NCBI RefSeq assembly: GCF_009914755.1
Contig: NC_060934.1
DNA length: 64,000 nucleotides
Source: the human T2T-CHM13v2.0 reference genome, Homo sapiens
Direction: 5' to 3' (one strand)
Notes under the pieces: model-generated
The model's database searches: none
What the model was told of the DNA's origin: nothing
What the model saw: only the letters and a program-made list of their open reading frames with translations
Made by a program: the position numbers and the translations under genes
Part shown: positions 1 through 64,000 of the stretch, piece after piece
Position numbering within the stretch: the first letter of the stretch is position 1
Layout of the letters: every line of letters starts with the position of its first letter

Positions 1-409
1 AGAAGGATGTATGCTTTGGTTTTCAAAGGCTTCCGAGTCATTAGACCTTTCTTCAGCCAGCAAGAAACTAAAGGGGTTAATCTACAGTGATTCCCTACTG
101 CTCTATATTAGCAGCTCAGTATTGGAGATGAATTCAACCTTCAGGTTTAATAAGGATTTTAGATTCTTCTAAGAATTTCTCATATCCATCTCATACGCTG
201 AATTACTGCAGGCACCTGCAGAACCTGATTAGGTTCCCCACCCCATTTTCATCATCTGCTTTCAGAAAACTACTTCTTCACATTCATATTGCTGGTAAAA
301 TTACTGTTTCCTCTCTTGCTGTTAAAATGACCAGAGAATCACCAACTGTTGGGGAAGAGTGGGATGATCTTTCCATTGTCCCTCACACCCAATCAATTGT
401 AAAGACTGA

Positions 410-412
<3 letters not shown>

Positions 413-442
<30 letters not shown>
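413..442. repeat. (AAAAC)n
   Basis: Directly visible. Confidence 0.85.
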
Positions 443-448
<6 letters not shown>

Positions 449-689
449 GCTCACAACAAAACCCACCATGGCACCATGTCTAGATGGCTTATAAGCAACT
501 TCTAACAACTTTCAAGGAACAAGTAATCCCTATTATTACATACACTGTTCCAGAGAAAAGAGAGGACAAGCTCTTCAGCTCATTCTAACTTTGGTATCAA
601 GACAGGACAAGGACAGGGTAAGAAGGGGAAATTAATGGCCAACCTCAGTAGTGAGTATAGAAGATCCTAAGTAAAATATTAGCAAACTA

Positions 690-992
<303 letters not shown>

Positions 993-3900
993 ATTGGGAA
1001 ACTAAATCTAAAAACAGAGGTAGTCTCACACAAATGGAAACCAAAAGAATGTGTCACTAGCAGACATACCCTGAGACTGGCTAAAGGAATTTCTTCAAAT
1101 AGAAAGGAAATAATAAAAGAAGGAATCTTGAAGCATCAGGAAGGAGGGAAGAATAATAGAGTAGAAATTTGGGCTACATATAATAAATTATGCTTCTCCT
1201 CAAGCATCATTATTAATCAGTGTTACAAATCATACTTGATGATTAAAACAAAAATCATAATACTGTCTGATATTTAAGACAACAATATTTAAAAATGAAA
1301 AAGGTAAAGTGACCTAAATAAAAGTAAGGTGACTCAAAGTAATAAATGTTGTTACCAATCGACTATAAGTCACATATATATATTGTAATACTCACATCAA
1401 CCATCATAAAAACTATACAAATACACCCAAAGGTACTATAAATAAAACAGTATCCTAAAATATATTCAAGTAATCCACAGCAAGGCAAGAAAAAAGAAAC
1501 AGAGGAACAAGAACCAGAAGAAACATAAAGAAACCAAATAATCAAATGGTAGACTTAAGCTCTACCATACCAATAATCACCTTTTATGTAAGTGGTCTAA
1601 ATACACCAATCAAAAGAAACATCAGTAGTGTGGGTAAAGAAACATGACCCAGCTATAGGCTGTTTCCAAGAAACTCACTTCAAATTCAATAACATCAATA
1701 GTTTGAAAGTAAAAGGATGGAAAAAGTCCAAACAATTTTTAAAAGCAGGTCTGGTCACAGTAATATACAATAAAGTATACTCCAGAGCAAGGAAAATTAT
1801 TAGAAAGAGAGGTATTACATTATGATAAAAAGATCAATCCACTAGGGAGACACAAAGACCCTAATATACATGTGAGTATCAAACAAGAGGCCCAGAAGAA
1901 ATCAAGAAAAACTGACAGTGTTGGAAGGAGAAATAGACAAATCCACAATTACAGCTGGGGACTTCCATGCCCCTCTCATCAAGTGATAGAACTGCTAGAC
2001 AGAAAATCAGCATGGAAACAGAAGAGCTGAATAACTCAATTAATCAACATGATGCAATTGCCATACAAAGAACACTCCACACAACCGTAGTGGTATACAC
2101 GTTTCATGCACCCATGGAATATCCATCAAGACAGTCCATATCCCGAGTAATAAAACAAACCTCAAGAGCCTTAAAATAATCAAAACCATACAGTGTGTGT
2201 TCTTTAACCATAATTGAATCAAACTAGAAATCTGTAATAGGGAGACAACAGAAAATCTCTAAACACAGCAAAATTGAACAGCACAATTCTAAGTAGGGGT
2301 GGGCTAAAGAGGAAGCCTCAAACGAAACCAAAAAATACATAGACGTGAATGACAACGAAGATACAACATACCAAAATACGTCAGAAATAGCTAAAGCAGT
2401 GCAGAGAGGGAAACTGATAGAACTAAATGCTTACTAGTAACAGGGAAAGGTCTCAAGTCAGTAAGTTCTTCCCTCAAGGAACTAGAAAAGAAGAGCAAAA
2501 TAAACCCAAAGCAAGCAGACAGAAGGAAACAATAAACACGAGGGTAGAAATCAATGACACTGAAAACAGGAAGACAACAGGGAATATCCAACAAAAGTCT
2601 GGTTCTCTGGGAAACAAATCAATAAAATGATACAAGTCTACCAATATGGACAAAAACAAAGAAAGAGAAGACACGAATCACCAATATCTGGTATGAAAGA
2701 AGAGATATCAGTACAGATCCCACAGCCACTAAAAGGATAACAAGGGAATAAAATGAACATTAATTACACTCATACATTCAACAATTTAGAAGAAATGGAT
2801 GAACTCCTCAAAAACTATTAAAACTCAACCAAGATGAAACAGATCATCTGAATAGTGCTATAACCATTAAAGACATTTAGTCCATTATTTAAAAACTCCC
2901 AAAAAAGAAACAGCTAAGCTCAGATCATTTCAACTGGAGAATTCTAACAAACATTTAAAGAATTAACACCAATTCTCAATTTCTTCTAGAAAATAGAAGA
3001 GGAAATAATACTTCCCAACTCCTATTATGAGACCAGTATTATCTTGATATCTAAACCAGACAGACATTACAAAAAAGGCACTCCAGAGAGATATCTCTCA
3101 TGAACTCAACAAATACTCAGCAAAATATTAGCAATCAATACAACAATGTATAAAAATAATTATACACCCTGACCAAGTGGATATTTTCTAGGAATGTAAG
3201 AGTGACCCAACATTTGAAAACCAATCAATGTAATCTAACATATCAACAGATTAAAGGAGAAAAATCATATGATTACATCTATTGAAGCAGAAGCAGCACT
3301 GGAAAAAATCCAATGCCCATTCATAAGAACTCTCAGCAAGTTAGAAATAGAGGAGAATGACCTCAAATTGATTAGGAGCACCCACAGAAAAACCTACAGC
3401 TAACATCATACTTCATGGTGAAAGAGTAAATGCTTTTCTCCCACCATCAAGAACACGACGAGGATGACAACCTTCCCCACTCTTTCTCAACAAAGCACTG
3501 GAAGATCTAGGTCCTGCATTAATGCAAGACCAATAAATAAAGGCATCGAGATTGGAAAGGAAGCAATAAAGCTGTCCCTATTTGCAGATGACACATTGTC
3601 TATGTAGAAATCACAAGGAATCTACACACAAACTCCTGGAACCAGTAAGTGATTTCAGCACTGTGGTAGGATACAAACACACAAAAGAAAGCATTTCTAC
3701 AGGCTAACAATGAACATGCAGAAACTGAAATTAAAAACACAACACCATTATAATCGCCCCAAAGAAAGTGAAATATCTAGCTATACACTTAAGAAAACAT
3801 GTACAGGATCTGGATGCTCTTAGAGAATGCTGATAAAAGAGATTTTAAAAGACCGAAATAAATGTAGAGACATTCCATGTTCATGGACTGGAAGACTTTT

Positions 3901-4185
3901 CAATTATCCTCAAATTAATCTATCAGTGTAATGTAATCCCTATCAAACTACCAGCAAGGTATTTTGTAGGCAAAAATAAGCTTATTCTAAAATGTATATG
4001 CAAAAGGCAAAGGAAATAGGTTAATTAAAATGATCTTGACAAACAAGAATAAAGTGGGAGGAATTACTCTACCTGATACTAAGGCTTCCTATATCGCTAT
4101 AGCAACGAGGTCAGTGTGGTATTAGTGAAAAGACAGACATGGAGATCAACGAAATAGAATATAGAGGACCCAGAAAGGAACGCAA
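993..4185 (+). mobile_element. Old L1M fragment (ORF1 end, ORF2 endonuclease and RT), degenerate
   Basis: ORF2-like start near 1546, RT motif TTT GCA GAT GAC (FADD) at 3581-3592, many stops, A-rich. Confidence 0.9.
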
Positions 4186-4225
4186 TACAAAGTGTTAGTA
4201 TTCAGCATATAAAAAACCTTTCACG

Positions 4226-4865
<640 letters not shown>

Positions 4866-4869
4866 GGAA

Positions 4870-5290
4870 AGCAGTTCCCAAAATGTGGTCTGTGAACCCT
4901 GTGGGTACCTGAGACCCTTTCAGAAATCTGTGAGGTCAAAATGATTTTCATAACACTAAGAAGTTGTTTGCCTTGTTGACAAGTTACCATCAGCATCAAC
5001 GGTGCAAAGCAGTGCTGTGGGTAAAGCTGCTGGTGCCTTAGCACAAAACAAGACAATGGCACCAGACCACACTCATGGTTACCATATTCCTCAACACCAC
5101 ACCCTCATGGTTCAACAAATGGCAGTTTCACTTAAGCATGTCCTTGATAGAGTATTCAGAATTATTAATCTTATTAACTCTCTACCCTTTAGTACACATC
5201 TTTGTAATGTTCTGTGATGAAATAGAAGGAAGTGTGTGTAAATAATTCTGCTGCACGCTGAACACAAAGGGTGCTTCAAGGAGAAGCTTT
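4870..5290. mobile_element. hAT-Charlie (Charlie1-like) DNA transposon fragment
   Basis: TIR-like cagttcccaaaatgtggtc followed by gagaccctttcag...gtgggtaaagctgctggtgccttagc. Confidence 0.7.
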
Positions 5291-5312
5291 ATGTTTATCA
5301 CCTTGTCTTTAC

Positions 5313-5483
5313 CTCCACTACAAACGTGTCAATAATGTGCTCCCGGGGGAGGAACCAGTGGGCTACTTCCTCTTCATCCATCACTGGAGCCAGATGAAAC
5401 TGCTTCAGGTAAGTGTTGATTAATTCTCGAACTGATTTGATATCTTTTGGTTCCATTGGTCTCAAACCTGAAGTCTTTGTAAC
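5313..5483 (-). CDS. NMT2: NMT2 coding exon 9 (171 nt, [10 protein letters not shown]...DTFVVE)
   Basis: Polypyrimidine tract then acceptor caacaag|GTT, donor GAG|GTAAAG; cumulative length 1170 nt. Confidence 0.96.
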
Positions 5484-5544
5484 CTTGTTGGAGGGGAAAC
5501 AAAACAAATCCAGAAGTTCAGGTAGAAGAGGAGTGAAACGACTT

Positions 5545-5705
5545 TGCACTCAAAGTGTGGTCTGCAGACCAGCAGAATGAGCAGCACGCGGGAGCTAGTT
5601 AGAGCTGCAGAGCCTGGCCCTGCCCCAGATCTAATGAATCCGAATCTGCAACTCAACAAGATTTCCTTGGGTTTGTACATACATTAAGGTTTGAGAAGAG
5701 CTGGG
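5545..5705. mobile_element. MER5A-like MITE
   Basis: ctcaaagtgtggtctgcagaccagcag...gaatctgca...tttgagaag termini. Confidence 0.7.
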
Positions 5706-5919
5706 TTAAAATATAGGCGAGACAGACAATGTGTTGTATCTTCCTATCTGTGCGGCAAGTCTTTGGTCACTACTGCCCATGACCCAAACAAACATCAAAG
5801 GGAACAGTACAAGTTCATGATGTACGCCAATACCCAAAACACACCAATGTATATACCAATGCCAAGAATGTTAACAGTCTACATGATGGGACATAGCCAA
5901 CTTAGCATGACTTCTGGAG

Positions 5920-6578
<659 letters not shown>

Positions 6579-7346
6579 TTTAAAACTGCCAAGTCTGACA
6601 TTTTGAAAATACAACTGAGCAACTTGTTTTATTATGCAATAGCCCATTAAAAGCGTGTGGTGATTTTGTTCTCTTGAACAAAAATGATATAGGAGTGAAT
6701 CATATCAGGCTGGATGGGAAGGCAAGCATTGTTCATAGCCAAGTATTTTCTAAAGGCAAACGGGTTTACAGCCATACCAGCCTGAAAGTGTCCATCTTGT
6801 CTAACGGCAAATGGCTGCCAGGGACGCGGCCTGGCCTCTCCTGCCACATCTTCTGGGTAAAGGTGATCAGGGTAGGTGTCTTATCACTACTCCAGAGCTT
6901 TAGAATTTAAAAAATTAAGCCATAGGAATAAAACACCTAAAAGTCAGGACAGGTCCCCATTTGAATTTGTTCAGCTGTTGTCCTTGTAAAAGCTCCTGAC
7001 ATCACTTTGCTCTCTAGAACTGTTCAGGGGCCAGGGGACTTGAGACTAAAAGTCAGGAAGCCCAACAAACAGACAATTTTAAACTGAGAAATACAGTTTA
7101 TTTTTTTCTGTAAACCTGATTTTTCCCCCCCTTGGAGAAACACTAGATACATTTTAAGAGATGAATAATCTGTATATAAATATTGCTACTCTACTTTTTC
7201 TGCCCTAAATGATTATTTTTAAAAATTTTATATAATCTAGCAGTTCCACTCTTAAGAAATATTGTTAAAGGAAAAACTTCCTGTAGAATGAGGTCATCAC
7301 AATTCCTGCATGCCCCCAGGTGGAAGCCCAAGGGGGAAAACAGGTG

Positions 7347-7635
<289 letters not shown>

Positions 7636-8350
7636 CAAGGAAAATAGGTTTTCTCTTGAGTGCCAGCTGTCATCAACTATTAGCTGTGCTGGGGTTTCTA
7701 AGCTTCAGTGACACACAGTGCTGATTGATTATCGATTAGCTGGGGGAAAGGGGAATGGGAGGTGCATGCTCTGTATTTATACACCAACAGTCCTCAGCTG
7801 AATATTTACTATAAGCCATTCTATTATGATGATGTCATGTCTAAAGCACTTCAGCTAAAATGCCATTTAATAATCTAAATTTAGAGAATTTAAGTCCTTC
7901 ACATTTAACAGGCAATGCATACCTTTAGTCTTTTAGTACCTCTCAAAACCAATGAGTCAGAAATGTCCAGATCTCCACTGGAAATAAATAAGCACTTCTA
8001 AATGCTAGTGGGAAGACCAAAACCATATAAAATATATATCATAGTCATTTAAAAAATTAGTTTCTGCTATGAGGCAGACTTAGCTTGATAAATTTCAAAT
8101 AGCCTTTCTCAATATCAGAATTTTTTTTCTTTTGTTACTGGTTCAGTAACAATCAACAATATCAAGCAATTAGATGAATTAATGAAAGCCACAGGATATA
8201 TGATATCTGTTAATAGAGAACATTCAGAAATGAAAAAAAAATTTGCCAACTTCCTTCTAGAGCAAAACATTCTTCTGGAGCACAATTCTCATTCATTGAA
8301 TATCCAACTGTGAAACCACTAAAGGAACTGCCCAGCAGATCGCCTTAAAG

Positions 8351-8982
8351 CAGCAGTTCTCAAATATTTTGGTCTTGGGACCCTTTTACACTCTTTTTTT
8401 TTTTTGAGATGGAGTCTTACTCTGTCGCCCAGGCTGGAGTGCAGTGGTGTGATCTCAGCTCACTGCAACCTCTGCTTCCCGGGTTCAAGTGATTTGATCC
8501 TGCCTCAGCTTCCCAAGTAGCTAGGATTACAAGCACGTGCCACCACGCCCAGCTAATTTTTTGTATTTTTAGTAGAGATGCAGTTTTATCGTACTAGCCA
8601 GGATGGTCTCGATCTCCTGACCTTGTGATCTGCCCACCTCGGTCTCCCAAAGTGCTGGGATTACAGGCATGGGCCACTGCACCTGGCCTACGCTGTTAAT
8701 AATGATTGAGTACCTCCAAAGAGCTTTGCTTATGTGGGTTATGCATATCCACACTTATCGCATTAGAAATCAAAACTGAGAACATTTTTAAACAAAAGAC
8801 TACAGAAATACACATGCCACATGGCCTCTGGAAGACTTCACAGTATACTCAGACGAGAATGAAAGTGAAAAAATTACATACTAGTGTTATTATGAAAATA
8901 GTTAAAAAAAAAAAATGACTGCATAGATTCAAAGATCTTGGGGGACTTCCAGAGGTCCCTGGGCCACACTTTGAGAACTGCT
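8351..8982. mobile_element. Charlie-family internally deleted element with both TIRs, interrupted by an Alu at 8394-8688
   Basis: Inverted termini cagcagttctcaaa ... tttgagaactgct. Confidence 0.65.
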
Positions 8983-9236
8983 ATCTTAGGTCTCTAAAGG
9001 TTAGAAAAATAAGTAGCAGAATTTAGACAAGCAATATGTTGCCTAAATTCAGGTAAAAAGTATCATAAGTTTGGCAACTTATAAGCATTTTGAACAAATT
9101 TTTATAGAAGCATTAAAGCATAAGAGCACACCAGGATGTACCAGCTATAAAAAACAGAAAGTCCTAGAAAACAGGGTAAGAATATTTACATTTGCTGACT
9201 AATAGCTAAAATAATCTGTGTAAGAATGAAATACTG

Positions 9237-9527
9237 CCAGGCACGGTGGCTCACACCTGTAATCTCAGCACTTTGGGAGGCTGAGGCAGGCGGATCACAA
9301 GGTCAAGAGATCGAGACCATCCTGGCCAACATGGACTAAAATACAAAAATTAGCTGGGTGTGGTGGCACGTGGCTGTAGTCCCAGCTACTCAGGAGGCTG
9401 AGGCAGGAGAATTGCTTGCATCCAGGAGGCGGGGGTTGCAGTGAGCCAAGATCGCATCACTGCACTCCAGCCTGGCGACAAAGCGAGACTTCGTCTCACA
9501 GAAAAAAAAAAAAAAAAAAAAAAAAGA
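9237..9527 (+). mobile_element. Alu with a small internal deletion
   Basis: catggactaaa lacks tgaaaccccgtctct. Confidence 0.9.
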
Positions 9528-11039
9528 AATAACTTTTGAAAAGCAAAACAAACACTCAAATTATAACTATTGTCCTCAGAAAGAACCAGGAAGGCTATTG
9601 GGCTTACATTAAAATGGCTAGCTTCCGTATAATGGAATAGTGAAGCGGTCATGTTTTCTGAGAGTTCAATAAAATGCAGAGAATCATTTCCAGTAAATAA
9701 GAAAAATCTCAGTTTCATAAGCAAACTCTGTATCTGAATCAGATATCCTTTCCCATGGCCCAACTAATATGCATGATTCATGGGCCTCTACGTAGATTGA
9801 AATCTGTGTAAAATCTGCTTATAAGTACATAAGGAAATGAAGCTCAGAGCTCTATTAAAAAACAGTAGTGTTGTTATCTGTCAAGTTGTGGTACAAACCG
9901 TTTGAGAGCCAAGATTCCAGAGAAGAGATGTAAGCAATGATTATGGTTATTTATATGATTCAAAAAGGAGCAAACAGAATGCTAACCACTAAAAAAACCA
10001 TCTAATGCCACTAAATATAGAACACCTTATATGCCTCGACATGTCTAAGCAAGCACACCCTCCTTGCAGCACAGTGCTAAGACCTTAGTGGATCATTCTC
10101 TGACTTCTGCTTTTTATCAACATCAAATTACCTTTCAGCTCATTGACACAGATGCGCAAAATCGAACTTGGAAATACTCAACACCAGATCAAAAAAACAA
10201 AACAAAATAAAATCTCCCCAAACACTGAAAGGGTAGGGAGGCATCGTAAGGCGTGTTTCTTGGGGAAACCTTAGTATTTTAGGTAACAGTTGTGAATGGC
10301 GCAGGCCCTGCGACAGCTCTGCTTCTGGCCAGCAGACTCTGAGCAAGTCAATCTGTGTTCTCATGGCCCCTTCTGTGCTATGGGGATAAGGACCCATCCT
10401 CCTGTGGCTGTTGTGATTAGTAAATGAGACTACGGCTGTTAAATGTCGAGCATAACGCCGGCCACAATAAATGTTAGCTCCTATATTCAAAAGTCCATGA
10501 AAAAGACAGAAAGCTGGCACTCCTACAAGCAAAAAGAGTAACAATGAAGCAGAAAATGAGATTGATCTATACAGCAAAAGCTGTATTCCATAAGTTTGCT
10601 TTTACGCTGAATGGTACAAAAATGTTCTTAAATAACTTGACTGCTAGCAGTGGTATCACCCATCTGGGCCCATAGGAGAGGAAGGGGCATCCGGTGTATG
10701 CAGTTCTGTCCAGTTTAACTCAAGAGGCAGACACCCAAGGGACTGCTGCCAGCACCTTCCAATTTCATAATATCTGTACTTTAATCTCTCTTTTATTCTA
10801 TTAATTTACTCTTTATTTTCCTTTCCTTTCCTATGACTTAAAAGGGGGAAAGGAGACTGGGGCAAGCCAATGAGAACTGTTTGCATCTTGACAATCGTCC
10901 TTTTCTGCCTTGATTTATGCTGTACTCACAGTGAGACATTCAGTGGGGCTGAGCCATGGTGTCCCCATAGTGGGTAATGTTAGAGGGGATGGCAGAGGCA
11001 GAGGGAGCTAACAGGGAAACATGGAGGTCTGGGGCCTGC

Positions 11040-11190
11040 ATCCCAAGCCCTCCACTTGGTGATATTAACACATCCTCGCCTAAGTGCCAACTGTCACATA
11101 CCTCAGTTTCTTCATCTGTAAAATGGGGATAAGAAGTACTAACTTCAAAAGGTTGCTGTGAGAATAAATTGAATAATGTATTTGAAAGCA
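11040..11190 (+). mobile_element. MIR
   Basis: MIR core cctcagtttcttcatctgtaaaatgggg. Confidence 0.75.
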
Positions 11191-11481
11191 CTTCATAACC
11201 TTCAATTTATGGGTGGGGGAAAGGCAGTCACTATCACAGCACGACTGGAACAGGACTGCTACCAGGAACCCAGGTTCACTGGAAGTAAGATGCCACAGTC
11301 TGGTTTCATAATACACGCCTATACCCAGGAGAAGATTGACTCTTGTACAAAAATATTAAGGCTGATGAATGGAGTCAAGTCAAAAATAGCTTTAGCACTT
11401 TAAGAAAATCATTGTGAGTAAACCAATGGTATGTGCTAAAACTCCTTATTCTTCACTCCATTGTAGGCAACCTACATGTAA

Positions 11482-11934
<453 letters not shown>

Positions 11935-11987
11935 GAAGATTTTATTTCAATTCACACGTCACAACACTTCAAACAAAAGATCCCATC

Positions 11988-12851
<864 letters not shown>

Positions 12852-12920
12852 AGCCAAGCCCCAAATAAAGCCAAGTCTAGAAAGCACATTTATATTTTTC
12901 CCTATTAAAAATGATAACTT

Positions 12921-13930
<1,010 letters not shown>

Positions 13931-14320
13931 TTAATGAGACATTATTTCCACTCGCTGGGTCTCTCCTCTACACTTGATTCCTGAGTTCCAACGCATTAAG
14001 AGATCAGCAGCCTGGACTTTTCTTCCTTCTTACTTAACAGACCATAAATTTCCCAAATTTCAAAACTTACTTGCCTTGAGTTCAGTCTTATCCAACTACC
14101 AATGAAACAACTTTAAGAGCCTTGGGAAAAAAGGAAAGATTGGCATTTCCAAACAAACTCCCTACCTTCCCTAGCTCCCGAGTTCCATGAAATCTCTTTC
14201 GCTCCATATTCACTTCCTCAGACACACCAGTCAGTTTTTAGACTCCTGCAAATAATTCTTTTCTGCATTAAAAGCGTCAGTTGTTACAGCTTCAAAAAAC
14301 TGCAAATCATTCTTACTTAC

Positions 14321-14429
14321 ATCTGGAAGTCTGTATAGCTTCATTGTTCTCTGTAAAGTCATATTTCTACTCAAGTGAGAAAATTTCACTTCTACCAATT
14401 TTCTGGGGTTTAGTGATCGATGCCAGTAT
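14321..14429 (-). CDS. NMT2: NMT2 coding exon 8 (109 nt, [17 protein letters not shown]...LYRLPD)
   Basis: Acceptor ttccag|A, donor GAT|GTAAGT; cumulative length 999 nt. Confidence 0.97.
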
Positions 14430-14569
14430 CTGGAATACAATAAAGGTTTTAAAATCAAATTGATTTCTAACTCTACAAGTTTTCACTCTTTGTCTCAGCT
14501 TGGCTGTTACATAAGCATTTACTGAATACTTACGTTGTACTAGACAGAGGCCCTCATCCTATGTCATCA

Positions 14570-14990
<421 letters not shown>

Positions 14991-15663
14991 AAGAAATATT
15001 AATCATACCCAGGTTTCCAAGTGTGTAAGGACCATCACTGATTCTACAAAAGGCCAATCAGAAAGTTTAAAAACATGAAAATAAATCCCCTAAATTAGTC
15101 ACCTTCACTTTTACAGCCTACACACCAAAGAAAACAACTTTTTGAAAACTAGCTTAAATTTCTTCAGTGATTCCAGGCTCTGGGATAAGTGATTTATATT
15201 AAAATATACCCCTGAAGTCTAGTATTCCATTTACTTAACGAATGTAATAATTTAACAGGATATAGTAATTTTAAGTTTCATCCTATTTGAGTCAATAAAA
15301 ACAGTGGTGAGGGGTGGGGAGATAAACTCTGATGTTTTAGAAACAGGTTAGTCTTGTGGGAATCTGATCATTTTCTCACTGGAATAACCTGTGAAAGCTT
15401 GACTAGTGCAGACGAAGTTGTAAAAACATAGCTTAGGTCTTCCTACTCTGAACAAACAAATACATCTGAGGCTTTTGAATGGATGCTTATTAGACTTTCA
15501 GGACACTTTGGTGGTGCTGCAAAGCATGGCAGAAAACTGATCTTTGGGGTGGAAAGAAAATGGTATGACATTGGAATTTTAAGATCATCATGTCCTAGGT
15601 TTTCCCATGTAGAGACAGCATTCATCTTTCACATGGAATAGACTTAGAAGTATAGATCCACAC

Positions 15664-15900
15664 GAGGTCAGGAGTTCAAGACCAGCCTGACCAACATGGT
15701 GAAACCCTGTCTCTACTAAAAATACAAAAATTAGCTGTGTGTGGTGGCACATGCCTGTAATCCCAGCTACTCGGGAAGCTGAGGCAGGAGAATCACTTGA
15801 ACCCAGGAGGCGAGTTTGCGGTGAGCCAATATCACGCCACTGCATTCCAGCCTGGGCAACAGAGTAAGAGTCTGCCTCAAAAAAAAAAAAAAAAAAAAAA
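15664..15900 (+). mobile_element. 5'-truncated Alu
   Basis: TSD aagtatagatcca on both sides. Confidence 0.9.
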
Positions 15901-16024
15901 GTATAGATCCAGCATCATTAGTAGGAAAATGTCAAAAACTTTTTTTTAATCACCAAGTGGCAAATGATATACCAGAAAGAATACTGGACTTGGTGATTCT
16001 AGGTTCTAGTCTCCATCTCTGCTA

Positions 16025-16306
<282 letters not shown>

Positions 16307-16395
16307 TTAAGAGTCAAAACGAGATTCAAAATGAAGAGTCAACACATTTTAAAAAATAAGATGATACCCAGGAAATATCCAAGAATAAGAATGCA

Positions 16396-17063
16396 GGCTG
16401 GGAACACTGGCTGTCGCCTGTAATCTCAGCACTTTGGGAGGCCAAGGCAGGTGGATTGCTTGAGACCAGGAGTTCCAGACCAGCCTGGGCAACACTGAGA
16501 CTCTCATCTCTACAAAAAACAAACACCAGCCAGTCATGTTGCCGCATGCATGTGGTCCCAGCTACTTGGGAGGCTGAGGTGGAAGGATCACTTGAGCCTG
16601 AGAGGCAGAGGGTGCAGTGAGCCATGATTGCATCACTGCCCTCCAGCCTGGACAACAGAGCAAGGCCCTGTCTCAAAAAAAAAAAAAAAAAAAAAAAAGA
16701 AAAGAAAGAAAAAGAAAAAAAAGAACATAAAGGCCATTCTATTTTCTTCTTTCTTTCTTTTTTTTTTTTTTTTTTTTTGAGACAGATTGTCGCACTGTCA
16801 CCCAGGCTGGAGTGCAATGGCGCAATCTTGGCTCACTGTAACCTCTTACTCCTGGGTTCAAACGATTCTCCTGCGTCAGCCTCCTAAGTAGCTGGAATTA
16901 CAGGTGCACGCCACCATGCCCAGCTCATTTTTGTATTTTTAGTAAAGACAGGGTTTCACCATGTTGGCTACGCTGGTCTCGCATTCCTGACCTCATGATC
17001 TACCTGCCTCGATCTCCCAAAGTGCTGGGATTATAGGCGTGAACCACCCACCGCACCTGGCCT
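16396..17063. mobile_element. Tail-to-tail inverted Alu pair (+16396-16724; -16742-17063)
   Basis: A tail and T tail separated by about 20 nt. Confidence 0.92.
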
Positions 17064-17275
17064 GAAAGCCATTCTTTAACACAATATTTAACAAAAATAT
17101 TCTATCACTTAGACATTTCACAAATTCAGACGGAAACACTATTCCCCATATCTCCCTGCCAAAATGATTGTAAAACGCACGGAGGCTCCAACCCTCTTGT
17201 TCTAAATACATTTTGGGACTTTGGTCCATTATACGTTTTCAGTTTAGAAAATGGATCAGCTATGGCTCTTTACGT

Positions 17276-18698
<1,423 letters not shown>

Positions 18699-18787
18699 TG
18701 CATTCAGTAACTTTTAAAGGCCTAATCTAATTGTAATTCTTAGAAAATAAACATATAAAAACCGCATGGACGAGCTTAAACATGTAC

Positions 18788-18904
18788 CTGTCATAAATCC
18801 GAATGTTTGCTGGGATGGCACTTATGAACCCGACCAGTTTTTTATTTGAAGACACTCTGACCCCACAGTGCCACTGCAGGAGCCAGCCTGGTGGACGCAG
18901 AGCC
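18788..18904 (-). CDS. NMT2: NMT2 coding exon 6 (117 nt, [17 protein letters not shown]...IRIYD)
   Basis: Acceptor ctcag|G, donor AG|GTACAT. Confidence 0.97.
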
Positions 18905-19022
18905 CTGAGGTCACGGTAGACAAGAAAACAGGCACCAGTTATTGTCCAAGAACACAGGAACAGACGCAGGAGTCCCCAAGTCAGCAGCGCCTATCCACGA
19001 CATCTGTGATCGATGAGACTTA

Positions 19023-19115
<93 letters not shown>

Positions 19116-19215
19116 CTATAAGATAAAACAAGTGTCCTATCCATGGTGCTCAGAATCAACTTAGAAGCAATGTGTGAATGCAGGAGTTGAATTTAAGAGG
19201 TTTTTACTCACTCAC

Positions 19216-19334
19216 CACTTCGGCATCACTCAAGTCTAAAGTGTCCCACATAAAACCCTGTGGCAAAGAATACGGTTCTTGGCGTACGTTGTCTTTATCT
19301 GGTTCAATTGCACCATGAGATGTTATGACTTCAT
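19216..19334 (-). CDS. NMT2: NMT2 coding exon 4 (119 nt, DEVITSHG...LSDAEV)
   Basis: Acceptor ttcag|AT, donor GTG|GTGAGT; frame is continuous with exon 3. Confidence 0.97.
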
Positions 19335-19530
19335 CTGAACAGGGAGAGAAAGAGAAAAAAGAAAGGCAAAAAGCGAGAATATTAAATGACAAAGTATTCT
19401 AACCATCCAAAGTGGTCAGTGACATAAGCAAAATCTGACTTAGGGCCCTCGGGTTTCAGATAATCTTTAAAAAGATGCTGTTATATCAAGCGCCTCTGGA
19501 CTGAAACAGGAAAGCTAGGCAGTGGTGTGA

Positions 19531-19874
<344 letters not shown>

Positions 19875-20671
19875 TGAAAGGAGAAATCCTTTGTCATCCA
19901 GTGACAAAGATGACATTACAAAACAACAGTGATTCCGAGTCTCAAGGCCTACAATGCAGCCTTATCTTACACACTGTCATAAGCAATGTAGGTTTCATTC
20001 AACAGCCTTGGGAGGTGTGTTCTTTTTACTGCATTTCCACAAACTGGGAGAGGAAAGGGCTGCGGTGACCTCTGCCCCTCCCAGCAAAACCTAAAAATAA
20101 TTTCAAGGCTGGTTACTTCTCCCCATCTAAACTGCTAGCAGCGTAGTTCAGGCCATCACAATTTCTAGTGATTTCCACCAAGAAGAGTTTTCCAAGTCCT
20201 TCTCTGCAGAGCTTCCCAACATGGTAGGACTAAAACCCAGGCTCTTCCCCATGGCTGCTGCCTGCCTCGGCCCCTCTCCACACCCTCCCTGCCCCCTGCT
20301 CCCAGTGCTCTGGCCATGATGACCGGGGCAGGCCTCAGCTCAGGGCCTTCCTGGTGCCTTCCTTAGGCTTGAGGCCCTCTGGTCCTCAAGGGACGGGCCC
20401 CTTGGAATTCCCGACAGAAGCTTACGCATCACACGTCACTTTCTCCCAGCATCTGTTGCTTAACTAAAGCCTTTCTCTACCTCAGTGTGGCCGCTCCTCC
20501 CCAGCCTGGCCACCTTTTGTCCTACTTTTCCACCACTGTTTCCAGGTGTGTGCCCTGGACTATGCCTGGCATTTAATAACAGACACTCAACAGACACCTG
20601 CTCCATGAGGGACCTTCAGGGCCTGGTCCTTCCATCACAGAACCTTATATACATTTTTAATACTCTAATGG

Positions 20672-20983
<312 letters not shown>

Positions 20984-21162
20984 TCAAGTGTGGGGAAATT
21001 GGATGTTTTTATTGGGATAGAAATTGGACTAAAATAATGGTTATCAAAAGCCAATGTCACTATCTAATATTTATATTTTCAGAAGAAAAATATTAGTCTT
21101 GCATAGATTTCCAATCTGTGGTATGAAATAAATGATACATGTGAAGTTAACACTCTTTGTGT

Positions 21163-21163
21163 T

Positions 21164-21195
<32 letters not shown>
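21163..21195. repeat. (TTG)n microsatellite
   Basis: Directly visible, about 50 nt into intron 3. Confidence 0.9.
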
Positions 21196-21244
21196 CATCC
21201 AGCTTTGTTTGTGGGGAAAAAAAGAGAAAAGCAGAAAAACTTAC

Positions 21245-21389
21245 CTAGTTTTGGTACCGGTTGTGTGTCCCAAAACTGGTATCTGTGCTTTGCAGCCTCA
21301 TCAATGTTCCTGGCTGGGCCCTGGCATGCGGATAGCAGCTCCATTGCTCTCTGGATATCCTGCAACTTCTGCATTGGAACACTGGGATT
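21245..21389 (-). CDS. NMT2: NMT2 coding exon 3 (145 nt, NPSVPMQ...[14 protein letters not shown])
   Basis: Acceptor gtcgtag|AAT, donor CTAG|GTAAG; contains the conserved YQFWDTQPV motif. Confidence 0.97.
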
Positions 21390-21919
21390 CTACGACAGCA
21401 AAGACAGACACAGAATATGAGAGAGCGGCTGCTGATGTTAAACTTGAGCAGACGCACGTGCATCTGCCTCAGAGACTACAATACCTAAACACTAACAATC
21501 CTCCTCCAAGCCCAGTCAAGGCCATGGGCTTGTGTGTTACACATGAAAATAGAAGCAAACCCTCTGTTAAAGGTAACAACAGTTGTCTAGTTTTATTGGG
21601 GCTCTGGCAGTTTGGGGAATCTAAATTGAAGCACGCTTTGCTTCAGTTTCCCATCCATCTACAAATGGTCCCCGGCATTACTCCTCTGGGGGAGACGTGC
21701 AGTGCATGCATTACTGTCATCCAACAGCCAGGCAGCCACGAGCCTTGGGTGGGGGGCACTGTCAGAGTAAATGCTCTGCAGGAGCAACGAGGGGATGAAG
21801 GAAAGAACTTCTAGAATGGAAACACAGCAGAGAAGGGAAGGGAAGGGGAGGGGAGGGAAAGAAGAGAGAGAGAGAAAACAAAGAAAGAGAAAGAGAGAGA
21901 GAAAGAAAGAGAGAGGATC

Positions 21920-22523
<604 letters not shown>

Positions 22524-23954
22524 TCAAGAAAAGAAATCTCTAACCATGCCCCTTCCTCCCGGCCACACCCTGCCCTTCTCCTGACCCTCCTGATCCTCCT
22601 GATCCTCTAGAGACAAACTCTCCCACCAGAAGGACAAGCAATTTCCTCTGTACTTCAGATCCTGGGCAACCATAGCCTGTCGTTCCCAGCCCAAGTGTTG
22701 GAAACTGGACTCCTTTTTAGGTAAAACATTACGTTTGAATTCTAAGGTTCCTTTCTCAAAGCCAATATTCCCGCCAGCTCTTGGAGATTCCCCAGTTCTT
22801 TTTTTTTTTTTTTTAATTCCTCAAATAACGTAATAATACATGGAACATGAGACTACTTGAAATGAGAAGACAGCGCAGAGGACTGAATATGGAAATCAAT
22901 GACTTTTTTCAATATGTAAAATTACTGAGACATTGTAGAACTTTGATACCATGCAAAGAATATTCTTCGCTGTAATTCAGAAAGTGGTTAGAAGTTTCAA
23001 GAGCCCTTCGGTTTTGCTGTATGTCAACACAGGGTGGACACCATTGAAAGGTACAATCGACCCTTAGAAGTTTATAAACAGCAACTTTGGACTTCTGTTC
23101 CACTTGGAATCTGAAATCTGTGGTGTGGAGCAATAATTTTAACTTGGGAAGCTTACTCATCGTACACAGCACAGAACAGGGTTTGTTTCATACAAACACT
23201 GTCAAGAACCCTAAGGAAACGAAGTTCTGAAGTCCAGCTGGAGGCAGGTGAAAGTCTTTTTGTCTCTGCTTGGAAGTCTCACAGCACAATCCAAGATGGC
23301 CACAGTTTTTGTAAGCTGTTTATCTTACATTTGTTTAACATCAAAATCATAAAGGTCCTATCTTAATGACACATACAAATTTAACAAAATACTTTTCCGG
23401 TTCTCATTATTATATCTTTGGATGACTTCTTTTCCTTGGGTGTCTTTTAAGTCCCCAACATTAAAAGGAGCAAATTTCTAGCAAAATGAAATTCATGTGT
23501 ATCTGAACTCCAACAACACCATCTATTAGAAGACCTTACAATTTAAATAGGAATTGAGATCACAGCATATTTCAACTAATAATGCTTAACTGTGCATCAG
23601 TTTAGCTTAAAATGGCAAAGTAGAGCCCAGTCTTATAAAAATAGAACTACAATGACTATAATGAATTTGTCATGGTACTTTTTCTTTCTTGATTTAATTT
23701 TTTGTTCCTTGATTTCTTTCCTGGTTTCTGAGTTAAATCTTCTAACAGTAATATATCAAACTCAAACTATTTTGCAACAGACATGAATCAGCATCTTTGT
23801 TCCACATGACCCAATGACCAAAATGACCAACTCCATGAAGAAGACTTCAGAGTGATTTATTCCCTACCTAATTAGCTCATGGGTTGACCAGCACACCTCT
23901 ACATGAAATGTCCCTTTGCGAAACATTGATATCCCAATGTTCACTATTTAAATG

Positions 23955-24283
23955 CTTTCTTTCTTCTTCTTCTTCTTTTTTTTTTTTTTTTTTTTCATTT
24001 TGAGGCAGAGTCTCACTCTGTCGCCCAGGCTGGAATGCAATGGCATGATCATGGCTCACTGTGACCTCCGCCTCCTGGGTTCAAGTGATTCTCCTGCCTC
24101 AGTTTCCTGAGTAGCTGGGATTACAGGCTTGTGCCACCACGCCTGGCTAATTTTTGTATTTTTAGTAGAGACAGGGTTTCACCATGTCGGCCAGCCTGGT
24201 CTTGAACTCCTGACATCAAGTGATCTGCCCGCCTTGGCCTCCCAAAATGTGGTGATTACAGGCATGAACAACCACATACGGCT
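23955..24283 (-). mobile_element. Alu
   Basis: Reverse Alu; TSD ctatttaaatgctttct. Confidence 0.9.
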
Positions 24284-24364
24284 CTATTTAAATGCTTTCT
24301 GAAAGTAGATTCAAATAAACACAATTTCCAAATCCACAGGGACAAAGCAGTAAGGGAAACTCAG

Positions 24365-24413
24365 CTATGATCATTTCTCATGCCTGTCCATTCACCTTCC
24401 ATAGTAGCACTAC
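24365..24413 (-). other. Decayed partner cassette exon (pseudoexon) G-SATMEGEWTGMRNDH
   Basis: Good acceptor ctcattcttcccag|GT, but the donor position reads AG|CTGAGT; 49 nt; resembles the recalled mouse GDTMEGEWIDLRMYHK. Confidence 0.6.
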
Positions 24414-24836
24414 CTGGGAAGAATGAGTGTGCATCAGGCAAGGTGAGATGAATATCTACCCGACATTAACTTCCCACGATTCCACTCCTATATAAGAGGC
24501 AGGTATATTCTCTTTTTCTTCCACACATGCTTTCTGTGGCATACTAACCAGCAACTATACTCTTTACCCATTGTTTTCCAAATTTAATAGTACCTTGGAA
24601 AAAATGTCCAAGTTTTATAACACTAAGAAGTTTATAAGAATCCAAATATCATTTTTATTTTGGTTCTTGTATGTAGACCAGAATATTCTGCAATGCAGTC
24701 CACTGTAATTTACAGTGCTATCTAGAGTTGGCATAAGCTTAAAGGGAAAGAGCCCCAGATTTTAAAAATGCAGCAGAAAAAAGCCCATCTTAAGACAATA
24801 CTGACTTCCTCCAAATTAAGAAAAGAAATTCCCTAC

Positions 24837-25223
24837 TGTGATGGTTACTACTGAGTGTCAACTTGATTGGATTGAAGGATACAAAGTATTGGTCCTGGGT
24901 GTGTCTGTGAGGGTGTTGCCAAAGGAGATTAACGTTTGAGTCAGTGGGCTGGGAAATGCAGACCCACCCTTAATCTGGGTGGGCACAATCTAATCAGCTG
25001 CCAGTGCAGCTAGGATACAAGCAGGCAGAAAAATGTGAAAAGAGAGACTGGCCTAGCCTCCCAGCCTCCATCTTTCTCCCATACTGGATGCTTCCTGCCC
25101 TCGAACATCAGGCTCCAAGTTCTTCAGTTTTGGAACTCAGACTGGCTCTCCTTGCTCCTCAGACTGCAGATGGCCTATTGTGGGACCTTATGATCATGTG
25201 AATTAATACTTAATAAACTCCCC

Positions 25224-25265
<42 letters not shown>

Positions 25266-25316
25266 CATCCATCCATCCCATTAGTTCTGTCCCTCTAGAG
25301 AACCCTGACCAATACA
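24837..25316 (+). mobile_element. MLT2A (ERVL) solo LTR
   Basis: TG...CA termini (tgtgatggtt...ccctgaccaataca), 5-bp TSD cctac at 24832-24836 and 25317-25321, internal (TCTA)n. Confidence 0.9.
25224..25278. repeat. (TCTA)n(TCCA)n microsatellite within the MLT2A LTR
   Basis: Directly visible. Confidence 0.92.
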
Positions 25317-25829
25317 CCTACCATATAATGCCAAGAGTTCGCCACTGCCTGGCTTGGCTCTAGTTTCTCATAAGTGACCAGAGAGAGGGGAAAGGCTCAC
25401 AGTCACTAGAGGTGGAAGGGATGGGCAGAGACCAATGGTGATGCTGAAAGCAACAGGAGATGTCCACGCTGCAGGTCAGGGATGCCACGTTTATCTGATG
25501 AAGCGACATTTAGAAACGGGAAGAGTGTTTTGCAAGCTTATGGTGGTATCCTCTATGAGTTACCTTGGAAAGCTGTATCTAGTGGGTAGCATATTTATTA
25601 CCCGAGAACCAAGTTGAAAAGCTAGGGAAGAAGATTCCATTTTCTTCTCACCCTGCAGTCAGTCAGGGAAAAATTGGGGCAAGTAATTTTCCTTCTCAGT
25701 GATTCCTGGTTCTTTTGTGTAAAACAGGTGACAACATCAAAACTACCTGCAAGTCTCACTTCATGGAACACAACAGAAACTCTGCATAAGAAAAAAGGAA
25801 ATCCACAAAGCTTGTAGAATGGTAACAAC

Positions 25830-25832
<3 letters not shown>

Positions 25833-25885
<53 letters not shown>
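25833..25885. repeat. (TA)n microsatellite, about 26 units
   Basis: Directly visible, perfect. Confidence 0.95.
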
Positions 25886-25889
<4 letters not shown>

Positions 25890-26099
25890 TGTTTTAGGAT
25901 GTAAAAACTCTTCAATAAAAATGCTCCAACTGGAACCTCAAGATCGAACTGCGAGTTAGAGAGAAGAGAAGGAACTGGGCTGAAGGAAGTGCAGTACCCA
26001 GGCAAAGGCACACAACTAGTGAGCAAGGGGGCAGAGACCAAGCTCAAGGTCTCAGACATCACCCCTTGAGCTGTTTCCACAATACCACATGCTACTCAC

Positions 26100-26676
<577 letters not shown>

Positions 26677-26961
26677 TGAGTTTCTTGCATCAAGAGGGCT
26701 TTGTGTTTCCCAGAGGCCCAGCATACAGGGTGCCTGGGGGTTGGCTCCACAGACAGGGATGGCTGCCATCTGTGCCACCAGACACCCACGCAGTACAATC
26801 AACCCTCTTCTTGGCCACCATCTGCCAACACGGGGCCCAGCTGGACAACTTCTGGTTTGGTTTAAACTAGGAGAATGTCAGGAACTATTTCCCACCCTTG
26901 GCATTAGAATGAAGAACGACCGCTGCAAACTGGTTTAATTCAAAGTCAACGAGAGACTTAC

Positions 26962-27004
26962 CCATGGCTGCTCCCGCTGAAATCTGCTGCCAGATGGTGT
27001 TGTG
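26962..27004 (-). CDS. NMT2: Alternative 43-nt cassette exon in NMT2 intron 2 (HNTIWQQISAGAAM-G)
   Basis: ctaattacctgaatag|CAC...ATG G|GTAAGT: perfect donor, branch-point-like CTAAT, open in phase 0; resembles the first half of the mouse Nmt2 insert as recalled. Confidence 0.75.
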
Positions 27005-27396
27005 CTATTCAGGTAATTAGACAGACACCCAGAAAAATTACAATGTGAATATCTTCTGAACGAAAAGTAATCAAATATTAAAGTGTAATTTCAAAAAAAC
27101 CTAACAAGCTCACACTGAGACTTTCTTCTAGAACGACAATCTAAATACAAATTCACTGAGAAAAGGGAAAAACACAGCAGGTATCCACACACACACAAAA
27201 GCACAGTGTACCCCTTCGTTATTTGGGTGCCAAAGTCCATTTTAAGGAGGCTGTCAAGAGCTTCCAGTTACTAGTGGCATTCAACACACAGTCACAACAA
27301 AGTCCCTACACATCTGATGCAGCAGCGCGCTAAACTGCGTAAACCCACTCATGCACGAGAAACCACACAGAGGAAAAAATAAAACAGAGCTCTCAC

Positions 27397-27532
27397 TTTC
27401 GAAGGCTGCTGAATTTTAATCTCCTGGGAATCAGATGCCGAGTCTGACTTGGTGCCTCCGGAATTTGGTTTCTCCTTTTTTCTCTTCTGTTTCTTCTTTT
27501 TCTTTTTGGCTCCCAAATACCCTCCAGGACTT
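27397..27532 (-). CDS. NMT2: NMT2 coding exon 2 (136 nt; polybasic KKKKKKQKRKKEK segment)
   Basis: Acceptor tcctgcag|A, donor AAA|GTGAGA; translates SPGGYLGAKKKKKKQKRKKEKPNSGG...QQPSK; cumulative length 246 nt. Confidence 0.97.
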
Positions 27533-28254
27533 CTGCAGGAAATGCAAAGATGGTGAAACCAACCAACAAACAAAAATCATTAAATGAAATTGAATTGCAT
27601 ACAATTAATCATTTCAAAAAACACAGCTGTTACATGCAGTAGAAAATAACTGTGTTAGGATGTAGGTGAGGAATAAAAGGTAGTGGAGTGAAGACGGTAA
27701 CAGGCAATGCAGAAGAATACCAGCCCCCGCTCAGTCATCCTGCAGGTGCTTAGAAGTCACGAAGCAGGAAGATTGCAGAGATAAACCACATTTTATAACT
27801 GAAGTAAAATAGTTTCCACGGTTATCACTACTCTCCTAATCTACGTTTAAGTCAGCTTTCGGGAGGAGAGATACATGATATGAAAAACTCCATTATCAAG
27901 ATCTCTTGGGTACGACAGAACACTAATCTTGAAGCAACAGAACTAAACAAACCACTTTTTTGCAGAGGAGGAAATGTTCCCTGATAAAGATTTTTACTAG
28001 GGGGGCTAACAATGAAAAGCTTTAAGTGTCTAACTACAGAGAGAGACCCTGTCACAAACAATCACAAACAAAACACAAAGTGCTAGTTTTGTTACCTAGC
28101 ATCTAGGTTATAAAGGAACTTTTCTTTCCACTGGTTATTCATGTTTTAAAGTAATGAACTTTTCCATTTAAAATGGATAATTCCTCTGTGACATCCAAAT
28201 ATGAAAGGCATGTGCAATAGTGAGAGAAACTGTTTAAGAACTAAGCACGCTGTT

Positions 28255-31710
<3,456 letters not shown>

Positions 31711-32369
31711 ACAGAAGTGTTGACAGGTGACACTCCTGTCCCTGGGGGTGACAGGATGATGTTATGGCCAGAGCAGATCAGGAGTCAGCTGTGGCTGCTT
31801 AGCCAGGGGTCTGCGTCCCACAGGACTCCAGGTACTCTGGAGGGAGACGCATGACAGAAAGAGATGCCCCCGTGCCTGGGTGGGAGAGGTGCTAAGCGGG
31901 CTTCCAGATACTGAAGGCAAATCCAGGCCCAAGAGAAGACTCTCCCTGGAAATCCAATGAAGAAAGACTAATTCAGACTCCCAGTACTCAAGGCTGATTA
32001 CCAAGTCATGGAAATTCAGCCCTGCATATCATGTGGCCCTTTAAAAAGATTCCTCGGTCTTCAAGAACTCAAGTCCCACCTCCCTCTTCCCCAGGGTTTC
32101 ACTTGAAAGGTCCACAAAGAAAAGGCTCTCAGTTTTGCCACCTCTGAAAGCCCGCACACTTCAGCTTCCATCCAGAGAGAATCAGTGGCACATTCAGACC
32201 TCAAGTAGAAACGAACACATTCCTTCTCAGCCATGGAAATGGCAAAAATTTAATGAGCACATCCAGCAAATCTCTTCAAAGAAGTATTCATGGAAACTAC
32301 AGACAAGACTTAATGGGAGGGCCAATGTAACAGAGCCATGTAAACGCTTTACAGGTGGTCCAGGATGAC

Positions 32370-32765
32370 ATCCACAAAACCCATCGTTTCTCTCTCTGGA
32401 CTCACAGCTGGACAGCACTTGCCAGCTGCCTTGTAGCCAGGTGTGGCCACTGACTGAGTTCCAGCCAGCGGAAGTGATGTGTGTCACTTCCTGCTGCCCA
32501 GAAACCCCTATGGGTGGCTTCTCCATGTCCTTCCTGTCCTTTGTGCTGTCTGGATGCAGACATAGGTGAGAGCCCCAAGGATGGCAGAGCCACACGATGG
32601 CGCAGTCTCGACCCTGGATGACAGAATGAAGGAGAACTCCCTCACCATCGTCAGAACATGTGCCTAGGGCTGGTCCATGAATGAGAAGGGAACTTCCACT
32701 GTGTTGTTCAATCCCATGTTAGGGTCTGTTGATTACAGCAGCCCAGTCTCATACAACTAACACAT
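32370..32765 (+). mobile_element. Old MLT1-type LTR
   Basis: ggtgtggccactgactgagttccagcc...ggaagtgatgtgtgtcacttcc. Confidence 0.6.
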
Positions 32766-32785
32766 CAATCTTAAGAGTGACATCG

Positions 32786-33069
32786 GGCTGGGTGCAGCGG
32801 CTCACGCCTGTAATCCCAGCACTTTGGGAGGCCAAAGAGGGAGGATTGCTTGATCCCAGGAGTTCAAGACCAGGCTGATCAACACAGAAAGACCCCCATC
32901 TCTACAAAAAAATTAAAATTAGCCAGATGTGGTGACATGTGCCTGTAGTCCCAGCTACCTGGGAGGCTGGGGTGGGAGGATCACCTGAGCCCAGGAGGTC
33001 AAGGTTGCAGTAAGCTATGTTTGCACCACTCCATTCCAGCTGGGCAACAGCGAAAGATCCTCTCGCTCT

Positions 33070-33112
<43 letters not shown>

Positions 33113-34500
33113 GACATCAAAGGAGCTCAATTTTTGGTATGTGAATTCCAAGGATAAAAAGTAATTTTAAATTTTATCAGGTACCACCAGAGGGATAACT
33201 TAGCTCCTCTCTACTGTGAAATACAAGAAACATTAGTGGTTTGAGACTAATTATTTTACAAATATTTCCCCCCTGAATTTCCAAGTTCCTGCATGGAAAA
33301 TGGTGGGAATATAGCTGATTGTAATCTTCTCATTCGTATTTTCATGCATTTTTGAACTAGTGTATAATAATCACAATACCTTTGTAAGGAAAACATTATT
33401 AAACTACAACGGAACTGAAGAACAGATAAACAGGTCCATGAAATGCAACAGACATATCAGTAACAACCCATGATAGTAAAGAAACTTGATATATAATAAA
33501 GATCACATCATAAATCAGTAGTGAAAAAAAAATTTTTAATACATAGCATGAGAAAAACTGAATTCCTATATGCAGAAATATAAAATTAGTTTGCTGCATC
33601 CCACAACATGAAAAAAAAAACAAATTCCAAATGGGTGAAAGACCCAAACTTGGAAAACAAAACCTTAAAAGTGAAGGTGGTGATGTCCATTTACTCCACA
33701 TGTTTCTAGTGCCTAGAACAGTGTCTGGCATTTAGTAGATGCTCAAGTAAACATCTGTCAAATGAGTAAGTGAAAGAATTAAATGATAACTTCATAATGT
33801 CCGTGAAGGAAACAATTACTCAAACGAGGACTCAAAAGTACAAACCATAAGAGATAATAACTTTTGAGTACACCAAAGTTAAACATTTCATGGTAAAGTG
33901 ATTATAAAAAAATTTTTATGTTACAGAATAAGGTTAGACATTTATAACACAAATGAGAAAGTATTACCAGCCAGAATATATACAAAGGTCTTTTCTCTTT
34001 CACATTTTATCTCTAGGATGGTATAGAAAGACAACATTATATTCTGGCCAGGACTGCAGGCATTAAGTAGAGTTTGACTACCTGGCTTTGAATCCTGACT
34101 CCACAAGTTCTCAGCTGTGTGACTTTGAGTTTATTACTTAACCTCTCTGTGCTCCAGTTTCTGTAGCTGTAAAAGGATGTTTTCAAAAAACAGTATTAGG
34201 CCAGGTGTGGTGGCTCATGTCTGTAATCCCAGCACTTTGGGACGGAGGACAAGGCAGGAGGGCTGCTTGAGTCCAGGAGTTCGAGACCAGCCTGAGCAAC
34301 ATACCAAAACCTAGTCTTTACAAAAAATAAAAAATTAGCTGGGCAAGTTGGTGTGTGTGTGCCTCTGGTCCCAGCTACTCAGGAAGCTGAGGTGGGAGGA
34401 TCACTTGAGTCCAGGAGTTTGAGGCTGCAGTGAGCCGTGATCGTGCCACTACAGTCAGCCTGGGCAACAGAGTGAGACCCTGTCTCAAATAAATAAATAG
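32786..34500 (+). mobile_element. Alus (32786-33110, 34199-34500) with L1M, L2 and MIR fragments between them
   Basis: Dimeric Alus; L2-like tagtgcctagaacagtgtctggca at ~33710; MIR core at ~34140. Confidence 0.8.
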
Positions 34501-35019
34501 TATTAGAAAAAATGTGAGGATAAAATGAATTCATACATCTAAGAATTTAGTATAGTAGCTGGCACACAGAAATCATTCGGTACAAGCCAGCTATTATTAT
34601 GATTGTACTGCTTTAGTTTTTAAATATAATTTATTGCTAGCTGGAACAGTATTGTCTCTCTCTAACTAGAACATAAGATCCATAAAACAGTGTTTTCTAT
34701 TGTATTCCTAGCACCGAAAATAGTGTCTGACATATAAAAGATCCTCAATATTTGCTAGATGAATGAGAAATCAATAAAAAAAAATTAAGAAAAAGAAGAC
34801 TGACAGAAGAATGGGCTGACAATATGAATAAGCACTTGACAAAAGAGGCAGACTTAACAACCAATAAGCTTAAGAAAACATGCTCAATTTCACCCATTGA
34901 TTTGGCAAACATTTTAAAATCTAAGAATATCAGAAGAACGTGAGGAAAGGGAACACTCACATGCTGTTGGTAAAATGTAAACTGAAACAACCACTTTGTA
35001 AAGCAGTCTGGCATTGCTG

Positions 35020-36113
35020 CTGCCACCACCACCGCCACCACCACCACCATCATCACCATCACCATATCATTACTAACATCGTCACCATTATCATCATCAC
35101 CACCATCGCCACTACCATTGATCGCCATCACCACCATCACTGCCGCCATCACCACCACCACTGCCACCATCATCACCACCATCATCACCATCATATCATT
35201 ACTACCATCATTGCCACTGTCATCATCACCATCACCATCGCCACTACCATTGCCATCACCACCATCACTGCCACCATCATCACCATCACCATCATCACCA
35301 CCATCACATCATCATCACCACCATCATCACCATTATCATCACCATCATCACCACCATTGCCACTACCATTGCCATCACCACCATCACTGCCACCATCATC
35401 ACCATCACCATCATCACCACCATCACATCATCACCACCATCATCACCATTATCATCACTGTCATCACCACTACCATCGCCACTACCATCGCCATCACCAT
35501 CACTGCCACCATCATTATCACCATCATCACCACCACCATCACTACCCCATCATCGTCACCATCACCATAATCACCACCACCACCACTGCCATCACCACCA
35601 TCACCATTATCATCACCATCACTACCCCATCATAGTCACCATCACCATAATCACCACCACCACTGCCATCACCACCATCACCATCATCATCACCATCATT
35701 ATCACCACCATCATCACCATCATCACCACCATCATCACCACCATCACCATCATCATCACCACCATCATCACCATCATTATCACCACCATGATCACCATGA
35801 TCACCACCATCATCACCATCATCATCACCATCATCACCACCATCATCATCACCATCATCATCACCATCATCACCATCATCATCACCACCATTACCATCAT
35901 CATCACCACCATCATCATCACCATCATCACCACCATCACCGCCATCATCACCATCATCATCACCATCATCACCACCATCATCATCACCATCATCACCACC
36001 ATCATTATCACCACCATCATCACCATCATCACCACCATCACCACCATCATCACCAACATCATCACCACCATCATCACCACCATCATCACCATCACCATCA
36101 TAATCATCACCAC
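35020..36113. repeat. About 1.1-kb degenerate (CAC/CAT)n tandem repeat with higher-order units
   Basis: Directly visible; it generates the poly-H, poly-I/T, poly-G/D and poly-M/V ORFs. Confidence 0.97.
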
Positions 36114-36350
36114 AGCAGGCAACACTTCGCAACACTTACTATGTGTCAGGCACTGTACCAAGCACCCTACAGATATCAACTTTGTAAACTGTCACACTCG
36201 GAGGTAAGTGCTATTATTATTATTATTATTCCCGTTTTATAGATGAGGAAACTGAAATAGAGAGAGCTTAAGTAATTTGCTGAAGGTCACATGGTTAATA
36301 ATGGCAGAATCAGGACTTGAATCCAGACAGCCTGGCTCCAAAATCCACAT
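36114..36350 (-). mobile_element. MIR whose 3' end abuts the CAC/CAT repeat
   Basis: ttttatagatgaggaaactga core, preceded by cacttactatgtgtcaggcactgt. Confidence 0.8.
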
Positions 36351-37451
36351 AATTACTACCCTACGTTGTCTCTCATTTATGTACTTCCTTGGGTTGACCA
36401 TCTTTTCAGATAATTACCAGCAATTTTTAGGTCTTTTGTAAACTGCCTAATTGCGATCTTTGGACATTTTTTATTCACCTATTTTATGGAATTGTAATAG
36501 ATCTTTGTGCTACGTGTGTGCACATGCCCTGGTGTTCTGGTTGGAATCCCAAAACACTTCACTAGAAGGAATAACACTACTAGGAAAAAAATATGAGGTT
36601 TTGGTACAGTTGATAAAAAACAAAGGTAACCCAGAGGTTCATCACACTACCTGCTGCTGGAAGAGAATTCACACCCACCGTTGGGGAAGTTAGCTAAGGT
36701 TAACTCAGGTTATCAGGGTGTACTGGCCAAAGTTGGTCCTCATCCTGGATCAGGGGCACCCATCTTACCTAAGTTGATCATGTGACCATCAAATTCGATA
36801 ATGGATTTCACCTGCAGTTCAGGGTTTGAAGAAGTCACACAAATGAGTTTTTGTCAGTGGTTCATTTGTGTAATTCCAGTATGAGTTTCTTCACTCTTTT
36901 TTTCCCAAGTGTAATGCAGAGTCCAGAGCAGGAAGACACCCTTCTAGCTGTCATCATCTGGCTGCACTACGGCCTCATCTAAAGTAGGATTTCAGCTCCA
37001 TCATGGGTCTGGTAGCTTCAACCCATACTTAGTGTGCCCCTTCTCCTCTTGGGATTGGTGTAGGAAGTATCTACAAAGCAACATCGTCTCTGTGCAAAGC
37101 AGTAAGTCATGGACAAGCCCTAGAAGGCTCAGAGCTCAGAGCCGTCCCAAAAGTGTATGGCCAGTGAGGGACAAAGATCATCATCAAAGATCCATCAAGC
37201 AGGCAGGTGGCTACAGCTATTGAGGCTACAGCTTTGGACAAAGGTGACTGAGACTAGCCAATAATTTAAATATTTACACGGCTGTTAGCAGCAGAGGATG
37301 CCTAGCTCTAGACAATGGCTGAACAATACGCCCGGGAATCAATACAAGCGTGGCTGGAAGAGAGGAATCTTGATGATCCCCCTTGCTAGCTTCTAGTCCA
37401 GTTTGTTAACTAGTCCCTCTTCGCTAGCTTCTGGTCTAGTTTACTAACTAG

Positions 37452-40445
<2,994 letters not shown>

Positions 40446-41075
40446 TACACACAGACGTTTTATTAGTTAGTATACAGGTTGAGCTGCGTGGGCTCCAGTC
40501 CCAAAATAACAGCCGCTCACAACACAAGCACATTTATCTTTCGTGAAAAGGTCTCTGCATCCCTCAGTGGGGAATTTGTGCCCTAAAATGACAGCAGGGC
40601 TGGCTCCCTCTGTCCTGTCTCCCCTGCCCCCAGGATGCTGGCTTGGTGCAGGTGCTGTGGGATGACTTCCTACCACTGGTACACATATCCCAGCCAGCAG
40701 GAGGGATGAGTGGGGCCCTCCAGGTGCCCAGAACAAACTGTCACTGTGGAAGAAGGGGCCCACTGGCAGCCTTGGCCATGAGGGTCCAGCAATAGGGGAC
40801 TAAATAAATAATGGTACCCTGTGTAGAACCACATGACGGGATGGCCAGCCAATTGACCTGACTCAGGTGCAGGCTGTGTGGTGACCTGGAAAGACATTCA
40901 GTTCCTTTCAAATGACAACAGATGAATACAAACAGTATACAGTAGGTGCCCCTTATCCTCAAGAAGGCGTTCCAAGTCTCCCAGGAGATGCCTAAAACCA
41001 TGGCTAGTACCCACTCCTAAACTTCATAGCCTATGCACAAAGGTATTTTTCCTTTTTCACAATTTTATGGGTAGA

Positions 41076-41858
41076 TTATTATTATTTTTTGTTAGTTTTT
41101 ATTTCATAGTCATAAACTTAACTCTGCAATCCAGCTAGGCATGGAAGGGGGCAAGGAAAACATGGAACCCAAAGGGAAATGCAGTGAGAGCACAAAGATT
41201 CTAGGATACTGCGAGCAAATGGGGTGGAGGGTGTTCTTCTGAGCTACAAAAGGAATGGTCTGGTGGTTAAGATAAAACACAAGTCAAACTTATTAGAGTT
41301 GTCCACAGTCAGCAGTGGTGATCTTCTTCCTGCTCTTGCCATTCTTGGACCCATAGCGCTTCATGGCCTCCACAATCTTGATGCCTTCTTTCACCCTGCC
41401 AGAGACCACATGCTTGCCATCCAACCACTCGGTCTTGGCAGTGCAGATGAAAATCTGGGAATCGTTTGTGTTGGGTCCAGCATTTGCCATGGACAAGATG
41501 CCAGGACCTGTATGCTTCATGGACAAGATGCCAGGACCTGTATGCTTCAGAATGAAGTTCTCATCATCAAATTTCTCCCTGTAGACAGACTTGCCACCAG
41601 TGCCATTATGGCATGTAAAGTCACCACCCTGACACAAAAGCCCTAGAATAATTCTGTGAAAGCAGGAACCCTTATAACCAAATCCTTTCTCTCCAGTGCT
41701 CAGAGCACGAAAGTTTTCTGTCTTTGGAAACTTGTCTGCAAACAGTTCGAAGGAGACGTGCCCCAAGGCCTCGCTGTTGATGGCGATGTTGAAGAACATG
41801 GTGGGGTTGACCATGGCTGGTAGTACAGGGCTCCTGGTGGCGGTGGCGTCTGCAAAGC
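41076..41858 (-). pseudogene. PPIAP30: PPIA (cyclophilin A) processed pseudogene; ORF 41814..41293
   Basis: Intronless [10 protein letters not shown]...CGQL with PPIA 5' UTR and 3' UTR, AATAAA at 41098-41103 and an A-rich tail. The pseudogene number is from recall of the NMT2-intronic copy and is less certain than the PPIA identity. Confidence 0.93.
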
Positions 41859-41860
41859 CT

Positions 41861-42323
<463 letters not shown>

Positions 42324-42604
42324 TAAAGTAAGGGTCACTTGACCACAAGCACTGTGATTCCAAGACAGTGAATTTGATCACAGAGATGGCTACTAAGTGA
42401 CCTGCAGGCGGGGACGCTGGCAAAGAGAAAAGTCGCATCCAGGGCGGGACAGGGTGGGATGGCCCCAGATTTCATCATGCTACTTGGAAGGGCATGAAAT
42501 TTAGAACTTAGGAATTGTTTCTGGAATTTTCCATTGAATATTTTTGAACCAACGTTGACCAAGGGTAACTGAAACTGCAGAAAGCAAAATCACAGATAAG
42601 GCGG

Positions 42605-42979
42605 TGATGTGGTTTGGGTGTGTCCCCATCCAAATCTCATATTGAACTGTAGTTCCCATAATCCCCATGTGTTATGGGAGGGACCTGGAGGGAAGTAACT
42701 GAATCATGGGGGCGGTTACCCTCATGCTGTACTCATGACAGGGAATGAGTTCTCATGAAATCTGACGATTTTATAAAGGGCTTTCACCCCCCTCACTCTC
42801 ATTCTTCTCTCTCCTGCCACCCTGTGAAGAAGGATGTGTTTGCTTCCCCTTCTGCCATGAGTGTAAGTTTCCTAAGGCTTCTCCAACTATGCAGAACTGT
42901 GAGTCAATTAAACCTCTTCCTTTAAAAATTACCCGGTCTAACGTACATCCTTATAGCAGCATGAGAACGGACTAATACG
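42605..42979 (+). mobile_element. THE1/MST (MaLR) solo LTR
   Basis: tgatgtggtttgg start, gaacggactaatac end, ggcgg-like TSD. Confidence 0.85.
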
Positions 42980-43096
42980 GGGCGGAGGCTACCATATTTG
43001 CATTTTTGTAAATATTTATAAATAGGAAAATGTATATATGAATATACCAAGGCATGGCGTTTTTGCTTAGTGATTCATTCGAATGTTCTACATTAA

Positions 43097-43463
<367 letters not shown>

Positions 43464-44507
43464 TCACTGGTTCTTTCTTCAGTTTTCTTAAAATGTTAAT
43501 AAATACCCCTAAAGTAGTGAAGAACAACTATCCCCCTGCCCTCCCAAAAAAAGAAACACTAAAGGAAAAAACTATGGGAATTTCTTATGTTAACTGAATC
43601 CCCAACCTTCTCTGGGAAGGTACTATATGAGCTGGAACACTGAGAGAACACAGCTACGGAAATAAAGAAGTCCCTATTTCCCCGGGGCACTGTGAGTTTA
43701 AGCCAGGAACAGAAGCGCACTAAACAAAACAGAAACTGTAAAGGTGACATCCAAATTCAGTCCTCGACTCCAACCAGGTTTTCTCCTAAGGCTGGGAAAG
43801 CATGACAGGCCACTAACTTACTCAAAGCATCCACAAAGAGCCACCATCCAGGGCAGACTGGGCATAGGCTGCAGCAATGGGGTACAAGAGGGCTGAAGTG
43901 GGTACCTCCCGGCAGCGCTTTCACCCAGGAGATGAAAAACCAGATTCCGTGGGCCATGTCACTTCTCACAGGAACCTGGCTTCGTGGAACTCTGAATGAT
44001 GGTGATGCTGGGGGCAGGGGGCAGAGGCTCCAGAGAAAGGGGTGCTGATATGTACAAGGCTACAGGTAAGGCAGTCAGAAAAGAGATGATTAAGCCATGA
44101 AAGAAGCAAAAAAGAAAAAAACTTGTTACTAAGTACACTGATGCTATAAAATAAAAGGAGTCCTTTAAGGAACTAGAGACAAAAGAGTTCCTAATTATTG
44201 ATTTGCAATATTCTTTAAGCAAAGAAATGTATGATTTTAAAAAAATTAATTCATTGACCCATTACACTGGTGAATTTTGGCTCCAAAGGTGTTCAGGTTG
44301 GTAATCAATCTATGACTTATAAAGAAAAAGACCTTGAGACATTATCAAATTACTCTTATTGAGAGTCCAAGAGACTGTAGTTTAGTGAAAAGCAACAGAT
44401 TTACAGTCAGATAGACTTAAAAGCTAAGTTTGAATTTGAGTTATGGCCTGGATAACTTATTAAAACTGATAAGCCACAATCTCTTCATTTGTTATTGTAA
44501 TGAGTCA

Positions 44508-44858
<351 letters not shown>

Positions 44859-45180
44859 TTAGTTACCATTTAAAAATGTTGGGCCCTATATAGCAGACCA
44901 AAACTAAAAACTCTACAGCCAAAGTCCTCTCAATGAGAAGTAGAAAAAGAAAAGCCTTCACATATTCTTAATGCATATAAAATAAAGACAATTTGAAATA
45001 AATTTGTCAATGGGAATTAAGAGCTATTGGAATCCATTCTGCAAATCTTTAGTAAGTTACAAACACATGCAAGGTACCAGGTATTGCAAGGATTGGAGAC
45101 TGAAAGTGCTGTCTCCATGCACACAATCTACCTGTGAGTAGACAGGCAGACACGCTGTGTTCTGCAAACATGTTTTGAGG

Positions 45181-45500
45181 TGTGTCTTAGTTCAGCCTGC
45201 TATTACAGAATACGATAGACTGATTACTTAAAGAAAAGACATTTATTTCTTACAGTTCTGGAGGCTGGAAGTCCACCAAGATCAGGGTGCCAGCAGGGTC
45301 AGGTTTTTGGTGAGGGCCTTATTCTTGGCAGAGCAACAAAGCACTGGACTCTATCTCTTTATAAGCATACACTGATCCGATTCATGGGGACTCCACCCTT
45401 GTAAGCTATTTACCCCCCAAAGGTGCCACCTCCAGACACCATCACGTTGGGGATTTAGGCTTCAACATATGAATTGGCAGGGAGATACAATTCAGTCCCA
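45181..45500 (-). mobile_element. MLT1A-type LTR
   Basis: atttatttcttacagttctggaggctggaagtcc...ggcttcaacatatgaatt. Confidence 0.8.
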
Positions 45501-47124
45501 GCAAGGTGCCAGCATTGTTCACTATGTCCTTCCCTGAAAACTCCCTTTGCCCACAGGTCTCACCAAAGGTGTGGCCCTCAGTGGCCATGTTGTACCACAC
45601 AATTCTCTTCTACCCCTCCCTTTCCCTTCTCCATCACAGTGGACTGGATCATGCCTGGATAATCCCTTTCTTGGCCAGAAACCAGTGAGATCCTTTCTGG
45701 AGAATCTGAACTAAGGAACAGATGCTTGGGGCAGTCTAGTTGACAGAGACTGAGACAGAAAGGGAGAGAGGTTAGAAAGACAGATGGACCTTGGGTACTT
45801 GACTTTCTATAATGTTTAATTCTAATAAAGTCCAGCCATACTTTATTTTCAGATAACCTATTGTATATTTAAATAAAACCTCCTTAAAATATTTATTTAT
45901 TTATTTATTTATTTATTTATTGAGACAGAGTCTCACTGTCGCCCAGGCTCACTGGAGTACAGTGGCACAATCTCGGCTCACTGCAGTATGTGCTTATAAA
46001 GTGATCTCCATCTCTCGGGTTCAAGCAATTCTGCCTCAGCCTCCCGATTAGCTGGGATTACAGGTGCCCGCCATCGTGCCAGACTGATTTTTGTATTTTC
46101 AGTAGAGATGGGGTTTCACCATGTAGCCCAGGCTGCTCTCGAACTACTGACCTCAGGTGATCCACCCGCCTCGGCCTCCCAAAGTGCTGGGATTACAGGC
46201 GTGAGCCACTGCGCCCAGCAAAATAAAACCTTTTACTCTAGCTGGTTGGTAGATGCTACACACACATTAAGCAACAGACGCAAAGACCCACATCTCCCAT
46301 TTGTGATTGTGGACAAGGAACTCACCTCTAGGAGCCACAGCTTGGGGCAGGAGAATGAGGGTCTTCCCGAGCAGAGGGCTGGGGAGATGAGGTGAGAGCA
46401 ACTGGGAAAGATGTCACGGGAAAGATACACTCACTAAGAGCTACAGGGCTTCCGGCAGGGGTCAGCGCCTTTGGTCATAGTGGCTGCGGAAGGCTTCATG
46501 AAAGAAAGGACATTTGGGCTGACCTTGAACTTAGAGAAGAGGAGAAGAAAGATCAGGAGACACTCTCAGAAGCAGAGGAAGCCATGACCCACAGAAAGGC
46601 GTGAGCAGTAACAAATTCCTCTTGGTGAACAATGATGTCTGACACTGAATTCAAAGTTGTTTTCTGCGCTACTCTGTAATCAGACCTCCCTCCCTCCCCA
46701 TTAGCCACAAACGCTTCAGCAAATGCTGTGCACAATAGCTGGATTTTAGTGATTCCTGGGAGGAGGGTGGTGAGAGACACAGAACTGAAGATAACCGTGT
46801 TCCACCCAAGGTCAAATGTTGAAGAAAAAGAGCACCCTAAGGACACACAGGCACAAGGAGCCCGGTGATGGGGCAAGTTGGCTGCAGTGTGGGTGTGCCT
46901 GAGGACCATGAAAACTTAAGACCCCAAGAAACCCCCATGAACATGTATCAGCTCAGGCCATTTTGTTTAGATAGTAAAGGAAAGGTGCCAGGTGCAGTGG
47001 CTCACACCTGTAATCCCAGCACTTTGGGAGGCTGAGGTGGGGAGATTCCTTGAGGTCAGGAGTTCGAGACCAGCCGGCCAACGTGGTGAAACCCCGTCTC
47101 TACTAAAAATACAAAAATTAGCTA

Positions 47125-47361
<237 letters not shown>

Positions 47362-48015
47362 CTAGACTGAAAACAAGTTAAAACAGACAAAAAGAATAAG
47401 ATTACCTATAAAAGACAGAGAAGCAGAGAAAACAGCATCTGGCCAGGCACAGTGGCTCACACCTGTAGTCCCAGCACTTTGGGGAACCGAGTCAGGTGGA
47501 TCACCTGAGGTCAAGGTCAGGAGTTCGAGACCAGCCTGGCCTGGGTGACAGAGCGAGACTCTGCCTCAAAAATCAAAAAAAAAAAAAAAAAAAAAAAAAA
47601 AAACACAAAGAAAACAACATCTGTACCAGTAAATACTGGAAGATATTAAAACGTTTATGGAGTTTCAAGGAAAACGATTGTTATCATAGAGTCACATGCA
47701 CACCCAGGCTATGTATTATGTGGGAGGGGAAAAGAATGGCATTTTCAGACATGCAAGAACTCAAAATACATCATCCACGCACTCTAAGAAAAAAAATCAT
47801 GTGAGAATGCTGTTAAAGAAGAAAAAGACAGGATGTGTTTTATTTTTTACTTTTATTTTTTTGAGACAGAGTCTTGCTCTGTCGCCCAGGCTGGAGTGCA
47901 ATGGTGCAATCTCGACTCACTGCAACCTCCACCTCCTGGGTTCAAGTGATTCTCCTGCCTGCCTCAGCCTCCCGAGTAGCTGAGATTACATACGCCCGCC
48001 ACCACACCTGGCTAA

Positions 48016-48168
<153 letters not shown>

Positions 48169-48897
48169 TAAAGAACGATGGAAACCCATAAAAACAATAA
48201 AGCTGTCAGGAAAGTCTAAAATGTTTTTGTTAACAGGAATGTGAAACATGTAATAGTTAAGAAAAAAGTCTCTAGTGACACAAGGGCAAAAATAAAAGAA
48301 TTACAATTCCAGGTTATTTCAATTAAACCTAGGAAATGAAAAGAAGTCAAAATATCCTACATGATTTTTCTTGTGAGATGGTAGAATATTTTAAATAGTG
48401 GTTAATTTTTTGATATGGATAAAGAAATATAGATGAAAACATACTTGTTCAAAATGTACAGATCGCCGGGCACGGTGGCTCACGCCTGTAGTCCCAACAC
48501 TTTGGGAGACGGAGGTGGGTGAACTGCTTGAGTTCAGGAGTTCGAGACCAGCCTAGACAACATAGTGAGACCCTGTCTCTACAAAAATACAAAAATTAGC
48601 CAGGTGTGGTGGCATGTGCCTGTAGTCCTAGCTACTTGAGAGGCTGAGGTGGGAGGATCACTTGAGTCCAGGAGGTCAAGGCTGTAGTGAGCTGAGATTG
48701 TGCCACTGCACTCCAGCCCAGATGACAGAGTGAGACCTTGTCTCAAAAAAAAAAAAAAAAAAAAAGTGTACAGATAATCCACAGAAGAAAAAAAGAATGA
48801 AAACTAGACATATTCTACCAAAGACAGGAAATAAAATACAGAAATTTTTGAGTACCAAGAAAGCTTATAAACAAAATTCAAAGACTGAATATGATCT

Positions 48898-49050
48898 GAG
48901 CTGTCCAGTATGATAGCCACTAGTCACATGGAGCTATTTAAATTTAAATTAATTCAAATAAAATAAAAACATTCAGCTCAGTCACACTTGTCACATGCAA
49001 GTGCTCCATGTGTTGATGACTGCCCAACTGGATTACTATCACCCCAGAAA
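48898..49050. mobile_element. MER3/MER33-like fragment
   Basis: gctgtccagtatgatagccactagtcacatgg...aaatttaaattaa. Confidence 0.6.
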
Positions 49051-49237
49051 GTTCCAGCACACAACAATAAGAGTCAGCGAAACATACATGGTAACAAATG
49101 CACCCAGGTACAGTAAGATCCCAGCGATGTTAAACACACACACATATTAAAAAGTGAGTTCATTAAACTATCAGTGGTGACAGCTCTGGGAAATAAGGTG
49201 ACCAGGGGCTTTCACTCTACCTTATATACCTTATTGT

Positions 49238-49440
49238 TTGATATATATATATATTTTATTTATATATATATTTGATTTATATATCTCTATGTATTTGATA
49301 TTATATATCTGTATTTGATATTTATATATCTCTATATATTTGATATTTATATATCTATATATTTGATATCTTTTGATATTTATATATGTGATATATATAA
49401 ATATATACATATAAGAGAGAGATATATATATATGTATATT
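49238..49440. repeat. Degenerate TA-rich repeat (tttgatatttatatatc units) at an Alu tail
   Basis: Directly visible. Confidence 0.85.
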
Positions 49441-50509
49441 TTTAGACAGAGTCTCATTCTGTTGCCCAGGCTGGAGTACAGTAGTGCGATCACAGCTCTC
49501 TGGGCTGAAGCAATTCTCCCATCTCAGCCTCCCAAGTAGCTGGAACTATACGCATGCACCACCATGTCTAGCTCATTTTTTATTTCATCGAGATAGGGTC
49601 TTGCTATGTTCCCCAGGTTGATCTTGAATTCTTGGCCTCAAGCGATCCTCCACCTTGGCTTCCCAAAGCACTGGGATGACAGGCATGAGCCACCACACCT
49701 GGCCCTATTGTTTGATTTTTGAATAAGCGTATTTTTAAAACGTCATTAACATGTTTTCAAAGAAAACAACAATCAATTTCTTGAACTTGGAGTAGAACTT
49801 GGTTCTGTTAAAATAAAGTGATTTTAACTAGTATAGATGTATAACGTACATTTGCACTAACAAACAAAGATGGCAAAGTATGTGTCCTATATTTAGACAA
49901 CCCTGGAAAAAATTTGTTCTGGGCCAAAGGGTGACATCACCCATTCAGATGCAAGTCTTAGCAGACACTTGATCATTTCAAACAGTAGTTCTTGATTTGA
50001 GGAGGTCCCTCAGGCAAAGACTGTCGTTAATCTATTTTTCCATTTAGATTTATACAGTTGATAACAGATCAAATTTCAGAAAGGGCAGCTTTGAGTTATC
50101 CCTAAATTTTCCATAAGAAAAACTTATTGCAAGTCATAATGTTTCTGCATTTTCCCACTGATACCACACAGCTGACAAAGGGGAAGTTCCCAACTCAATT
50201 TCAACAACAGACATATGAAGTCAGATACAACAACATAGTGCCCAAAGAAGAACTTCCTTTTTTTACCCCCTAAATTGGGGATGGTAGAAGACAGATTATG
50301 TTCTTTGTTAAAAGAATTCCAAAGTTTTCATCTTTGTCCAATACCAGATCTTCAATCTTTCTAAGAAAAAGAACTCTTAAAAACGTCTTAGGCCGGGGAC
50401 GGTGGCTCACGCCTGTAATCCCAGCACTTTGGGAGGCCGAGGCGGGCGGATCACAAGGTCAGGAGATGGAGACCATCCTGGCTAACATGGTGAAACCCCG
50501 TCTCTACTA

Positions 50510-50737
<228 letters not shown>

Positions 50738-51248
50738 TTAGTCATGTATCTGCCAACAAAAACATACTCACCTATGTTTATTTTGGTTCCTATATAAATC
50801 TTCTTAGTAGCTGCTTCCAGTGAATATTGAGGGAAAAGCTCTCTTAACGGAAAGCTATGAGAAACATCTATTTTTCTAGGAAGTATATGCTCTCTGTAAG
50901 TCAATGTTGGTTAAGCAAGGGGACAGATTTGGTTTTGTTACCAAAGTTCAACACGAATTTTATTTGACTCTGTCTCCAACAATGGACCATAACATTAGCT
51001 CAGTAAGAGATCATGACCAATACCAAATGTATTTCATAACTGGAGAAGCCGGACATCAAAAGGACAGCGAGAAGACAGTGGGTTCTAAATAATTCTTCAA
51101 CAATTTGGCCTGTCCTCAATGTCCCCAAAGCCCTTCAGAAGAAAGTAACAGAAGGCAAAAACACAGCAAAATGAGGGAAGTATTAAAGATCCTTGAGCAT
51201 CTTAACCTCAGATCCAACGGTGAAAGCTCCTAGGAAATTCATCCTCCA

Positions 51249-51672
<424 letters not shown>

Positions 51673-52099
51673 TCATCCTCCAGGTCACCTTTTTGTACCA
51701 CTGCCACCCATAGCAGAACAGAAATCTTCAGTAATCTGGACTATTTCTAATAATTCATATAGGAAGCTGGACTGAGGTTAATTTTTATCTATGTAGAAAG
51801 TCTTTCCAGGCTCCTTCAAGCTCTTTATAAAGACCTACTCCCTAATTCTAATTGCAAATCGTGTGTTAAAGTAAGTTATATAAAGATGTCTTTAGGCAAT
51901 CCTCTATTAGCCTGGTTCTAATTGCCAAACATTGTTTGAAAATAATAAAATTATACTTGTCTGAATATAGTCTCACTAATTAAAACTGACAATCCCTTCT
52001 TCCCCCATGTTTTTTGTAATTCATGAAAGTTTTATAGTGGTTTGCCACTTCCACGCTTGGGTGGACCAAAAAGTTAAAGAGTACATTTAACTCTTTACA

Positions 52100-52499
<400 letters not shown>

Positions 52500-54995
52500 T
52501 TAGCATTATCTATAAAACGAAATACCCTTTTTAGTCCATGAAGAAAATTCCATGAAAATAAAAGAACAGCATATGCAGTTTTACATATTTAAATACTTAC
52601 ATTTTGGTGCAAAACAAGACTCTAATTGGGTATTTTCCTTTTATTTGAGGCTTTAGTTTCAACTTAATATGTCTAAAAGGACTAGTAAATACATTATACT
52701 GAGTGGTGGGGTAAATGAATTCTTTCAGGCCACAAGGGCACTATTCAGTAAATTACCTCTCTGCACTGGCCGCTGCCTGGTGGCCTCAAATTGACAAACT
52801 GCCTTTAAGAGGTGAAACATGTTCTTACTGATTCATCCAAAGGCTCATTATTTGTTATTTATTTAAACTGATGGGAATGAAGAGGCCGAGTATAGAAAAA
52901 GAGTCTTTCAAATTTTAACATTTACAAACTTGAGCTACTTAAAGAAAACCTAGGTTTCTACTGCGATATCATCAGTACATGAGCCAAATAAAACACATTT
53001 ACTCCCCCAAATTTGGCACACATTGTCTAAATTCAAATCCAAACAGGCAATCCAAGGAGAGCAGTCATTTGGAGTTTTCCTAATCTCCTTACATTTAAAT
53101 AGAGTACAATACATCCATTATGTTAATCTTTTCCCACTAGAAGCTATTAACATGGTATCTGCTCTTGGTGAAAACATTTCAGTCCATGGGGCATCTCTAA
53201 ATTTTGATTAACCTTTCTAATATATAAAATGTGCTGATATACAAAACTGAAAACTTCCGAAGGCAGCACAGATGCCTCTGGGTGCTACTCTGGGAACTTT
53301 AGCTTCTTGAAAGGTGTCGGGGGACAGGCTCAGATCAATGCGCACACAGATGAGGAATTCTTTGTACCAGGGGCATTCTCAACAGTGTAAGCAAAGAAGT
53401 CCTAATCAAGCCCCCAACCTAGAATATCAATCAAAGGAGGAACAATAAACAGAAATTACAGCAGAGAAGATAAAAGTCCAGGGTCTCTCCAGAAAGAAAA
53501 CACAGGTACTGAAGCTAATCCATCAGCTTGCATCTGCACCTGGGCCCATTTCTGGCAATAGAACTACCGTTTCAAAAACATATTTGTATTTAGCTATCTA
53601 TCACAAACACGTTTCTATCCCTGCATAAACAGGGCTCAGGTTCAGATTCCTATGCAATTTCCTTTCCTCTCTTTAAAAAAAAAAATATTCTAGACTCGAA
53701 CATTCGATACTTGCAGCCGCCACTGAAGTATTCACGGCAAAGATAAAAACAACTTGCAAATGGGAGATGCACATAGTCAGCTTTTCTTTTTCTTCATTTG
53801 TTAATATTTTATAATGAATTAGAGGTCAGTCAAAAGTCCCTTTCTATAATAAATCTTAAAGTAGACAAGTAGAATGCAAATGATTTACACTTTCAATGAT
53901 CAATCATTTCAAGAATCTCTCTACGAACTGAGTAAACCATCTGTGACTCAGGCCTCCCTATCATGTTTTTTAAGCTGACCCACTTCTCCATCACTCACCA
54001 TGGTTCGAAAAATCTCACTTCTAAGGGTGTAGCAAGAACCGCTCTGTGCCAGCGCATAGTTTGAATCCAATAGGGTAAAAGGGTAATGTAAACAGCACTT
54101 TAAAAGGACACCAGTTTTTATTTAAAATGACCCACTGCCTCTAAAAAGAGAGCATCAACACCGGCCTTCACCTGAAGCAATCCTTTTCTCCAACAGAAGA
54201 GCAAATCAAGTCTGCAGGGTTCGGGGGCAAAGGGAAAGGATTAAGAAATCCGATCAAGTGTGAAAATGCGTGGTGCATCGAGTTTTGGAGATCAAATACC
54301 AGCTTTGCAAACAGGATACGGCCAGGTCAGCGGGAGCCCGGTTCAGGGGATCGGCCCTGCTCTGAAGAGCTCTAGGGACAGGCGAGGCGGTGCAAAGCCC
54401 AGTATCCCCAGCAGGGGCCGGGCCCGGGACCCCCTCGGCGCCAGAACTTTGCGCAGTTCGCCGCCTGCGGCCCCGACACCATCGGGGCACCTCCACGCCG
54501 CTCCACCCACGTCTTTGCCCATTCTTTTCGGGTGGCGGCTGCGGAGAGGGAGTCTGAAGGGACTTAACAAGGATGGCAGGGAGCAGAGGAGGGCGACCTC
54601 CTACCCCAGGCTGCGGCCGCCACAAAGGGAAGGGCGTAGCGCCTCTCCTCGGCGCCCACCGGAGCCACCCGCGGGCGAGGGCAACAGGCGCCTCCTGGGC
54701 CAGGCCGCCGGCGGGGATGGGCGAGGCTGGCCGGGGGCGCGCGGCAAGTGACAGTAGCGTCTCCCCGCCCGGGCCCCAGCCTCCCCGCCCACCCCGGGCC
54801 TCGCCTCCCCGCGCACTGCACTCTCCCGCGAGCCGCGCGCCCCGGACCTCACCATGGGCTCCGCGCCACGGAGAAGCCATCGCGGGGCGGAGCGGCCGAA
54901 GAACCCCCAGTCCTGGGAGCCACCCCCGAACGGGAGACCGTGGCGCGCGCGGTCCCCGCCCTGTCGCGCCCGGTGCGCCAGCGCGCCGCCCCTAC

Positions 54996-55105
54996 CCTTT
55001 GGCGTGCTCCGTCTCCTCCTCATTGTCCCCGTCTATCCCGCACGTGTCCTGGTCGTCCAGTTCCAGGCTCTGCTGGCTGGCCGCAGACTCGCTGTCCTCC
55101 GCCAT
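54996..55105 (-). CDS. NMT2: NMT2 coding exon 1 (110 nt, MAEDSESAASQQ...EHAKG)
   Basis: ATG at 55105 in strong Kozak context gccgcgATGG; donor AAAGG|GTAGG; ends in phase 2. Confidence 0.97.
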
Positions 55106-55157
55106 CGCGGCGGCGCTGGCTGGGGAGGCGGTGCTCGGGGCCGGGCCGGAGCGGCCG

Positions 55158-55174
55158 CAGCTCCCTCTAGTGCC
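55158..55174 (-). promoter_or_regulatory. CTCF-like motif in the NMT2 5' UTR
   Basis: Minus strand GGCACTAGAGGGAGCTG resembles the CCAC(C/T)AG(A/G)GGGCGC core. Confidence 0.4.
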
Positions 55175-57400
55175 TCCCGCCGTACTGCTTGGAGTCGGAG
55201 CCCGGGCGCTACGCCCCGCCCCGCCCCGCCCGCGCCCCGTCCCGCCCTCCGTCCCGCCCCCTCCCCGCCCTCCGTCCCGCCCCCTCCCCGCCCTCCGTCC
55301 CCGCCCCGCCCTCCATCCCCGCCCCTCACCGTCCGCGCCCAGCCCGCCGGCCCCGCCCAGCCCGCCGGCCCCGCCCTGCCCGCCGGCCCCGCCCTGCCCC
55401 ACGGGCTTGAACCCCGCCCACCTCTTCGTCCCTCCCCACCAAGCCCCGCCTCTCCCCGTCCCGCCGGCTTCAATCCAGCTCTCTAACCCCGCCCGCCTCT
55501 GAGACCCCTCCCCTCCAGCCCCGCCTTTCCCCACCCTGCCGGCTTCAAACCCGCCCTCTAACCCCGCCCACCGCCGCAGCCCCTCCCAGATGGCCCCGCC
55601 CCTCCCCGCCCCGCCAGCTCCAACCCTGCTCACCCTGGCCAGCCCTGCACAGGGCCGAGTCCTGTACATCCAGGCCTGCGCGGTGCCTCTGCCTGGGGCT
55701 CGGCTCTCAAAGCTGCAAACGTGCAGACTTGACATCCTGAGTGGCGGCATTTTTGGAACACAGGCCATGCGATTTTACTTCTGGACGAATTAGGGAGCGC
55801 TCCCAGCCCGTGCAGGGGTTTTTCCCACTCAGGAGTAGGCACTCAGGGATGGGGCTTTCCAGAAACTCTTCCCGCCCCTCCACATACATGTTAACAATTC
55901 CATTTCGCATCTATCTATCCATCTAATACATTATAAAATCAAATTCAAAGTCAAAAACAGTATTTCCAGCCCTCCACCGCCCTGTCCCAACCAGGCTTGC
56001 AGCACTAAAACTCTTGACAGAAATTTTTGAGCTACCCCTGCTTTCCCTGGACACTACTACGGACGGCTCAGACCAGAACAGACATCTTGAGGGACTTGGG
56101 GACGTGTCCACGATGCTGGGGGATTGGACAGTTTCAGGTAGGCTACCCTGGCTTTCCCAAAGTCAAGGTCATGACCTAGATTTCCAAGCAAACGTGCACG
56201 GCCTTCTGTGCTGAAATTGTCCGCTGTCTCTCTCAGAAGAGGGAAGGGAGGCATTCTGTAGTACTGCCAAATAGAAGACCGGTGAAGTTCAGCCTCTCTT
56301 ATTTGCTACTGCATTCTGTACAGAGCAGTCCTGTCCTTTGCTTTGCTGAGATGATCTTGTTCAAATGTGCTGCTAGGCCACCGGAAGTCTCCGCAGTGGT
56401 TTTGCAAAGATAATCATCAGAACCCGCTCAGTGAGGAAAATGAGACTTTAAAGAGCCACCTGAATTTTTTGGTGTGGGTCCTTTTTTTGCAGAAGATACT
56501 AGGAGCATTTTATGGCTTTTTTCCCCAAGGGAGACTATGTTTTTAAAACGCAATGAGCTAGAAGTATCAAAAGATGAAAACTGCAGAGCGATTTCAAAGC
56601 CCGTCAGCTGTTTGGCATTGAGACAACTAAAATTCTGTAAGAAGGGCAAATGGGGTCAAAACACAAAAGGAAATACAATATTGCCTTTAACAACGGCAAC
56701 TATTTCTGAGGCAAAATGTCACATGTCACCTCTGTGAAACTTTAGGATAGAAGCAAATACAGATGAGTGAGGTTCCTGCAGCTCATCTCTGTGAACATGG
56801 ATTGTTGGAGAACCCGCAGCCCGCTCGGGTAACCAACAGGAAACTGGCCAGGAGCAAGCCTATCAATCAAATCATCCACTCTAACCTGCCAGAAGGGTTC
56901 TCTAAAAGAGTTTTTAAAACTTAAGGCAAAGGAAACTCAGCAGTCATATATTTATCTGAATTTTCAAGAAGTTTTGACTAAGAACTGCTCTAAAAAAGAA
57001 TAAGAAAACAAATAATCCTGGAAAAATAAAATGAGGGCATCAAAAACCAGTGAAACACTAGAAAACAATGACAAACAGGGAACATCTGTTCCCCAGAATG
57101 GAAACAAGTTGGTACAGTACTGGATTGAAGTACATCGGTACAGTACTGGATTGAAGTATTATATAATACAAATGTTTTACAGCATTAATCTTTGGAAGGA
57201 AGGAAAAGTTTACAGATGACCCTGGGGCTTCCTAAATCCTACTGTCCCGTATAGAAACACTATGTTTCTAAATATTTTTACTTATTTCCCTGGCTTAATT
57301 TCAGAATTTGGAGAATTGGAACCAAGTGGCAACTTCCAGCATCTTAGATCTAAAGTTTATTTGGTGGATGGGAGCACTGTGAAATGGCTGCCAGTGTATT

Positions 57401-57889
57401 ATTTTTTCAAGTTTCAGTTATTTATTAATCAGTGTAATCTCCAATAGATTACATCAACATGATTTCATTCATTTAGAGGAGAACTATTTCCTGGTGAAGT
57501 GGAAAATTGTGCGGACGGATTCTGGAAGACCTTCAGTCTAAAGCAGCTTTATAGTGAAACATTTCATTTAGAAATCTGGACCTTCTTTCTTCAGTTTGCT
57601 GTGATCCACATTAATTGAGTAGAACTTGAATTGATCATCGGGACCCAGTTTGTTCCAGGGATCTGGGTGATTCTTTCAGTCCCAACTAACATCTGGATTG
57701 AAAAATGCCAGACGCAAGAGATACAGTCCTGCTCCAGTACCTCTAGCTCCAATAAATACTAAGAGGGAGATCAAGTTTGGATGCTTCTTGGCCTGACCGA
57801 TGATCTGGTGGAGCGTGTCTGCGGCAGAGGCCTCCAATTGGAAAGGAGAGAACCAGCCTAGCCACCAGGCCCTGGGCTAAGTAGTATCT
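57401..57889 (-). pseudogene. NDUFA4 (COXFA4) processed pseudogene; CDS remnant 57816..57568
   Basis: Reads (ACG)[86 protein letters not shown] at 57421-57426, short A tail, TSD tgccagtgtatt at 57389-57400 and 57890-57901. Confidence 0.93.
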
Positions 57890-58015
57890 TGCCAGTGTAT
57901 TTTAAAAGGCCTTTGGGAATTTTCTATTCTGCCTGGCCCACTCCTACTACAGATGTAAGATTATAGTTGTACAATTGGTCTTGTTTCATTTAAATTGTTT
58001 TAACTTCTTTTTTAA

Positions 58016-58817
<802 letters not shown>

Positions 58818-59739
58818 TTAGTTTGCACTTTCCATTCTGGGTTCACAAAAGCAAAGCCCATTACTTTTGCAATACACTAGCTATTCTTGCTAGCTGGTTT
58901 GCTTTAGAGTCTGGCTGGATTTTATTTTATTTTTTAAGTGACTCCGTTTCTTTTTAATTTTTGAGGAACCCGGTAACTACCCTGCACCATTTGCAACTGT
59001 GCGTTGGAGAAGCTTTTCTCGTGGTCACTGTGAGGGTAATTTGCACCTCCTATTGCTTGGTATTCTGCTAAAAGGTTTTCATACTTGTTCAAACCAGCAG
59101 GTTGGTGCCACAGTGAGTACTGCAGATCAGCTGCATTTCAGAACTTCACAGTTGGTGAGTCTGTGTCTTGTCCCTGTAGGACAAGTTGGGGCTTGCGGGT
59201 GATGCCAAGGAAAATTCTAGAGGAAGCCGAACAATGCCACAGCAGATGGAAGTATGTGTTCATTTAGGAGGTGGAAGGTGCCTCCATTCTATAAATAGGG
59301 TCACCTTGAAACTGCACTGCTTGCCAAACTCCTTAAATGTGTTCAGGTTTTCCCCACGAGTATATCACTGGATAGTTTATTGCCAAACTTCATTAGTTAT
59401 TTTATTGATAAGGATGATATATTACAGAAGTACACTGTCTCATCAGACATTTTTACTCGAAGTAGAAATACTAAAGGAGGCAAAAGGATCTGTTCTAGCC
59501 TGTCCACAATTAGAGCTTCTGGCCCTTTCAGGAAGAAAGGATGGAGGAGAAAGTAACTGATGAAGAAAGTGAGGGCAGTAGGTAAAGAAGAGGAAAGAGA
59601 TAGAGGAAAATCAGGAAAGGGAGGAGGAAACAAAGAAGGGGAAGAGGTGAGCGCCAGCTGTATACACACCAAGGGCTGCAGCAGCCTCCAGATGCCATGT
59701 CTCCCTGCATCCAGGCTCCATCACTCTTTTCAATAGCGC

Positions 59740-60180
59740 TGCTTGGAAAATTCTTCCATAGCAATCGGAGCATGTTCATCCCCTGACTTAGAAACAATGT
59801 GGCTCCCAGTTGCCTTCTGCATCAAGTCAAATCCCCCTAGGTTGGTGTTCAAGTCCCTTCCACACCATAGCCTCACTGTACCTCTGGTCTTAGCTCTGAC
59901 CTGAGCCTCTCCAGGCCCTCCATATGCCCCGGGCTCCCTTCCTCGTCTCTGGAGGCACCAGGCCCTTGAATGCCCTTTCCTTACTACCTGCCATCACCAA
60001 GGACACAGCTCCCATGTTGCCTCCCCTGCCGAGGGTTTATATGTTTGCCATCATCCCAGCACTAGCCCAGCAGCTCCTGAAGAATCATACGTCATGTGCT
60101 TCTCTCTGTATCTCCATCACCCAAACAGTGCCTGTAACAAAGAGGACACTTCATAAGAGCTATAGAACGAATGAATGAAT
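59740..60180 (+). mobile_element. L2 3' fragment
   Basis: acagtgcctgtaaca...gaatgaatgaat L2-type terminus. Confidence 0.55.
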
Positions 60181-60739
60181 CTATGACACCCCTTTTTTCC
60201 CTGTTTGCCAGCCCAATATCTTTCTAAAGCTGTTTTTAAATTTAATTTTATTTTTATTATTTGAGATGGGGTCTCACTCTGTTACCCAGGCTGGAGTGCA
60301 GTGGCGCGATCTCAGCTCACTGCAATCTCTGGTCCCAGGTTCAAGCAGTTCTCCCACCTTACCCTCCTGAGTATGTGGGACTACAGGCATGTGCCACCAC
60401 ACCTGGCTAATTTTTGTATTTTTTGGTAGAGACAGGGTTTTACCATGTTGACCAGGCTGGTCTCAAACTCCTGACCTCAAGTGATCTGCCTGCCTCGGCC
60501 TCCCAAAGTGCTGGGATTACAGGCATGAGCCATGGAGCCCAGCCTTAGCTGTTTTTTTTTTTTTTTAAATTAAAATTATATCTCTTTTGAGACAGGGTCT
60601 TGCTCTGTTGCCCAGGCTAGAGTTTAGTGGCAGAATCACAGCTTACTGCAGCCTCGAACTCCTGGGCCCAAGAAATCTTTCCGCCTCAACCTAAAGTTGC
60701 TTTTAGTGGGCACCTAATAATATAGCCCATGGAATGTAT

Positions 60740-61135
60740 GGGCTGTGGTGTGATATTTCCATATATACATACAATGTATAATGATCAAATCAGAGTAATT
60801 AGCCAAAAAAATCACCGCAAACATTTGTCCTTTCTTTGCATTGGAAACATTCAAAACCTTCTCTTCTAGCTATTTGAAAATATACAATAAATTGTTAACT
60901 ATTATCTGCCTATAGTGCTATAGAACACCAGAATTTATTCCCCCTATCCAACTACAATTGTGTATTCATTAACCAGCCTCTCTAGTCCCCCTCCCCACTT
61001 CCCTTCCTAGCTCTAGTAACCACTGCTCTACTCTTGACCTTTATGAGATCAATTTTTTTAGCTTCCACATGAGTAAGAACATGAAGAATTTATCCTCCTG
61101 TGCCTGCTTTATTTCACTTAACATGATATCCTCCA
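60740..61135 (-). mobile_element. L1MA 3' fragment
   Basis: Reverse-complement L1 3' UTR (tttcacttaacatgatatcctccag). Confidence 0.75.
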
Positions 61136-61645
61136 GGACATTTTTTTTTTTTTTTTGAGACAGGGTCTCACTCTGTCACCCAGGCTGGCATGCAGTGGCG
61201 TGATCATGGCTCACTGCAGTCTCTACCTCCTGTGCTCGAGCGATCCTTCTGCCTCAGCCTCCTCCGGAGCAGCTGAAACTACAGGCATGCACCACCACAT
61301 CCAGCTAATTTTAAAAATTATTAATACTTTATAGAGACAGGGTCTATGTTGCTCAGGCTGGTCTGAAACTCCTGGGTTCAAGCAATCCTCCCACCTTGGC
61401 TCCCAAAGTGCTAGAATTATAGGTGTGAGCCACTGCACCTGGCTCAGGACCTTTTAATAGTCTAGTTGCAGAAGTATTCAGACACAATTTCTCCTTACCA
61501 TAGATTTTCATAAAAACTCAAAGTAAAGCGATAGGATGGAGAGATAGTTTTACTTGTTTCTTCTGAAAACAGAGATTTCTTCCAGGAATTATATGTGAGC
61601 ACACAGTTGTTCACACTCCTTCAACAACAAAATATGTGGCAGTTA

Positions 61646-62800
<1,155 letters not shown>

Positions 62801-63420
62801 AAGGAAATAAAGAAAATTTTCCTCATAAAATATTAAGGGAAAAATCCAAAAAATGTAAAAAATCAACCACGCAAACCCTAAACTCATTAATGAAAAAATA
62901 AACTACTACTTTGCCTGAACTTGATCAATTCAGGTTAACAAATGTTCAGGAGTGCTGAGCTGCAAATCCACACTTCACTAGGTTCAGCTTCCTAAAGGTC
63001 AAAGTTCCAGCAGGAAGCTCTCCCTAGAAACCAAGCTTCAGGAATAAAAAGCCAGAAGAAGGGAAACTGTAATTTGGGAAGGGTAGTTCCATCTGATCTA
63101 CAGCCAAACCAGCCACTCGCAAAATCTAGAACAAGCGGCAGTTCTCTGGTCTCAGGTCACAGCAAAAAATCCTTGCAAAATTGGAACTATTTGCTAAACT
63201 TGGCATTGCTCTCACTGAAAGGTAAGTGAAACAAACAAAAAAAAGGTGATTTTTATATCTAGTTTTTCCATTTTTAACAATAATAACTACTGTTTAATAA
63301 AGTCCCCTGGTATATTAGACATCTGTTTTACACATATTATTTTAAAAATTCTCCCTCTTAATATATATTATTTAATTATTATTATTATTATTATTTTTGA
63401 GACAGAGTCTCACTCTGTAG

Positions 63421-63543
<123 letters not shown>

Positions 63544-63794
63544 TAATTTTTGTATTTTTAGTGGAGACAGGGTTTCGCCATGTTGGCCAGGTTGGTCTCG
63601 AATTCCTAACCTCAAATGATCTGCCCGCCTCAGCTTCCCAAAATATTGGGATTACAGGTGTGGGCCACCGTGCCTGGCCTTGTTTATTATTTTAATTAAT
63701 TTTTTTTTAAGACAGCGTCTCACTTGCTGCACAGTCTAGAGCATAGTGGCATGATTACGGCCCACTGCAGCCTTGACCTCCCAGGCTCAAGTGA

Positions 63795-63998
<204 letters not shown>

Positions 63999-64000
63999 AA

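What the first reader, a model, noticed from the sequence alone, without database searches (positions are those of the whole stretch)
26962..27004. The surviving 43-nt exon is either a poison exon or an in-frame replacement for exon 3
Seen: spliced between exons 2 and 3 it shifts the frame to a TGA at 21303-21301, far upstream of later junctions, which predicts nonsense-mediated decay. It has the same phase pattern (0 to 1) as exon 3 (145 nt), so exon2-43nt-exon4 is in frame (...AAM-DEVITS), is 34 aa shorter, and lacks [11 protein letters not shown]. By homology to NMT1 structures that motif is part of the myristoyl-CoA binding region. Inference: an on/off switch, or a catalytically impaired isoform that keeps the polybasic ribosome-binding segment and could compete with active enzyme. 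It may already be annotated as a minor transcript.
Basis: partly seen in the sequence, partly recalled or inferred. Interest (0 to 1): 0.7.

Follow-up and report, generated by a model that had tools for sequence, protein, structure and literature searches.

The report
Old frameshifting poison exon in NMT2
A 43-base optional exon in the human NMT2 gene shifts the reading frame to an early stop, and a published table already lists it as sensitive to mRNA decay, so it likely acts as an ordinary dimmer of NMT2 levels rather than making a new enzyme form.

Summary
The either/or resolves to poison. A supplementary table of PMC13247117 lists this exact cassette as NMD-sensitive in UPF1-depleted HCT116 cells (deltaPSI 0.28, adjusted p 1.5e-13, same stop). 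No support was found for exon-3 replacement: 0 of 9 proteins with the main-frame peptide join exon 4 (limited reach). Databases annotate the exon2-x-exon3 mRNA as a protein started at a +1-frame ATG in exon 1 (55023; 485 aa by calculation), seen in 24 of 123 homologues from primates to quail. That frame is open by chance in 22-29% of simulations and diverges like silent sites, so it is likely a longest-ORF artefact. Rodents and a fruit bat restore the frame with a ~50-nt partner exon, whose human copy (24413-24364) lacks its GT donor. The exon-alone form also occurs in rodents, so the frameshift did not arise from that loss. Verdict: a known kind of element, already tabulated; modest interest.

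The parts
26962..27004 (-). 43-nt non-triplet cassette exon between NMT2 exons 2 and 3; no in-frame stop of its own
   Evidence: identical to the hg38 chr10:15140987-15141029 cassette in PMC13247117 supplement file 7 (offsets 15114024-15114029 at five landmarks)
26956..26961 (-). 5' splice site, intronic GTAAGT (consensus +1 to +6; exonic side TGG)
27005..27028 (-). 3' splice site region, 12 of 20 pyrimidines (joint lowest of the 12 acceptors tabulated). Two bat gene models splice further upstream, and their translation of this stretch matches the human one residue for residue
   Evidence: (human +1 translation begins CLSNYLNSTT) against P0060 and P0065
27005..27396 (-). GU-rich intron 2 upstream of the exon: 25 GUGU/UGUG words in 392 nt; candidate silencer region (inferred)
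   Evidence: the tile over it is the highest of 140 (24; median 3); 0 of 300 dinucleotide shuffles reach 25 (mean 11.6, max 22); partly a (GT)n run; no GTGGTGG in it
21301..21303 (-). premature TGA reached in exon 3 when the 43-nt exon is included
   Evidence: the same stop is given as sc_alt 15135332
21245..21389 (-). NMT2 exon 3 (residues 83-130), which carries the MyrCoA-phosphate-binding motif
27397..27532 (-). NMT2 exon 2 (lysine tract in the main frame; also stop-free and Arg/Lys-rich in the +1 frame)
55021..55023 (-). second ATG of the mRNA, +1 frame, context ACA-ATG-A; in frame with the catalytic domain only when the 43-nt exon is included (485 aa by calculation)
   Evidence: start of P0006 (Homo sapiens isoform X5) and P0028 (485 aa)
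55103..55105 (-). main ATG in strong context (GCG-ATG-G); no ATG in the 81-nt 5' UTR
24364..24413 (-). unannotated remnant of the ~50-nt partner exon that restores the frame in rodents and a fruit bat; acceptor intact, no GT at the donor position
   Evidence: tblastn (8 of 13 residues identical to P0079, E 0.004 within the window)

Best explanation
The 43-nt exon is a frameshifting cassette whose inclusion puts a stop 86 nt into exon 3, and it is listed as NMD-sensitive in one published human data set, so it likely works as a conserved poison exon that lowers NMT2 mRNA. Shown: splice-site anatomy, frameshift and stop position; a significant inclusion change and a 1.46-fold rise in NMT2 mRNA after UPF1 loss in HCT116 (published). 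Inferred: ribosomes start at the strong first ATG, so the included mRNA yields at most a 125-aa fragment and is degraded. Roughly 40% of nascent NMT2 transcripts would carry the exon in those cells (back-calculated PSI about 0.12 rising to about 0.40, assuming the whole expression change comes from this isoform). The exon is kept for its RNA-level role rather than its peptide. A GU-binding repressor acting on intron 2, possibly hnRNP M, likely sets inclusion (lead only). In rodents and a fruit bat a ~50-nt partner exon can turn the same exon into a 31-32-aa insert; in human that rescue is unavailable because the partner's donor is lost.
For:: the row for NMT2 15140987-15141029 reads length 43, cassette, deltaPSI 0.279, NMD 'Sensitive', BH p 1.5e-13, expression log2FC 0.548, outcome NMD; the data are a 48-h UPF1 degron in HCT116. 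Its coordinates and stop match the window at five landmarks. Exon-alone inclusion appears in gene models across mammals and one bird: 24 of 123 proteins read exon 2 plus this exon in the +1 frame, 21 of them joined straight to exon 3. The unnamed record P0126 is the truncated main-frame product itself (126 aa; 108 of 125 positions identical to the human prediction). Peptide constraint is weak. In the main frame the exon differs from human at 25 of 140 residues, against 22 of 450 for exon 2. In the +1 frame it differs at 25 of 182, against 104 of 572 for exon 2. Species are related, so these counts are not independent.
Against: One cell line and one pipeline. The sign convention of deltaPSI was not stated in the sections read; a rise is inferred from the NMD label and the higher gene expression. 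The supplements of five other NMD or splicing papers had no row for the symbol NMT2 (one file unsearched in each of 43 and 51; ID-only tables would be missed). No tissue-specific or signal-dependent regulation of this exon was seen, so 'switch' is unproven. The bird evidence is a single gene model, and a search with it returned only itself (1 of 13 candidates). All cross-species support comes from predicted proteins, not from genomic alignments or reads.
Confidence: 0.75

Rival explanations
1. Unselected leak: the exon is a real NMD substrate but only a relic of the two-exon in-frame insert of rodents, left orphaned when the partner's donor was lost, with no regulatory role.
For: The partner remnant is present without a GT donor. 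x plus partner gives 529-530-aa proteins in 4 rodents and 1 bat. No regulator or tissue pattern has been shown for the human exon.
Against: The exon-alone form also occurs in rodents that should still have the partner (hamster P0077, guinea pig P0108) and in quail (P0101). The acceptor flank translates identically in human and two bats. The implied inclusion before decay is high for noise.
Confidence: 0.12
2. Frame-switch isoform: leaky scanning to the +1 ATG in exon 1 makes a 485-aa active NMT2 whose acidic-then-lysine N-tail is replaced by a 69-aa Arg/Lys-rich tail, as database annotation implies.
For: The ORF is intact from 55023 into the catalytic domain only with the exon. It is annotated in human, apes, monkeys, porpoise, stoat, squirrel, bats, hamster, guinea pig and quail. 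The tail has 22 K+R in 69 aa, and the ATG has A at -3. The NMT2 N-tail matters for ribosome binding (PMC12623983 section 10).
Against: An ATG plus an open +1 frame arises in 22-29% of synonymous re-codings, and any such ATG in 41-50% (20,000 draws per codon model). The +1 reading of exon 2 differs from human at 18% of residues in non-primate mammals, against 5% for the main frame. The first ATG is strong. The mRNA is NMD-sensitive. PMC6089459 states that only one human NMT2 protein has been found in tissue (passage). Longest-ORF misannotation of NMD targets is a described artefact (PMC12652563, abstract, Arabidopsis).
Confidence: 0.08
3. Mutually exclusive replacement of exon 3: exon2-x-exon4 gives a 464-aa protein that lacks the MyrCoA-phosphate-binding loop and would compete with active enzyme.
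For: It is in frame. The lost residues match NMT1 Arg115/Tyr117/Gln118, so the product would likely be impaired.
Against: 0 of 9 stored proteins matching the main-frame peptide pattern continue into exon 4. The two searches able to find such a form returned none (4 hits, 34). The only NMT2 row in 9 supplement files of PMC13247117 is the cassette between exons 2 and 3. The exons are 5.5 kb apart, with no steric or frame reason for exclusivity, and exon 3 has a consensus donor. Caveat: 120 of the 154 proteins were fetched with an exon-3 query and could not show skipping, and clustering at 90% or 50% identity could hide the form.
Confidence: 0.04

Closest known systems
Non-triplet (frameshifting) poison cassette exons, AS-NMD (PMC13247117)
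   Same: Skipped in the reference transcript, length not a multiple of three, no stop of its own, PTC in the next exon far upstream of the last junction, NMD-sensitive; this very exon is a row of their human table.
   Different: The host gene is a lipid-transfer enzyme, not an RNA-binding protein; no autoregulation is shown; some lineages have a frame-restoring partner exon.
Ultraconserved poison exons of SR genes such as TRA2B and SRSF3 (search listing and abstract starts only)
   Same: Conserved exon whose inclusion triggers NMD.
   Different: Not ultraconserved: it differs from human at about 14-18% of translated positions among mammals and changes length in quail. No feedback loop tested.
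Rodent/bat long NMT2 isoform (529-530 aa; P0079, P0121, P0122, P0123, P0038)
   Same: Uses the same 43-nt exon as the first half of an N-tail insert.
   Different: Needs the ~50-nt partner exon, whose human copy has no GT donor, so human is predicted not to make it.
Dual-coding exons / alternative-frame N-termini (GNAS XLas/ALEX and INK4a/ARF are recalled examples, not from a call)
   Same: The exon 1-2 sequence is open in two frames, and an alternative exon can join the second frame to the catalytic domain.
   Different: No sign of selection on the second frame; no protein evidence seen.

Membership tests
Poison exon (AS-NMD) | Cassette exon with functional splice sites, skipped in the productive mRNA | tested here: met
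   AG/GTAAGT ends; annotated in minor transcripts (hub table, P0006); cassette event row
Poison exon (AS-NMD) | Inclusion creates a PTC more than 50-55 nt upstream of a downstream junction | tested here: met
   TGA 21303-21301; 56 nt to the next junction; 9 exons and 1144 nt to the last junction
Poison exon (AS-NMD) | Included isoform is stabilised when NMD is blocked | not testable with these tools
   No RNA-seq here. Published: deltaPSI 0.279, 'Sensitive', in UPF1-degron HCT116; direction inferred
Poison exon (AS-NMD) | Evolutionary conservation of the frameshifting inclusion | tested here: met
   21 gene models with a direct x-exon 3 join across primates, carnivores, porpoise, bats, rodents and quail, plus P0126; protein-level evidence only, bird n=1
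Poison exon (AS-NMD) | Regulated inclusion that changes protein output | not testable with these tools
   Lead only: hnRNP M knockdown raises inclusion of an unspecified Nmt2 exon in mouse macrophages (PMC6981299 passage; supplements unreadable); GU-rich intron
Mutually exclusive exon pair (x versus exon 3) | Same phase pattern, so either exon keeps the frame | tested here: met
   both run phase 0 to 1
Mutually exclusive exon pair (x versus exon 3) | The two exons are not included together | tested here: not met
   x joined to exon 3 in 21 gene models, in P0126 and in the published cassette row
Mutually exclusive exon pair (x versus exon 3) | The replacement junction (x to exon 4) is used | tested here: inconclusive
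   0 of 9, but the searches had limited reach and there are no junction reads here
Dual-coding / alternative-frame N-terminus | Second frame open longer than chance | tested here: not met
   22-29% of synonymous re-codings give the same ATG and open frame
Dual-coding / alternative-frame N-terminus | Purifying selection on the second frame | tested here: not met
   exon 2: 104 of 572 residues differ in the +1 frame against 22 of 450 in the main frame (different species sets, not independent)
Dual-coding / alternative-frame N-terminus | Translation from the second start is observed | not testable with these tools
   needs ribosome profiling or proteomics

The most novel reading that the evidence does not exclude
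The 43-nt exon is a three-way frame switch. From the first ATG it destroys the mRNA. From the +1 ATG in exon 1 it gives a full catalytic NMT2 with a wholly different Arg/Lys-rich N-tail, and so altered ribosome or nuclear targeting. In rodents and some bats a partner exon, lost in human, converts it to an in-frame insert, so mouse and human would respond in opposite ways to the same splicing signal. It would also let 1-nt-deletion-type frameshift alleles placed after the +1-frame stop at 55035-55033 be rescued, making some NMT2 exon 1-2 knockouts leaky.
Probability: 0.12. Interest if true: 0.6.

Novelty: already known. Interest (0 to 1): 0.25.

Why it matters
NMT2 levels are reported to be suppressed in some cancers, which bears on sensitivity to NMT inhibitors (PMC11075276, abstract start in the listing). 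An exon that may divert a sizeable share of transcripts to decay is therefore a possible handle for raising or lowering NMT2 with splice-switching oligonucleotides. It also warns that the database isoform carrying this exon is probably a mislabelled NMD substrate, and that mouse can neutralise the exon with a partner that human has lost. The mechanism class is ordinary and the event is already tabulated. The lineage comparison and the annotation point were not found in print in ten searches of a library that lacks most subscription papers.

Tried and rejected
A de novo scan for a frame-restoring exon (length 2 mod 3, AG..GT, open frame) in the x-exon 3 intron gave 2 weak candidates, neither of them the true remnant, because the remnant has no GT. 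A search with the quail +1-frame N-terminus for more birds and reptiles returned only the query. The NMT2 'NMD escape' event of PMC13187750 lies at hg38 15109040-15109215, about 5 kb outside the window at the 3' end of the gene, so it is a different event. The Nmt2 mention in PMC10135431 concerns polyadenylation. The NMT evolution preprint 10.1101/2020.10.23.352898 has no occurrence of 'exon' or 'isoform'. A search for a recalled RefSeq accession with NMT2 found 0 papers. The strong-context ATG at the exon's own 3' end was considered as a start and rejected: with exon 3 it opens only 30 codons, and other mammals have Thr or Val there. A loose pattern for exon2-exon4 joins listed 6 proteins; all had been fetched with exon 3, so these are pattern artefacts and were not counted. 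Fisher p-values are not relied on because the species are related. No structure prediction was run: the question turns on splicing, and solved structures already place the motif. Earlier scan findings were not available.

Full report
Observation. The window is human NMT2 on the minus strand (hub annotation). The stretch 27004-26962 is a 43-nt exon bounded by AG and GTAAGT. Splicing the annotated exons by coordinate shows that exon 2 ends in phase 0 and that exon 3 and this exon both run phase 0 to 1. Exon1-2-x-3 read from the main ATG stops at TGA 21303-21301 (codon 126), and exon2-x-4 is in frame and 34 aa shorter. [quoted passage not shown]

Which junction is used. A search with exon 3 gave 209 proteins, of which the best 120 were listed and stored; 3 more came. 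Sorting these 123 by what precedes exon 3 gave five groups: 74 with plain exon 2-exon 3, 24 with exon 2 plus this exon read in the +1 frame, 13 with a main-frame insert of some kind, 11 without exon 2, and 1 lizard model in the +1 frame without the exon. Of the 24, 21 join the exon straight to exon 3: human (P0006), apes, monkeys, fox, cats, porpoise, bats, hamster, guinea pig and one quail (P0101, two residues longer, so 49 nt by inference). The other 3 add further sequence. A search with exon 2 among 50%-cluster representatives (34 hits; 16 displayed) added the unnamed P0126. It is the truncated main-frame product itself: 126 aa, 108 of 125 positions identical to the human prediction. Among all 154 stored proteins, 9 matched the main-frame peptide pattern and 0 of these continued into exon 4. 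That negative is limited: 120 of the 154 were fetched with exon 3, and clustering can hide a 464-aa form.

Published test. Supplement file 7 of PMC13247117 (row seen; abstract, passages and sections 9, 14, 20, 33, 34 read) lists NMT2 chr10:15140987-15141029. The row reads length 43, cassette, skipped in the reference transcript, deltaPSI 0.279, NMD 'Sensitive', BH p 1.5e-13, gene log2FC 0.548, alternative stop 86 nt into the next exon, outcome NMD. The human data of that paper are 48-h UPF1 degron HCT116 cells on GRCh38. Five landmarks map to the window with offsets within 5 nt of each other, so it is this exon and this stop. The sections read do not state the sign convention; a rise in inclusion is inferred from the NMD label and the higher gene level. 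If the whole 1.46-fold rise comes from this isoform, PSI goes from about 0.12 to about 0.40 (a rough estimate). Against this stands the lack of replication. The supplements of PMC8091538 (2 files), PMC11188260 (12 of 13), PMC6547761, PMC12644568 (9 of 10) and PMC10123112 had no hit for the symbol; I saw nothing else of those papers. Catalogues built from annotation could miss the event because the transcript is annotated as coding (inference). BioRxiv supplements were closed and may hold further rows.

The reading the first stage missed. The mRNA has no ATG in its 81-nt leader and a strong first ATG; the second ATG (55023, cds nt 83) is in the +1 frame. With the exon included, that frame runs into the catalytic domain and gives 485 aa with a 69-aa tail holding 22 Lys+Arg. 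This is how the databases annotate it (P0006 is 428 aa, 57 shorter, presumably lacking one 171-nt exon; P0028 is 485 aa; that the curated human isoform 2 has 485 aa is recalled, not from a call). Two tests argue that it is a longest-ORF artefact. First, synonymous re-coding of exons 1-2 gives the same ATG with an open frame in 22-29% of 20,000 draws per codon model, and some usable +1 ATG in 41-50%. Second, exon 2 differs from human at 104 of 572 residues in the +1 frame in 13 non-primate mammal models (quail left out of the sum), but at 22 of 450 in the main frame in 10 proteins. The artefact is described for plants (PMC12652563, abstract only), and PMC6089459 says that only one human NMT2 protein has been found (passage). 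Minor leaky initiation is not excluded.

History. Four rodent proteins and one fruit-bat protein carry the exon in the main frame followed by 17-18 further residues (529-530 aa where full length and otherwise standard; P0079, P0121, P0122, P0123, P0038), which implies a partner exon of about 50 nt. tblastn places its human copy at 24414-24376 (8 of 13 identical, E 0.004 in the window). The acceptor is intact at 24413, a 50-nt reading is open, and the donor position has no GT. But exon-alone inclusion is also modelled in hamster, guinea pig and quail, so the frameshifting form is likely older than, or at least independent of, that loss; no tree test was run and the bird evidence is one model (one search found no other). 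The exon's own peptide drifts about equally in both frames (25 of 140 in the main frame, 25 of 182 in the +1 frame), unlike coding exon 2. That fits constraint on the RNA rather than on a protein and weakens every protein-isoform reading.

Regulation (lead only). The 392-nt intron upstream holds 25 GUGU/UGUG words. The tile over it is the richest of 140 in the gene, and 0 of 300 shuffles reach 25 (one of four motif classes counted; partly a GT repeat). PMC6981299 reports increased inclusion of an Nmt2 exon after hnRNP M knockdown in mouse macrophages, confirmed by RT-PCR (passages). Which exon is not stated in the passages, the supplements could not be read, and the GUGGUGG motif cited there is absent from this intron. 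The NMT2 N-tail (first 105 aa) contributes to ribosome binding (PMC12623983, passages and section 10; similar for NMT1 in PMC12858966, passages), which is why a tail swap would matter if it were real.

Verdict. The exon works like, and by the features testable here is, a non-triplet poison exon (confidence 0.75 for a conserved dosage role; the NMD sensitivity itself rests on one published data set). The exon-3 replacement fails the defining test of mutual exclusion. The event is already annotated and already tabulated as NMD-sensitive, so novelty is low. The rodent/human difference in the partner exon and the probable mislabelling of the coding isoform were not found in print in the ten searches run (listings only, except for the papers named above), and they give it modest value. 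Interest 0.25.

Noticed in passing
window 25705-25602 (-), inner acceptor at 25652: A second exon-like conserved piece in the same intron, with a GG|GTAATA donor. Stoat and ground-squirrel/marmot gene models include its counterpart after the 43-nt exon (11 of 16 residues identical to P0039; sequence). Not annotated in human.
   Followed up: partly
window 55035-55033 (-): The only +1-frame stop in exons 1-2-x-3. Frameshift alleles of the 3n-1 class placed after it would be put back in frame by the 43-nt exon.
   Followed up: partly
stored proteins: Many vertebrate NMT2 models are 441 or 428 aa, 57 aa shorter than 498 or 485, which suggests widespread in-frame skipping of a 171-nt exon (exon 7 or 9 in the window). 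Which one was not checked.
   Followed up: no
window 46326-46529 (-): The other alternative annotated exon is 204 nt (a multiple of three), with a 20-of-20 pyrimidine acceptor and a GAG|GTGAGT donor. Its reading frame was not examined.
   Followed up: no
about 5 kb before the window start (hg38 chr10:15109040-15109215): A separate NMT2 NMD-target/NMD-escape event at the 3' end of the gene is listed in PMC13187750, so the gene may have two NMD-coupled events.
   Followed up: partly
window 21389-26544 (+): The predicted antisense lncRNA LOC107984210 (hub table) covers the dead partner exon and the second exon-like piece; no link was tested.
   Followed up: no
P0117 (frog Dendropsophus): Carries an unrelated 13-aa in-frame insert at the same exon 2/3 junction, so this intron may have gained exons more than once.
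   Followed up: no
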